Below are positions 1 to 60,004 of a stretch of 60,004 nt of DNA, piece by piece (positions within the stretch are counted from its first letter, which is position 1; every line of letters begins with the position of its first letter). A model generated the notes under the pieces. The model was not told where the DNA came from, searched no databases, and saw only the letters and a list, made by a program, of their open reading frames with translations. A program made the position numbers and the translations under genes. Source of the stretch: Thermodesulfobacteriota bacterium (GTDB taxonomy: Bacteria > Desulfobacterota > Desulfuromonadia > Desulfuromonadales > Geopsychrobacteraceae); assembly GCA_034717915.1 (NCBI GenBank), contig JAYEME010000162.1, positions 5,868-65,871 of the forward strand, read 5' to 3'.

Positions 1-355
1 GAAACAGAGCCGCTGAAATACCGGCAACAATCAGCAGAATAAACAGCATCGTAAACGAATTTGCCAATCCGACCAAACCCATGCTGATAGCCGTTATTGC
101 CGGAGTCAGAATGACAAAATATTTGATCCCGGTTTTTTCTGCCAACAGCCCGAGAAATGGATTAAACAGAGCAGGAATCCGCCTGATGATATCGAGAAAG
201 GCCGCCATCGACAGTGACATCCCCAGTTTATCAATCAGCAACGGCAGCAACGGTGCTAAAAAAGCGGAGAAGGTATCGTGGGCAAGGTGGGCGAGAGATA
301 AAATAATAACTTCTGGTTTTTTAAATTCGGTGTTCTGTTTCAATGGTTTTTCCAT
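1..355 (-). CDS. MFS transporter (FSR-like), runs off the window start
   Basis: Manual translation from ATG at 355: MEKPLKQNTEFKKPEVIILSLAHLAHDTFSAFLAPLLPLLIDKLGMSLS..., with hydrophobic helices and the HxxxD...LLP start typical of FSR-family MFS. Not in the ORF track because it has no stop in the window. Confidence 0.85.
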   Translation of the reverse strand, partial: MEKPLKQNTEFKKPEVIILSLAHLAHDTFSAFLAPLLPLLIDKLGMSLSMAAFLDIIRRIPALFNPFLGLLAEKTGIKYFVILTPAITAISMGLVGLANSFTMLFILLIVAGISAALF

Positions 356-399
356 ACTAAGTTGTTGTCATTTTACAACATGATGAGCGGAGACAGAAA

Positions 400-807
400 T
401 CAAGATACTTTGTCCAAAGCCGCACTGATCTCTTTCGGCAACTGTGGACGTCCTTTGGCATTGATCCCGGTTCCAGTCACCCGTGCCTTCAATACCAGTT
501 TTTTCTCAGGCAACAAATAAACATCTTGAACAAAACGATAGCGTAAAGGGGAAATTCTCTCCAGAATCACCCCAATCATAAAACGGTCACCACTTTGCAA
601 GGAATGTTTATAATCGACTTCCGCCCGGATGATCACTAAACTGATCCCCCGCCTGACCAGTTCAGAGAAATCTAGTCCCAGCTGTTTAATAAATTCATGG
701 CGACAATGTTCCAGATAATTCAGATAAACCGCATTATTGACATGCCCCTGCATATCACACTCGTAATCCCGCACCTGAAATTCCAATTGAAATTGGTACT
801 GTTTCAT
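400..807 (-). CDS. Acyl-CoA thioesterase (YbgC/FadM, 4HBT hotdog family)
   Basis: VRDYECDMQGHVNNAVYLNYLE motif. Confidence 0.9.
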   Translation of the reverse strand: MKQYQFQLEFQVRDYECDMQGHVNNAVYLNYLEHCRHEFIKQLGLDFSELVRRGISLVIIRAEVDYKHSLQSGDRFMIGVILERISPLRYRFVQDVYLLPEKKLVLKARVTGTGINAKGRPQLPKEISAALDKVS

Positions 808-937
808 TCTCTCCTCGCTGAATCGACCAGATTGCAGCTTTTCATGTAGCCATATTCAGAGCAGAAAAGCAAACTTTCCCATGATCGAAATTGAAAGTTA
901 TTCGCCCAACACAATCTCCCATTAAAAAGTGTGCTTT

Positions 938-970
938 ATTCTTGACAGTATCAGTAGAGATTCCTATATT
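938..970 (+). promoter_or_regulatory. Sigma70 promoter overlapping an IscR type-1-like operator
   Basis: TTGACA(942-947)-N17-TATATT(965-970). ATTCTTGACAGTATCAGTAGAGATT (938-962) matches the IscR type-1 consensus ATASYYGACTRWWWYAGTCRRSTAT at 20/25 by eye. Confidence 0.65.
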
Positions 971-1001
971 GACTTACATAACGAATGACTAAGGAGAAGC
1001 T

Positions 1002-1478
1002 ATGAAACTTTCAACAAAAAGTCGCTATGGTGTGCGTGCCATGTTTGATATGGCCTTTCATGCCGGCACCTTGCCAGCGCAAATCAAGGATATTTCCCGG
1101 CGACAAAATATTTCACCCCGCTATCTGGAACAAATATTTCAGGATCTAAAAAAAGCCGGATTGCTGAAAAGTCGCCGCGGTCCCCAAGGGGGTTATAGTC
1201 TGACAAAACCTGCCGAAGAGATCAGCATAAAAGAAATTGTCCTGGCCGCAGAGGGAGAGCTACTTCTGGTTAATTGCATTAAAGGGCGGCGTAAAGATGG
1301 TGAAGCGCCTCCAGCCTGTGAATTTGACAATCAATGCCTGACTCAGCACATCTGGCAAGAAGGAAGCCGCATTCTCGGTGATTATTTTGCTTCGATCAGT
1401 TTAAAAGATCTGTGTGAGCAGGGACAGGAAATGGGACTGGAAAAAGAGCTCGATCATCGCTTTATGTATTTCATCTGA
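1002..1478 (+). CDS. Rrf2-family transcriptional regulator (IscR-like, three Cys)
   Basis: MKLSTKSRYGVRAM, YLEQIF, SRRGPQGGY motifs; C-terminal C...C.....C putative Fe-S ligands. Confidence 0.9.
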   Translation: MKLSTKSRYGVRAMFDMAFHAGTLPAQIKDISRRQNISPRYLEQIFQDLKKAGLLKSRRGPQGGYSLTKPAEEISIKEIVLAAEGELLLVNCIKGRRKDGEAPPACEFDNQCLTQHIWQEGSRILGDYFASISLKDLCEQGQEMGLEKELDHRFMYFI

Positions 1479-1484
1479 GTTATC

Positions 1485-2294
1485 ATGACCCTGGATGACA
1501 AATATCAAAATCTACAAAATATTTTATCTGGTTTTGATTCAGTTGTGATTGCATTTTCCGGGGGGGTTGATTCAACCCTCCTGCTCAAAGTGGCCTGTGA
1601 CAGTCTTGGAGCTGACAACGTTCTCGCTCTTACTGCAACATCCCCGATTTTCCCCAGCTACGAAATAGAACAAAGTCAACAACTCGCCAATGATTTTGGT
1701 GTCCGACAACAGTTTATCGACAGTAACGAAATGGAACTGGCCGATTTTGTCAAGAATGAGCTGCAACGTTGTTACCACTGCAAACACAATCTGTTCAGTC
1801 TATTTCTGCACGAAATGGAAAAGAGCCGATTCGAAGCCTTGCTCGATGGTTCCAACCTTGATGATCAAGATGACTACCGGCCAGGTCAAAAAGCAATCAC
1901 TCAGCTGAAAATCCGTTCACCACTTCTGGAAGCCAACCTCGGCAAACAGGACGTCCGAGAATTAAGTCGACAACTTAAGTTATCCACCTGGAACAAACAA
2001 CCTTTCGCCTGCCTTGCCACCCGCTTTCCCTACGGAACCAGGATTACTGTTGACCGACTGAAAATGATTGACCGATGCGAAACCTGGCTCCGTTTACACA
2101 ATTTTTCACACTATCGGGTTCGTTGTTATGATCAGCTGGCTCGAATTGAGGTTGCCCCTGAAGATATTCCCAGATTACTGGATAAGACCCTCCGCCTTGA
2201 TCTGGTTGAAACGTTTAAATTAAATGGATTTGACTACGTGACCCTTGATCTGCAAGGATATCGCAGCGGCAGCATGAATGAGGTTTTACCGTAA
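1485..2294 (+). CDS. larE: LarE-family ATP-dependent sulfur transferase (PP-loop)
   Basis: FSGGVDS PP-loop, RCYHCK, DGSNLDD..DYRPG, ACLATRFPYG, GYRSGSMN. Confidence 0.88.
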   Translation: MTLDDKYQNLQNILSGFDSVVIAFSGGVDSTLLLKVACDSLGADNVLALTATSPIFPSYEIEQSQQLANDFGVRQQFIDSNEMELADFVKNELQRCYHCKHNLFSLFLHEMEKSRFEALLDGSNLDDQDDYRPGQKAITQLKIRSPLLEANLGKQDVRELSRQLKLSTWNKQPFACLATRFPYGTRITVDRLKMIDRCETWLRLHNFSHYRVRCYDQLARIEVAPEDIPRLLDKTLRLDLVETFKLNGFDYVTLDLQGYRSGSMNEVLP

Positions 2295-2359
2295 ACCGTT
2301 TATTCAACGCTGAAATATTCGTGAAAATTTAATATAATTAAGCACCCGCAGGAGGAACT

Positions 2360-2782
2360 ATGCCAAAAAGTAGCGCATTATTTGCGGTCTGTTTTACCGC
2401 CGGTCTACTTGGAGCCCTTGCCAGCAGTCTGTTTCTCTGGGGCTGCAATGAGTGGGGTGTAACAGCCATACTTAACGTCAAAATGGCTCAGGCTCTGGAA
2501 CTTCCAAAGCTCTATCCACAAATGTTCATTGGTGGGTTGTGGGGTTTGGTCTATTTTTTTACGGTTGGATCCCCCCGTCAGCGCCGCCATTGGGTTCGCA
2601 AAGGGCTCTGGTTTTCCCTTATTCCTTCTTTAACTGCTATATTCTATCTCTATCCATACGTCTATCACAAAGGGATGGCAGGATTCGACCTTGGGATGCT
2701 GACCCCCTTATTAATTGTTATCGTCAATCTGATTTGGGGATTATTTACCGGTTTTTTTGCCCGTTTATTCTGGGGGCGCTGA
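2360..2782 (+). CDS. Hypothetical integral membrane protein
   Basis: About four hydrophobic segments; AGGAGG RBS. Confidence 0.75.
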   Translation: MPKSSALFAVCFTAGLLGALASSLFLWGCNEWGVTAILNVKMAQALELPKLYPQMFIGGLWGLVYFFTVGSPRQRRHWVRKGLWFSLIPSLTAIFYLYPYVYHKGMAGFDLGMLTPLLIVIVNLIWGLFTGFFARLFWGR

Positions 2783-2785
2783 ACT

Positions 2786-3277
2786 ATGCTGACCCGCCCC
2801 ACAATGCTTTTCTTTCTGCTGCTGTTTCTGACAACAGCCGTTTCAGCAAAAGAGCTAACCGGACGAGTTTTATGGGTTTATGATGGTGACACCCTGAAAG
2901 TCGCGGATATCGGCAAAGTTCGGATGATTGGCATCGATACTCCAGAAATAAAAGCTTCTCCACGGGATCGCTTCTACACCAGAGATTTCCATATCAAAAG
3001 CGGAAAACTGCGGCAGATTTCCCGGCAGGCAAAAAGCTATAATATCCATTATGTTAAAGGAGAAACGGTCAGACTGGAACTTGATCAAACCGAAAGAGAC
3101 AAATATAATCGTTTGCTTGCTTATGTTTATCTCCCTGATGGAGAAATGCTCAATCTTCTTTTGCTGAAAAAAGGGCTGGCAACCGTATTTCGCCGCTACG
3201 ATTTTATCTATAAGAAAGATTTTCTTAAAGCCGAGAAAAAGGCCCGAAAAAAGAGACTGGGTCTTTGGAATGACTGA
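2786..3277 (+). CDS. Secreted thermonuclease (SNase) family protein
   Basis: Signal peptide; YDGDTL, VRMIGIDTPE, RDKYNRLLAYVY, GLW motifs. Confidence 0.92.
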   Translation: MLTRPTMLFFLLLFLTTAVSAKELTGRVLWVYDGDTLKVADIGKVRMIGIDTPEIKASPRDRFYTRDFHIKSGKLRQISRQAKSYNIHYVKGETVRLELDQTERDKYNRLLAYVYLPDGEMLNLLLLKKGLATVFRRYDFIYKKDFLKAEKKARKKRLGLWND

Positions 3278-3314
3278 CCTGTTTACTCCCACGAAATTGA
3301 GAGATTAAAAGCTT

Positions 3315-4454
3315 ATGGAACAACTGACAGACCTGTTAAAAGCTATTGACCAGACGGTTCTTGGGGTGAGCTTAACCCGCCTGATCATCGCCTTTGCTAT
3401 CCTGCTTGCCGCACTGCTGCTAAAACGGATTATCACTCACCTGTTGACAAAATCACTTTTTATAGCAGCAAAAAAAACCAGCTCTCAAATAGATGATCTG
3501 CTGCTGAAAAACCTTAAAAAACCGGCGGAGCTTCTGGTTGTTGTTGCCGGTCTTTATATCGGTCTCATCATTCTACAGTTACCGACAGAACCGACTGACC
3601 TTGCGCAATTTGGGCAGAATATCGTTCAGGGGCTGTTCATATTCAATATCGCCTGGGTTTGCTACAACATGGTTGCACTACTCGAATACTGGCTGCACCA
3701 GTGGGCAAAGCGAACCGAATCAACTCTGGACGATCAACTGGTTCCATTTATCCGCAAAACCTTGCGAGTCTTCATTGTCGTTCTTGTATTCATGTTTCTG
3801 GTGCAGAACCTGGGCTATTCCATTTCAGGTCTGCTGGCATCGCTAGGCCTGGGTGGTCTTGCCGTCGCCCTCGCAGCAAAAGACAGTCTGGCTAATATCT
3901 TCGGCTCGATCATGATCCTCCTCGATCGCCCCTTTACCATTGGCGACTGGATTGTTGCAGGAGATATGGAAGGTCACGTTGAAGAGATCGGGTTTCGTTC
4001 CACCCGGATTCGAACCTTTTCAAAAACGATGATCACCGTACCCAACAGTGTCCTGATGAATCTATCGATAGACAATATCAGCCAAATGCCGAAACGCCGC
4101 ATTAAATTGACCGTCGGTGTCACCTACGATACAACCCCGGCACAGATGCGCCAGGCGGTCACGTCAATCAAACAGATGCTGCGGGAACATCCGGCAATCC
4201 ATCAGGAGTTTTTTCTGGTCAACTTTACCGACTTTGGTGCCTCATCTCTCGATATTATGGTCTATTGTTTTACCACCAGCGTTAAATGGGGAGAATACCT
4301 GGAAGCACGTGAAGATGTCTGTCTGAAAATTATGGAAATGCTGGAAGGGATCGGACTGGACATTGCCTTCCCGAGTCAGACCCTCTATATGCACGATATG
4401 GATACGGAAAAACAGGAGACAACAGCAAAGACATCAGTCACCCAAAAATACTAA
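3315..4454 (+). CDS. MscS-family mechanosensitive ion channel
   Basis: GLGGLAVALAAKD, DRPFTIGDWI, GHVEEIGFRSTRIRT, IAFPSQTL. Confidence 0.93.
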   Translation: MEQLTDLLKAIDQTVLGVSLTRLIIAFAILLAALLLKRIITHLLTKSLFIAAKKTSSQIDDLLLKNLKKPAELLVVVAGLYIGLIILQLPTEPTDLAQFGQNIVQGLFIFNIAWVCYNMVALLEYWLHQWAKRTESTLDDQLVPFIRKTLRVFIVVLVFMFLVQNLGYSISGLLASLGLGGLAVALAAKDSLANIFGSIMILLDRPFTIGDWIVAGDMEGHVEEIGFRSTRIRTFSKTMITVPNSVLMNLSIDNISQMPKRRIKLTVGVTYDTTPAQMRQAVTSIKQMLREHPAIHQEFFLVNFTDFGASSLDIMVYCFTTSVKWGEYLEAREDVCLKIMEMLEGIGLDIAFPSQTLYMHDMDTEKQETTAKTSVTQKY

Positions 4455-4470
4455 CCGGTGAAGAGGCGTG

Positions 4471-4980
4471 CTACTGATTCTGTCCCGCAGTCAGATAGTC
4501 ATAGATGAGATCATCAAGGCTGGGCTCATTGGACACTTTTGGCTGGTTAAATCTATCAACAATCGGCTCTTCAACAATAGTCACCGGCTCAGGAGTGGGA
4601 GTGTTTGTTGGAGGAGTTTCTACTGACGAAATTTCAGCTTCAGATGTGTCTGGAATGGGCTGATCTATTACCGGTTTCTCGGCTGACTGTCCGACAGCCC
4701 CCCCCAGTGGAATACCGAGTTCGACAATCCGCTCATCAAACTCTCCCTTGGTTAACTGTCGCAGCACCCCCTTATGCTGTTCTTTTGCCAATTCTTCAAT
4801 AACATGATCAAGAGCATCAACCTTGATAATATCAGCGTAGCTGGTCTTTTGTGATGAAATGATCGTTCCACCATGATAAAGCAAAGTCACCAGTTGCGGC
4901 CTCTTCAGCCCACCGTCTTCGGTCTGGACGTGAAAACTGACACCCCGATAAGTGATATTGTGATTAAACCCAACAATCAT
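4471..4980 (-). CDS. Conserved hypothetical protein (GFNHNI...FHVQTEDG N-terminal domain, acidic Pro-rich tail)
   Basis: ORF with RBS; N-terminal motif recalled from deltaproteobacterial hypothetical proteins. Confidence 0.75.
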   Translation of the reverse strand: MIVGFNHNITYRGVSFHVQTEDGGLKRPQLVTLLYHGGTIISSQKTSYADIIKVDALDHVIEELAKEQHKGVLRQLTKGEFDERIVELGIPLGGAVGQSAEKPVIDQPIPDTSEAEISSVETPPTNTPTPEPVTIVEEPIVDRFNQPKVSNEPSLDDLIYDYLTAGQNQ

Positions 4981-5001
4981 GGCAGTTCCTCAAGTAAAAA
5001 C

Positions 5002-5161
5002 TGATGCTTTCGCAAAAACTCATGGGATGGCTAAGCAAAAACTAACATATACCGTATCAGCCCAGGATAACGCAACGATCATCCCAAACTATCTCCGTTG
5101 TCTTTGTGAAAAGCAGTCATATGGATTAAGTGACTCAATGTTTGATGCCCTCGCAAAAGCT
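5002..5161. repeat. Degenerate short repeats (TGATGCTTTCGCAAAAACT-like), possible MITE remnant
   Basis: Copies at 5002-5020 and 5143-5161 (direct) and a degenerate inverted copy at about 5097-5119. Confidence 0.35.
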
Positions 5162-5165
5162 GATC

Positions 5166-5747
5166 CTATTTGTCAGGAATGGATCCGGTCAATGGTGGCT
5201 TACTGAAGCTGAAATCGGCATATATCGGCTGATCAATACGGGCATGCCCCTTTAAAGTCTGGCGCACCTCTCCCTCAATCAGTATTTGTAGCTGGCGAAT
5301 ATATGGAAAATTCTCATTCAGACTGTTGGCCAAGCTATAAATCGACAGTAATTCAGTTAAACTGCCTCCCGGATGTAAATCAACCAGATGTTTGGAGAAA
5401 TTTACCCGAACCAGATCATTTTCCACTTCAGTAGCAAGAATTTTTGTTTCCTTCGGCAATACAGGAAGATTCCCTTGCTGAGACCCTGTGATCAGGCTGT
5501 TCAACAGGCGTTGAATACACTCTTGATCATCTTCACAACCGGGGATTTCAGCTGTTTCTGGAACCAGAAAAGAACCCGAGGAATCGGTAAAGTAGAGTTG
5601 AATCTCCCGGTCAGGCAATTGCTCTGCAATAACGATCCGGACTTCTTCTCCAACTTCCTCTGGCTGTTGGAAATACCAACCGACTCCATACCCGGCAAGA
5701 ATTCCAACCACGACCAGCCCAAGCAGAACCAACAACGGTTTTTTCAT
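5166..5747 (-). CDS. GerMN domain protein
   Basis: N-terminal TM helix; LYF...LVPE, VNFS...GGSLTELLSIYSLANSL, QILIEG..RQTL.GH. Confidence 0.88.
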   Translation of the reverse strand: MKKPLLVLLGLVVVGILAGYGVGWYFQQPEEVGEEVRIVIAEQLPDREIQLYFTDSSGSFLVPETAEIPGCEDDQECIQRLLNSLITGSQQGNLPVLPKETKILATEVENDLVRVNFSKHLVDLHPGGSLTELLSIYSLANSLNENFPYIRQLQILIEGEVRQTLKGHARIDQPIYADFSFSKPPLTGSIPDK

Positions 5748-5757
5748 GACATCCTCT

Positions 5758-6552
5758 TCAATCTATTTGTACCTGCTCAACTCGTACCAGATCAGCTTTC
5801 AGAAAGGTCTGTCCTACCCGCTTAAAGCGAGTCGGGACATCGGTGACAAAAAACTCTCTGCGACCACCATGTTCCGGATTCGTCAGCCCTTGCTGGCAGA
5901 AAAGTTGCTGAACCGATTTTGCTGTCTCTTCCGCAGAATCTACCATAGTAACGCCACTACCGAGAACCCTCTCTAAAGTATGACGTAACAACGGATAATG
6001 GGTGCAACCAAGGACCAGGGTATCAATCTGCGCAGCCAACAACGGCTGCAGGTATTCCACGGCAGTTAATCTGGCAATTTCATGTTCTGCCCATCCCTCT
6101 TCAGCCAATGGGACAAATAAAGGGCAGGAAACAGACGTGATCTGCGCATCGGGTAACAAAGCATGAATCGCCTCAGGATAACGATCACTGTTGATCGTTC
6201 CGTCTGTACCGATGACCCCAATCCGCCGATTCAAGCTTTTTGCAGCACGCCGGGCACCCGGTTCTATCACCCCGATCACCGGCAATTGAAACCGTTCCCG
6301 CAAAGCAGGCAAGGCAACTGCTGATGCCGTATTGCAGGCAACAACCAACAACTTGACCCCTTGATCAACTAGAAACTCTGCCGCTTCCAATGCATAGCGC
6401 TGAACAGTTTCGACACTTTTGGTTCCGTAAGGAACCCGTGCAGTATCACCAAGATAGATCAGGTTCTCTCCCGGCAATAAATGGGCAATCTCCTTCAGAA
6501 CCGTCAAGCCACCGACTCCAGAATCAAATATACCGATTGCTCGATACCGCAC
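5758..6552 (-). CDS. murI: Glutamate racemase
   Basis: IFDSGVGGLTV, VPYG, VACNTAS, LGCTHYP. Probable GTG start at 6552 after GGGAG (the ORF track starts at 6579). Confidence 0.96.
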   Translation of the reverse strand: MRYRAIGIFDSGVGGLTVLKEIAHLLPGENLIYLGDTARVPYGTKSVETVQRYALEAAEFLVDQGVKLLVVACNTASAVALPALRERFQLPVIGVIEPGARRAAKSLNRRIGVIGTDGTINSDRYPEAIHALLPDAQITSVSCPLFVPLAEEGWAEHEIARLTAVEYLQPLLAAQIDTLVLGCTHYPLLRHTLERVLGSGVTMVDSAEETAKSVQQLFCQQGLTNPEHGGRREFFVTDVPTRFKRVGQTFLKADLVRVEQVQID

Positions 6553-6750
6553 AGAAACTCCCATCATATAATAAGACAAAATAGACTTTTAAATTGACCT
6601 CAAAACCAAGGGGATCATCCTAGTTAAGACCCATAATAAAGTCAAGATTTACAGGCTTTTACCTCTTTCCCCTCAACCAACAATCTGCTACTATTCCGGC
6701 TATCTAAGAATACCTGAACCTGCGTCCAGCAGATCCGGTAAGGAGACAAT

Positions 6751-7083
6751 ATGAGTTGGGCCGACATTAAAAATTACATGGACTACTTTCGCACTGATCA
6801 AGTCATGCAACGGCTACAAGACTGGAATATCGGGGATCTGAGTAGCAATCCCTGGTTTTTGGGAGGATTTGCGGTCATTATACTCTTCACCTATTTTATG
6901 GGCTGGAAAGCGATATCCGGCTTTCTTGTCGGTATCGGTGGTTTTGCTCTGATCGTATCTTTGGCAGTTGGCAAGGGAACGGGAGTAGAAGGGATTGCAG
7001 GTGGTGGTCTCTGGATCCTTGTTGGCGGGGGGGCAGTCGCTGTAGCTCTGTTTATCTATCTTGTTTTTATCAAATCAGAATAA
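6751..7083 (+). CDS. Hypothetical membrane protein (three TM, Gly-rich)
   Basis: AAGGAG RBS; hydrophobic helices. Confidence 0.75.
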   Translation: MSWADIKNYMDYFRTDQVMQRLQDWNIGDLSSNPWFLGGFAVIILFTYFMGWKAISGFLVGIGGFALIVSLAVGKGTGVEGIAGGGLWILVGGGAVAVALFIYLVFIKSE

Positions 7084-7138
7084 TCATTAACCCTTCATTA
7101 TTCTGCCACAAATTCGACTTCTCTCGTTGGAGATCTTC

Positions 7139-7393
7139 ATGAAAAAACGCGATATATTTCTTCTTTTAGGAGCGTTGGCTCTGCTTGTGTTCCTCTGGAT
7201 GGCTCCAGAAGAAACAACTCAACCAGTACCCAAAGATGAGATCCACCTGAAATTTTACGATATTGTCAAAACTGATGGAAAGAAAGCGGCGGAAAAGTTT
7301 TGTGAAGATTGTCACAATGAAGAGGATATGCCTTTTTCCGAAGACCATCCATCCAAATTCCGTTGTCTATTCTGTCACAAGATAAAGCTTTGA
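7139..7393 (+). CDS. Small membrane-anchored or exported diheme cytochrome c
   Basis: Hydrophobic N-terminus plus two CxxCH motifs (CEDCH, CLFCH); ATG at 7139 after GGAG. Confidence 0.8.
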   Translation: MKKRDIFLLLGALALLVFLWMAPEETTQPVPKDEIHLKFYDIVKTDGKKAAEKFCEDCHNEEDMPFSEDHPSKFRCLFCHKIKL

Positions 7394-7444
7394 TAATTGA
7401 AGGACAATACCGGTCAAAATGCAAATCCGCAATTAAATATATCT

Positions 7445-7503
7445 GTAGGGTGGGCATGGTCCACCGCCAACGAAGTATTTCAGATGGGCAGTGCCCATCC
7501 TAC
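7445..7503. repeat. REPIN (inverted pair of GTAG-REPs), family A
   Basis: GTAGGGTGGGCATGGTCCACC ... GATGGGCAGTGCCCATCCTAC. Confidence 0.88.
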
Positions 7504-7517
7504 CGTTTAGAATCAAT

Positions 7518-7538
7518 GTAGGGTGGGCACCGCCCACC
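7518..7538 (+). repeat. Single REP, family A
   Basis: GTAGGGTGGGCACCGCCCACC: GTAG tetranucleotide plus palindrome. Confidence 0.85.
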
Positions 7539-7555
7539 GGCAACCAAAATTATTG

Positions 7556-8098
7556 TTATTCCCCAAACTCGCCGGAAAAATCAATCCCTCCACCCCAATC
7601 ATCAGGATAGGTTCCCTGGGTAACGTAGCGGTGAAATGTTGAATGAGGCCAATCTGCAACGCATTTAACCAGACCATGTTTCACCGGGTTATAATGAACG
7701 TAATCGAGATGCCTTCGATAATCATCGTCATCGCGAATTTCATGTTCCCAGAACCGCCGCTGCCAGATGGAACTTTCCCGTTGCCTTATTCTGCTGTGAT
7801 TGAGCAACTCTTCTTTTTCAAACAAAGATTTTGCTTTTTTCGAGAAATTCGCCTTGATCAGCCCCCAGCGTTTTGAAAAATCACTGTCCTTTTCCGGAAG
7901 GATCCAAACGGCATGCAAATGGTCCGGTAACAGCACCCAGGCGTCAATGGTAAAGGGATGGCGGTTCTGCGTTTCAAGGATTGCAGCGCGTAAAAACCGG
8001 CGAGCATCGGGATGGGTCAGAATGGGTTGCCGCTGGTGGGTCACCAGGGTAAAGAAAAAACAGCCCCCGGCAGTCCGTGACCGGCGATAGTTCGCCAT
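7556..8098 (-). mobile_element. REP-associated tyrosine transposase (RAYT, IS200/IS605 TnpA superfamily)
   Basis: FFFTLVT, LLPDHLHAVW (HUH), IWQRRFWEH.IRD, DYVHYNPVKHG; flanked by REPs on both sides. Confidence 0.93.
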
Positions 8099-8119
8099 GG
8101 ATCCCCCCTCAAAAACAAA

Positions 8120-8152
8120 GGTGGTATTGACCGGTCAATCATCAATACCACC
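8120..8152. promoter_or_regulatory. Nested inverted repeat just upstream of the RAYT start
   Basis: GGTGGTATTGA/TCAATACCACC arms overlapping a perfect 14-bp palindrome, ATTGACCGGTCAAT (8126-8139). Confidence 0.45.
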
Positions 8153-8159
8153 ACATAAC

Positions 8160-8228
8160 GTAGGGTGGGCAATGCCCACCAGAAATCAACCAATATCAAA
8201 TCAAATTGATGGGCGGTGCCCATCCTAC
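8160..8228. repeat. REPIN, family A
   Basis: GTAGGGTGGGCAATGCCCACC ... GATGGGCGGTGCCCATCCTAC. Confidence 0.9.
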
Positions 8229-8249
8229 TAAAATATGATGTAAAAACCC

Positions 8250-8316
8250 GTAGGGTGGGCATCGCCCACCAGAAACCTACATTGTGAAAATGCATGATGG
8301 GCGGTGCCCATCCTAC
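8250..8316. repeat. REPIN, family A, abutting the nrdG stop codon
   Basis: GTAGGGTGGGCATCGCCCACC ... GATGGGCGGTGCCCATCCTAC. Confidence 0.9.
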
Positions 8317-9021
8317 TTAAATTCCCCGCACCTGCACCTGATCAACGTACGCTTCGGCCTGCGCTGACAGGGTCATAATCTGTTCCGGCTGATAGGTGTC
8401 GTACTGTTGCCACTCTTCAATCATGGCATGTTCCGGAACGTACTGCTGCAGCACCCAGAGCGGGGCATCTCTGAGCAGTTCACCGATTTCGGCAATCTCC
8501 TTTTCACCGACCAGATAAGGAATGCAGGTGGTACGGAACTCGCTTTCGATCTCTGCCTGCTTCAGCAACTCGACCGTTTGTCTTAACGCTTCGGTATTCA
8601 CCGGTACAGTATGTAACTCGTTGTAACGGCTGAGACTGGTTTTCATATCAATAGCAAAATAATCGACCAGCTGCTTGTCCAACAACTGGTCGATTACATC
8701 AGGAGCCAATCCGTTACTATCGAGTTTGACTTGTAGATTTCTCTCTTTCAGCAGGGATAAAAATGCCGGCAGACCAGAATCGATGGTGGGTTCTCCGCCC
8801 GATATCACAACCCCATCGATAAAACCCTCACGCTTTTTCAGGTCTGCCAGCAACTCATCAAGGGGGTAATCTGGAAAGCTGTCAGGATCCAGAACCAACC
8901 CGGCATTGTGACAAAAAGGACAGGTCAGATTGCAACTGCCAGTAAACACCAACGAAGCAACCCGCCCGGGAAAATCGAGCAAACTGGTTCCCTGAAAACC
9001 TTTGATCCGAATCGTTTTCAG
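8317..9021 (-). CDS. nrdG: Anaerobic ribonucleotide reductase activating enzyme (radical SAM)
   Basis: CNLTCPFCHN (CxxxCxxC), DGVVISGGEPT. The conserved IKGFQGTSLLDFPG N-terminus extends upstream of the track start (8982) to a CTG at 9021 that follows AAGGAG. Confidence 0.92.
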   Translation of the reverse strand: MKTIRIKGFQGTSLLDFPGRVASLVFTGSCNLTCPFCHNAGLVLDPDSFPDYPLDELLADLKKREGFIDGVVISGGEPTIDSGLPAFLSLLKERNLQVKLDSNGLAPDVIDQLLDKQLVDYFAIDMKTSLSRYNELHTVPVNTEALRQTVELLKQAEIESEFRTTCIPYLVGEKEIAEIGELLRDAPLWVLQQYVPEHAMIEEWQQYDTYQPEQIMTLSAQAEAYVDQVQVRGI

Positions 9022-9164
9022 TGTTTTTGCTCCTTGGGTGCCACAACATATTCAGAGCGCTCTTTAAACTCTTCCTTTTTGCCGCGATTCCACTGTTGAA
9101 CGGGTCGAAAAAAACCACAGACCCGTGAATAAACTTCAGTTTTCCCATCACACTTTGTTGCCAT
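9018..9164 (-). CDS. Stand-alone NrdD glycyl-radical domain (48 aa), the second piece of a split class III RNR
   Basis: Manual translation MATKCDGKTEVYSRVCGFFRPVQQWNRGKKEEFKERSEYVVAPKEQKH; AGGAGG RBS at 9171-9176. Matches the EVYSRVxGYxRPVxxWNxGKxEEF C-terminus of NrdD, which the upstream nrdD lacks. Confidence 0.92.
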   Translation of the reverse strand: MATKCDGKTEVYSRVCGFFRPVQQWNRGKKEEFKERSEYVVAPKEQKH

Positions 9165-9222
9165 TGCGAACCTCCTCACTTTTCAGTTAGTGGTGAATGT
9201 TTGTGTCATGTTATGGATGACA

Positions 9223-11211
9223 CTAGGCCGCCTGTCCCTCCTGATGGTGGGGGCAGGAAAAATGTTCACCCGCTATGTAGCCATGCACCGGGCAAATAGT
9301 AAAAGTTGGACTCAAGGTAAAATAGGGGAGATGGAAATTTTCAGAAATTCGCTTAACCAGAAGCCGCGCACTGCGCCAATCCTCCAACCGCTCTCCCAGA
9401 AAACCGTGAAATACCGTACCGCCGGTATAAAGGGTCTGCATCCCGTCCTGATGGGTTAAGGCCTCATAAATATCTTCAGTTATCCCAACCGGCAGTTGAG
9501 TTGAATTTGTATAGTAGGGCTCTTCATCTCCGGCACAAATAATCTCGGGATAGCTCTGTCGATCACGATTAGCGAGTCGGAAACTGGTTCCCTCTGCCGG
9601 GGTTGCTTCCAAATTATAGAGATGCCCGGTCTCTTCCTGGAACGCCCCAAGCTGTTTGCGCATATATTCAAGGGTTGCCTGGGATAGAGCCTGACCTTCA
9701 TCACTCTCGATCCCGCTGCCAAACAAGTTGAGACAGGCCTCATGCATACCGATCAAGCCGATGGTAGAGAAGTGGTTATCCCAGAAGTTGCCGCTCCGCT
9801 CACGAATTGCCGACAGGTAAAACTTACTGTAGGGATAAAGACCATCGGCAGTAAAACGCTCCAACTGCTTACGCTTAATTTCCAGCGACTGAAATGCCAG
9901 CTTCATCAATTTGCTGATCCGGGCAAAGAACTCACCCTTATCATTGGCGAGATAGGCAGCCCGTGGCAGGTTAATGGTGACGACGCCAATCGATCCGGTC
10001 ATCGGGTTGGAGCCAAACAGTCCACCTCCGCGCCGGCGCAGTTCACGATTATCAAGGCGTAGCCGACAACACATGGAACGGGCATCTTCTGGATCCATAT
10101 CGGAATTGACAAAATTACTGAAGTAGGGAATCCCGTATTTCGCCGTCATCTCCCAGACAGGGCGAAGTCGATCGCTCTCCCAGTCAAGATCTTTAGTAAT
10201 GTTATAGGTTGGAATCGGAAAAGAAAAAATCCGCCCCGAAGAGTCGCCCTGCATCATCACTTCACAGAAAGCCCGATTCAGCATATCCATTTCGGACTGA
10301 AATTCGCTGTAGCAACGATCCATCAATTCGCCGCCGATGACCACCGCCTCTTGAGCCATATTCGACGGCACCATCATATCCATAGTGATATTGGTGAATG
10401 GCGTCTGGAACCCGACCCGGGTCGGCACATTCATATTGAAAACGAACTCCTGCAGTGACTGCAACACTTCAACATAGCTGAGTTTATCGTAGGCAATGAA
10501 GGGTGCCAGCAGCGTATCGAAGCTGGCAAATGCCTGAGCACCGGCTGCTTCTCCCTGCAGGGTATAGAAGAAATTGACCGACTGCCCCAAAGCGGTGCGG
10601 AAATGTTTCGGTGGAGCGCTTTGGACTTTTCCGTAAGCTCCGGTAAATCCTTTTAACAGCAGATCCTTCAGATCCCAGCCACAGCAGTAAACCGACAACA
10701 TTCCCAGATCGTGGATATGAAATTCGCCATCACGATGGGCATCGGCAATGTCATCAGGATAGATTTTATTCAACCAGTAGTTGCTGGTAATATTGGCGGC
10801 AATATGATTGTTAAGCCCTTGCAACGAGTAACCCATATTGGCATTCTCGTTAACCCGCCAGTCTTCGCGCACCAGGTAGGAATCTATTGATTCAATCGAC
10901 TCGCGCATGAATTCGCGGGTCTGGCGCAAGCTTTCGTGTTGTTTGCGATAGAGAATGTAGGTTTTGGCCGTTTTCGCATGGCCATTTTCGATCAGAATCT
11001 TTTCAACCAGATCCTGTACGTTTTCGACGGTTGGAACCCGTCCATCTTTATAGAGGACAGAAAGGATCCCGCCAACCTGGCGGGTGATATCAGAAACTCT
11101 CTCAAAATCATCACCACCAACAGACCGAACAGCCTTGATAATAGCCTGAGAAATTTTATCTTCAACATACGGAACCAGACGACCGTCACGTTTACGAATA
11201 AACTCTACCAT
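9223..11211 (-). CDS. nrdD: Class III anaerobic ribonucleoside-triphosphate reductase, catalytic part (ATP cone plus barrel), lacking the glycyl-radical tail
   Basis: IRKRDG ATP cone, NENAN, HIHDL, SMCCRL finger loop, LEATPAEGTS, YYTNS, YTGGTVFH; ends at CPVHGY...CPHHQEGQAA*. ATG at 11211 preferred over the track start at 11223. Confidence 0.95.
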   Translation of the reverse strand: MVEFIRKRDGRLVPYVEDKISQAIIKAVRSVGGDDFERVSDITRQVGGILSVLYKDGRVPTVENVQDLVEKILIENGHAKTAKTYILYRKQHESLRQTREFMRESIESIDSYLVREDWRVNENANMGYSLQGLNNHIAANITSNYWLNKIYPDDIADAHRDGEFHIHDLGMLSVYCCGWDLKDLLLKGFTGAYGKVQSAPPKHFRTALGQSVNFFYTLQGEAAGAQAFASFDTLLAPFIAYDKLSYVEVLQSLQEFVFNMNVPTRVGFQTPFTNITMDMMVPSNMAQEAVVIGGELMDRCYSEFQSEMDMLNRAFCEVMMQGDSSGRIFSFPIPTYNITKDLDWESDRLRPVWEMTAKYGIPYFSNFVNSDMDPEDARSMCCRLRLDNRELRRRGGGLFGSNPMTGSIGVVTINLPRAAYLANDKGEFFARISKLMKLAFQSLEIKRKQLERFTADGLYPYSKFYLSAIRERSGNFWDNHFSTIGLIGMHEACLNLFGSGIESDEGQALSQATLEYMRKQLGAFQEETGHLYNLEATPAEGTSFRLANRDRQSYPEIICAGDEEPYYTNSTQLPVGITEDIYEALTHQDGMQTLYTGGTVFHGFLGERLEDWRSARLLVKRISENFHLPYFTLSPTFTICPVHGYIAGEHFSCPHHQEGQAA

Positions 11212-11315
11212 TGTACCCCTCACTGCCTGCTTGCAGAGAAAATAATATCAACAAAAAAGATCAGATTGTAACGTCGAAGACACTAACATAAGTTTCGGAG
11301 TGTCCCAAGACAAAA

Positions 11316-11363
11316 TCACAACATCTAGTATATTTTTTACTATCTCAACACAATATATTGTCA
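11316..11363. promoter_or_regulatory. Tandem NrdR boxes upstream of nrdD
   Basis: TCACAACATCTAGTAT (11316-11331) and ACACAATATATTGTCA (11348-11363), 32 bp apart, match acaCwAtATaTwGtgt; weaker third site at 11370-11385. Confidence 0.8.
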
Positions 11364-11522
11364 ATCAACTGTGAATATATTGTGGACATAAAGGGTTAAG
11401 TTCCAGCAATTACGACAGCTTTTCGAGGGACTCTTAAAGTGATGATTTAACCAACAGATTGGATATAAAAATGTGGGGATAAGAAGAGAAAAGAACAAGG
11501 GATCTTGTAAATATGTATGGTT

Positions 11523-12485
11523 TCAGGTAGAAAAATATTTCTCCAATAATGCCGAAAAACGTGCAACAGTTGTTGCCCGTTTCAGCTTACCGATATCGCG
11601 CTGCAAGCAATCATCAGGGATAAAATTCAGCAGATCCTTCAGCTTCATCAGAGCCTGACGTTCGCCACAAAACTTCACCAGATAGCGAGGCACTAAGTCA
11701 CTCAACAACTGAAATAGATCACTTCGTCGTTGCGTCTCATCAATTTCACCCGGCAACTCTCCGCGAATCCTCTGGAACAACCAGGGATCGGCCAACGCGC
11801 CCCGGCCAAGCATCAACCCGACGACTTCAGTTTCCTGCAATAACCGCTGTCCGGTTGCGGCACTATTGATATCACCATTTGCGATAATCGGCAGACTGGT
11901 TCGGCTGGCAGCTTCGGCAGTTAAATCATGATCGGCCCAGCCAGAATATTGTTGCATCACAGTGCGCGGATGGAGGATCAGATAATCGACACCGGAGTCC
12001 TGGTAAACTGGCAACAGTTCAAACAGCTGCTGAGGATCACTATATCCAGCTCGACACTTGATCGAAAAACTCCCGCGGATTGATTGCCGGAGAGCAATTA
12101 ATAATTCAGCGAGATTTTCTGGTTCTCTAAGCAGCTCACCACCAGTTGCCCCGGTCGTCATCCGGCCATAAGGGCAACCAAGATTCAGATTCAGATGGTG
12201 GCAGCCAGCATCCTGAACCTGTTTTGCCGCCTCTGCCAAAGCCAGGTTATTGTTACCGATTAACTGCACAACCAGTGGAGTAGCAGAGTTATGGGCTGCA
12301 ATTTCGGTCAGCTCAGCGCGGGCAATCCGTTTTCGAGATTGAGTGTGCACCCGCACAAACTCGGTAAAAACAATATCGGGATGATAACGTTCAATGTAGC
12401 AAGCACGCAGAGCATCATTGGTCAGCCCCTGCATCGGTGCCAGCATCAACGGGGTTGATCCCTCAGACCAGGGAAGAGGGTTCAT
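11523..12485 (-). CDS. tRNA-dihydrouridine synthase family protein
   Basis: LAPMQG, VQLIG, NLNLGCP, ILHPRT, IIANGDI, MLGRGALADPW. Confidence 0.92.
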   Translation of the reverse strand: MNPLPWSEGSTPLMLAPMQGLTNDALRACYIERYHPDIVFTEFVRVHTQSRKRIARAELTEIAAHNSATPLVVQLIGNNNLALAEAAKQVQDAGCHHLNLNLGCPYGRMTTGATGGELLREPENLAELLIALRQSIRGSFSIKCRAGYSDPQQLFELLPVYQDSGVDYLILHPRTVMQQYSGWADHDLTAEAASRTSLPIIANGDINSAATGQRLLQETEVVGLMLGRGALADPWLFQRIRGELPGEIDETQRRSDLFQLLSDLVPRYLVKFCGERQALMKLKDLLNFIPDDCLQRDIGKLKRATTVARFSALLEKYFST

Positions 12486-12721
12486 TGGTTCTCTCGAGGG
12501 ATGAATGGACGCAACAGTTCTTCAAGACCATTAACCTTGATTTCGTAAATCTCCCGCAATTGCCGCCCCAGCAACCCACCCGGAAGTTGCTGACCAACCA
12601 GCCAAACAACGTAGGGTTCCGGCAAATCAACCAAGAACCTTCCGGCATGTTTGCCATAAGGCATGCGTGCTGCAGCTAGTTGTCGCAATTGTTGTGGATC
12701 AGGGCAAACGACTTCAGACAT
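12482..12721 (-). CDS. DUF3820-family small protein
   Basis: MPYGKHAGRFLVDLPEPYVVW...YEIKVNGLE; ATGA overlap with dus. Confidence 0.8.
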   Translation of the reverse strand: MSEVVCPDPQQLRQLAAARMPYGKHAGRFLVDLPEPYVVWLVGQQLPGGLLGRQLREIYEIKVNGLEELLRPFIPRENQ

Positions 12722-12748
12722 AACTTATCCCCAGCTATTCCTATATCG

Positions 12749-12810
12749 CAGGGTGTTGAAAAACGTTTTCGAGGCCGCAATCGCAACGCAGAAAGTTTTT
12801 CAACAACCTG
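12749..12810. repeat. 62-bp element with 16-bp terminal inverted repeats (MITE-like)
   Basis: CAGGGTGTTGAAAAAC ... GTTTTTCAACAACCTG (15/16 match). Confidence 0.6.
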
Positions 12811-12957
12811 ATAGGTAAACACCAAAATCAATTTGTATCATAAAGACAGATAATTACTCCACGATAACCGGATAGAGAAAAAAAGCATCCCAATCACAAC
12901 AAAATTACTGTATAATAATGTGTATTTCTTAAACTTCTGCCTCGTTATGGATTTTTG

Positions 12958-15261
12958 ATGCGTTTGCTTGGAAGATTTCTCATATCTCCCTGGTTGCTTT
13001 GCCCGCTTATGGGACTGCTGCTTCTCGGGGCATCACTCATCGATCATCCTACCCTGTTAAAGCTGGAATATCCCATTTACGATCAATTGCTTAAGTTCAG
13101 AACAGCTCCCAGCGATGATCGAGTCGTATTGATCACCATCGACCGATACAACCGTTCCAGCCCGGAAAATCATCTTGATTCAGATAGAAATCTGACTGCA
13201 CTGATCAACAAAGTTTATCAACTTGGGGGCAAAACGATTGCCCTACTCGATCCCCCCAGTTTTCCTGAAAACTTGCCGACCGAATCCCTGCTGCCCTCGG
13301 CAGATCCAGTCGCAGATCCACAGCAACTACTCCTCAGTGGGCTAAATCCATTATCCCATTACCGGATAAACTTCCCAGAAAACTGGAATATTACACCCAA
13401 GGGAGTGAGCAGCGATCAAACCCTGTCAGCCGGACATCTGATATTTTTCCCCGACGCAGATGGAAAAATCCGCAGCCAAGCCTTATTAATCCCCCGGAAC
13501 AATCAGTTGAACCCCTCACTCCCCCTGCAACTGGCAATTTTAGCCCAAGGGGAAAAACTACAAAAGTTGCAAACGATTCCACGAGAACTGACCGGAAACC
13601 TACAAACCAATACATTACAGATTCCAGTCATCGGTCACTATCGCATGCTCTTGGATATTCATTCTGAACATTCCTTTTTCCTAACATACAAAGGCTCTGA
13701 TCTGCTGCAAGGCAGCCTGAAACAGGGTCTTCTGAAAGAAAAAGTTGTCCTTATTGGTCCCTCCAACAGTTACGGAGATCGGCACCTGGTTGCTGGATAT
13801 GGCAGTATGAATACCAGCGAGCTTGCTGCCCTGACAACGGCAACACTGTTGGCAAACTCGGCACCTGAACGGCCAAGTTGGGCATGGCTTCTGGAAACGG
13901 CGGTTCTCCTCTACTTCGTTCTTCTCCTTACGCTACTTGTTCCCAGACTCTCATTCCGTGCCGGGCTCGCGGTTCTGCTGCTATTTTTAGCCAGTTGGGC
14001 TCTGGTTGTTGCAGGAGCTTTAACTATATTCGGTGTCTGGTTGAAAATCATTCCAACCATCATCCTCTGTCTAAGCGGTTTTACTCTGGTGCGTTGGCAG
14101 ATCGGAAATCAGGAAAGAGACCAGCGAAAACAAGAGAACTACAGGATTACTGCCCAACGGTTTCAGGAACAGGGGCTACTTGACCTGGCATTGGAAAAAG
14201 CACTTTTGCTTGAGCCAAAGATCAAATCGAGCAAGGCCATGCTCTACAGTCTGGGGCTCGAGTTTGAACGCAAACGGATGCCACATAATGCCATTTCCAT
14301 TTATCAGCATCTGTTGCAAGCGGGTCGCTTCCGTGACACTAAAACCCGACTTAAACGTTTGGAAATGCCTGAACAGACAACTGTCCCGGGGCAAGATGAC
14401 AATGCCACAGTTATTCTGAATCATTCCGGTGAGAAACCGACCCTGGGTCGTTATCGCATTGAGCGTGAACTTGGCCAGGGAGCCATGGGAACCGTTTATC
14501 TTGGCATCGATCCAAAAATCAACCGTCAAGTTGCGGTTAAAACCCTCTCCTTTCTACAGGTTGATGCGGGGGGATTGGCTCAAGTCAAAGAACGTTTTTT
14601 CCGGGAAGCGGAGGCCGCTGGCAACCTCAACCACCCGAATATTGTTACGATCTATGACGTAGGAGAAGAAGCCGATCTGGCCTTCTTTGCCATGGAACTG
14701 CTCGAAGGAAAAGATCTGAGTCACTACTGTCACCCTAAAAAACAGCTGCCGATTGTCCAAGTGGTCAACATTATCTTTCAGGTAGCTACTGCTCTTGACT
14801 ATGCCCACAGGAAAGGGATTATCCATCGGGATATCAAACCCGCGAATATTGTCTTACTCAATGAGGAACAGATTAAAGTGACCGATTTTGGTATCGCACG
14901 AATCGCAACCAGTTCCCGGACGGAAACCGGAATCATCCTCGGTACCCCCAGTTATATGTCGCCAGAACAGGTGGCGGGGAAAAAAGTGGATGGTCGCTCC
15001 GATCTTTTTTCTCTCGGGGTTGTCATGTATGAACTTCTCAGTGGCGAAAAACCGTTCCAGGGTGAAAGTATGACGGCACTGATGTACAACATTTCCAACT
15101 CCAACTACCGACCATTAGCGGAAATCTGTCCAAAGCTACCTGCTCCCTGCTACACTATTGTTGACAAGCTTCTGCAAAAAACCTTTACGCGGCGCTTCAA
15201 GTCCGCCGTAATTCTCCAACAAGAACTGCTAGCTCTACAAAAAAAGTTGGATAAATCATGA
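12958..15261 (+). CDS. CHASE2-like sensor / membrane Ser/Thr (Hanks-type) protein kinase
   Basis: N-terminal TM, D.DGKIR and KVVLIG CHASE2-like motifs, three TM, then LGQGAMG, VAVK, HRDIKPAN, DFG, GTPSYMSPE. Confidence 0.92.
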   Translation: MRLLGRFLISPWLLCPLMGLLLLGASLIDHPTLLKLEYPIYDQLLKFRTAPSDDRVVLITIDRYNRSSPENHLDSDRNLTALINKVYQLGGKTIALLDPPSFPENLPTESLLPSADPVADPQQLLLSGLNPLSHYRINFPENWNITPKGVSSDQTLSAGHLIFFPDADGKIRSQALLIPRNNQLNPSLPLQLAILAQGEKLQKLQTIPRELTGNLQTNTLQIPVIGHYRMLLDIHSEHSFFLTYKGSDLLQGSLKQGLLKEKVVLIGPSNSYGDRHLVAGYGSMNTSELAALTTATLLANSAPERPSWAWLLETAVLLYFVLLLTLLVPRLSFRAGLAVLLLFLASWALVVAGALTIFGVWLKIIPTIILCLSGFTLVRWQIGNQERDQRKQENYRITAQRFQEQGLLDLALEKALLLEPKIKSSKAMLYSLGLEFERKRMPHNAISIYQHLLQAGRFRDTKTRLKRLEMPEQTTVPGQDDNATVILNHSGEKPTLGRYRIERELGQGAMGTVYLGIDPKINRQVAVKTLSFLQVDAGGLAQVKERFFREAEAAGNLNHPNIVTIYDVGEEADLAFFAMELLEGKDLSHYCHPKKQLPIVQVVNIIFQVATALDYAHRKGIIHRDIKPANIVLLNEEQIKVTDFGIARIATSSRTETGIILGTPSYMSPEQVAGKKVDGRSDLFSLGVVMYELLSGEKPFQGESMTALMYNISNSNYRPLAEICPKLPAPCYTIVDKLLQKTFTRRFKSAVILQQELLALQKKLDKS

Positions 15262-15998
15262 AACTTCAAGTTTGTGCGATAACAGATGTTGGCCTGGCAC
15301 GGGAAAGCAATGAGGATCTATTCTTCGTCGATGAAAAACAGGGACTGTTTATTGTTGCCGATGGAATGGGAGGGCATGCCGCTGGTGAGATTGCCAGCCA
15401 GATAGCGGTAGAAACCGCCTGTCAATCCTTGCAGGAAGCAGACCAGGGCAACCCTCCAAAACAACTCAGCCAAGCGATAGAGAAAGCTAATCGGGCGGTT
15501 GAACTGGCAGCAGAGGGGAATAAGGCATGGCAGGGCATGGGAACAACCCTGACCATACTCCTTCTGCATCAACAACAGGGATATCTTGCCCATGTTGGTG
15601 ACAGCCGGATCTACCGTTTGCGAAACTCACAATTTGAGCAATTGAGTGATGATCATTCTCTGGTCGGAGAGCAGCTGCGTCAGGGAATTCTCACTCCAGA
15701 ACAAGCAAAGACTTCAACCTTGGGAAATATTCTTTTGCAGGCAATCGGGATTACCCCAAAGCTGGATATTTGTCAAAAAAACATCCCCCTGACCGCTGGA
15801 GATCGATTTCTTCTATGCAGTGACGGTCTGACCAACATGGTCTCCGATCCAGAAATAGAAAAAACTCTCAAACAATCAGGTTCATTGGAGCCTCTCTGTG
15901 AAGCCCTGATCAAAAAAGCAATTGCCGCAGGGGGCAAAGATAATATCACCGTTATCGTGTTACAGATCGATCAACTAGAAGGATTTGAATCTAAATGA
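15258..15998 (+). CDS. PP2C-family Ser/Thr phosphatase (Stp1/PrpC-like)
   Basis: NED, VADGMGGH, GMGTT, HVGDSR, LLCSDGL, GGKDNIT; ATGA overlap with the kinase. Confidence 0.95.
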   Translation: MKLQVCAITDVGLARESNEDLFFVDEKQGLFIVADGMGGHAAGEIASQIAVETACQSLQEADQGNPPKQLSQAIEKANRAVELAAEGNKAWQGMGTTLTILLLHQQQGYLAHVGDSRIYRLRNSQFEQLSDDHSLVGEQLRQGILTPEQAKTSTLGNILLQAIGITPKLDICQKNIPLTAGDRFLLCSDGLTNMVSDPEIEKTLKQSGSLEPLCEALIKKAIAAGGKDNITVIVLQIDQLEGFESK

Positions 15999-16011
15999 AA
16001 AGGAGAATGTC

Positions 16012-16386
16012 ATGCTAAAAATCGAATTGACGTATCAAGGAAAAACCCTGGCAACATATAAAACAGAAAATGAGCAAATCAGCATCGGCCGTAACTCAAA
16101 AAACGATATACACATTGACAATCCAGCAGTCTCAAGTTCCCATGCCGTTATCAGAAAAGTGATGAATACTTACTTTATTGAAGATCTGGGGAGCACTAAT
16201 GGAACTTTCGTCAATGAAACAAAGATTGATCAATACGAATTACTCCATGGTGATGAAGTTATCATTGGCAAGCACAGTCTGGGATTCCACTACGGCAATG
16301 GCGTCAGTCAAAACCCGGCTGATTTCAATAAAACCGTGATTCTTGATACCCGGAAACAAAAAGAGTTGCTGGACAAGAACCGTTGA
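16012..16386 (+). CDS. FHA domain protein
   Basis: IGR, VSSSHA, DLGSTNGTFVN; ATG at 16012 after AGGAG. Confidence 0.92.
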   Translation: MLKIELTYQGKTLATYKTENEQISIGRNSKNDIHIDNPAVSSSHAVIRKVMNTYFIEDLGSTNGTFVNETKIDQYELLHGDEVIIGKHSLGFHYGNGVSQNPADFNKTVILDTRKQKELLDKNR

Positions 16387-16399
16387 TTTTTCTGCACGC

Positions 16400-16428
16400 T
16401 TTCCCCCTCCCTCAGGGAGAGGGGGAAA
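16400..16428. terminator. Hairpin between convergent genes (putative bidirectional terminator)
   Basis: TTTCCCCCT...AGGGGGAAA stem. Confidence 0.55.
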
Positions 16429-16436
16429 TTGGGGCA

Positions 16437-16751
16437 CTATTTAACGTGACAGCGCTTACAGCTCTTTTTCGCTGCAAAAGCACGGGTACCATCATGACAC
16501 ACGCCACACTGTTCGCCGGCATAAATCTTATCCATTTTAATTTCGACTGTTCCCTTTTTCATCTTTGGAAACATCTCCTTATTGTGGCAATCTTTACATT
16601 TAAAACCTGCTTCACTGTGAATCTTCCCGGAAAATTCAACTGGCCCCATCGAGGACTGATCAAAAGTCAGGCTTTTATTTTTAGGAACGGCAATAACAGC
16701 AGTGGCGGCACAAAAGAGTAAGATTGTCAGGAGTAGCATGCTTTTTTTCAT
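16437..16751 (-). CDS. Periplasmic triheme c7-type cytochrome
   Basis: Signal peptide; CKDCH, CGVCH, CKRCH; G.V.FS..H and IKMDKIYAGEQC pattern of c7/nanowire triheme domains. Confidence 0.9.
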   Translation of the reverse strand: MKKSMLLLTILLFCAATAVIAVPKNKSLTFDQSSMGPVEFSGKIHSEAGFKCKDCHNKEMFPKMKKGTVEIKMDKIYAGEQCGVCHDGTRAFAAKKSCKRCHVK

Positions 16752-16966
16752 CTAATTATCCTTTTTTGTTAGAGATATGTTCGTGATGTTTTCAGAAAAC
16801 ATTTTAAACCATAAGCGGAATCAACTATTGTCGTCAATACGGAGAGAGTGAATAAAAATTAGAAACATATTAAAAAAATATAAAATAGGGTAGTATACCT
16901 TATTTGCTATCTATAGTGATTACTCTCGCAATAGCCATAAAGACGAACTCAGACAGAGGAAATACC

Positions 16967-18178
16967 TTGGAACATTTCATCGCTCGACAGCCGATTTTTG
17001 ATACCAAAGGCCGAGTCTACGCGTACGAATTACTATTTCGTTCTGGACTGCAGAATTATTTTGATTGTGACGATCAGGATCATGCTGCTGCCAGTGTTAT
17101 TGCTAACAGCAATCTACTCTTTGATCTGGAGGAAATGACTGGCGGTACCAAAGCTTTCATCAACTGTACCCGCAAGGTTCTGCTGGAAGATTTGATGGAA
17201 ACCCTGCCCCGCCAGCTGGCAGTCGTTGAGGTTCTGGAGGACGTTAAGCCCGATGACGCTATCATTGCCGCCTGTCAACGGCTGAAAAATCAGGGCTATA
17301 TCCTGGCACTGGATGACTTTGTCTACCATGAAAACTTCGAACCGCTCCTGGATCTGGCCGACATTATCAAAGTCGATTTTCTCCTCAGTAGTGTTGAAGA
17401 ACAGGAGCAGCTGGCAAAGACGATGATTCCGCGCGGGATCAAAATGCTGGCCGAAAAAGTTGAAACCCACGAAGTTTATGAACACGCAAAAAAAATGGGC
17501 TATCAATTGTTCCAGGGATATTTCTTTGCCAAACCGATTATTATCTCGCGTAAAGATATTCCAACCAATAAAGTCCAATTTTTACGGATTCTTAAAGACA
17601 TCCATGCACAAGAAGTCGATTTTAAAAAACTGGCACTAACAATTCAAAGTGAGGTTTCTCTCTCCTATAAACTGCTTAAATTGATTAACTCTGCCGCCTT
17701 TGCCTTGCGCCACAAGGTTACTTCAATTTTGCAGGCACTCTCACTACTCGGCCTGCGGGAAATTCGCTCCTGGGTTTCTCTTCTGTCGATTGCATCGATG
17801 GCGGATGATAAACCGGCGGAACTGGTTGTCAGTTCTCTTATTCGGGCACGGCTCTGCGAACAATTGGCGCAACCCTGCAAAATGGGTGATCGACAATCAA
17901 GTATGTTCCTGATGGGACTATTTTCACTGCTGGATGCCATCATGTCACGTCCGATCGACGAAATCCTGCAGGAAATCACCGTAGAAAAAGATATTATGGA
18001 GGCTCTGACAGGAACTCCGGGAACACTCCGAGCTATTTTAGACCTGGTTGTCGCTATGGAAAAAGGGGAGTGGGAACAAGTTTCAAGCCTGGCGGCAGAA
18101 CTCCAAATTGAGGAACAATCACTTTCCACAACATATCTTGATGCCGTCAAATGGGCACAGGATATTTATTCCATGTAA
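16967..18178 (+). CDS. EAL-HDOD protein (YuxH/PdeH-like c-di-GMP phosphodiesterase)
   Basis: ARQPI, YELLFR, LALDDF, KVD, AEKVET, QGYFFAKP, then HDOD (SYKLLKLINSA). TTG start at 16967 after GAGGA. Confidence 0.9.
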   Translation: MEHFIARQPIFDTKGRVYAYELLFRSGLQNYFDCDDQDHAAASVIANSNLLFDLEEMTGGTKAFINCTRKVLLEDLMETLPRQLAVVEVLEDVKPDDAIIAACQRLKNQGYILALDDFVYHENFEPLLDLADIIKVDFLLSSVEEQEQLAKTMIPRGIKMLAEKVETHEVYEHAKKMGYQLFQGYFFAKPIIISRKDIPTNKVQFLRILKDIHAQEVDFKKLALTIQSEVSLSYKLLKLINSAAFALRHKVTSILQALSLLGLREIRSWVSLLSIASMADDKPAELVVSSLIRARLCEQLAQPCKMGDRQSSMFLMGLFSLLDAIMSRPIDEILQEITVEKDIMEALTGTPGTLRAILDLVVAMEKGEWEQVSSLAAELQIEEQSLSTTYLDAVKWAQDIYSM

Positions 18179-18202
18179 ACCGATTCATGAGATAAAAAAG
18201 CT

Positions 18203-18598
18203 ATGATTGAAAAAATCTATCGCTCAGATCAAGAATGGCAACAGCAGCTAACCCCCGAAGCTTATTCAGTGGCACGTGAAGCAGGAACCGAACCCGCTTT
18301 TACTGGATGCTATTGGGATCACCATGAAAAAGGAATCTATGGTTGTATCTGCTGCGGACTGAAATTGTTTCATTCTGACTGTAAATTTGATTCAGGAACA
18401 GGTTGGCCGAGCTTCTATCAACCAATTGTGGAAGAAAATATTGCCAAGCAGGAAGATCGCAGTCTGTTCCGCGTTCGCACAGAAGCCCTTTGTGCACGCT
18501 GTGATGCCCATTTAGGGCATATATTCCCCGATGGGCCACAACCAACCAAGCTGCGTTATTGCATCAATTCAGCAGCTCTTGATTTTACCCCCGAATAA
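18203..18598 (+). CDS. msrB: Peptide methionine (R)-sulfoxide reductase
   Basis: GTEPAFTG, KFDSGTGWPSF, HLGHIFPDGP, RYCINSAAL. Confidence 0.97.
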   Translation: MIEKIYRSDQEWQQQLTPEAYSVAREAGTEPAFTGCYWDHHEKGIYGCICCGLKLFHSDCKFDSGTGWPSFYQPIVEENIAKQEDRSLFRVRTEALCARCDAHLGHIFPDGPQPTKLRYCINSAALDFTPE

Positions 18599-18674
18599 AT
18601 CCAATTGCACATAAAGATAATTGACAGGCTCTTTGTGGCAAGGTACAACAGACGCCTTTTCTCAAGGAGACCAG

Positions 18675-19097
18675 ATGACTATCAAGCAACTTTCTGCGGG
18701 TGATCATATCACCTCAAAATGTACAAAATGCAAAGATACAACGAACCATACAATCGTTGCCATGGTTGGCGATAAAGTCGCCAAGGTGGAATGCAACACC
18801 TGCGGTGGAATTCACAATTATCGGAGTGTGGTCACAAAAAAAACCACAACAAGAAGTAAAGCCAGCAGTAGCAAACCAGCAAAGACCAGTCGAATAGAAA
18901 AAGAGTGGGGAAATCTGGTCAATGAAACAGATTCAGCTGCTGCCACTCCCTACAACACCCAGATGTCGATCACAAATGGAGATTTAATTCAGCACCCAAG
19001 CTTTGGCCTTGGACGCGTCATCAACACCATCAAACCAGATAAAATGGAAGTTGTTTTCAGCACCGGAACCAAACTGTTGCGCTGCATTGTAAAATAG
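18675..19097 (+). CDS. Conserved hypothetical Zn-ribbon protein
   Basis: CTKCK...HTI...CNTCGGIH, plus C-terminal HPSFGLGRV (SH3/Tudor-like); ATG at 18675 after AAGGAG. Confidence 0.8.
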   Translation: MTIKQLSAGDHITSKCTKCKDTTNHTIVAMVGDKVAKVECNTCGGIHNYRSVVTKKTTTRSKASSSKPAKTSRIEKEWGNLVNETDSAAATPYNTQMSITNGDLIQHPSFGLGRVINTIKPDKMEVVFSTGTKLLRCIVK

Positions 19098-19181
19098 TTT
19101 CCTGCTGGAAAGAATTGACAAGCCCACGCACTTCCTGTTTATTGTTGACGGAGTTTCTCTACAATCATTCACCAGGGATCA

Positions 19182-20234
19182 ATGGCGATGCCTAAATCTG
19201 AACATAAAAGTGCTGGACTCATTCTCACTCTGGCCGCATTGATTATCATCATTGCCGGAATTAAAACCGCCCAGGCTCTTCTGGTTCCATTTCTCCTCGC
19301 TTTTTTTATTTCCATCATCTGTGCCGGTCCCTTCTACTGGCTGCAACAGCACAAAATCCCCGCTCCTATCGCGTTAATACTGGTGATTTCTGTGGTCATG
19401 CTTGGGGGATTCATCATATTGACTCTGATCGGCACATCGGTCAACGATTTCACCAATGAACTCCCCGTCTATCAGGAAAAGTTGCGTGCACAGACCCTGA
19501 TGCTGTTTGACTGGCTGGAAAAAATCGGGGTCAAACTTTCAAAAGAGGTTCTGCTGGAGCACTTTAACCCGGGCAAAATTATGCAATCGGCAGCCAGTAT
19601 GCTAGCGGCGGCGGGGGGAGTCCTGACCAACTCTTTTTTGATTCTACTCACGGTGATTTTTATCCTTTTTGAAGCTGCCGGCATGCCGAATAAATTACGC
19701 GCAGCACTCCCGGATGCCGAATCATCCCTGGCTACCTTTGAAAAATTTATTACCGGTGTCCGTCAATATCTGGCGATTAAAACCCTGGTCAGTTTGGGCA
19801 CCGGGTTGGTCGTCACTATCGGGCTACTTTTACTCGGTCTGGACTATGCACCGCTGTGGGGAATGATTGCTTTTTTGCTCAACTATGTTCCAAATATCGG
19901 TTCAATCATTGCGGCAGTACCAGCCGTTCTTCTAGCTCTCGTGCAATTAGGTCCGATCTCTTCCTTACTGGTTGCGGCTCTTTATCTGGCAACCAATGTC
20001 ATTATGGGCAATGCTGTTGAACCCCGTATGATGGGACAAAAGCTTGGGCTTTCAGCGCTGGTCGTCTTCATCTCTTTAGTTTTCTGGGGCTGGGTTCTCG
20101 GCCCAGTCGGTATGCTCCTTTCGGTTCCATTGACGATGGTTGTCAAGATTGCCTTGGAAGTCAATGAGTCGACCCGCTGGATGGCGATCCTGCTCAGCTC
20201 TGATGCCGCGGCCGAAGCAATCGCCAAAGATTGA
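19182..20234 (+). CDS. AI-2E family transporter
   Basis: YL.IKTLVS, LNYVPNIG, EPRMMG..LGLS, FWGWVLG..GMLLSVPLT. Confidence 0.92.
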   Translation: MAMPKSEHKSAGLILTLAALIIIIAGIKTAQALLVPFLLAFFISIICAGPFYWLQQHKIPAPIALILVISVVMLGGFIILTLIGTSVNDFTNELPVYQEKLRAQTLMLFDWLEKIGVKLSKEVLLEHFNPGKIMQSAASMLAAAGGVLTNSFLILLTVIFILFEAAGMPNKLRAALPDAESSLATFEKFITGVRQYLAIKTLVSLGTGLVVTIGLLLLGLDYAPLWGMIAFLLNYVPNIGSIIAAVPAVLLALVQLGPISSLLVAALYLATNVIMGNAVEPRMMGQKLGLSALVVFISLVFWGWVLGPVGMLLSVPLTMVVKIALEVNESTRWMAILLSSDAAAEAIAKD

Positions 20235-20250
20235 TGGCGTTCATTCCAAA

Positions 20251-20369
20251 ATAAATGGTAACAAAGCCGGGACTCTCCCCGCATGGGGGCTGTCCCAGGG
20301 TTTTGCGGTGTAAACCTCCACAGTTTCATAACACGTAAACTTTTGGGATCTCCAAGGTTTACGACAAAA
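20251..20369. repeat. Dispersed intergenic element, copy 1 (right palindromic arm lost)
   Basis: Aligns by eye with 44988-45129: CCGGGACTCTCCCCGCATGGGGGCTGTCCCAGG.TTTTGCGGTG...CCACAGTT.CAT...CGTAAACT.TTGGGA...GTTTAC.ACAAAA. Confidence 0.8.
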
Positions 20370-20401
20370 ATATCCACTCCTGATTATTTCTGGAGGCTCC
20401 T

Positions 20402-21475
20402 TTGCTCTACAGACCTTTTGGGAAAACCGACAAAAATGTTTCCGTGATCAGTTTTGGTGGAATGCGTTTTTCCGACCCGCAAAATCTGGAAAAAAGTTCA
20501 GATCTCCTCCTCTACGCACAGAGCAAAGGGATCAATTATTTTGACACTGCTCCGATCTACTGTGGTGATCGAAGTGAGGATATCTTCGGGCATGCCTTGC
20601 GCCAGTTGCCGCGAGAGAGTTTTTATGTTTCAACAAAGAGCAGTCGGGCAAAGGGGGATGACCTGCGCAAAGGTATTGAGCGCAGTCTGCAACGATTGGG
20701 AGTTGAGCAGATTGATTTCTTCTATATCTGGCATCTGATGAATCAGGCCGATTGGGAGAAACGGAAACAGGGCGGAGCTGTGGAAGCGGCATTACAGGCT
20801 AAAGAGGAGGGATTGATCGGTCACCTGCTCTGTTCCTCGCACATGGAGGGAGAAGGTATTACCGAAGTTCTCGATGAGGAGATATTTGAGGGGGTTTTAC
20901 TCGGTTACAATGCCATCAACTTTCCCTACCGCCGCTCCGCTGTGGAACAAGCAGGTCAACAAGGAATTGGCGTTGTCACCATGAACCCTCTGGGTGGTGG
21001 CATGATTCCACAGAATCCGGAACGCTTTGCCTTTCTCAAAACCGATACAGCCAACGATGTTGTCAGCGCAGCATTACAATTCAACTTGTCTCACCCTGAC
21101 ATAACCACAGCATTGGTTGGATTTTCGGATACTCAAGAAATTGACCAGGCCGTGAGTGCTGCAGAAACCTTTGTCCCCTACAGTCTGGAGCAACAACAAA
21201 AACTGCTGGTCCATATCGAAACCGCCTTTGACGGGCTCTGTACTGGCTGCGGCTATTGTCTCCCCTGCCCCGTAAACATCCCGATTCCAAAGTATCTGGA
21301 CAGTTACAATCAGTTGATTCTGACAGACGGTGATCGTCAGGCAGTGCTGGATCGTTATCGACTGCACTGGGGCATCACCCCGCAACAGGCAAAAGAATGT
21401 ATCAGCTGCGGTGATTGCGAAGAACGTTGTACCCAGCACCTACCGATTATTCAGAGGCTGGCAGAACTGCCTTAA
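20402..21475 (+). CDS. Aldo/keto reductase with C-terminal 4Fe-4S dicluster domain
   Basis: GGMRF, YFDTA, STK, MNPLGGG; CTGCGYCLPCP and CISCGDCEERC; TTG start after GGAGG. Confidence 0.92.
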   Translation: MLYRPFGKTDKNVSVISFGGMRFSDPQNLEKSSDLLLYAQSKGINYFDTAPIYCGDRSEDIFGHALRQLPRESFYVSTKSSRAKGDDLRKGIERSLQRLGVEQIDFFYIWHLMNQADWEKRKQGGAVEAALQAKEEGLIGHLLCSSHMEGEGITEVLDEEIFEGVLLGYNAINFPYRRSAVEQAGQQGIGVVTMNPLGGGMIPQNPERFAFLKTDTANDVVSAALQFNLSHPDITTALVGFSDTQEIDQAVSAAETFVPYSLEQQQKLLVHIETAFDGLCTGCGYCLPCPVNIPIPKYLDSYNQLILTDGDRQAVLDRYRLHWGITPQQAKECISCGDCEERCTQHLPIIQRLAELP

Positions 21476-21586
21476 CTAGATAGACATACGACCCCCGGAA
21501 CTCTGTCCGAACTCCCGCTGCCAAAATATCAACATTCTCCTCACTCATCACACAATATTTGTCTCAAGGTGGGCTTTGTGTTCAAT

Positions 21587-21615
21587 TTGACAACCAGACC
21601 AGACCAGACTATATT
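21587..21615 (+). promoter_or_regulatory. Sigma70 promoter of the TA operon, with a spacer made of ACCAG tandem repeats
   Basis: TTGACA-ACCAGACCAGACCAGAC(17 nt)-TATATT. Confidence 0.75.
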
Positions 21616-21648
21616 ATTTGTAGCGACATATTGCCAAAGGAGTGACCT

Positions 21649-21909
21649 ATGCAACTTACTAATATTTCAGATGCAAAGGCCTGTTTATCCCGCCTGATAA
21701 AGACAGTTCAAGAAACAGGTGAGCCTGTCATAATCGGAAAAGCCGGGGAGCCTGTAGCTGTACTTTCTGCATATAAAAGAGAGACTGCACCCCGCAAACT
21801 CGGTGGAAGTTGGGAAGGAAAAGTCAGCTATTCTGCCGATTTTGATGAAGCAGATGAAGAAATTAGTGAACGTTTTTACAATTCCGCTATTTTTCAGGAT
21901 AAGTCATGA
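21649..21909 (+). CDS. Phd/YefM-family antitoxin
   Basis: NISDAKACLSRLI...GEPVIIGKAGEPVAVL...RKLGG. Confidence 0.9.
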   Translation: MQLTNISDAKACLSRLIKTVQETGEPVIIGKAGEPVAVLSAYKRETAPRKLGGSWEGKVSYSADFDEADEEISERFYNSAIFQDKS

Positions 21910-22283
21910 ATATCCTCCTGGATACTCATGTTCTTATCTGGGCACTGGAGAACAATTCTACCCTGTCGGATAGTGCCCGAAGCAATATCATCATGGGTAA
22001 AAATATGGTTTTTGTCAGTTCGGTTTCAATCTGGGAGATTGGAATTAAAATCAATCTTGGCAAACTTCAAGTTCCCGGCAATCTACAGGAAGAGATCAAG
22101 TTGCACCGGTTCACCCCCCTTAATATTACTCATGACCATGCTGAACTTGCAGCCAGATTGCCACCTTTCCACAAAGACCCTTTTGATCGTATGCTGATTG
22201 CCCAAGCCATGATTGAAAAGCTCACATTGGTGACACGAGATGAGTGGATTAGCAAATATGATGTGGATGTTTTGCTGGCTTGA
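21906..22283 (+). CDS. vapC: VapC/PIN-domain toxin
   Basis: LLDTHVLIW, SSVSIWEIGIK, HKDPFDRMLIAQA, LVTRD; ATGA overlap with the antitoxin. Confidence 0.93.
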   Translation: MNILLDTHVLIWALENNSTLSDSARSNIIMGKNMVFVSSVSIWEIGIKINLGKLQVPGNLQEEIKLHRFTPLNITHDHAELAARLPPFHKDPFDRMLIAQAMIEKLTLVTRDEWISKYDVDVLLA

Positions 22284-22570
22284 GCACCATATCCAGCATC
22301 TACCGATTATACAAAGACTGGAAAAACTGCCGTAATAGATAAATAAACTATCCCCCGAACTCCCCCAAAATATGGAAATAACAGCAGCGTCCCATAAAAT
22401 TAAAAAGCCACCCGACTAACCTCAATAAGGCTAGGACAAGTGGTTTAATACATAGATCGATATTCCTTGGCTCAAGGCATTGCCCCTCCTAAAAACTACT
22501 GTTAATTTATATAGTTACAATTTTCTGGTCAAGTGATTTTTTTGTGCTAGTTGCAAGACAACCTTCCTCG

Positions 22571-22600
22571 TTGACAACCGTTTCAAACAAGTGTTTAAAT
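22571..22600 (+). promoter_or_regulatory. Promoter with PsrA-type operator
   Basis: TTGACA at 22571; CAAAC-AAGT-GTTT at 22584-22596 resembles the CAAAC-N2-4-GTTTG PsrA box. Confidence 0.6.
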
Positions 22601-22636
22601 AAAGAATCTTTTCCTTTATTCGCTGAAAGACACCCT

Positions 22637-23272
22637 ATGCAGCAATGTGGTACTAAAACCCGAATTCTGGATGGTGCTGAGCAATTATTTGCCCGCGAGG
22701 GATTTCATAATACGTCACTCAGAGCTCTGACCAGTCTGGCTGAAGCAAACCTGGCCTCGGTCAACTATCACTTTGGCTCTAAAGATGCCTTGCTTCAGGC
22801 GGTGATAGAACGTCGCCTACTTCCCTTGAATCAAATCCGTGGAGCCAAAATCAAAGAAGTGCTTGCTCAGGCGCAGGAAGATCAGCTTCCTCCAACAGCA
22901 GATGCTTTATTGAGGGCTTTTATTGAACCAACTCTTAAATTCCGTAATTCCAGCCCGGGAGCCCGGGATTTTATCTCTTTAATCGGGCGTTCTTTGAGTG
23001 AACCGGATGAAACTGTCCGTAACTGTTTTCTGAGTCTCGTGTTGCCAATTTTTCAGGAGTTGTTTGCAGGTTTGCGTGAAGCGTTACCGCAACTTGCCCC
23101 GGCCATTCTGCTGACGCGGCTCCAGTTTATCATGGGGATCATGAGCCATGTCATGTGCATGGGCACTCTCTCTGCTTTTAACAATCCAGCACTGCCGCCA
23201 CCTCTGGATCAAGAGACCCTGATTGATCAATTATTGAAGTATGCTCTCGCCGGGCTGGAGGCACCAGAATGA
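22637..23272 (+). CDS. TetR-family regulator (PsrA-like)
   Basis: RILDGAEQLFAREGF..TSLR.LT..A.ANLASVNYHFGSK; ATG at 22637 preferred. Confidence 0.9.
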   Translation: MQQCGTKTRILDGAEQLFAREGFHNTSLRALTSLAEANLASVNYHFGSKDALLQAVIERRLLPLNQIRGAKIKEVLAQAQEDQLPPTADALLRAFIEPTLKFRNSSPGARDFISLIGRSLSEPDETVRNCFLSLVLPIFQELFAGLREALPQLAPAILLTRLQFIMGIMSHVMCMGTLSAFNNPALPPPLDQETLIDQLLKYALAGLEAPE

Positions 23273-24672
23273 GACTGTTATTCCTTTCCCTGTTACTGCT
23301 CACGGCCTGTAATCCGCTCCGACCGGCACAACTCAAACTACCTGATCCACCTGGGCACTATGCGACGGAACAAACCGGGGAGGTGGTTCAATTATCGGAA
23401 CGCTGGTGGGAAAACTTCCACGATCCGCAGTTAAATCAGCTGCAGCAACAATTATTTTCCAACAATCTCGACCTGCGTCAGGCTCTGTATCGACTGCAGC
23501 AACTGGAAGCACTACAAAAGATGACCGGAGCCAGTCTCTGGCCAATGCTGAACCTGAATGGTTCATTCAGCCGTGACCATTCAGTGGGAATCCCCAGCGA
23601 TTCGACTGCAACAAATTCACGTCTTTCAATTGCTGCAGGATATGAAATTGACCTGTGGAACAAACTCAGGGATAAAAATAAAGCGGCTGAATTACGACAA
23701 CAGGCAGGAGAAAGGGAGGTTCAAGCGTTACTGCTCAGTTTGAGTGCACAATTGACTGAGCAATATTTCATTGCCGTGGAACAGCGTGCCCACTTGGAAT
23801 TGCTCAAACAACAGACAGCTCGCAAAAATGAGTTTCTGCTGACAGTGACAGAACGCTACCGGGTCGGATTGTCAACTGCCACTGAGGTCTATCAGGCACA
23901 ACAGAATCTGGCCATCGTGGCGACCCTGATTCCGGATCGTCGAACCGCCCTGATCCGGGCAGAAAACAGTATTGCCTTGCTCCTCGGACAGCTGCCCGGA
24001 AGTATTTTAATCGCCGGGAATAATCTGCCAGAGTTAATCGATGTTGTTGATATTGGTCTGCCAGCAGACCTGTTATTGCGCCGCCCCGATGTCGCAGCGG
24101 CACAACTGCAACTTGAAGCAGTCGATCTGGAATTAGCGGCGGCACTGGCGGAGAAACTTCCGGCAATCAATCTTTCGGCAACTCTAGGACGTTCGGTCAC
24201 CCATCTGGCTGCTGGTGATATTGAGGGAACCTTTTGGAATCTGGCTCTCGGTCTAGCGCAACCACTGGTTGACGGTGGTCGTCGCCAAGCCGAAACTGAG
24301 CGGCAGGAGGCTATTCGCGCAGAAAAATCGGCAGCGTATCGACAAACACTACTGACGGCATTTCAAGAAGTGGAAAGTGCACTCATTGCAGAGACAAACA
24401 GTGCTGACAAAGCAACCAGGCTGGAACGACAACGGCAGATTAACCATAAAAACCTGCAATCAACTCAAAATAATTATCTTAACGGTTTAACCGATAGCAG
24501 GGATTTATTGCTCAGTCAGATCAAGCAATTAGAAATTCTCAGTCAACAACTGAACAACCACCGTCAACAGCTTAGCAACCGGATTACCCTGGCACGAGCA
24601 CTGGGCGGAAGTTGGATGGCTGAAGAGATCAATCAACAGCAAAAAATCCTCAATCAAGACGGGAACAAATAA
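23269..24672 (+). CDS. RND efflux outer-membrane lipoprotein (NodT/OprM family)
   Basis: LLLTAC lipobox, WWENFHDPQL, YEIDLW, GLPADLLLRRPDV, ALGGSW. Confidence 0.93.
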   Translation: MRLLFLSLLLLTACNPLRPAQLKLPDPPGHYATEQTGEVVQLSERWWENFHDPQLNQLQQQLFSNNLDLRQALYRLQQLEALQKMTGASLWPMLNLNGSFSRDHSVGIPSDSTATNSRLSIAAGYEIDLWNKLRDKNKAAELRQQAGEREVQALLLSLSAQLTEQYFIAVEQRAHLELLKQQTARKNEFLLTVTERYRVGLSTATEVYQAQQNLAIVATLIPDRRTALIRAENSIALLLGQLPGSILIAGNNLPELIDVVDIGLPADLLLRRPDVAAAQLQLEAVDLELAAALAEKLPAINLSATLGRSVTHLAAGDIEGTFWNLALGLAQPLVDGGRRQAETERQEAIRAEKSAAYRQTLLTAFQEVESALIAETNSADKATRLERQRQINHKNLQSTQNNYLNGLTDSRDLLLSQIKQLEILSQQLNNHRQQLSNRITLARALGGSWMAEEINQQQKILNQDGNK

Positions 24673-25857
24673 ATGACTGCACCAAAAAAGAAATCACAAC
24701 TGGCATTGAAAATAATTCTGCCACTACTGATCCTGATCATTGGCTTTTTCGGCTTCAAGATGATGGGGAAACTGAAAAAAATTCCACAACGACAACAGCC
24801 GATTCAACAGGGAGTTCTGGTCGATGTTGTTGAACTCAAAGCGATAAACCACCAGGTGAAGGTTCACGCGACCGGGACAGTGCAGGCCGAACAGGAAATT
24901 GCCCTGGTACCTGAAGTCAGTGGTAAAGTCATCTGGATATCACCACGCTTGGTCACTGGCGGGATGTTCAGAAAAGGAGAACTTTTACTGAAGATTGAGT
25001 CCATTGACTTTAAACTTGCGACAGAAAAAGCTCGTGCTGAGATTGCCCAGGTTCAAGTTGCGATGGCAACGGAACAGGAACGTGCCAAGGTGGCACTGGC
25101 TGAATGGGATCGGATTGATATTATCAATAAAGGGAAACCCGGACCACTGGTGACCCGGGAAATCCAATTGCGACAGCAGCAGGCTAATCTGGCTGCAGCA
25201 AAGGCAAATCTGCAACAGACCCAACTCAACCTGCGGCGCACCGAGATAAAAGCTCCATTTAATGGTCGTGTCCGCAAAGAGCAAGTTGACCTGGGACAAT
25301 ATTTGCGGGCGGGAACCAGTATCGGCACCTTTGCCGGAACCGACCAGGCTGAAATCCACATCCCGTTGCCAGCAAGAGAACTAAGTTGGCTGATAATTCC
25401 ATCAGCAACGCAAAAACAAGGATCGCCTGCCATCATCCATCTGCCGGGGAACAACATTACCCGACAAGGAAAGCTGGTTCGTGGGCTTGGTGAAATTGAT
25501 CCAAATAGTCGCATGGCAACTGTCGTCGTTAGGGTTGAAGATCCCTACCAATTGCAAAAAAACACAACCCAAGCCACCTTGCCCAATGGTCTGCTTGTTG
25601 ACATCGAACTGCATGGTGAAGTATTTGCGGATATTATCAGCATCCCGCGCAAAACACTCCATTCGGGTGATCTGGTCTGGATTGCCGACGGGGAGAATCG
25701 TTTAAGTTTACGCCCAGTTGAAGTTCTACGCCGGGAAAAACAGCTAATACTGATCAAAGATGGCATCCAGGCCGGTGAGAAGCTGATCTTAACCGCCCTC
25801 TCAGGAGCCGCCGAAGGCACATTGCTACGACCAGTGCTACAGGAGAACCCGAAATGA
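24673..25857 (+). CDS. RND efflux periplasmic adaptor subunit
   Basis: N-terminal TM, EVSGKV, coiled coil, IKAPFNG. Confidence 0.93.
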   Translation: MTAPKKKSQLALKIILPLLILIIGFFGFKMMGKLKKIPQRQQPIQQGVLVDVVELKAINHQVKVHATGTVQAEQEIALVPEVSGKVIWISPRLVTGGMFRKGELLLKIESIDFKLATEKARAEIAQVQVAMATEQERAKVALAEWDRIDIINKGKPGPLVTREIQLRQQQANLAAAKANLQQTQLNLRRTEIKAPFNGRVRKEQVDLGQYLRAGTSIGTFAGTDQAEIHIPLPARELSWLIIPSATQKQGSPAIIHLPGNNITRQGKLVRGLGEIDPNSRMATVVVRVEDPYQLQKNTTQATLPNGLLVDIELHGEVFADIISIPRKTLHSGDLVWIADGENRLSLRPVEVLRREKQLILIKDGIQAGEKLILTALSGAAEGTLLRPVLQENPK

Positions 25858-28800
25858 ACGGAGCCGTCAAATGGATGGCCATGAACCACGTGGCAGCCAA
25901 CCTGCTGATGCTGGTTCTGGTCATTGGTGGGTTCATTATGGCTCCAAGCATCAAGCAGGAGATTTTTCCTGAAGTTTCTCTTGATCGGGTTTCGGTATCA
26001 GTTGCCTACCCCGGTGCTGGCCCCGAAGAGGTTGAAGAAGGAATTGTCATCAAAGTAGAAGAAAGCCTGACGGCTGTTGATGGGATTAAACAGCTCAAGT
26101 CCACTGCTAATGAAGGCTTCGGGACAGTTATCGCTGAAATCTTTTCTGATGAAGATGTCGACGATGTCCTGCAGGATATCAAAAGTGAAGTTGATCGCAT
26201 CACCACCTTCCCTGAAGATGCTGAAAGACCGGTTATCAGCAAATTGTCCAACCGCCGTGAAGTTATCTCAGTTGTTATCTATGGAGATGCCAGTGAAAAG
26301 ATTCTGCGCGAACAGGCCGAACGTATCCGGGATGAATTGTTGGAGCTGCAGAACATTACCCAGGTTGATCTGAGTGGTGTACGACCTTTCGAAATCACCA
26401 TTGAAATTCCGGAACGCACTCTGCAACGGTACAACCTGACCCTTGATCAGGTCGCGACTGCGATCCGCTTTGCTTCTCTTGACCTGCCTGGCGGAACAAT
26501 TAAAACCTCTGGTGGCGAAATTCTGCTAAGAACCAAAGAACGCCGTTACTGGGGTCCTGAATATGCTGATATCACCATTCTGGCCAACCCGGATGGAACC
26601 CAGGTTAAATTGGGAGACATTGCCACTGTCATTGACGGATTTGCCGATACTGAAACCTATGGTCGGTTTGATGGTAAACCCGCAGCAATGGTTCAAGTTT
26701 TTCGTATTGGTGAACAAAAACCGACAGAAATCTCTGCCAGCATTATCAATTATGTTGAAGAAAACCGCTCCAAACTTCCCGGCAGCCTGCAACTGGCAAT
26801 CTGGAACGACACCAGTGAAATTTTCAACAGCCGCATGAGTTTGTTACAAAAAAACGCCATGATAGGTTTGGGACTGGTCGTTATTATCCTCGGCTTGTTT
26901 CTGGAAATACGCTTGGCGGGCTGGGTCATGCTTGGCATTCCAATTTCGTTTTTCGGCACCCTGTTCCTGATGCCCTGGCTCGGGGTCTCAATCAATATGA
27001 TCTCGCTGTTTGCTTTTATCCTGGCATTGGGGATTGTGGTCGACGATGCCATTGTCGTTGGTGAAAATATTTACGAACACCGGCAGCGCGGAAAACCTTA
27101 CGCGAAAGCCGCCATCGACGGGGTTCTCGAAGTGGCGGTACCAGTTACATTTTCAATTTTGACCACCGTTGCTGCTTTCCTGCCATTGATTTTCGTCACC
27201 GGTATGATGGGGAAGTTCATCAAGGTACTCCCGGTTATCGTCATCACCCTGTTACTGATGTCCCTGATCGAATCGTTACTGGTTCTTCCGGCTCATTTGA
27301 GCGCTGGTAAAGCTCAACCGATAAATGGCGGTTTGCTGGGACGAATTGACGGGGTACGGCGCTATTTCGGTGACGGGCTGCAACGCTTCATTAACGGCCC
27401 ATATCTGTGGCTATTAAAGCTGAACATCAATTACCGCTATCTATCTCTGGCGGTGGGAATCGTGGCTTTGCTCCTGACCGTTGGAGTGGTTAAAAACGGT
27501 CTGATCAAGTTCACCTTCATGCCCGATGTTGATGGTGACCGAATCACCGTTGCCCTCCAGATGAACCGCGGAGTGCCAATTGAAGAGACCAGCCGGGTCA
27601 GCGATCTAATCCTGCAAAAAGGGATGGAAACAGTCGCTGATTATAATGAGAAACGCCCGGTTGGGAACAGTATCCTGCGCAATGTTTATACTGTGGTCGG
27701 TGGTAATATTTCCGGTGGTGGGCCGGGCGGTGGTTCCAACGTTACTGCAACCCATATGAGTAACATCGCAATGTTTTTGACCAAGAGTGAAGTCCGCAAT
27801 ATCCCGGCAACAGAAATATCGGCAGCCTGGCGTAAAAAAGTGGGTGAAATCCCAGGGATTGATTCCCTGACCTTCCGCTCAAACCTGGTTCGGATGGGAG
27901 CCAACATCGATGTATTGCTCGCTCATCAGGATTTTGCCGTTCTGGAACAGTCCTCACTGCGTATTCGCGAGGCTCTGGCAGAATATCAGGGAGTCAGTGA
28001 TATTGAGGATACCTATGGTCGCGGCAAGCGGGAAATCAAGCTGAAACTGAAACCTGCAGCACGAACATTGGGAATCACCGAAACGGATCTGGGACGTCAG
28101 GTGCGTGCAGCCTTTCACGGGGCAGAAGCATTGAGATTGCAACGTGGTCGCAACGAAATCAAGGTGATGGTGCGCTATCCCGATGCTAATCGGCGTGAAC
28201 TGTGGAATTTTGAAACAATGCGAATCCGCACCCCCGCAGGTCAGGAAATCCCGTTACTCCAAGCAGCGGAAATCATTGAAGGACAGGGGTTTTCAGAGAT
28301 CAATCGGACTGACAGAAAACGGGTCATCAATGTCTCTGCAACGGTGAATAACGAACAAGGAAATGCACAAGAGATTATTTCCGACTTAAAGCATAACCTG
28401 TTACCACAATTAGTTGCAGATTATCCCGGACTGGGTTGGGATATGGAGGGTGAAGAGAAAGAACGGAAGGAATCACTGGGAAGTATGCTCGGTGGTTTCA
28501 AGCTGGCTCTGATCGCTATCTTCACCCTGTTGGCAATTCCATTCCGCAGCTACACCCAGCCGCTGTTGATCATGGCAGCGATCCCTTTCGGGATGATCGG
28601 TGCAGTCCTGGGTCACATCATCATGGGCTTCAACCTGAGCCTGTTGAGCATGTTCGGCCTGGTCGCTTTATCCGGAGTGGTCATCAATGATTCCCTGTTA
28701 TTGATCGACAAAGCCAACCGCAACCGACGTGAAGGGATGACTCTATACGATTCGATTATTTCCGCAGGAACCCGACGCTTTCGACCCATCATCCTGACTT

Positions 28801-29027
28801 CACTGACCACCTTCTTCGGTCTGACACCGATGATTCTTGAGACCAGTGTTCAAGCTCAATTTCTAGTACCAATGGCGATTTCACTTGGCTTTGGGATTCT
28901 CTTTGGTACCGGGATTATTTTGCTGCTGATCCCAGCGCTCTATATGATTTTGGAAGATATCCGGCGGATTCTGGGTTTTAAGGAAGAGCATGCCAGACAG
29001 CACCCTGAGATAGCGGATCAGAAATGA
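25854..29027 (+). CDS. RND efflux permease (AcrB/AcrD/AcrF family)
   Basis: 1057 aa; [27 protein letters not shown]. Confidence 0.95.
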
Positions 29028-29347
29028 AAAAATGTCCTTTTTGTGCTGAAGATATTCAGGATGAAGCTATAAAATGTAAACACTGTGGAGAGTTCCTTAC
29101 TGCGGAACCACAACACCTTGCAGGAGAAAAAACTCCATGGTATTTCAGAAAATCGACAATCGCCGTAGCACTTGCCAGTGTCGGGCCACTGGCATTACCT
29201 CTGATCTGGTGGCGGCCACAAACATCTCTGGCATGGAAGATTGGGCTCACCATCGGAGTTTTTGTTCTCAGTTGGATCTTATATCAGACCACAATGCAAT
29301 CTATCCAAACTCTCCAGGAGTATTACCAACTCCTCAATGAACTCTAA
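29024..29347 (+). CDS. Zinc-ribbon membrane protein
   Basis: [22 protein letters not shown] plus two TM helices; ATGA overlap with the permease. Confidence 0.82.
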
Positions 29348-29539
29348 GCTAATAAAATTCGGATAAAATCAAGAAATAAACCAATAGCCGGCGATAAATG
29401 GCAAAAAGATGATTGTTGATTTACGCGGAATACGTTAAAAAGAACGGCACTGTCTTCCAGTATTCCTTGAGTTTCAAAAGTGAACTGTGAACAAACGTTA
29501 CTCGTACAATCTGCCTCTCAACATTTTTAGGATTTCAAT

Positions 29540-30493
29540 ATGAACGTGATCGACATCATCAACAACAGTGACAAAACTGTTTTTTCCTTTGAACTACTTC
29601 CCCCACTCAAAGGGAGTGACGCCGGCAAGATTTATCGTACTATCGAAAGTCTGGTCGATTTTGATCCTAAATATATCAACATCACCACCCATCGTGATGA
29701 GATGGTCTTTATCGAGCTGCCAGACGGAACTATCGAAAAGAGAACCGTGCGTAAACGCCCGGGAACTGTCGCTATTGCAGCAGCCATTCAGCACAAATAC
29801 GATATTCCGGTAGTGCCACATATTCTGTGTGGCGGTTTTTCAAAAAGTGAGACCGAACATGTCCTGATCGACCTCAATTTTATGGGGGTCAACAATATAC
29901 TGGCGTTGCGGGGCGATGGTTTAAAAACAGATCACATTTTTCGCCCAAACTCTGATGGACATGCCAATGCTACCGGATTGGTTGAACAGGTCGTCAATTT
30001 ACGCAGTGGCAAATATCTGGAAGCTGATCTGAAAAATAGTGCCCCCATGAACTTTTGTATTGGTGTCGCCGGATATCCAGAGAAACATTTTGAGGCACCA
30101 AATTTTGAAACCGATCTGGATTATTTGAAACAGAAAATAGATACAGGAGCCGACTATATTGTGACGCAGATGTTTTTTGACAATCGGGTCTATTACGATT
30201 TTGTCGATAAATGTCGCGCTGCAGGGATCAATGTGCCTATTATTCCCGGCATTAAACCAATCAACCTCAAAAATCAGCTGACGGTACTCCCCAAACTCTT
30301 CAGTATCAATCTGCCACAGGAGCTGGCAACAGAACTGGCAAAATGCAAAGATAACGACGCTGTAAAAGTGGTCGGAACAGAATGGGCCATCCACCAGTCA
30401 AAAGATCTGGTGACACATAATGTCCCCAGCCTGCACATCTACACCTACGGCGTTTCCGACAATACCCGAAAAATCGTTAAGTCCGTTTTTTAA
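29540..30493 (+). CDS. metF: 5,10-methylenetetrahydrofolate reductase
   Basis: FSFELLPP, LALRGD, VAGYPEKH, GADYIVTQMFFD. Confidence 0.95.
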   Translation: MNVIDIINNSDKTVFSFELLPPLKGSDAGKIYRTIESLVDFDPKYINITTHRDEMVFIELPDGTIEKRTVRKRPGTVAIAAAIQHKYDIPVVPHILCGGFSKSETEHVLIDLNFMGVNNILALRGDGLKTDHIFRPNSDGHANATGLVEQVVNLRSGKYLEADLKNSAPMNFCIGVAGYPEKHFEAPNFETDLDYLKQKIDTGADYIVTQMFFDNRVYYDFVDKCRAAGINVPIIPGIKPINLKNQLTVLPKLFSINLPQELATELAKCKDNDAVKVVGTEWAIHQSKDLVTHNVPSLHIYTYGVSDNTRKIVKSVF

Positions 30494-30501
30494 GAGTCAA
30501 C

Positions 30502-31395
30502 ATGCTGAACCAACAAGCCCTTTGGGGTTATCTTTTCGCCATCGGTGCAACAGCTATCTGGTCCGGTAATTTCATCATTGCCCGAGGCTTAAGTGAAAGC
30601 ATCTCACCCATCAGCCTAGCTTTCTGGAGATGGGTTGTCGCTGTCGTTGTGTTTTTACCCTTTGCAATAAAACCACTGATTGCCGAATGGGAGATTCTAA
30701 AAAGGAACCTTCCCTACCTGTCCATAACTGCCTTGCTCGGCGTTACAACATTCAATACCCTCATCTATCTTGCTGGACAGACAACAACCGCCATCAATCT
30801 TTCGCTGATATCCATTACCTTTCCCATTTTCATTATCATTCTATCCCGTTTTTTTTATGGTGAAGCGATCACGGTCAACAAGGGGATTGGCATTTTACTG
30901 GTTGCGGCAGGCGTGATTTTACTTATCACAGAAGGAGCCCCTTCAATCCTTCTCAACTTAACTTTCGCAATCGGTGATGTCTGGATGCTTATGGCTGCCA
31001 TAATTTTTGCCATTTACAGTTTGCTACTAAAACGTCGTCCTGAAAAGCTGAGTATCTGGACCCTTCAATTAAGTACATTCATTTTGGGGCTCATTTTCCT
31101 GCTTCCATTCTATATCTGGGATTCTGCAACCGTCTCCCCTCTTGAATTTGACACGAAAACAGTTTTTGCAATTTTTTACGTCGGTATTTTCGCTTCTCTT
31201 TCGGCTTTCGTTCTATGGAACAAGGCAATCGTTGCAGTTGGTCCTACAAAGGCGGGAATGGTTTACTATACCTTGCCCCTTTTTAGCGGAACCTTGGCAT
31301 ACCTGTTTTTGAAAGAAGATATTGGCATGCTCCATTTTTACTGCGCATTGCTGATTATTTCAGGTATTCTTACTGCTAATTATGAGTCAAATTGA
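30502..31395 (+). CDS. EamA/DMT-family transporter
   Basis: IWSGNF, P.SLAFWRW, about ten TM helices. Confidence 0.9.
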   Translation: MLNQQALWGYLFAIGATAIWSGNFIIARGLSESISPISLAFWRWVVAVVVFLPFAIKPLIAEWEILKRNLPYLSITALLGVTTFNTLIYLAGQTTTAINLSLISITFPIFIIILSRFFYGEAITVNKGIGILLVAAGVILLITEGAPSILLNLTFAIGDVWMLMAAIIFAIYSLLLKRRPEKLSIWTLQLSTFILGLIFLLPFYIWDSATVSPLEFDTKTVFAIFYVGIFASLSAFVLWNKAIVAVGPTKAGMVYYTLPLFSGTLAYLFLKEDIGMLHFYCALLIISGILTANYESN

Positions 31396-31443
31396 GAAAC
31401 AGTTCGGAAATCGGTTAACCTTTAGGTAATAAAGGAACTTAAT

Positions 31444-32085
31444 ATGGAATCTTCTTCTTATTGGTTACTATTTTTCTCGGCAGCGATTGCAATTAACATT
31501 TCTCCTGGCCCTGACTTAATCTACATTCTCTCCAAGACAATAGCGCAAGGTCGAAAGATTGGGATCGCTTCGTCTCTCGGTGTTTGCAGTGGAGCTCTAG
31601 TTCACGTCTTTGCTGCAGCCCTTGGCCTGTCCGCCATCCTCGCTACTTCAGCTATTGCATTCAGTGCGGTGAAGTATGTCGGAGCAGCATATTTAATTTA
31701 TCTGGGGATACAAGCTTTGCGGTCTAAAGGTTCTACCTTCGATATACCAGTAGAAAATGGGGCAACAATAACGGCGTGGAAAGCATTTAGACAAGGGGCT
31801 CTGGTCGATATTCTCAACCCCAAAGTGGCGATTTTCTTTATGGCCTTTCTACCTCAATTTATTCGTCCTGAGTTAGGACACAATTCTATTCAAATCATCA
31901 TACTGGGAACTCTGGTTATTCTGGTTGCGGTTGTTGTTGAATCTTTCATTGTTCTGACCGCAGCTCAAACCACGAATTTTTTTCGCAAAAATCGTCATTT
32001 TTCTGTCTGGCTTGACTGTATATTAGGATCGGTGCTGATTGGGTTAGGTCTGCGCCTGGCTTTTACAGAGAATCACACTAACTGA
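31444..32085 (+). CDS. LysE/RhtB-family translocator
   Basis: SPGPD, KYVGAAYLIYLG, LNPKVAIFF.AFLPQF. Confidence 0.93.
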   Translation: MESSSYWLLFFSAAIAINISPGPDLIYILSKTIAQGRKIGIASSLGVCSGALVHVFAAALGLSAILATSAIAFSAVKYVGAAYLIYLGIQALRSKGSTFDIPVENGATITAWKAFRQGALVDILNPKVAIFFMAFLPQFIRPELGHNSIQIIILGTLVILVAVVVESFIVLTAAQTTNFFRKNRHFSVWLDCILGSVLIGLGLRLAFTENHTN

Positions 32086-32087
32086 AA

Positions 32088-32999
32088 ATGAAAGATGGAA
32101 CAATTAAAGCCGATATCCTGCTGTTACTGACTGCAACAATCTGGGGATTTGCCTTTGTTGCCCAACGGGTCGGGATGGATTATGTCGGTCCATTCACTTT
32201 CAATGCCGTCCGTTTTGCCCTTGGCAGCCTCTCATTGCTACCGTTGATTCTGTTCCTGCAAAAACGGCAACCAAATACCAAGCAACAACACTTCTCTGCC
32301 GATACGAATAAATCGGTTCTGTTTGGTGGTATTCTGGCTGGCGGTGCCCTGTTTGCCGGAGCATCACTGCAACAAGCAGGACTGGTTTACACAACTGCCG
32401 GCAAAGCGGGTTTTATCACCGGACTTTACGTGGTGATCGTACCCCTGCTCGGACTATTCTGGCGGCAACGACCACGTATCGGCACTTGGCTGGGTGCCAT
32501 ACTTGCGGCTATCGGTCTCTATTTTCTCAGCGTCAATGAAGAATTCACAATCTCTCCTGGTGATCTACTGGTACTGATAGGTGCCTTTTTCTGGGCCGGA
32601 CATGTGCTGTTGATCGGCTGGCTGGCACCACGAACCGACTCATTGAAACTGGCAGCGGCTCAATTTGCTGTCTGTTCCTTGCTCAGCTTTCTGACCGCCC
32701 TGGCCATAGAAACGATGACCTTTGCTTCGATCTGGCAAGCCGCAGTGCCGATTCTCTACGGCGGGATCGGCTCAGTTGGCATCGCCTACACCCTGCAGGT
32801 TATCGCTCAACGTGATGCTCATCCCGCCCACTCAGCGATCATTCTGAGCCTTGAAGGTCTCTTTGCCGCGATTGGCGGTTGGTTACTGTTAGGTGAAGTC
32901 CTTTCCCTTCGTGGTCTTTTCGGCTGTGCTATGATGCTTGCAGGGATGCTCTTTTCTGAACTGTCGGGTTTTTTCGGCAAACAGAAACCGGAAAATTAA
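32088..32999 (+). CDS. EamA/DMT-family transporter
   Basis: IWGFAFVAQ, GPFTFNAVRF, TTAGKAGFITGLY. Confidence 0.92.
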   Translation: MKDGTIKADILLLLTATIWGFAFVAQRVGMDYVGPFTFNAVRFALGSLSLLPLILFLQKRQPNTKQQHFSADTNKSVLFGGILAGGALFAGASLQQAGLVYTTAGKAGFITGLYVVIVPLLGLFWRQRPRIGTWLGAILAAIGLYFLSVNEEFTISPGDLLVLIGAFFWAGHVLLIGWLAPRTDSLKLAAAQFAVCSLLSFLTALAIETMTFASIWQAAVPILYGGIGSVGIAYTLQVIAQRDAHPAHSAIILSLEGLFAAIGGWLLLGEVLSLRGLFGCAMMLAGMLFSELSGFFGKQKPEN

Positions 33000-33051
33000 A
33001 AATCCAAGTAAAAATTGACCCGCGACGGGAGACTCAATAATAATTGTCAGC

Positions 33052-33795
33052 TTAGGCTGATTTAGTTTCCAGCAGGGTCTTTATTTTTGTCAGATAGTTG
33101 CGGGTTTCTTCAGGCATACTCTCCAATCCATGACGGTCAACATTCCCCTGCCCCCAATTGTAAGCAGCCAGAGCATGGTCGAGATCACCATCATATTTTA
33201 CCAGCAACTGTTTCAGATAGCGGCTGCCGCCAAGTAAATTCTGTAACGGATCAAAGCTGTCCTGCACTCCAAGTTCCTGGGCTGTTTCTGGCATCAATTG
33301 CATTAAACCCTGGGCACCTGCATGCGATACGGCTGTCGGGTTATAGTCACTCTCGGTGGCAACAACTGAGTGAATCAACTCTGGAGCCAAACTAGTTTTT
33401 TCTGCGACATGATCAATCATTTGTCCAATCTGTTTGGGCTCCTGCTCTATCGGTTGCTGCTGAGAAATGGGTTTGGCAGAATAGTATTTGTCAATGATTT
33501 GACTTTTCTGAAAGGTTAACTGATTCAATCTATGATTGTTCAGAATCCCCGTAAAAAATTCATTAGAGTCTTTTTCTTCCTCCTCAGAAAACAATCCCTG
33601 CAGCAACTGAATGTGTTCCATTTTCATCATCGCAATGATGTTCTTTTGAGTATTTTCATTACTTTTCAAAGAGTTAACACTGTCATCCAAAATATGTTCA
33701 AATAGCTGACTGCTTTGTTTTTGTTTATCAATAGCTATTTTCTGCGCTGGAGAGACTTCAAATGCTGTCATTAATTTGGTTGGATCAATACTCAT
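33052..33795 (-). CDS. Lytic transglycosylase (SLT domain) protein
   Basis: TES.YNP.AVS.AGAQGLMQLMP.TA, ALAAYNWG, ETRNY; ATG at 33795 after GAGGTG. Confidence 0.9.
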   Translation of the reverse strand: MSIDPTKLMTAFEVSPAQKIAIDKQKQSSQLFEHILDDSVNSLKSNENTQKNIIAMMKMEHIQLLQGLFSEEEEKDSNEFFTGILNNHRLNQLTFQKSQIIDKYYSAKPISQQQPIEQEPKQIGQMIDHVAEKTSLAPELIHSVVATESDYNPTAVSHAGAQGLMQLMPETAQELGVQDSFDPLQNLLGGSRYLKQLLVKYDGDLDHALAAYNWGQGNVDRHGLESMPEETRNYLTKIKTLLETKSA

Positions 33796-33850
33796 CTGCA
33801 CCTCTTTTTAAAATAAAACTATGGCAAATAAACATCCCTGACTAACTCTA

Positions 33851-33866
33851 AGCAAGAAATGCACCG
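33851..33866 (-). promoter_or_regulatory. Possible sigma54 (-24/-12) promoter for the SLT gene
   Basis: Minus strand CGGTGCATTTCTTGCT = GG-N10-GC with TTGCT. Confidence 0.4.
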
Positions 33867-33977
33867 AGTGAAGAAACCATCATCATAAATCGGGTAGTTA
33901 GAGGTGCGCCTGACTTGTTTTTTCAACCGATTTCTTTTACAAAGGAATTTTTGTGGAGGAGCTTCAGAGTGACAATA

Positions 33978-34730
33978 ATGGAAAAAATATTTAATCGCAT
34001 CAAACGTCAGGTTGGCAAAGCGATTGGTGATTTTAATCTGATTGAAGAGGGGGATCGAATTGCGGTCGGTATTTCTGGCGGCAAGGATTCCTATACCTTA
34101 CTGAATATTCTGGAGGCATTGCGGAAAAAAGCACCAATCAGATTTGAACTGATTGCACTCAATATAGATTCCGGTTTTCCAAACTATCAAAAAGAACTGA
34201 TTGAGGAATATCTCCAACAGCAGCACTTTAACTACGTAATGGCAGAAACGAACAGTTACCAAATTATTGAAGATAAACTGCGACCCGGAACATCCTATTG
34301 TGCTTTTTGTGCACGCTTAAGGCGTGGAGCACTTTACACCCAGGCAGAAAAACTGGATTGCAATAAAATAGCTCTGGGACATCATCTGGATGACTTTATC
34401 GAAACCCTCTTTCTCAACCAGTTTTACGCTGGAACCCTGGCAGCAATGAGTGCCAACCTCCAGGCGGATAACGGCAAACAGACGGTCATCCGTCCGTTGG
34501 TCTACGTTGAGGAAGCAGATATTCAGGAATATAGTCACTTGCAGAAATTCCCAATTGTCAACTGCTCCTGTCCGGCGATTAGAGTTGAAGATCAAAAGCG
34601 GCAGAAGATGAAACAATTAGTTAAAACACTTGCCGTAAATATACCGGAGATACGCAACAGTATGATCAGCGCAATTGGAAACGTGCAGCCACACCACCTT
34701 CTGGATCAGAATTTGACTAAAAAGAATTAA
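33978..34730 (+). CDS. ttcA: tRNA 2-thiocytidine(32) synthetase
   Basis: ISGGKDS, CAFCARLRRG, GHHLDD, VIRPL; start uncertain (33969 GTG or 33978 ATG). Confidence 0.92.
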   Translation: MEKIFNRIKRQVGKAIGDFNLIEEGDRIAVGISGGKDSYTLLNILEALRKKAPIRFELIALNIDSGFPNYQKELIEEYLQQQHFNYVMAETNSYQIIEDKLRPGTSYCAFCARLRRGALYTQAEKLDCNKIALGHHLDDFIETLFLNQFYAGTLAAMSANLQADNGKQTVIRPLVYVEEADIQEYSHLQKFPIVNCSCPAIRVEDQKRQKMKQLVKTLAVNIPEIRNSMISAIGNVQPHHLLDQNLTKKN

Positions 34731-34804
34731 GAAAACTCCCCCCTTGACCAGTTTTAGCCAGAAAAGTAGAATGCTTTTTGTCCTAAAAACTGAAAGGTGA
34801 AAAA

Positions 34805-35587
34805 TTGAAAAGATATCCATTTTTATCTATGGCGTTAATCGTCTGCTTCTTCGCACTTTTGATTATACCAGCCACCTGCTTCCGCCCTGAAGCAAATAGA
34901 CCAGAGGCAAGCACCCCGAAAGTCAGCATTGTTAAAACGCCTGTTTCAGAAACAAATGCTTCTGAAACAAGCGTATCGAAAGTCAGCATTCCTGAAATAA
35001 GTGTACAAGAAAAAAAAGCCCAGTTTAAAGCTACTATCATCCCTGCTATAAATGAAGTCTATAGCGACCTGATGCAACAATATCAAGAGGTGTCGGAATC
35101 AGTTCAGGCAGGTGATGATATTGATAAATTTGCGGCACTGAAGAAAAGATACAAGGCTGCAAACAACGATGAATTACTCATGGCTCTTAAACCACATCCT
35201 CAGAGTATCGCCATAGCTCAAGCGGCAATGGAAAGTTCCTGGGCAACATCCCGATTTTTTAAAGAAGCAAATAATGTATTTGGTGTCTGGTCATACAATA
35301 AAAATGAGGCACGGATAGCAGCGGGCACAAAACGGGGAGAGCAAACGATCTGGGTGAAAAAATACAGTTCAGTTGAGGCTTCTGTTCGCGATTATTATCG
35401 AACCTTAGCCCGGGGAGACGCCTATAAAGAGTTCAGGGCTCTGAAAATGGAGACAAATGACCCTTATGAACTGGTCAAAAAGCTAGAATTTTATTCAGAG
35501 AGGAGAGAGGAGTACACTAATGAGCTCTCTACCATCATTCGCTATAATGAATTCGATACTTACGATGAGCAAAAAACAATTTTATAA
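34805..35587 (+). CDS. Glucosaminidase-domain (Bax-like) peptidoglycan hydrolase
   Basis: N-terminal TM/signal; AQAAMESSWATSRF..ANNVFG, YSER; Ser/Thr-rich repeated linker. Confidence 0.85.
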   Translation: MKRYPFLSMALIVCFFALLIIPATCFRPEANRPEASTPKVSIVKTPVSETNASETSVSKVSIPEISVQEKKAQFKATIIPAINEVYSDLMQQYQEVSESVQAGDDIDKFAALKKRYKAANNDELLMALKPHPQSIAIAQAAMESSWATSRFFKEANNVFGVWSYNKNEARIAAGTKRGEQTIWVKKYSSVEASVRDYYRTLARGDAYKEFRALKMETNDPYELVKKLEFYSERREEYTNELSTIIRYNEFDTYDEQKTIL

Positions 35588-35609
35588 AAATTAACCCTGG
35601 ATCACAGTA

Positions 35610-37505
35610 TCAATCTTTCTTTTTCATAAATGTCTTAAAGAGCCCCTTTGACTGAGGTTCCTGCTCACGACGCAGATTAATCAAACGTAATTCACGCAAC
35701 GCTTCAGTGCAATCTGGATTTGCCTGTACCGCCATTTCGAACGATTTCTCCGCTTGGCGCTCTTTTCCCAACGACTGATAAACCTGAGCAAGATAGAGAT
35801 GGGTCAGATCAAAACCGGGGTTGGTTTCTCGTGATGCCAACAACACTTCCAGTGCCTGATTCTGGATATCGAGCTTTTCTGGGGCAGATTTAAACAATGC
35901 CCAGGCAAAGAAAGTCATATATTCAGACTCCCCGGGACTCAATTCAATAGCTCTTTGTAATGATTTTGCAGCGGCACCGAAACGTCGAACCTTGAGGAGA
36001 GCCCGCCCTTCTTGATAGGAGGTCTCAGCCTCAATGACCTGATTGATATCAATTGATTTTTTCGGTCCATTAACCAATTCATCAAGGTAATCTGCACAAT
36101 TATCTGAATCGCTGAGAACCGTATATGCCTGAGTAATATACTGGAACATCTCTTTGATTTTATTGCTCATTTCATTGGAAAGGCCACTCCCCAGGAAGCG
36201 ATCAGGATGATACTCCTTAGCTAGACGGTAGTAAGCTTTTCGAGCTTCTGCCGAGCCACTTTTACGATCAATGCCCAAAGTTTCAAAATAGTCAGAATTC
36301 ATGATGCGTTGATAGTCGTCGAGAATTTTCCGCCGCAGCCTTTCATCTATGATTTCAGTCCCAGCAGCCCCTGAAATATCCTCAGTTGCAAGGACATCAG
36401 GCGTTGCACTGCGTTCCAACATTTCAGAAATCATTAGAGCAGCCAATACTTTCTGAACCTCACGGCGGGCCAGCGGATGGTGCTGTAAAATATTATCCAG
36501 AGTCTTGGTCCCCAGACAACTGTTAAAGATAGCTTCACCTCGTTTATTCAGCTCGATGTCTTGAAATCGATAGAGGGGATTGGTCGCTTTCTTTAAATAA
36601 TCTTCGCTAAACGGATAGAGGAAATCATCCAGCTGTTTTGGATTCCAGTGACGGTTGATTCCCTGCATAATTAACGCAGCCGGTGTCAACTTGATCCGGG
36701 TGACGGTCTTTTTAAAATCCTTGCCGGGAACAAATTGACAGGTTCCACTTCTCCAGGCAAAGGTTGAGAGAAGTTTCTCTGTAACCTGACGAACCAATGC
36801 CGCCTGAACCTCCTGAGGGGTCATCAACCCCATTTCAATAAGCACAGTTCCTTGGAGCCTGCCTGACTTCTTGCTTCGTTCAACCGACTCATCGCAATCA
36901 ACCTGTGTAAATGCCCCCTCCTTAACCAACATTCGTCCAAGACATTCACTGAGCACATTGGATCGGGTAAAAACAGGGTAACCATCTTTAATATAAATAA
37001 TTTTTTTGGCTTTACCTCGGGTTAAATGTAACAACCCAGTCGCCTTTTCCCGGTAAAGCTGCTGCAATTGCAGGGGGATGGTATAATCGGACAGAGGCTG
37101 AACTTTGGGGGTAGCATCTTTGACAGCTTCACCTGAGGTAAAGACTCGCTCTAACAAAGACTGTAAATCTGCCCCGGTAAAGGGTTTAAGTAAAAAATCA
37201 TCAGCACCGTAATCTTCTTTTGCTGCAGCAATCTGTTCGGGGCTGTGAAAAATTGCCGTCACCATGACCACGGGCAGATCCCGGGTATCATCATGTTTAC
37301 GCAATGCCCGGCAGATATTTGGTCCAGAAATTTCCGGCATATTGAGATCGATCAAAGCCAGCTGAAAATTTTCGGTCAACAACATCCGTAAGCCAATTGC
37401 ACCACGATCGGCTATTTCAACCTGAAAGCCAGCGGCAGAAAACGCCTGCTGTAAGAAATCGCGTAAATCACGATCATCATCAATAATCAGTATTTTCTTG
37501 CTCAT
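35610..37505 (-). CDS. Receiver domain + DUF4388-like + DnaJ (HPD) + TPR protein
   Basis: ILIIDDD...LIDLNMP...KPF; YFETLG...AKEYHPDRF; C-terminal TPR helices. Confidence 0.85.
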   Translation of the reverse strand: MSKKILIIDDDRDLRDFLQQAFSAAGFQVEIADRGAIGLRMLLTENFQLALIDLNMPEISGPNICRALRKHDDTRDLPVVMVTAIFHSPEQIAAAKEDYGADDFLLKPFTGADLQSLLERVFTSGEAVKDATPKVQPLSDYTIPLQLQQLYREKATGLLHLTRGKAKKIIYIKDGYPVFTRSNVLSECLGRMLVKEGAFTQVDCDESVERSKKSGRLQGTVLIEMGLMTPQEVQAALVRQVTEKLLSTFAWRSGTCQFVPGKDFKKTVTRIKLTPAALIMQGINRHWNPKQLDDFLYPFSEDYLKKATNPLYRFQDIELNKRGEAIFNSCLGTKTLDNILQHHPLARREVQKVLAALMISEMLERSATPDVLATEDISGAAGTEIIDERLRRKILDDYQRIMNSDYFETLGIDRKSGSAEARKAYYRLAKEYHPDRFLGSGLSNEMSNKIKEMFQYITQAYTVLSDSDNCADYLDELVNGPKKSIDINQVIEAETSYQEGRALLKVRRFGAAAKSLQRAIELSPGESEYMTFFAWALFKSAPEKLDIQNQALEVLLASRETNPGFDLTHLYLAQVYQSLGKERQAEKSFEMAVQANPDCTEALRELRLINLRREQEPQSKGLFKTFMKKKD

Positions 37506-40500
37506 GGAAGGATCCCTCCAGCAAAAACCGTATCCGGTTTAAGATATTTTTCAAGAAGATCACGAATTCCTTCAGTAATCAACTGGTATTCTTTAAGAAA
37601 ATCATGTTCCGCTTGTTGCGCTGAGCCAGGATAGCCAAGACTACGGGCAATCTTTCTGAAACCCATATTGTGAGCAGAAAGCTCGTTCATCGACTGATCA
37701 TACAGAAGTCTCAGTTTATTTTCCAACCGGCGCAGGAACTTATAACCATTTATCAATAGATCGGCATCATCCTGTGGGAGAATACCATTTTCCGCCAAAG
37801 ATTGAAGTAAATTTACGGTGTTTTGTATCCGTAATGATTTAAGCCTGCCAGCATGCAGCAATTGCAGGTATTGGACAATAAATTCAACGTCGACCATCCC
37901 ACCACGACCCGTCTTGATATTGAAATAATCCTCACGTTCCTGAGCATTCTCCTGCTCCATCCGGCGGCGTAATCGGTAAATTTCCGCTTGTAAATTTTCT
38001 GGAACAGGGCGCTCAAAAGTCAGCGTGGAGATAACCTGCCGTAACTGTCCAGTAAATTCAATGGAGCCACACACCGCCCGAGCCTTTGTCATTGCCTGCC
38101 GCTCCCAAGGCTGTGCTGACTCCTGATGATAGCGCTGAAATGCGGCCAGACTGGTCACTAACGGACCCTGGTTTCCCGATGGTCTTAAGCGGGTATCAAT
38201 CTCATAAACAGTACCTTCACGTGTAGCCAGAGTGAGAACAGTAATAATCCGTTGCGCTAACTTTGCAAAATACTCATGGTTACTGATTTCCCGAAACCGT
38301 TTAGGGTTAGTGGCTGCGACCGGGAGGGTCATCCCTTCCTGTGCATAGATAAAAATAATATCCAAATCTGAGTGATAGTTCAGCTCAAGTCCACCCAATT
38401 TTCCCATCCCGATAATGGCAAAAGCCGTTTCTTCCTCTTGACCGTCCGCAGAGGTGGAGAAAGGAGCACCGAACCGAACCGCCAGCTCATGCCGAGCCAT
38501 TTTATGAGCCTGCTCCAGACACACCTCAGCAAGCCAGGAAAGCTGCGTTGCCCCCTCTCCCTGAGGCATCTGACCATGGAGATCGTTCAAAGCAATCCGC
38601 AAAAGTTCTTCATTACGAAAATGGCGTAAGCCATCCAGCTGCAATTCGTAATCTTCAGCTAAGACCATTTGTTCAGCCAGGTCTGCTTGCAACTGACGAT
38701 GATCCTTGCTAGCAATAGCATAGGAGCGAGAGACCATAATATCCAGAAGCTCTGGTCTCCGAATAAAAATCCGCGAAAGTAATTGACTGGAACCAAACAG
38801 AGATATCAACAGCTTAACAATAGCTGGGTTTTCAACCAGAAGAGAGAAAAAAGGGCTGCTTGCCCGGATACTCCGCAAAAATTTTTCCAGATTATTCAGT
38901 GCCTGATCCGGATTCGGAGAAGCAAGTAATTCTTCGATCAGCAGTGGTGCTAATTTCCCCAAACAACGCCGACCACGCCTGGTTAAGCGTTGGTTTGGGT
39001 CAGCACCACGCAACAGTAATAAACTGTCATAAGCTGCATCTGGATTAGTAAAACCGTTTTCTTCAAGAAGATCTTTGACCAGATTGATATCAGACTCCGG
39101 GTCAAAGATAAAATTTGCCTCGGGACGAGCCTCCAGCTCTTCTTCCTCTGCAGAGTAGAACAAATCTTTAAATATGTAGCTGACTTCGTCCCGATGTAAT
39201 TCCAATTCAGAGGCGAACTTTTCATAGCTGGAGAAACCGCTTCGTCGCGCAAGAATTTCAAGGTCACGCTGATTCTGTGGCAAAGAATGAGTTTGCTGCT
39301 CCTGAACAACTTGAATCCGGTGCTCAACCATTCTTAAAAATTGATAGGCCTTGCTGAGTACCTGCTGATCCTCCTGCGTAATCAATTCTTCCCCCTGCAA
39401 CAACTGTAACATTTGCAAGGAATTTCGCTGTTGTAAGTGCGGTCTGGTTCCGGCATTTACCAGTTGTTGTGTCTGAATAAAAAATTCGATCTCACGAATT
39501 CCACCCCGACCCAACTTGAGATTGTGCTCCCCTTCCTGTTTACGACTGAGGCTGGTGTTGATTTTCTGCTTCATCAGCTTGATATCCTCGATCATGCCAA
39601 AATCGAGATAACGCCGATAGATAAACGGTTTGAGCCGTTGCAGTAATTCTTCTCCTAAAGCAATATCCCCGGCCACAGGTCGAGCTTTGATTAACGCCGC
39701 TCGTTCCCAGCTCTGCCCCCATGATTCATAATAGCCCTCGGCACCGTTGATGGAAACCGTCAGATCACCATTATTACCATCGGGGCGCAGCCCGGTATCG
39801 ACCCGAAAGACAAAACCATCTTCGGTCACCTGATTTAACGCCCTGGTAATCAACTCTGCCAGCTTAACAAAATAACGATGTAAGCTGATTTTTTCATTAC
39901 GGCTTCCACCGGTCGTCTCGCCAGAAGTGGATGAATAGCAATAGATCAGATCAATATCGGATGAGAAATTTAATTCATAACCACCAAGCTTTCCCATCCC
40001 CAGAATCGTCATTGTTGCAATTTGGGCTTCTCCTGCCCCATTTTCTTGCAGAGGTTGTCCGTATTCTTCCTGTAACTGCAGACCACAGACTTCATAAGCA
40101 CGCTGTAAGCAGGCTGCTGCGAGTCCTGATAATTCCGCCATCACCTCAACAAGAGAAGCCAGGCCACAAAGATCACGACTCCCGATTCGCAAAATCTGTG
40201 TAGCTTTATAACTCCGCAAACCAGCCTTCAGCTCAAAAAAATCAGCACTGTCTGAAATTGATTCACGTAAATAATCCAACATTTCCGCTTCTCTACAGGA
40301 ATGATCAATTTCAGAGTCAATAAACAGCTGTTTAAAATATGTTTTGTTGCGGCAGAGAATTCCACCAAGAAAAGAGGAGCCGCCAAGAACCGTCAACAAC
40401 TGCTGCCGACGCATAGGATGGATCAGAGTCGTTGTTAATTGCTCAAGGGGAACGACATCAAACAACCGTTCCAGAATATTCAGAGCAGAGTCAGGATCAG

Positions 40501-40693
40501 CTGCGGTAAAAGCTTGTACCAGAATTTCGGTCAACAAATCCTTGTTCTGCAACCGCTCATCTATCAACTGCAGATTGGTTTTCGCTTTTTCCCCGTCAAG
40601 AAGAGCAAAGCTATCGAGCCAGGCGACCAGAGATTCTTCATCGGCTCCCAATAGAGCCAATTTTGCCTTTATCTCTTGCTGTTCCGGGATCAT
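37502..40693 (-). CDS. glnE: Bifunctional glutamine synthetase adenylyltransferase/adenylyl-removing enzyme
   Basis: Two nucleotidyltransferase domains (GMGKLGG.ELN.SSDID / YHSDLD; LRPDG/LRPSG; WER). Confidence 0.96.
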   Translation of the reverse strand: MIPEQQEIKAKLALLGADEESLVAWLDSFALLDGEKAKTNLQLIDERLQNKDLLTEILVQAFTAADPDSALNILERLFDVVPLEQLTTTLIHPMRRQQLLTVLGGSSFLGGILCRNKTYFKQLFIDSEIDHSCREAEMLDYLRESISDSADFFELKAGLRSYKATQILRIGSRDLCGLASLVEVMAELSGLAAACLQRAYEVCGLQLQEEYGQPLQENGAGEAQIATMTILGMGKLGGYELNFSSDIDLIYCYSSTSGETTGGSRNEKISLHRYFVKLAELITRALNQVTEDGFVFRVDTGLRPDGNNGDLTVSINGAEGYYESWGQSWERAALIKARPVAGDIALGEELLQRLKPFIYRRYLDFGMIEDIKLMKQKINTSLSRKQEGEHNLKLGRGGIREIEFFIQTQQLVNAGTRPHLQQRNSLQMLQLLQGEELITQEDQQVLSKAYQFLRMVEHRIQVVQEQQTHSLPQNQRDLEILARRSGFSSYEKFASELELHRDEVSYIFKDLFYSAEEEELEARPEANFIFDPESDINLVKDLLEENGFTNPDAAYDSLLLLRGADPNQRLTRRGRRCLGKLAPLLIEELLASPNPDQALNNLEKFLRSIRASSPFFSLLVENPAIVKLLISLFGSSQLLSRIFIRRPELLDIMVSRSYAIASKDHRQLQADLAEQMVLAEDYELQLDGLRHFRNEELLRIALNDLHGQMPQGEGATQLSWLAEVCLEQAHKMARHELAVRFGAPFSTSADGQEEETAFAIIGMGKLGGLELNYHSDLDIIFIYAQEGMTLPVAATNPKRFREISNHEYFAKLAQRIITVLTLATREGTVYEIDTRLRPSGNQGPLVTSLAAFQRYHQESAQPWERQAMTKARAVCGSIEFTGQLRQVISTLTFERPVPENLQAEIYRLRRRMEQENAQEREDYFNIKTGRGGMVDVEFIVQYLQLLHAGRLKSLRIQNTVNLLQSLAENGILPQDDADLLINGYKFLRRLENKLRLLYDQSMNELSAHNMGFRKIARSLGYPGSAQQAEHDFLKEYQLITEGIRDLLEKYLKPDTVFAGGILP

Positions 40694-40708
40694 TCAAAAC
40701 CTTTTATG

Positions 40709-41770
40709 CTACTTGCCTATTTGATTTAACCCAGTTGAATAATTCCCATCGACAATGCCATCTTCCGTAATGATTGCTGTAACGAGACGATGTGGAGTGA
40801 TGTCAAATGCTGGGTTACGAACACTGACCCCCTCTGGAGCCAATTGCAGGTCTTTGATATGAGTAATTTCCCGCCCATCCCGTTCTTCAATCGGAATTTT
40901 CGAACCATCACTCAAACTCAGATCGACAGTTGAAACTGGAGCAGCAACATAAAAGGGGATATTATGTTCTTTAGCCAAAATCGCGACGGTATAGGTTCCT
41001 ATTTTGTTCGCAACATCCCCATTTGCTGCAATCCTGTCAGCCCCGACAATAACGCAGTCGATCTCACCCAGACTCATCAGGTAACCAGCCATATTGTCAC
41101 AGATCAAAGTCACAGGGATATTATCCTTCAGTAATTCCCAAGCGGTCAGTCGTGCCCCTTGCAAAAATGGACGAGTTTCATCGGCAATTACCGATATTTT
41201 TTTACCCGCTTCCACCGCCGCTCTAATCACTCCAAGTGCCGTTCCATAGCCAGCGGTTGCCAATGCTCCAGCGTTACAGTGAGTCAGCACCCGAGCCCCA
41301 TCAGCCAACAGAGATTCACCATGTTGTCCCAGTTTTTGATTGGCCTGTTCATCTTCCTGGGTCATGGCCAAAGCTTCGAATTCAAGACCGATCTTCAGCT
41401 CAAGAACGCTGCGATCAAGGTTGGATTCGGCAAAATGTTTCATCCGCTCCAGAGCCCAGGAAAGATTGACCGCAGTGGGACGAGTTGCAACCAGAACCGC
41501 ACAAACTTTCTCGAACTCTTGATAAAATTCCCAGCTCGATTCTGTTTCAATATCCCGGGCACCAAACCAGGCTCCAATCGCAGCAGCAACACCGATTGCC
41601 GGGGCACCACGTACGACCATTGTGCTGATTGCTTCTGCAATTTCCTGATAGTTTGCATAGGTATGCCACACCTCTTCTGCGGGAAGCAGCCGCTGGTCGA
41701 GCATATGGCACTGCCCGGCAACAAAACGGATCGGTCGGATCACTTGGCTATTAATAGGACAAGTTGACAT
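40709..41770 (-). CDS. mtnA: S-methyl-5-thioribose-1-phosphate isomerase
   Basis: [52 protein letters not shown]; ATG at 41770 after GGAG. Confidence 0.96.
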
Positions 41771-41802
41771 TTTCAACTCCAAATAAAATTATCCACAATT
41801 TC

Positions 41803-41867
41803 GTAGAGGCGAATCTTGTATTCACCCGGAATTGACCACCAAGGGCGAATACAAGATTCGCCCCTAC
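41803..41867. repeat. REPIN, family B
   Basis: GTAGAGGCGAATCTTGTATTCACCC ... GGGCGAATACAAGATTCGCCCCTAC. Confidence 0.85.
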
Positions 41868-41885
41868 ATACAAATCACGATGACA

Positions 41886-43322
41886 TTATTTCGACAATTT
41901 CTTTTTCAGCAACTGATTCGCCATGCCCGGGTTCGCTTTTCCCTTGCTCGCCTTCATGACTTGACCAACAAAAAATCCCATCAGCTTCTCTTTACCGGCT
42001 TGATACTCAGCAACCGGATCTGGATTTGCAGCAATCACCTCATCAACAATCGCTTCGATTGCTCCAGTATCGGTCACCTGCTTCAGACCCTTTTCTGCAA
42101 TGACTTGATCTGCTGTTTTCCCACTTTGCCAGATCTCTTCAAAAACGGTCTTGGCAATTTTTCCAGAAATCGTATTGTCATCAATCCGCAGGAGAATTCC
42201 GGCGAGCAATTCCGGTGACACCGGACAATCGACGATCTCCATATTTTTATCTTTGAGTGCCCCAAGAACTTCACCCATCACCCAGTTGGAACAGACCTTC
42301 GGCTTATCATAGTGATTGACCAATGTCTCGAAATATTCAGCCAGGGAACGTTCCGCGGCAAGAACTCCTGCATCATAGGTGGGCAGTCCCATGCTGTTTT
42401 GATAGCGCAGAATTTTGGCCTCTGGCAGTTCCGGCAAACCGTCACGAACGCGTTCGATCCAATCTTCGGAGATATCTAACGGTAACAAATCAGGATCAGG
42501 AAAATAGCGATAGTCGTGAGCTTCTTCTTTGCTGCGCATAGAACGGGAAACCCCGGCATCCGGATCAAATAAGCGGGTTTCCTGAACCACCTGCCCCCCC
42601 TCATCAATCACATCAATCTGCCGCTCCACTTCATATTCAATCGCCTGCTTGATAAAGCGAAAAGAGTTGAGATTTTTCAGTTCAGAACGGGTTCCCAGTT
42701 CTTTCTGCCCCCAGGGGCGGATCGAAACATTGGCATCACAACGAAAAGAACCTTCTTCCAGATTTCCATCGCAGATACCGAGATAAACGACAATCTGATG
42801 CAGTTGCTTGAGGTAGGCAATCGCCTCATCAGAACTACGCATATCAGGTTCAGAAACGACCTCTAACAGTGGTGTACAGGCTCTGTTCAAATCAACCGAT
42901 GAGCTAGTACCGTCATTGTGCAGCAGTTTTCCTGCATCCTCTTCCATGTGGATACGGGTAATCCCAACTCTTTTCTTACCCAGATCTTCAGTCTCAATAT
43001 CCATCCAGCCATGCTCACAAATCGGCAATTCAAATTGGGAGATTTGATAACCCTTGGGCAAATCAGGATAAAAATAGTTTTTCCGGGCAAAAATTGAGTG
43101 GGGAGCAATCTGGCAATTGGTTGCCAATCCCGCCTTGATCCCATCCTCAACCACTTCTCGATTAAGCACCGGCAGAGCACCGGGCAGACCCAGACAGACC
43201 GGGCAAGTCTGACTATTGGGAGATTGCCCAAATTCAGTTGAGCAGCCACAGAAGATTTTTGTTTTGGTGGTCAATTGAACGTGGACTTCCAAGCCGATAA
43301 CAACTTCATATCGTGAATTCAT
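41886..43322 (-). CDS. gatB: Asp-tRNA(Asn)/Glu-tRNA(Gln) amidotransferase subunit B
   Basis: [36 protein letters not shown]; true start at 43322 (the track extension runs through a REPIN). Confidence 0.97.
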
Positions 43323-43349
43323 GTTTAAATCCTGTTTATTCAAATCGAT

Positions 43350-43407
43350 GTAGGGGCGCCCCCCTGTGGGTGCCCGTGATTGGGCAGGCACAGGGGCCTG
43401 CCCCTAC
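43350..43407. repeat. REPIN, family C
   Basis: GTAGGGGCGCCCCCCTGTGGGTGCCC ... GGGCAGGCACAGGGGCCTGCCCCTAC. Confidence 0.82.
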
Positions 43408-43414
43408 GAAGCAT

Positions 43415-44872
43415 CTACAATTCCGGTATTCGCTGATTCCAGTCGGTCGCTTCTTCAAACGCATAAGCAGCCTGCAGCATTTCAGCTTCAGCAAAAGGTT
43501 TTCCAATCAGTTGCAAACCGATCGGCAAACCCTCCGCACTGAAACCACAGGGGAGACTCATCGCACAGGTTCCAGCCAGATTTGTCGGAATAGTGAAGAT
43601 ATCGGACAAATACATCTGCAGAGGATCGTTAACCATTTCACCAATCTTGAATGCCGGAGTGGGTGCAACCGGGGTTAACAGCAGATCGACCTGTTCGAAA
43701 ACATCCTGAAAATCTTCTCGAATCAGAGTTCTTACTTTTTGCGCTTTCAGATAATAGGCATCATAATAACCGGAAGAGAGAGCATAGGTTCCCAACATTA
43801 TCCGGCGCTTCACTTCATCACCAAAACCGGTACTCCGGGTCTGTTGGTACATTCCGATCAAACCTTCGTCTAGATCTTGACGAAGACCGAAACGGACGCC
43901 ATCATAACGAGCCAGATTACTTGAGGCTTCCGCCATGGCAATCAGATAATAACAGGCAACCGAATAGTCGGTATGGGGAAGACTCACTTCAACAATTTCG
44001 GCACCCAACTGGCGATAGGTTTCGATGGCAGCGTTGACCGCCTTTTTGATATCAGGATCGAGCCCATCAATAAAATACTCCTTCGGCAGCCCGATCTTTT
44101 TCCCGGCAACCCCGTTTTTCAAGCTTTCCAGATAATCGGGAACCGGACAATCGACCGAGGTGGAATCGGCAGGGTCATAACCGGCAACGGCTCCAAGCAT
44201 GAACGCACAATCCTCAACATTTCCTGCCACTGGTCCAACCTGATCCAGAGACGAAGCAAATGCGACGACACCATAACGGGAAACCCGTCCATAGGTTGGT
44301 TTGAGACCGACAACCCCACAGTGCGATGCCGGTTGTCGTACCGAACCACCGGTATCGGTTCCCAGGGTCGCCACCACTTGACCCGCAGCAACTGCAGCAG
44401 CGCTCCCGCTGGAGGATCCTCCCGGAACCCGTTCGGTATCCCATGGGTTTTGAACGACTCCGGCAGCACTGTTTTCACCGGAACTTCCCATGGCAAATTC
44501 ATCCATATTCAATTTTCCGACAATAACCGCCCCCTGTTCACGCAATTTGGCAACAGCGGTTGCATCGTAGGGAGAAACATAGTTGTCGAGAATTTTCGAA
44601 GCACAGGTGGTTCGAATATCCAGAGTATTGAAGATATCCTTGACCGCGATAGGAATTCCGGTCAACAGACCTCCTGTTCCTGCAGCAAGCTGTTGATCAG
44701 CCACAGCAGCAGCGGCCAGAGCCTCCTCCTCACAAACGGTAATAAAAGCATTTAACCTGTCGTCTGTTGCCTTGACTCGTTCCAGGCAAGCCCGGGTCAA
44801 TTCAACTGAGGTCAGTTTGCCAGAAATCAATTTTTGTCGAATTTCTTGAATTGTTAAATCATGAAACTTCAT
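43415..44872 (-). CDS. gatA: Amidotransferase subunit A
   Basis: [45 protein letters not shown]. Confidence 0.97.
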
Positions 44873-44987
44873 AAATACTCCAAAGCTTCCAGAAGGAAGT
44901 TTTATTGTTTATTTGCACGACCCATGAAGAGAGAGGATTTCGGGGACATTTATTTAGTCAGGCATCCCGAATGTTGCTAATTTAAGG

Positions 44988-45129
44988 ATAGATGACAGCA
45001 AAACCGGGACTGTCCCCGTATGGGGGCTGTCCCAGGATTTTGCGGTGCGAATCGCCACAGTTCCATGGCTCGTAAACTCTTGGGACAGCCCCCGGTAGGG
45101 CTGGGGACAGTCCCGAGTTTACTACAAAA
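44988..45129. repeat. Dispersed intergenic element, copy 2 (intact double-palindrome hairpin)
   Basis: GGGACTGTCCCC(45006-45017)/GGGGACAGTCCC(45103-45114) and GGGGGCTGTCCCA(45022-45034)/TGGGACAGCCCCC(45081-45093) pair perfectly. Confidence 0.85.
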
Positions 45130-45150
45130 TTCCTCAAACTAACGCCATCA

Positions 45151-45438
45151 TTACTCAATAACTTTTGGAACCTTAAAACACCCATCTGCAGCCACAGGCG
45201 CATTCTGCAATGCCCGCTCAATGCCGATAGCCGGGCTGATTTTATCCTCACGAAACGCGTTCGACATCGGTACCGCATGCGCCATTGGTTCGACTCCTTC
45301 GGTATCAAGCTGATTAAGTTTGTCGACATAGCCGATGATAGCATCCATCTGCCCGGTCAAAGTTTTCAATTCTTCCGGCGCGACAGTCAACCGGGCTAAC
45401 CGAGCCACGTGTTCAACATCTTTTTGGCTGATTTTCAT
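45151..45438 (-). CDS. gatC: Amidotransferase subunit C
   Basis: VEHVARLARL, LDTEGVEP, FRED, FKVPKVIE. Confidence 0.96.
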   Translation of the reverse strand: MKISQKDVEHVARLARLTVAPEELKTLTGQMDAIIGYVDKLNQLDTEGVEPMAHAVPMSNAFREDKISPAIGIERALQNAPVAADGCFKVPKVIE

Positions 45439-45466
45439 AATTTATCCCTAAAAATATAGTCTGCGA

Positions 45467-46339
45467 TCAGCTCTTTTCAACACTGAACTCAACAACTGCT
45501 GTTGCAACCTGATGCAGCGCTTGACTGTTGGCAGAATCAGGATGTCCAAGAATATGGGGTTTCCCATCATCGCCACCGATCACCACCAACGGTTCAAACG
45601 GAATTTGAGCTAACAATGCTACCCCAGTTTTCTTTGCCAGTTTTTCAGCACCACCACTTCTGAAAATATCAGATCTCTCACCACAGTGTGGACAGATAAA
45701 ACCGCTCATATTCTCAATGAGACCAACCACCGGTAATTTCAATTCGCGACAAAAACTGAGTGATTTTTCCACATCGGTCAGTGCAACATCCTGCGGCGTG
45801 GTGACAACGACAGCGGACGAACCAGCCCCAAGGAGCTGTACCGCACTCAAAGGCTCATCTCCGGTTCCCGGGGGACAGTCAAGCAACAGATAATCGATCT
45901 CACCCCAAACCACATCAGCTAACAACTGCTGAATTGCACCATGCTTCATCGGTCCGCGCATGATCGTTGCTTCACTGGTCGATGCCAGTAAAAAACCAAT
46001 CGACATCACCTTCAGCCCCAAAGTTTCAAGCGGGTAAATTCCTTCATCATCAGCATTCGGACGTTCCCCTTCAAGTCCCAGCATCTTTGGAATACTCGGC
46101 CCATGGATATCAATATCGAGCAAACCGACCTTTTTCCCCTGTTCCACCAGAGCCAGAGCCAGATTGACGGCTGTGGTACTTTTACCAACACCGCCCTTGC
46201 CTGACATGACAACAATTTTATTTTTGACTTCACACATCCGCTTATCCAGTTTCTGACGCATTTGAAACTGTTGATCATTTGGATTTCCCTGCTGATTGAT
46301 TGAACAGGTGCTGTCGTTACAACCCTCACAACTTGACAT
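45467..46339 (-). CDS. mrp: Mrp/NBP35 (ApbC) Fe-S cluster carrier ATPase
   Basis: SGKGGVGKST, DIHGPS, DCPPGTGD, ENMSGFICPHCG; N-terminal CxxCxxxxC. Confidence 0.93.
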   Translation of the reverse strand: MSSCEGCNDSTCSINQQGNPNDQQFQMRQKLDKRMCEVKNKIVVMSGKGGVGKSTTAVNLALALVEQGKKVGLLDIDIHGPSIPKMLGLEGERPNADDEGIYPLETLGLKVMSIGFLLASTSEATIMRGPMKHGAIQQLLADVVWGEIDYLLLDCPPGTGDEPLSAVQLLGAGSSAVVVTTPQDVALTDVEKSLSFCRELKLPVVGLIENMSGFICPHCGERSDIFRSGGAEKLAKKTGVALLAQIPFEPLVVIGGDDGKPHILGHPDSANSQALHQVATAVVEFSVEKS

Positions 46340-46396
46340 GACTTTTTACTCTCCTTCGTTTGTTGTTATATAAAGCACAGGCTGGCTACACCACCA

Positions 46397-49300
46397 TCAT
46401 GTGCCTAATGCCTCAATAAGTTCCTCAATTTCTTCGAGCTCATAGTCTTCATACTGAAGAGCCGTTCGGTAGTTTTTCAATAATAAATCGGCAGTGTGAG
46501 AATCCTGCCGCTGTCGATACAGTGACAATAATTGACGAATTATAGGATCATAAGTTGGATCAAGCAACAACCCCTGCCGTAAAATGCCCGTTGATTCCTC
46601 TTGCTGCTGACGTTTCTGTAACAATTGAGCAAGCATGCAGAGTTGTTCCAGACGCAATTGGGTCAATTGTTCACGCTGGAAGGGAAGATCACCATCCAAG
46701 TCATATCCGGACAAAAATTCTCCCTGCCAAAGTCTCTCCATTTTCCACAAAGCATGCTCTGCCTGCCAAAAATTATCCCGCTGTAGATGGTAGCGTGCCA
46801 TTTTCATTGCCTCACTGAATAAAACGCTATCAATCTGTACATAATGCAGTGCCAACATTCCCTTTTGCAATACCAGATATTCCCGTCGTATCTGTTTTCC
46901 AAAACATTTCTCCAGGGCTTTCCGTAACCGGGAATGTGCCGTATCAAAACTGTTTCTGGCTTTTCTTGGCGAACTATCCGGCCATAATACCCCCATCACT
47001 AACTCAATACTTAGAGTATGGTTCGGAGCAATAATCAGAAGAGCAAGAATCTGTCGGGAAGCTTGTCCAAGCAGACTCAGATCAAAAATTTCTCGCTGCA
47101 ATTGCAATTGAAACCCGCCCAGACAACGTACTCTCAAAAGTGGAACTTGTTGATTCTCTCCATTATAAGCGGTCAGAAGTCGCCCCTCCAGAACCGGTTG
47201 GAGCAGAATTTGTTCAGCTTTTCGTGTAATAAGTGGCTGTAGCTCACTGAGTAACTCGGGAACCAGCCCGATAAAATAGTTAACACGATGCCGTTTCAGC
47301 TGCTCAAGAAAATCCTTGACCTGTTCAGCTGCACCCACCAAATCACCGCACCTTTTCTGTACCACCGCCAACCAGGCATGCAGACCTGTGCGGAAGCGCT
47401 CCTCTTTATTTCTTTTAGATTCAGCAAGACCCTCAGTAAGATATTCAGCTGCCTGATCGAAGCGTTGCAGGGCAAAACAAGTGGCTCCAGCGACTAACAG
47501 GTTCTCTATATAATAAAGAGTTCCTCCCGCCTGTCTCCGCAGATTTATACCTCTTTCAAGATCAGATAGTGCCGCAGCTTCCTGACCTAATAGAGCTTTC
47601 ACCCAACCCCTGAATTGCAGCAAGCGATTTTGCATCTGTAAATTATTAATAGCTTGTCCATCCAGCAGGGCAACTTCAAGCGTCTCCAATGCCCTTTGCT
47701 GCTCGCCACACGACAGCAACAGATTGGCAATATAGTAGCCAAGCAAAGCAGAAATGCCCGTATGTTTCTGGATATCACCACCGCAGCACTCCGTCAGAAC
47801 CTTTCGCTGCTGCAGTAGTTCATCCAATTGACCAGAAGCATGCAACAAACTACAGGCAGAAACCTGCAACAGGCTGTTGGGAACCAGGTGCCCCCAGTCA
47901 AGACTTAGCTTCAGTCCCTGTTCCAGAGCAGTCCGTGCCACCAGATAGCGCCCCTGCTGGAGTGCAAACAAAGAACGAAGCAGATTCAATTCCATTTGCT
48001 GTTCTGGTAATTGTAACTGCTGAGCTTCAGCTAAACTGGTTGCCAGGATTTTTTCTACGGCATTCAAATCTCCAGCAAAAAATAATTCTGCTAAACCTGA
48101 CGTATAGGCAATCTTGAGACGCTCAACAGGTTCAATCAGAGCAAGTTGATCAGCAGCCAGTTTTCTAAAAAATTTCAATCGATCAAACCAGCACTCAAAA
48201 GGCTGACCAAATAAAACCATATGGTAAGCCTGCTGGTTCAGTGTCAGCAACAGCCCGCGAGCATCTTCAGCAGTTTGAAAATGTTGATATGCCAGTTCCA
48301 ACCATTCTTCAGCGCCAAGAGATGGTTGCTGCAGATGGTTAATCCCCTGAAATAAGCTTAACCAACCACATGTTTCAGCAACAGATTCTGGAATCCGATT
48401 GATTTGTGGCAAAATTTGAGAATCATAATGCTTGTCCAGCAGAGTCAAACCCAACTGGCTGAGTAATTGCGAAACAGCACTGTACTGACCTGCGGAAACC
48501 AAACATCTCAAAACAGCGGGGTAATCTTCCTGTTGCCGATACCACTCCGCAGCAGTGAGATAAACCTGTTGACGCTCAATTTCATCAAGGTCTTGTTCTG
48601 CTTTCTGGCGGAGCAGATCTCTCGTCTGGAGACTGAGGAGCAAGTATTCTATTCCGCTGTCCGTCTGTTTCAAGGAGAGCTGATGTCGACTCAAATAATC
48701 AAAAACCGCTGCAACATCAACTATTTCACTTATTTTTTGCGCTAAAGGGAGCGGAATAGTATCCAGTAGAGCCAGCTTTAACAATGTGCGACGCCACGGA
48801 AGTGGAAATTCTGTGGCCAGTTTTTCAAAGAACAATTTGTCGTCAATTCTGGCAGGATCGGGTAATTCATCTGACAAGTGCCGTAGCAGCTTCTGATCCA
48901 GGGTTGCGAGAGGTCCATCACCAGAAACCAACAAGCCACTGACCCAACGCAGACGATCTTCATGATCCATCACCTGTTGTTGCAGTTGCTGGTTATTTTC
49001 CAGTGAACGCTGTTCACTCTTGCACAGCCGCAGCATCACCTTGATCCGTGCCAACATCTCCACATTACTGATCGGCTGGGAGATAAAATCGTAAGCTCCG
49101 ACTTCAAGGCCTTCAGCACGCATTTGCGGTGAAGCGACATGTGCAGTCATCAGAACCAATGGGATTGTGGCCGTCTGTGGTTTGCTACGAAGTTGCCGAC
49201 ACATTTCGAGACCACCCATTTGCGACATCTGGACATCAATAAAAGCGCCGTCAACCGATTCCTGCTCCGCCAATTCCAACCCTTCAAGAGCAGAAGATGC

Positions 49301-49411
49301 CGTCAGCACACGCACCTCGGGCAGGTCAAGTTCAATAATTTTGACCAGCAGCAGCACGTTGGTTGGATTGTCATCCACCAGCAGCAGGGTAAATTGTCTC
49401 TTTGTTTCCAA
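46397..49411 (-). CDS. Large response regulator: receiver + MalT-like helical/TPR region + SARP-type wHTH/BTAD
   Basis: LLVDDN...FIDVQM receiver; CLGGFQL...LWPDS...RNSFDTAHSRLRKAL...W.GEFL BTAD-like C-terminus; TTG start. Confidence 0.8.
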   Translation of the reverse strand: METKRQFTLLLVDDNPTNVLLLVKIIELDLPEVRVLTASSALEGLELAEQESVDGAFIDVQMSQMGGLEMCRQLRSKPQTATIPLVLMTAHVASPQMRAEGLEVGAYDFISQPISNVEMLARIKVMLRLCKSEQRSLENNQQLQQQVMDHEDRLRWVSGLLVSGDGPLATLDQKLLRHLSDELPDPARIDDKLFFEKLATEFPLPWRRTLLKLALLDTIPLPLAQKISEIVDVAAVFDYLSRHQLSLKQTDSGIEYLLLSLQTRDLLRQKAEQDLDEIERQQVYLTAAEWYRQQEDYPAVLRCLVSAGQYSAVSQLLSQLGLTLLDKHYDSQILPQINRIPESVAETCGWLSLFQGINHLQQPSLGAEEWLELAYQHFQTAEDARGLLLTLNQQAYHMVLFGQPFECWFDRLKFFRKLAADQLALIEPVERLKIAYTSGLAELFFAGDLNAVEKILATSLAEAQQLQLPEQQMELNLLRSLFALQQGRYLVARTALEQGLKLSLDWGHLVPNSLLQVSACSLLHASGQLDELLQQRKVLTECCGGDIQKHTGISALLGYYIANLLLSCGEQQRALETLEVALLDGQAINNLQMQNRLLQFRGWVKALLGQEAAALSDLERGINLRRQAGGTLYYIENLLVAGATCFALQRFDQAAEYLTEGLAESKRNKEERFRTGLHAWLAVVQKRCGDLVGAAEQVKDFLEQLKRHRVNYFIGLVPELLSELQPLITRKAEQILLQPVLEGRLLTAYNGENQQVPLLRVRCLGGFQLQLQREIFDLSLLGQASRQILALLIIAPNHTLSIELVMGVLWPDSSPRKARNSFDTAHSRLRKALEKCFGKQIRREYLVLQKGMLALHYVQIDSVLFSEAMKMARYHLQRDNFWQAEHALWKMERLWQGEFLSGYDLDGDLPFQREQLTQLRLEQLCMLAQLLQKRQQQEESTGILRQGLLLDPTYDPIIRQLLSLYRQRQDSHTADLLLKNYRTALQYEDYELEEIEELIEALGT

Positions 49412-49421
49412 AATTACACTC

Positions 49422-51674
49422 TCAAACCGGCATCAGACCGGCAAACTTCAACAATAACTTTTTTGATCCTACAGAATTAAAGGAGACGGTCACCTTCTGT
49501 TTATCGCCATCTCCTTCCAAGCGCCGAACAGTACCAACACCAAACTTGACGTGCCGCACCCGGGTTCCTAAGCGCAGGCCACCGGAATCATGGGCAACAC
49601 TTTCTGGATACGATTCCTCCTTTTGTGTTGTAACAACCTTATCTACAATTTGATGAGTTGATCCACTCTCAGCAACCAGATCAGTTAAAGATGCAAGATT
49701 ATGTTCACTTTCAGGCGTTTTCTCAACGGTTGCGGTTGGTTCAAAATCAGCCAGCAGTTCCACCGGAATTTCGGCCAAAAACCGGCTCGGTGGGTTAAAC
49801 TGATAGGTTCCATAAACCCGGCGCCGCCGTGCATGTGACAGATAAAGTTTCTGCATCGCTCGTGTCATACCGACATAACAGAGACGCCGCTCCTCGGCAA
49901 GATCTTCGCCAAGGTCACCTGAACGGGAGTGGGGAAACAATCCCTCTTCCATCCCGGTCATAAAGACGACCGGAAATTCCAAACCCTTGGCAGAGTGCAA
50001 CGTCATCAAGGTAACTCGCTGCTGGGTTGAATCGTACTTATCCAGATCGGTAATTAAAGCAATCTGCTCCAGATAATCATGTACCGACCCATCAACAGCA
50101 GCGTGCTCTTCCATCCCGACCAAGAGTTGTTCCAGATTTTCCAATCGCCCTTTTGCTTCCTGGCGACCATCACCGGTCAAAGCCCCTTCAGCCTCCTCTT
50201 TAAGGAGAGGACCGTAGCCACTTGCATCAATCAATTCTGCCATCAATTGGGGATAAGGAATCCGTTCCAGCCGTGCCGTAAAATCATCTATCATTGCCAG
50301 AAAGGTTGCAACCTTCTTCGCTGCAGCTCCCTTTAAAGCATTATGCTCCAAGGCTAATCGACAAGCAGAAAGAAAACCGACTGATTCTTTTTCAAATGCA
50401 GCAATCCGCTCAACCGTTGTGTTGCCAATTCCCCGAGCCGGAACATTGATAATCCGCCGAGCTGCCAGAGAGTCATTTGGATTCACCAGAATACGTAAAT
50501 AGGAGAGAGCATCTTTTACTTCCAAACGGGAGTAAAACTTCACCCCACCGAACATGACATAGGAGATCCGATTACCGCGCAGTGCTTCTTCAATGGCTCG
50601 CGACTGTGCGTTGGTTCGATAAAACAGAGCGATATCACGCAAACCAATCCCCTGATTTTGCAACCGGATAACCTCGCCAGCAACAAAACGCGCTTCATCC
50701 AAATCATCGGGAGAAGCCTCTATATGGATTGAATCACCTACTGGATTATCGGTCCAGAGTTCTTTTTCGCGCCGATCATGATTATGACCAACAACCGCAC
50801 CTGCTGCTTGCAGAATTGTCCGGGTTGAACGGTAGTTCTGCTCCAGGCGGATGATCTTTACATCGGAAAAGTCGTAATCAAATCCGAGGATATTGTCAAT
50901 TTCGGCACCCCGCCAACGGTAGATCGATTGATCATCATCACCAACAACACACAGGTTGGTATCCTCTCCCAACAGTAACTGCATCAGCCGGTACTGCACC
51001 CGATTGGTATCCTGAAACTCATCAATCAGCAGATGGGAAAACCTGTCTTGCCAACGCTGACGAACCTCTGGGTATTCTTCAAACACCCGCACGGTCAACA
51101 ACAACAGATCCCCAAAATCAACCGCATTGGCGGATTTCAACTTCTGTTGGTATTGAGCGTATAATTCGGCCAGCAACTCTTCATCGGAGCGCAGATCATC
51201 CAACGCTCCAGGCAGCAGACCCCGATTTTTTGCCCGATCAATGAAGGATGCCGCAGCGCGTGGCTTCAACACCTTTTCAGAAATTCCCTCCGTTTTGAGG
51301 AGATCACGCAATAAGCGCAACTGATCTTGATCGTCGTAGATGGTAAAATCTCTGCCGTAACCAAGATGGTGAATTTCCTGACGTAGAATACGGGCACAGC
51401 TGGAATGGAACGTTGATATCCAGGGGAGCTCACCTTCTCCCAGCAGTGCTTCAAGGCGTTCGCGCATTTCCGTCGCCGCCTTATTGGTAAAAGTCACCGC
51501 CATGATTCGCCAGGCGGGAACACCACGCTCACAGATCAGATGTGCAACTCGATGTGTCAAGGCACGGGTCTTACCTGAGCCGGCACCAGCCAGCAACAAC
51601 AGCGGACCATCTTCATGCAAAACCGCCTGCCGCTGTGGCTCATTCAACTCTGCCAGAAGATCAAGCATCGTCAT
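49422..51674 (-). CDS. uvrD: ATP-dependent DNA helicase UvrD/PcrA
   Basis: AGAGSGKT, DEFQDTN, VGDDDQSIY.WRGA, LEQNYRS, TLHSAKGLEF, EERRLCYVGMTRA, C-terminal Tudor-like domain. Confidence 0.96.
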   Translation of the reverse strand: MTMLDLLAELNEPQRQAVLHEDGPLLLLAGAGSGKTRALTHRVAHLICERGVPAWRIMAVTFTNKAATEMRERLEALLGEGELPWISTFHSSCARILRQEIHHLGYGRDFTIYDDQDQLRLLRDLLKTEGISEKVLKPRAAASFIDRAKNRGLLPGALDDLRSDEELLAELYAQYQQKLKSANAVDFGDLLLLTVRVFEEYPEVRQRWQDRFSHLLIDEFQDTNRVQYRLMQLLLGEDTNLCVVGDDDQSIYRWRGAEIDNILGFDYDFSDVKIIRLEQNYRSTRTILQAAGAVVGHNHDRREKELWTDNPVGDSIHIEASPDDLDEARFVAGEVIRLQNQGIGLRDIALFYRTNAQSRAIEEALRGNRISYVMFGGVKFYSRLEVKDALSYLRILVNPNDSLAARRIINVPARGIGNTTVERIAAFEKESVGFLSACRLALEHNALKGAAAKKVATFLAMIDDFTARLERIPYPQLMAELIDASGYGPLLKEEAEGALTGDGRQEAKGRLENLEQLLVGMEEHAAVDGSVHDYLEQIALITDLDKYDSTQQRVTLMTLHSAKGLEFPVVFMTGMEEGLFPHSRSGDLGEDLAEERRLCYVGMTRAMQKLYLSHARRRRVYGTYQFNPPSRFLAEIPVELLADFEPTATVEKTPESEHNLASLTDLVAESGSTHQIVDKVVTTQKEESYPESVAHDSGGLRLGTRVRHVKFGVGTVRRLEGDGDKQKVTVSFNSVGSKKLLLKFAGLMPV

Positions 51675-53472
51675 CCCCCAGAGTTCGACTCATCAGGGCA
51701 CGATTATAAGCCGAAACCATATCCCGCCGTGAAATAATACCATACAACTGACGATGGGTTTCCCGGTCAACGACTGGGAGTTGCTCAATGTTACGATAAC
51801 CAATTTTGCGCATCGCCGTATCCAGATCTTCCTCGGCATGGACAGTGATAACATCTTTCGTTGCCAACTCTTTGATCACCACCAGATCCATCAATTCCTT
51901 TTCAAACACCACCCCCATAAAATCCTGCACAGAAATAATTCCGGTTAATTCCCCCAACTCATCAACCAGGGGAAAATTAGTATGGTGGGTCTTCTCAATA
52001 AATTTGGCAAAGTCACCCAGTGTCATATTTTCAGGAACAGTTTCAACCCGGTGAGACATGACGTCACCAACAGCAAGAGCTTTCATGATATTGCGCTCTT
52101 TACCGGCGTCCAGATCAATCCCAAGACGGGTCAACTCAGTAGTCTCCAGGCTGTCCTTTTTCAAATGACGAGCAATAGAGGTAGCAAGAACACACGCCAG
52201 CATAATTGGAACGATAACCTCATAGCTATCGGTAAGCTCAAACAACAAAAAAATTGCCGTCATCGGTGCATGGGTTGCCGCCGCCAGAAAAGCCCCCATT
52301 CCAACCAGAGCGTACGCTCCCGAAGAAAGACCGGCAGCAGGGAAAATCAGTTCCATAATGTGACCATAGGCCCCACCAGCAACAGCCCCGAGAAAAAGAC
52401 AGGGAGCGAACAGTCCCCCCGGCATTCCGGAACCAAGAGTGATTGAAGTTGCCACCATTTTGGCAATAATCAGCAGCGCGAGCAGGTACCAGGGATGGTA
52501 ACCAAATAACACGGACTCGATAAATTCATAACCGTTGCCAAACACCTGGGGCAAACCAATACCGATCATGCCGACTGCCAGTCCACCGAGAATCGGCTTA
52601 CTCAAACGCGGCAGCTTGATTGCAGTAATAATATCCTTGATTTTAAAGTGAAGATCGATAAATCCGGCAGCCAGAGCACCAATCAACAGCCCCAGGATCA
52701 CATAGAGACCAATCTCCCAGAAACTGACCAGAACATAGGGCGGAGCCTCAACCTCTGCGACATTGCCCAGAAGGGCACGGGACACAACTGTTGCCATCCC
52801 GCTGGAAATCACGATCGAAGTAAAACTGGCGATTTCAAAAGAGGAAAGGAGGACAATCTCGGTTGCAAAAAAAACTCCGGCAAGGGGGGCGTTAAAGGTT
52901 GCCGCAACCCCGGCAGCGGCACCGCAGGCCACCAGAACCTTGATCCGTTCGCCACCCATCTTGAACATTTTACCGAACTGACTGCCGATCGTTCCGCCGA
53001 TCACCGCAATCGGCCCTTCCTGCCCGGCACTTCCGCCGGTTCCGAGAGTAATAGCAGATGCCAATCCCTTGGTGAAAAGGGGTCGAAAAGGCAACTTGGC
53101 ACCTTTCAGGTTAACCTTGACCAGAAACCCGGAGAATCCACCTTTCAGATCCTTGCCAAACAGCATCCACAGCGGAATCACCAACAGACCACCGATAGCG
53201 GGAAGAAACATCACCAGAATTCGCTGGATCGACCAATGTTCAAGCGAAATATCAAACAGCTCAAGGCTCTGCTCAACAACCAACCAGTGAATTAACTCGA
53301 TAGTTTTGCGGAACAGGTAATTTCCCAGCCCACCGAGCAAACCAACAATCACAGCGAGCACAATCAGGAAAGTATTATCGCTGATCTTGAAATGGCTGAG
53401 AAGCTGTTGGGTCCGCCGACGCAGTTGGCGAGAGTAGACATATAACAAAGTTGGAGTACTGTTTTTATTCAT
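51661..53472 (-). CDS. ClC-family chloride channel / H+/Cl- antiporter with CBS pair
   Basis: GSAGQEGP, FNAPLAG, PGGLFAP, HAPMTA; two CBS domains. Confidence 0.93.
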   Translation of the reverse strand: MNKNSTPTLLYVYSRQLRRRTQQLLSHFKISDNTFLIVLAVIVGLLGGLGNYLFRKTIELIHWLVVEQSLELFDISLEHWSIQRILVMFLPAIGGLLVIPLWMLFGKDLKGGFSGFLVKVNLKGAKLPFRPLFTKGLASAITLGTGGSAGQEGPIAVIGGTIGSQFGKMFKMGGERIKVLVACGAAAGVAATFNAPLAGVFFATEIVLLSSFEIASFTSIVISSGMATVVSRALLGNVAEVEAPPYVLVSFWEIGLYVILGLLIGALAAGFIDLHFKIKDIITAIKLPRLSKPILGGLAVGMIGIGLPQVFGNGYEFIESVLFGYHPWYLLALLIIAKMVATSITLGSGMPGGLFAPCLFLGAVAGGAYGHIMELIFPAAGLSSGAYALVGMGAFLAAATHAPMTAIFLLFELTDSYEVIVPIMLACVLATSIARHLKKDSLETTELTRLGIDLDAGKERNIMKALAVGDVMSHRVETVPENMTLGDFAKFIEKTHHTNFPLVDELGELTGIISVQDFMGVVFEKELMDLVVIKELATKDVITVHAEEDLDTAMRKIGYRNIEQLPVVDRETHRQLYGIISRRDMVSAYNRALMSRTLGDDDA

Positions 53473-53680
53473 TGTCCTTACTTTTCAGAACGACATAAAC
53501 TTCAAATCAAAACACATTGAAAAATAAAGCAAACTATAATTTGTACGCCAGAGAATACGGTAGGTCAATAGAGATTTTTTTGAGACTTAAATCAAGGGGA
53601 AGATATGCTTGCTTTATGTTGTCTTATGGAAATGTTGCCCCAGTCACTATGGGTTCAACTTATCACTTTTGCTTAAATCA

Positions 53681-54991
53681 TCATCTAACACTGATGCCTT
53701 CATCCAGATATTTGATCAACGGGTAGATGAAGAATTCGATAATCCGGCGTTTGCCGACTTTCACTTCAGCTGTGACACTCATCCCTGCCGTGATCGGCGT
53801 TTCTATGCCATCAACAATCAAGGTGTTTTTCTCTGGAGCAATATACACTTCATAAACAAGCCCCAGGTGTTCATCCTCAAGACTGTCTTTGGAAACCTGG
53901 ATGATCTTGCCATCAATCGTTCCATATTTCTGAAAGCTGAAAGTATCAATTTTAATCGATGCCGCCATATCCTCAGCAACAAACCCCATATCCTTGCTCA
54001 ACAACGTGGCCTTGATCAACAACGGCGAGTCGTCCGGGACGATAAAAGCCAGTTTCTCTGCCGGAGTGACCACTCCACCGATGGTGTGAAACAGCAAGCG
54101 CGAAACGTAGCCAGAGACCGGGGCGGTGATCTGCTGCCGGGTGCTGACAAATTCAGCCTTTTCTATCTGTGCCTGCAAATAGAGGTGACGCTGTTTTTTC
54201 TCAGCTAATTCCAGCAGCAGTCGATTACGATACTCTTCTTTAAGAGTGGCGATCTCCTGATTGGTCTGCTTTTTAAGGGCAAGGAGTTCAGCAATTCGAT
54301 GTTCCGACACCTTGAGTTCGGTCGCGTATTGTTTTGCTTCACTCTCGGTACGCTCGTACTCATCCCGACTGATGATCTCTTTGACCTTTTGCAGACGCTC
54401 CAGTTTCTCTGTCAAAACAGCAATCATATACCCGGTTTGCTCAGCCGTTTTATGCTCTGCTGCCAGACGTTCATCCAATTGCAACAAACTCTCTTTCTTC
54501 ACTTGAACCTGTTTTTTTAACCGTGCTTTTTCCGAAGCATAGATTTCCTGCTGCACCCGGAGGACTTCTGCATCGTATTGATCACTGTTGACTTTAAATT
54601 TGCGACTTTCAAGCAATGAGTTGATCCGCTCGATTTCCAGTTCTGCCTGTTTATGGTCAGCCTGCATTGAGGCCAGTTCGGGATCAACATCGGAGGGGTC
54701 GATCTCCATCAGCAGCTGTCCCTTGGTCACATAATCACCTGACTGAATCAGAATACTACGAACCACGCCAGCATTCAGCGGCTGAATCGTTTTGACTTCA
54801 CCGCTGGGGATCACCTTGCCGCGTGCGGTCACCACCACATCAACCTTGCCGAAAAACATCCACAGGCAGGTAAACAGGATTGCCGCAATGACAATCCAGA
54901 AGACTGCCCGACCCAATGGGTTGAGTGGCCGGTCTTCAATCTCGACCAACAGCGGTTTGAATTCGTGACGATCGTCTGAAGACTTAAACAT
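53681..54991 (-). CDS. Type I secretion membrane fusion protein (HlyD family)
   Basis: EFKPLLVEIEDRP, ARGKVIP, ITAPVSG, HTIGGVVT, GMSVTAEVKVGKR. Confidence 0.94.
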   Translation of the reverse strand: MFKSSDDRHEFKPLLVEIEDRPLNPLGRAVFWIVIAAILFTCLWMFFGKVDVVVTARGKVIPSGEVKTIQPLNAGVVRSILIQSGDYVTKGQLLMEIDPSDVDPELASMQADHKQAELEIERINSLLESRKFKVNSDQYDAEVLRVQQEIYASEKARLKKQVQVKKESLLQLDERLAAEHKTAEQTGYMIAVLTEKLERLQKVKEIISRDEYERTESEAKQYATELKVSEHRIAELLALKKQTNQEIATLKEEYRNRLLLELAEKKQRHLYLQAQIEKAEFVSTRQQITAPVSGYVSRLLFHTIGGVVTPAEKLAFIVPDDSPLLIKATLLSKDMGFVAEDMAASIKIDTFSFQKYGTIDGKIIQVSKDSLEDEHLGLVYEVYIAPEKNTLIVDGIETPITAGMSVTAEVKVGKRRIIEFFIYPLIKYLDEGISVR

Positions 54992-57087
54992 TAGCGGCTC
55001 TGTTGTGAATGGAGGTTATGGTAATAGCCACCCTGTTTGAGCAGCTGGGCATGGGTTCCAGATTCCACAAGTTGCCCTTTGTCGAGAACCAGAATCAGGT
55101 CGCTGTCCTGAATTGTTGCCAGCCGGTGGGTGATCAACAGCGTTGTGCGTCCTTTTTTGATCGCCTGCATATTGTCCTGAATGATCTTTTCCGATTCGTA
55201 ATCAAGAGCCGAGGTTGCTTCGTCAAAGATCAGCAGGCGCGGATTGGTGATCAGAGCTCTGGCAATAGCAATCCGCTGCCGCTGCCCGCCCGAGAGCGAT
55301 GAGCCACGCTCACTGACTCCGGTGTCATAACCTTCTGGAAGTTGCGAGATAAACTCATGGGCTCCGGCGATCTGAGCCGCCTGCAGAATCAGTTCCATCG
55401 GCGCATCCGGTTTCGGCAGGGCAATATTATCGCGGATAGTGCCGCTGAACAGGTAGTTCTCCTGCAGCACCACTCCGGTGTTAAAACGCAACCAGGAAGG
55501 GTTCAGGTGGCGGGCATCTATCTCGTCAATATAGATCGCCCCTTCGGTCGGGATATAGAGGCGTTGCAGCAACTTTGCCAGGGTACTTTTGCCGCTGCCG
55601 CTGCGACCGACAATGCCAACACTCATCCCCGGCCGTATCTCCACGGAAATTTCATTCAGGACTTTGGGGCCATCGGGGGAGTATTTGAACGAGATATTGT
55701 CGAGCTTCAATGCTCCTTTAAGCTGCGGCAGAGTAATCGCTTTGTCGGTGGTCACCTCGGTAGGATGATTGAGAATATCCCCGAGTCGGTCAACCGACAG
55801 CAGCGCCTGTTGGAATTCGTTCCACAGGTTAACAAGCCGCAACACCGGCCCGGCAAACTGCCCGGAAAACATCTGGAAAGCGATCAGTTGGCCGATGGTC
55901 AGATCCCCCTGCAGCACCGCCTTGACACCAAGATAGAGGACTGAGATCGTCATCAAACGTCGCAGAGTTCCCGAAACTGCTCCAGAGATATTCGACATAT
56001 TCGCCAGATTGAAACTGGAACCGACATAGCGACCCAGATGATCTTCCCAGCGGTTCTGCATGGTTCCTTCAACCGCCAGCGATTTGACCGTCTGCACCCC
56101 GGTGACCGACTCGACCAGATAGGAGTTGGAGGAGGCGGCCATCTGGAATTTGTTTTCCAGACGGCGGCGTAATTCCGGGGTGATGATCAGATAGAGCAGG
56201 GCAATCACTGAAACAAAGCCGAGGACAACCAAGGTCAATTTGACGCTGTAGAGCAGCATCACTGCGACAAAGACAAACGAGAAGAACAGGTCGATAATCA
56301 CGCTGACCGCTTTGTTGGTAATGAACTCGCGAATCGTGTCCAGTTCCCTGACCCGGGCGGCAATATTACCGACCTGACGCGCTTCAAAATAGCGAAACGG
56401 CAGAGCCAGCAGGTGCTTGAACAGTTTGGCTCCGAGCTTGGCATCCAGTTTGTGAGCGGTATGAATAAAAATATAGTTACGGGCGATGTTCAGCAGCAGC
56501 TCGAAACCGGCAATCGCCAGAAAAGCGACCGCCAGAACATCAAGGGTGGTCAGGCTGCGATGGACAATGACCTTGTCGAGAATTACCTGGGTGAACAGTG
56601 GAGTGACCAGGCCGAACAGCTGCACCACGAAGGAGCCGAGCAGCACCTCACCAATAATTCGCTTGAATTTGATAATCTCCTGCAGGAACCAGCCAAAGCC
56701 GAAGACCACTTGGGAATTGATCTTCTTGTGGCGCAGGATGATGAACTGTTTGAACTCCGCTTCCACCTCGCTGGTGGTTTTTTCTATAGTTTGCTTCTCC
56801 ACCGGGTCAAACAGCAGACACTTGCTGTTCTCCTTATCAATTTTCAATAAAACGGCATAATACCCCGTTGCGCCAACAGCAATAGCAGGAAGAGGATAGC
56901 TGCCTGCCAGTTTTGCCAGTGGGATTTTTTTCAGTTTCGCCTTGAAATCGTACTGTTGTGCAATCCGTAACAACTCTTCCGGAGAAATAATTTCCTGTAA
57001 ACTGAACTCACGCTCAATTGCACGGATATCAATATCAATCCGGCTGATTCGAGCAACAACATCAAAGGCAATCAACGCGGAGTTCAT
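54991..57087 (-). CDS. Type I secretion ABC transporter (HlyB family, C39-like domain)
   Basis: TPLFTQVILDKV, RVRELD.IREF, GRSGSGKST, LSGGQRQR, DEATSALD. Confidence 0.95.
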   Translation of the reverse strand: MNSALIAFDVVARISRIDIDIRAIEREFSLQEIISPEELLRIAQQYDFKAKLKKIPLAKLAGSYPLPAIAVGATGYYAVLLKIDKENSKCLLFDPVEKQTIEKTTSEVEAEFKQFIILRHKKINSQVVFGFGWFLQEIIKFKRIIGEVLLGSFVVQLFGLVTPLFTQVILDKVIVHRSLTTLDVLAVAFLAIAGFELLLNIARNYIFIHTAHKLDAKLGAKLFKHLLALPFRYFEARQVGNIAARVRELDTIREFITNKAVSVIIDLFFSFVFVAVMLLYSVKLTLVVLGFVSVIALLYLIITPELRRRLENKFQMAASSNSYLVESVTGVQTVKSLAVEGTMQNRWEDHLGRYVGSSFNLANMSNISGAVSGTLRRLMTISVLYLGVKAVLQGDLTIGQLIAFQMFSGQFAGPVLRLVNLWNEFQQALLSVDRLGDILNHPTEVTTDKAITLPQLKGALKLDNISFKYSPDGPKVLNEISVEIRPGMSVGIVGRSGSGKSTLAKLLQRLYIPTEGAIYIDEIDARHLNPSWLRFNTGVVLQENYLFSGTIRDNIALPKPDAPMELILQAAQIAGAHEFISQLPEGYDTGVSERGSSLSGGQRQRIAIARALITNPRLLIFDEATSALDYESEKIIQDNMQAIKKGRTTLLITHRLATIQDSDLILVLDKGQLVESGTHAQLLKQGGYYHNLHSQQSR

Positions 57088-58403
57088 GATCCAACCTCGT
57101 TCATCAAAGCAAGCAGCAGGGCTGACGCTGCATAGTCAACCTGGCGTAAATCGACATCAAGTTGCCGCCGTGACAACTCAATCATGTGGTTGTGAACCGC
57201 AATCCGGTCGGTCAGTTGCTGCTCAGCCAGACGTTGAACATCGCTTCGCTGTCCGGCAATCCGTTTCAATTGTTTACGGCGTTCACCTTCCATGGATGCA
57301 GAGGCAGTATAGGTGTTGAGTGTCGTGGAAAGCTCCTGCTGCAGTTCTGCCTGCTTTTTCTGTTTCCGGTAACGCAAGCTGGCGAGTTCATGCCTGGTCC
57401 GGGTTTGTTTGGCGCGGTTGGCAAATCCATCAAATATGGGACATTCAAGATACAGGGTCATGGAAGCATCACGGGAATTCAGGTTGGATAAAGAATCGGT
57501 GAAACTGTGGTCATCACTACCGAACATCCTGTAAGAGCCCGACAGGGTCAGTCTGGGTAGCAATGAACGTTTGAGCATCGACAGTTCGGTCTGCTTGGTT
57601 TCGATCTGCTGCTGGTAGATCAAGACTTCTGGAAAGCTCTCCAGATTGACAACATGTTCCGGTTTTTCCCGTTGCGGGAAATCTGCCAGGGTCACATCTT
57701 CAGCGTGATAGTTCTCCTGGGTATGGAAGCTGAGATTCTCCAGCAGATTTTGCCAGCGGGTTTGCAGATCCTCCAGCTGACTGAGCGTTTCCGCCAGCTC
57801 CAGTGCGGCATTTCCGAGCTGTTCGCGACCGAGGGTCCCAGCCTGATGTAACTTTTTCGACAGCTGGAAAATTGTTTGTTGGCGCTCGGCAATCACTTCT
57901 ATCACGCGGATCCGTTGTTGTACTTTCAAGCTGTCGGCATACAGGGTCAGAAGTTCTTTGTGGATATCGAGAGAGGATTGCTGTTTCTGCAGTTCCGCAA
58001 TATGCACCTGTCGACGGGCACTGGCGACGCTGAGTTCGCGGATACCGAAATCATACAGATTGTATCGGGCGGTTGCGATCAGGGAGTGTTTATAACCGGA
58101 AGCATTATCGGCAATGATGGCATCACCGACGGAAACGATATCGCCGTCTTCATCGAAGACATGGACATACTCGTTACCGAAGCGCAGTGATAACTGCGGA
58201 TAATAATCGGCCTGGCGTTCGGCGACAGTGGCCTGAGCTGCCCCGATCTCTTCCCTGATAATTTTGCTGTCGAAAGAGTTTTGCAGCCCGGCGGCAAGGA
58301 TGTCTTTAAACGTCAGAATTTCAGCGCAAACTCTTGAGCTGGCCAGACAGAGAAATAGCAGCAGAACAGCGATGGCTGTTGCGCGCAGCGATGAATAAGA
58401 CAA
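57084..58403 (-). CDS. TolC-family outer membrane protein
   Basis: Signal peptide; YYPQLSL, YNLYDFG, LPRLTL, PIFDGF; TTG start after GGAGG. Confidence 0.88.
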   Translation of the reverse strand: MSYSSLRATAIAVLLLFLCLASSRVCAEILTFKDILAAGLQNSFDSKIIREEIGAAQATVAERQADYYPQLSLRFGNEYVHVFDEDGDIVSVGDAIIADNASGYKHSLIATARYNLYDFGIRELSVASARRQVHIAELQKQQSSLDIHKELLTLYADSLKVQQRIRVIEVIAERQQTIFQLSKKLHQAGTLGREQLGNAALELAETLSQLEDLQTRWQNLLENLSFHTQENYHAEDVTLADFPQREKPEHVVNLESFPEVLIYQQQIETKQTELSMLKRSLLPRLTLSGSYRMFGSDDHSFTDSLSNLNSRDASMTLYLECPIFDGFANRAKQTRTRHELASLRYRKQKKQAELQQELSTTLNTYTASASMEGERRKQLKRIAGQRSDVQRLAEQQLTDRIAVHNHMIELSRRQLDVDLRQVDYAASALLLALMNEVGS

Positions 58404-58464
58404 GAAAATGTCCCCTCCGAAATTGTATTAATAGAGCAACTATTATAAAAAATAAAAGTCTTTC

Positions 58465-58538
58465 AATGCAGAGGTGGAAAGAAAAACAAAGGTATTGAGA
58501 CAGGTTTGATTTTCTCTGCACCTCTCCGTCTCTGCGTT
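58465..58538. repeat. Degenerate GCAGAG-type inverted repeat / hairpin between the RTX fragment and tolC
   Basis: AATGCAGAGGTGGAAAG ... CTCTGCACCTCTCCGTCTCTGCGTT. Confidence 0.4.
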
Positions 58539-58555
58539 AAAATTTCACCAACAGA

Positions 58556-58826
58556 TTACGCTGCATGCCAGGTATCTGCAATCATCGTCATCAACTGCTC
58601 ATCCTGACGAACGTTATCTAGGCTGTCCAGATTGATCCCTTCGGCTATCGCATAGGTGGACATCTCCTGGATCAGCTGATTGATATCGGCATCGGTCATA
58701 GTGCTGCCGTCGGCCAGGGTGATGGTTTCGATCCGGTTGCCGGTCTCTGAGTCGCTATAGCTGTTCATGGTGATCAGGTCATCAACCCCGTAGCCGATCT
58801 TCATGGTGGTGCCGGTTTTAAAAAAA
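58556..58826 (-). CDS. C-terminal fragment of an RTX/Ca-binding T1SS substrate (5' part missing)
   Basis: FFKTGTTMKIGYGVDDLIT...GNRIETITLADGS.MTDADINQLIQEMS...IADTWHAA* resembles RTX C-terminal secretion regions; directly upstream of tolC-hlyB-hlyD. Confidence 0.75.
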
Positions 58827-58829
58827 GCT

Positions 58830-58994
58830 AAGAAGAAAGTAGCAAAGAAGAAAGTAGCAAAGAAGAAAGTAGTGAAGAAAAAAGTAGCAAAGAAGAAAGT
58901 AGCAAAGAAGAAAGCAGTGAAGAAAAAAGTAGCAAAGAAGAAAGTAGCAAAGAAGAAAGCAGTGAAGAAGAAAATTACCAAAAAGAAGAAAAGA
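58830..58994 (+). repeat. 15-bp tandem repeat (AAGAAGAAAGTAGCA, 11 units) encoding a KKKVA histone-H1-like tail ending at TAA 58995-58997
   Basis: Direct reading: KKKVA,VA,VV,VA,VA,AV,VA,VA,AV,IT,KR. Confidence 0.9.
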
Positions 58995-59161
58995 TAATTC
59001 TTTTTTTTAATTTTTATTATTTATATTGTTTCTATAATTAACACTGTTGATTTTATTTTAATTTTGTTCCTATTTTGTAATACTCATAAAAGTTTTTATA
59101 TACACCCCCCTGTTTTTTATTGTAGTAGTTAAAGTGTTAAAATAGTTTGAAGAGGATAAAG

Positions 59162-60004
59162 ATGGGGTTTTTGAATTTCCTAAAAAAACAAGTTTCAGAT
59201 GAGGAAGCATATAATTCTGCATTAGGGGTACCGCCAGGGCCAAATAATTTATCAAAAGATAATCTTGATGTCCCTTCTCCACCGAAACCATTGAATATTT
59301 CACAAAAAAGTCCTTCTTCTACAGTTAATGAATTTCCTAATTTTAATGAATCTAAACCAACCAGTGGAACACCAGGATTTCCTGAAGTTCCTTCTTCAAT
59401 GAAGAGTTTGTCTGAAGAACCACTTGATCTTCCAGAAATTCCTTCTTTTGCAGAAAAATTTGGAACTTCTCCAAATCCTAAAGTTCAAGATCATGTTGAA
59501 ACAATGCATGAGAAGCATATACAGGTTCCAGCAAAGGAAGATTTATCTTCAAAAAAGGTATCTTCGAATCCCCTTCCAAATTTTTCACAAAAAGTTCCCA
59601 CTCTAGATTTAGGCTTACCTAATCCTAAAAAAGACTTAAGAATTTCACCACATGAACTTCCGATTCATGAACATATTGATAAAAAATTAGATGAACATGT
59701 TGATAGAGATTTTATATCAAAAACACAATTTGAAACTTATGAAGGTTTTATAAGACCAAAATTAATGGACATAAAAAAAGAACCAAAATCTTCATTTACT
59801 TCACATACTTCAGAGAAGAAATCATCAGTTCTTTTAACAAATAAAGCAAGGGAAGCAAAAGTTAAGAAGAAAATAGATTTAGATAAACCTTTATTTCTTC
59901 ATGTTGATACTTGTGGGGTTTTGAAAGAAGAAGTGTTAGAAGCTATAAACATAATTAAAGGTAGAGAGGGAGATAAAACTCTTTCATATATTGATAAAAA
60001 TATA
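59162..60004 (+). CDS. Pro/Ser/Lys-rich hypothetical protein, open to the window end (at least 281 codons)
   Basis: Manual translation MGFLNFLKKQVSDEEAYNSALGVPPGP...KKKIDLDKPLFLHVDTCGVLKEEV..., no stop; GAGGA RBS; AT-rich codons. Not in the ORF track. Confidence 0.82.
   Translation, partial: MGFLNFLKKQVSDEEAYNSALGVPPGPNNLSKDNLDVPSPPKPLNISQKSPSSTVNEFPNFNESKPTSGTPGFPEVPSSMKSLSEEPLDLPEIPSFAEKFGTSPNPKVQDHVETMHEKHIQVPAKEDLSSKKVSSNPLPNFSQKVPTLDLGLPNPKKDLRISPHELPIHEHIDKKLDEHVDRDFISKTQFETYEGFIRPKLMDIKKEPKSSFTSHTSEKKSSVLLTNKAREAKVKKKIDLDKPLFLHVDTCGVLKEEVLEAINIIKGREGDKTLSYIDKNI

Follow-up and report, generated by a model that had tools for sequence, protein, structure and literature searches.

The 60,004-nt window, that is, the whole stretch of DNA analyzed, carries a class III ribonucleotide reductase (RNR) locus in which the reductase is encoded in two pieces. 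Its features are as follows.

9223..11211, minus strand: nrdD body, 662 aa (ATG at 11211, TAG at 9225-9223)
9247..9294, minus strand: partial zinc ribbon of the nrdD body, C640-x2-H643...C653-P-H655-H656
9165..9222, minus strand: non-coding spacer of 58 nt between nrdD and the peptide gene
9171..9176, minus strand: Shine-Dalgarno sequence (AGGAGG) for the peptide gene, 6 nt upstream of its ATG at 9164
9018..9164, minus strand: gene for the putative glycyl-radical peptide, 48 aa (ATG at 9164, TGA at 9020-9018)
8317..9021, minus strand: nrdG activase, NrdG2 type, 234 aa (TIGR02495, 179 bits, cut-off 131.15)
11317..11363, minus strand: pair of sites resembling NrdR boxes upstream of nrdD (spacing 32 bp, 2 mismatches each)

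All genes are on the minus strand in the order nrdD-peptide-nrdG. An earlier note on this DNA, which gave no strand, described an NrdD followed, after a 58-nt spacer, by a separate 48-aa gene with its own AGGAGG, and this is confirmed here. It also held that the two genes differ in frame and that a second stop follows the first; indeed, the peptide gene lies in the +1 frame of nrdD, whose TAG is followed four codons later by another in-frame stop. NrdG, the cognate radical-SAM activase, is encoded directly downstream. Its start is likely a CTG that overlaps the peptide TGA by 4 nt, and the resulting CTGA is present in 30/30 loci of the family. Sites resembling the NrdR-box consensus occur in 54 of 55 regions upstream of nrdD in relatives (a raw count, with no shuffle control), and nrdR was not found in this assembly, which is 96% complete. 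A promoter scan returned 5 sites against 5.1 expected and none inside the nrdD/peptide spacer, and we therefore claim no internal promoter for the peptide gene.

The nrdD body matches PRK08270 (1017 bits, cut-off 548), TIGR02487 (512.8 bits, cut-off 326.35) and PF13597 (586.9 bits, cut-off 26.2). It has an ATP cone (PF03477, residues 4-93) and a finger loop, SMCCRL at 379-384, with C381/C382; M380-C381-C382-R383 is invariant across 31 bodies and corresponds to one of the two finger-loop classes, MGCR and MCCR, distinguished in section 2.5 of PMC9669993. The chain ends ...CPVHGYIAGEHFSCPHHQEGQAA, and a motif scan found no R[VI]xG[YF] in its 662 residues. In published passages on one-chain class III NrdD, the radical domain forms the C-terminal end of the reductase chain itself; here the loop is located on the next gene. 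This nrdD is the sole copy in the genome, which also encodes class I and class II RNRs, so that NrdD need not be essential in this organism. An AlphaFold2 model of the body, built from a shallow 31-row alignment, had a mean pLDDT of 58.9.

The 48-aa peptide contains the motif RVCG, whose Gly17 (codon 9116-9114) is likely the glycyl-radical site, and a Cys at position 5 (codon 9152-9150). RVxG is invariant or nearly so in relatives and agrees with RVCGY, the motif that a passage of PMC13450708 gives for the radical loop. The Pfam NRDD profile covers the two products in a complementary and contiguous manner (positions 1-526 on the body, 526-562 on the peptide); thus, nothing is missing between them, in agreement with the earlier note's view that the spacer is not lost NrdD coding sequence. 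In Pfam and NCBIfam, the peptide matches NrdD models only (E up to 0.01) and not the radical domain family of pyruvate formate-lyase (PFL), and a sequence search found no relative of it in PDB. Its core has a raw pN/pS of 0.066 (80 sequences; pS is saturated, at 0.845), a pattern by which the peptide gene is under purifying selection. The suggestion that the peptide is the missing radical domain holds for the Gly loop, but not for the whole domain, since three of the four zinc ligands are on the body. One residue counts against a two-chain enzyme: Gly17 is followed by Phe, and in the P. copri enzyme the residue after the radical Gly is a highly conserved, hydrogen-bonded Tyr (PMC11226230, in part).

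Peptide matches were found in 63/72 genomes of the family, and 67/67 matches lie within open frames of 48-138 aa. Among 80 relative loci in all, Malonomonas rubra and Geothermobacter hydrogeniphilus included, the split is present in each of the 76 informative ones, with no continuous nrdD there; whether relatives share the split was a check that the earlier note had proposed. These loci were chosen by peptide patterns and are kin, and the counts are therefore not independent. At the level of the order, the peptide occurs in 124/131 genomes and the body in 124/131, and no fused form of this NrdD type was found among 124 genomes. In a search for longer proteins, fused NrdD appeared with weaker scores alone, the best full-length E being 1e-8 (weak evidence).

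These data bear on two alternative explanations. An assembly error or a decaying pseudogene, for which the class I and II enzymes would stand in, has a negligible probability and was rejected: contigs of 4/4 runs, all from one study, span the junction without an indel (this DNA may itself come from two of the runs), the split is order-wide, the relatives' bodies are intact and 75-95% identical, and the peptide is under purifying selection. The idea that read-through, frameshift or ribosomal bypass yields a single chain draws on the collinear halves that are contiguous in the NRDD profile, and we give it next to no weight. Spacers across relatives vary freely in length (18-290 nt) and frame (21/19/36) and cannot be aligned, the nrdD stops are of all three kinds, and, by inspection of the loci, the peptide ATG is preceded by purine-rich sites. 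An intein or intron was also excluded, because 58 nt leave no room for it.

We compared the zinc sites of fused and split proteins, with ligand roles taken from the T. maritima NrdD motif CxxxHx6CxxC (a passage in PMC4493059). The body has C640, H643 and C653, and the Cys that is the fourth ligand in one-chain relatives is replaced; this position is Cys in 24/24 fused proteins and in 0/73 split bodies (0/69 in a second count). Cys5, present on 80/80 peptides, aligns with the fourth-ligand Cys of the fused proteins. By this alignment, the split cuts through the zinc site and the fourth-ligand Cys has moved to the peptide, where Cys5 is probably the fourth zinc ligand, so that a four-ligand site is predicted to need both chains. 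His655 is His or Cys in 71/73 bodies, but may be inherited rather than selected, as the fused sister L221 carries CPHC. In a structure prediction of the NrdD-peptide complex, which the earlier note had suggested, the pair scored 0.80 against 0.00 for the best of 3 controls, although likeness to solved one-chain NrdD structures may explain this score. This mark was reached by 116/157 solved complexes and 2/215 mismatched pairs. Separate runs had at least 84% of contacts in common, with a partner pLDDT of at least 73; the output gives no information on a Cys5-zinc contact.

We conclude, with a probability of roughly 85%, that this class III RNR consists of two separate gene products, the 662-aa body and the 48-aa peptide. 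The earlier note had called it obligately two-piece, and the sole nrdD, the order-wide split and the purifying selection on the peptide are in accord with this. In the mechanism we propose, a strong start of its own would drive translation of the peptide, and NrdG would follow from the weak, coupled CTG. NrdG and SAM would take hydrogen from Gly17. Peptide residues 9-12 would pair with body residues 636-640 and 648-653, Cys5 would join C640/H643/C653 on zinc, and the Gly loop would enter the barrel, where the radical would be passed to a finger-loop Cys. While the peptide is unbound, His655 may hold the zinc. Made synthetically, so small a peptide would also serve as a substrate for NrdG and help to clarify the access of the activase to the buried Gly. 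For a widespread group of anaerobic RNRs, annotation and expression would change, in that the body alone would be inactive.

The solved relatives are one-chain NrdD proteins with NrdG, of the PRK08270/MCCR type (P. copri 8P23, T. maritima 4COI/4U3E, phage T4 1H78). The ATP cone, barrel, MCCR finger loop, zinc ribbon, RVxG loop and adjacent NrdG2 are common to both, but here a separate 48-aa product carries the Gly loop together with the fourth zinc Cys. Small proteins that carry only a radical loop and act in trans are known in GrcA/YfiD of E. coli and Y06I of phage T4, and the present peptide resembles them also in being phage-borne. However, GrcA is PFL-like, has 127 aa and backs up full-length PFL, whereas the peptide is NrdD-like, has about 48 aa and a zinc-site Cys, and serves a sole NrdD body; this body always lacks a loop, which only the peptide can provide. 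According to passages in a 2026 review, formate lyases are the sole class of glycyl-radical enzymes with identified spare parts (PMC13450708), and both this text and PMC8683613, in the parts available, state as open whether such parts exist beyond PFL. A natural 48-aa radical subunit makes this question directly testable. A second parallel is NrdJa/NrdJb of P. aeruginosa and others, a natural two-gene class II RNR cut before the C-terminal module (passages in PMC9669993 and PMC4860495). It differs in being B12-dependent, and NrdJb is a folded chain with IscU-like and zinc-finger parts that has redox cysteines and is no radical carrier. No earlier description of a split NrdD was found in the literature searched, a scope outside which Siedow 1999 and Wei 2014 fall.

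The peptide also occurs alone. An extra lone copy is present in 15 genomes, and the body is encoded in 0/44 viral records that carry the peptide; GenBank phages gave 2 peptide matches. These lone phage copies favour an action of the peptide in trans. They could instead be decoys that tie up the host NrdG or body and help neither, a reading we consider unlikely. Consistent with it, the phage-borne copies are more diverged than host copies (raw pN/pS 0.27 versus 0.066), the full core pattern is unmatched in 10/44 viral copies, and two of the 44 are broken by a premature TAA. Yet both the Cys and the radical Gly are kept in 34/44 viral copies and in 14/14 scored prophage copies, which argues against decoys, since one would expect the Gly to be lost from an inhibitor. 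In addition, the supply of a radical part by a phage has a working precedent in T4 Y06I (PMC8683613, in part). The lone copies suggest a phage auxiliary gene of very small size, which is absent from PHROGs.

Splitting is not confined to this lineage. On an unrooted tree, forced changes imply that NrdD was split or re-fused at least 4 times. Cupriavidus necator H16 pHG1, which is in a separate clade, also has a split locus, with a 676-aa body without RxxG, a 66-aa small gene (H16_RS32675) and nrdG. In this clade the bodies retain all four zinc ligands (10/10), whereas here the fourth Cys is on the peptide. The C. necator NrdDG is essential for complete denitrification (PMC2864759, in part), and the passages available from the literature on the pHG1 reductase name NrdD and NrdG only. 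RefSeq names both pHG1 reductase-locus genes as reductase. The fused members L222 and L223 are nested inside the split clade of pHG1, which shows that the pieces and a single chain are interchangeable.

The C. necator enzyme raises a further alternative, that the radical sits on the body itself, at the CxxHG Gly (G644 in this NrdD, G650 in that of C. necator), and that the peptide is only structural or regulatory. Siedow et al. 1999 reportedly found that G650A in the 76.2-kDa H16 NrdD abolished function, and named G650 as the radical site. By sequence, the 676-aa H16 protein has a mass of 76.2 kDa and a Gly at 650, within CPTHGY; G644 is nearly invariant in 31 bodies. We regard this alternative as very improbable. 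The CxxHG Gly is kept in 24/24 fused proteins that have RxxG as well, it is located in the zinc ribbon beside a ligand, and it is the peptide RVxG that is near-invariant and matches the radical loop motif. The loss of function by G650A may reflect damage to the peptide-binding zinc site, by which a classic mutant could be read anew.

What the split means under oxygen is less certain. The part destroyed by oxygen may be replaceable, because the split is order-wide and phages carry the peptide alone. The earlier note suggested that oxygen destroys only a cheap, exchangeable peptide. In such a repair route, a fresh peptide would take the place of the oxygen-cleaved one while the 662-aa body stays in use; we hold it only tentatively, at somewhat less than even odds. 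A broader version has a similar standing, possible but a little short of probable: an autonomous, exchangeable radical peptide, zinc-latched by design (His as placeholder, Cys5 as latch), with oxygen costing 48 residues and not 710, temperate phages feeding the host enzyme, several origins, thousands of sequence clusters, and a misassigned published radical site in C. necator. No less plausible is that the split is a tolerated gene fission, with a permanent two-chain complex, no exchange, and the oxygen-cleaved enzyme lost whole. The predicted anchors of the peptide are a beta-strand (residues 9-12) and probably the zinc-ligating Cys5, both N-terminal of Gly17; free exchange is not a given, since a cleaved stub with both anchors would need release. 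The alternation of fused and split forms on the tree, re-fusion included, is also what a neutral change that comes easily at a flexible linker would produce. A permanent complex is opposed by the lack of fused forms of this type among 124 genomes of the order, the viral records that encode the peptide without a body, the 15 genomes with an extra copy, and the raw pN/pS of 0.25-0.27 of lone copies, by which a peptide acting in trans seems to be worth keeping.

The two-chain class III ribonucleotide reductase (RNR) is real, conserved and repeatedly evolved. In the window, the division of nrdD proposed in the earlier note was borne out: a body (the nrdD product without its radical Gly loop) is followed by a separate peptide gene, laid out as follows.

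11211-9223, minus strand: nrdD body, 662 aa, C-terminal end ...CPVHGYIAGEHFSCPHHQEGQAA
58 nt, minus strand: nrdD-peptide spacer, containing AGGAGG 6 nt before the ATG at 9164
ATG at 9164, minus strand: peptide gene, 48 aa, RVCG with Gly17, the predicted radical site
Directly downstream of the peptide gene, minus strand: nrdG activase, passing profile TIGR02495

The different frame of the peptide and the second stop beyond the nrdD TAG were likewise found, and the spacer is not missing NrdD coding sequence, as positions 1-526 of the Pfam NRDD profile fall on the body and 526-562 on the peptide. The body scored above the PRK08270 and TIGR02487 thresholds and the activase above that of TIGR02495. 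In the read check, contigs of 4/4 runs span the junction with no indel; these runs belong to one study, and two are perhaps the source of the window DNA itself. No NrdD pieces occur elsewhere in the assembly, which also encodes class I and class II RNRs. NrdR-box-like sites lie 5' of nrdD at 11317-11385 (minus strand), and likewise in 54/55 relatives; nrdR was looked for in the assembly and not found.

The split extends to relatives. Eighty loci, the best from named genomes, were compared; the nearest are of Desulfuromusa and further Geopsychrobacteraceae, followed by other members of the Desulfuromonadales (start mis-called in one, L170, and tails poor in two). The nrdD end is present in 76 of the 80, and all 76 are split, with spacers of 18-290 nt and frames distributed 21/19/36. 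An overlapping set of 30 family loci includes 28 with the end of nrdD; their spacers measure 29-188 nt and the frames divide 7/12/9. The peptide is matched in 63 of 72 family genomes; there are 67 matches, each within an open frame of 48-138 aa. In the class sample, peptide and body were each found in 124/131 genomes of the order; no peptide match at E up to 6e-13 lies within a frame longer than 432 aa, frame lengths covering all but 17 weak matches. A single match in the order is fused, the 739-aa G386:C2, and this is a second copy of more distant kind. For the peptide core, 80 sequences give a raw pN/pS of 0.066; pS is saturated here, and the loci had been picked by peptide pattern. Because the split is order-wide, spacer and frame vary freely and peptide pN/pS is low, assembly artefact, gene decay and recoding are ruled out; the split of the window's type is old and fixed.

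The longest spacers, 174-188 nt (L012, L021, L022 and L026), resemble inserted palindromic repeats. Clusters of 28-34 nt palindromic repeats flank, on both sides, a Y1 transposase gene of the window (PF01797, 7556-8098, minus strand, within 7445-8322), an arrangement resembling that of a REP-associated transposase; one repeat hairpin lies directly 3' of the nrdG stop.

One-chain relatives, i.e., proteins with body and Gly loop fused, carry C-x2-H-G-Y...C-P-x-C-x3-T-E-V-Y-S-R, with the last Cys in 24/24. The zinc role of such motifs is taken from the T. maritima structure paper (PMC4493059). At the fourth-ligand position, 0/73 split bodies have Cys; in 80/80 peptides a Cys precedes TEVYSR at the corresponding distance. 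This Cys was outside the search patterns used to pick loci, and in an alignment with six fused proteins it lines up with their fourth Cys. Judged from these sequences, the break between body and peptide runs through the predicted zinc site (C640, H643 and C653 on the body), the fourth Cys being relocated to the peptide (Cys5). Two positions beyond C653, 66/73 split bodies have His and 5/73 have Cys. Since His is rare at this position in fused proteins (2/24), it may hold zinc while the peptide is absent; it may also simply be inherited, since the fused sister L221 has it.

A model of body 100-662 with zinc and peptide scored 0.80 versus 0.00 for the best control; the benchmark mark for this score was reached by 116/157 solved complexes and 2/215 mismatched pairs. 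The runs had at least 84% of contacts in common and partner pLDDT of at least 73, and the best-defined modeled contacts join peptide 7-13 with body 636-641 and 646-653. A pass by halves of a split gene can stem from likeness to solved one-chain enzymes. The model output names no zinc ligands, the Cys-zinc contact being a prediction from sequence.

Given what is established about the chemistry of glycyl-radical enzymes (GREs) and NrdG, we infer, at a probability of roughly 85%, that the radical would be formed on Gly17, the peptide docking via strand pairing and shared zinc, with transfer to a finger-loop Cys. Residue 18 (9113-9111, minus strand), following the radical Gly, is Phe in 24/24 aligned peptides; P. 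copri NrdD has a conserved, hydrogen-bonded Tyr there, according to PMC11226230. Exchange of the peptide after oxygen damage is a more tentative proposal. The predicted anchors are N-terminal of the oxygen cut; therefore, the cleaved stub would have to leave before exchange. The system would work like an NrdD with a part resembling GrcA/YfiD, the spare-part protein of pyruvate formate-lyase, yet the peptide is no GrcA, and the enzyme differs from one-chain NrdD in having two chains. PMC13450708 (2026) names formate lyases as the sole GRE class for which spare parts have been identified, although class III RNRs are set aside in it.

Full-text literature searches returned no description of a split NrdD or lone NrdD peptide, although the split might be mentioned in supplementary material or a thesis; the phrases 'split class III' and 'split NrdD' appeared in none of the matches listed. 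Related literature consulted comprises PMC9669993 (including section 2.5), PMC4390871, PMC13450708, PMC8683613, PMC9531940, PMC4860495, PMC4493059, PMC11226230, PMC2864759, PMC2795772, PMC3019208, PMC10432549, PMC5645315 and PMC12291355. Databases label the small genes 'anaerobic ribonucleoside-triphosphate reductase'; because they are already named as the reductase, these genes count as known, and it is the arrangement that seems undescribed.

In the phylum sample NrdD is mostly fused, with short frames in two families, f19 and f33. A third split type, here called Cupriavidus-type, is found both in Geobacter-like genomes and in 161 plasmid records (Cupriavidus, Bradyrhizobium and others); it accounts for 2,654 clusters of 30-98 aa, some possibly contig-end fragments, versus 288 for the window's type. 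An unrooted tree was built from 60 barrel regions, excluding zinc ribbon and tail; it included 19 of about 70 Desulfuromonadales bodies and omitted four intein-bearing f33 rows, three partial duplicates and rows missing the pattern. It requires five split/fused changes, four of which strong branches make unavoidable; a single change is compatible with 0% of 200 bootstrap trees. The window's clade (support 100/98) has a fused sister. Two fused proteins, L222 and L223, nest within the split Cupriavidus-type clade, their parts joined by a short linker, and are likely re-fusions. Breakpoints differ between splits: all four zinc ligands are kept on the body in f19 (6/6) and the Cupriavidus-type (10/10), and bodies of f33 and of the window's clade lack the full set. 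In one f33 genome a 162-aa gene (L066, 1577-2065) lies between nrdD body and peptide gene; other f33 bodies measure 1,000-1,500 aa, probably through inteins.

Plasmid pHG1 of C. necator H16 (RefSeq) is of the third type and encodes a 676-aa reductase, a 66-aa 'nrdD' and nrdG. The body (76.2 kDa) is without an RxxG motif, and the Gly of its CPTHGY is at position 650. Siedow et al. (1999) reportedly described a 76.2-kDa NrdD and, on the basis of a G650A mutant, assigned the radical to G650. If this holds, G650 would be a residue of the zinc ribbon, with the true radical loop encoded by the small gene. A citing paper (PMC2864759) describes H16 NrdDG as essential for complete denitrification and, for C. 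metallidurans, lists just Rmet_5137 and Rmet_5139. This is indirect evidence that a split enzyme functions in vivo and that the gene in the middle was overlooked in that listing.

Translation of the activase may be coupled to that of the peptide. A CTGA at 9021-9018 (minus strand), in which a putative CTG start of nrdG overlaps the peptide TGA, is kept in 30/30 family loci despite six last-codon types for five amino acids. In the wider set it occurs in 35/80 loci; ATG or GTG is found elsewhere in 43, and no nrdG start was found in 2. The nrdG start is therefore likely this CTG, which would leave the peptide more abundant than the activase.

Peptide genes also occur alone. At 44 IMG/VR peptide loci, neither nrdD nor nrdG was present in the fetched flanks (0/44), and a query that detects the body in bacterial genomes found it in 0/44 whole viral records, including 0/11 of those at least 90% complete. 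In 15 genomes of the order, a peptide gene lies apart from nrdD and nrdG. In a PHROGs scan of 72 of the 105 longest neighboring ORFs, 12 of these 15 loci have clear phage genes as neighbors (Mu-type transposition proteins, Gam, terminase, endolysin, primase, virion protein); L059 and L211 adjoin regulators or unknown families only, and the second peptide gene of L210 (5226-5400) lies beside CbbQ-type ATPase, VWA and RadC-like genes, without phage genes. Cys and Gly are both kept in 34/44 viral and 14/14 scored prophage copies, with raw pN/pS of 0.27 and 0.25, respectively. In two related viral records (L081/L082) the peptide gene (5001-5135) is cut short by a premature TAA immediately beyond the radical loop; the gene is therefore dispensable for some phages. 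Strong peptide matches were found in 0/130 class-sample genomes of other orders, an absence that could come from kinship and host range alone.

Longer stand-alone proteins, of about 100-144 aa, are encoded at L077 (5093-5404), L078 (5104-5532) and L206 (3677-4111). They have an NrdD-type Gly loop at the C-terminal end, their N-terminal part is unrelated, and nrdD is absent from the neighborhood; one of the three is carried by the ANMV-1 virus. In the 343-aa protein P0128, perhaps a chimeric assembly, the peptide is fused ahead of KAP NTPase and TPR domains.
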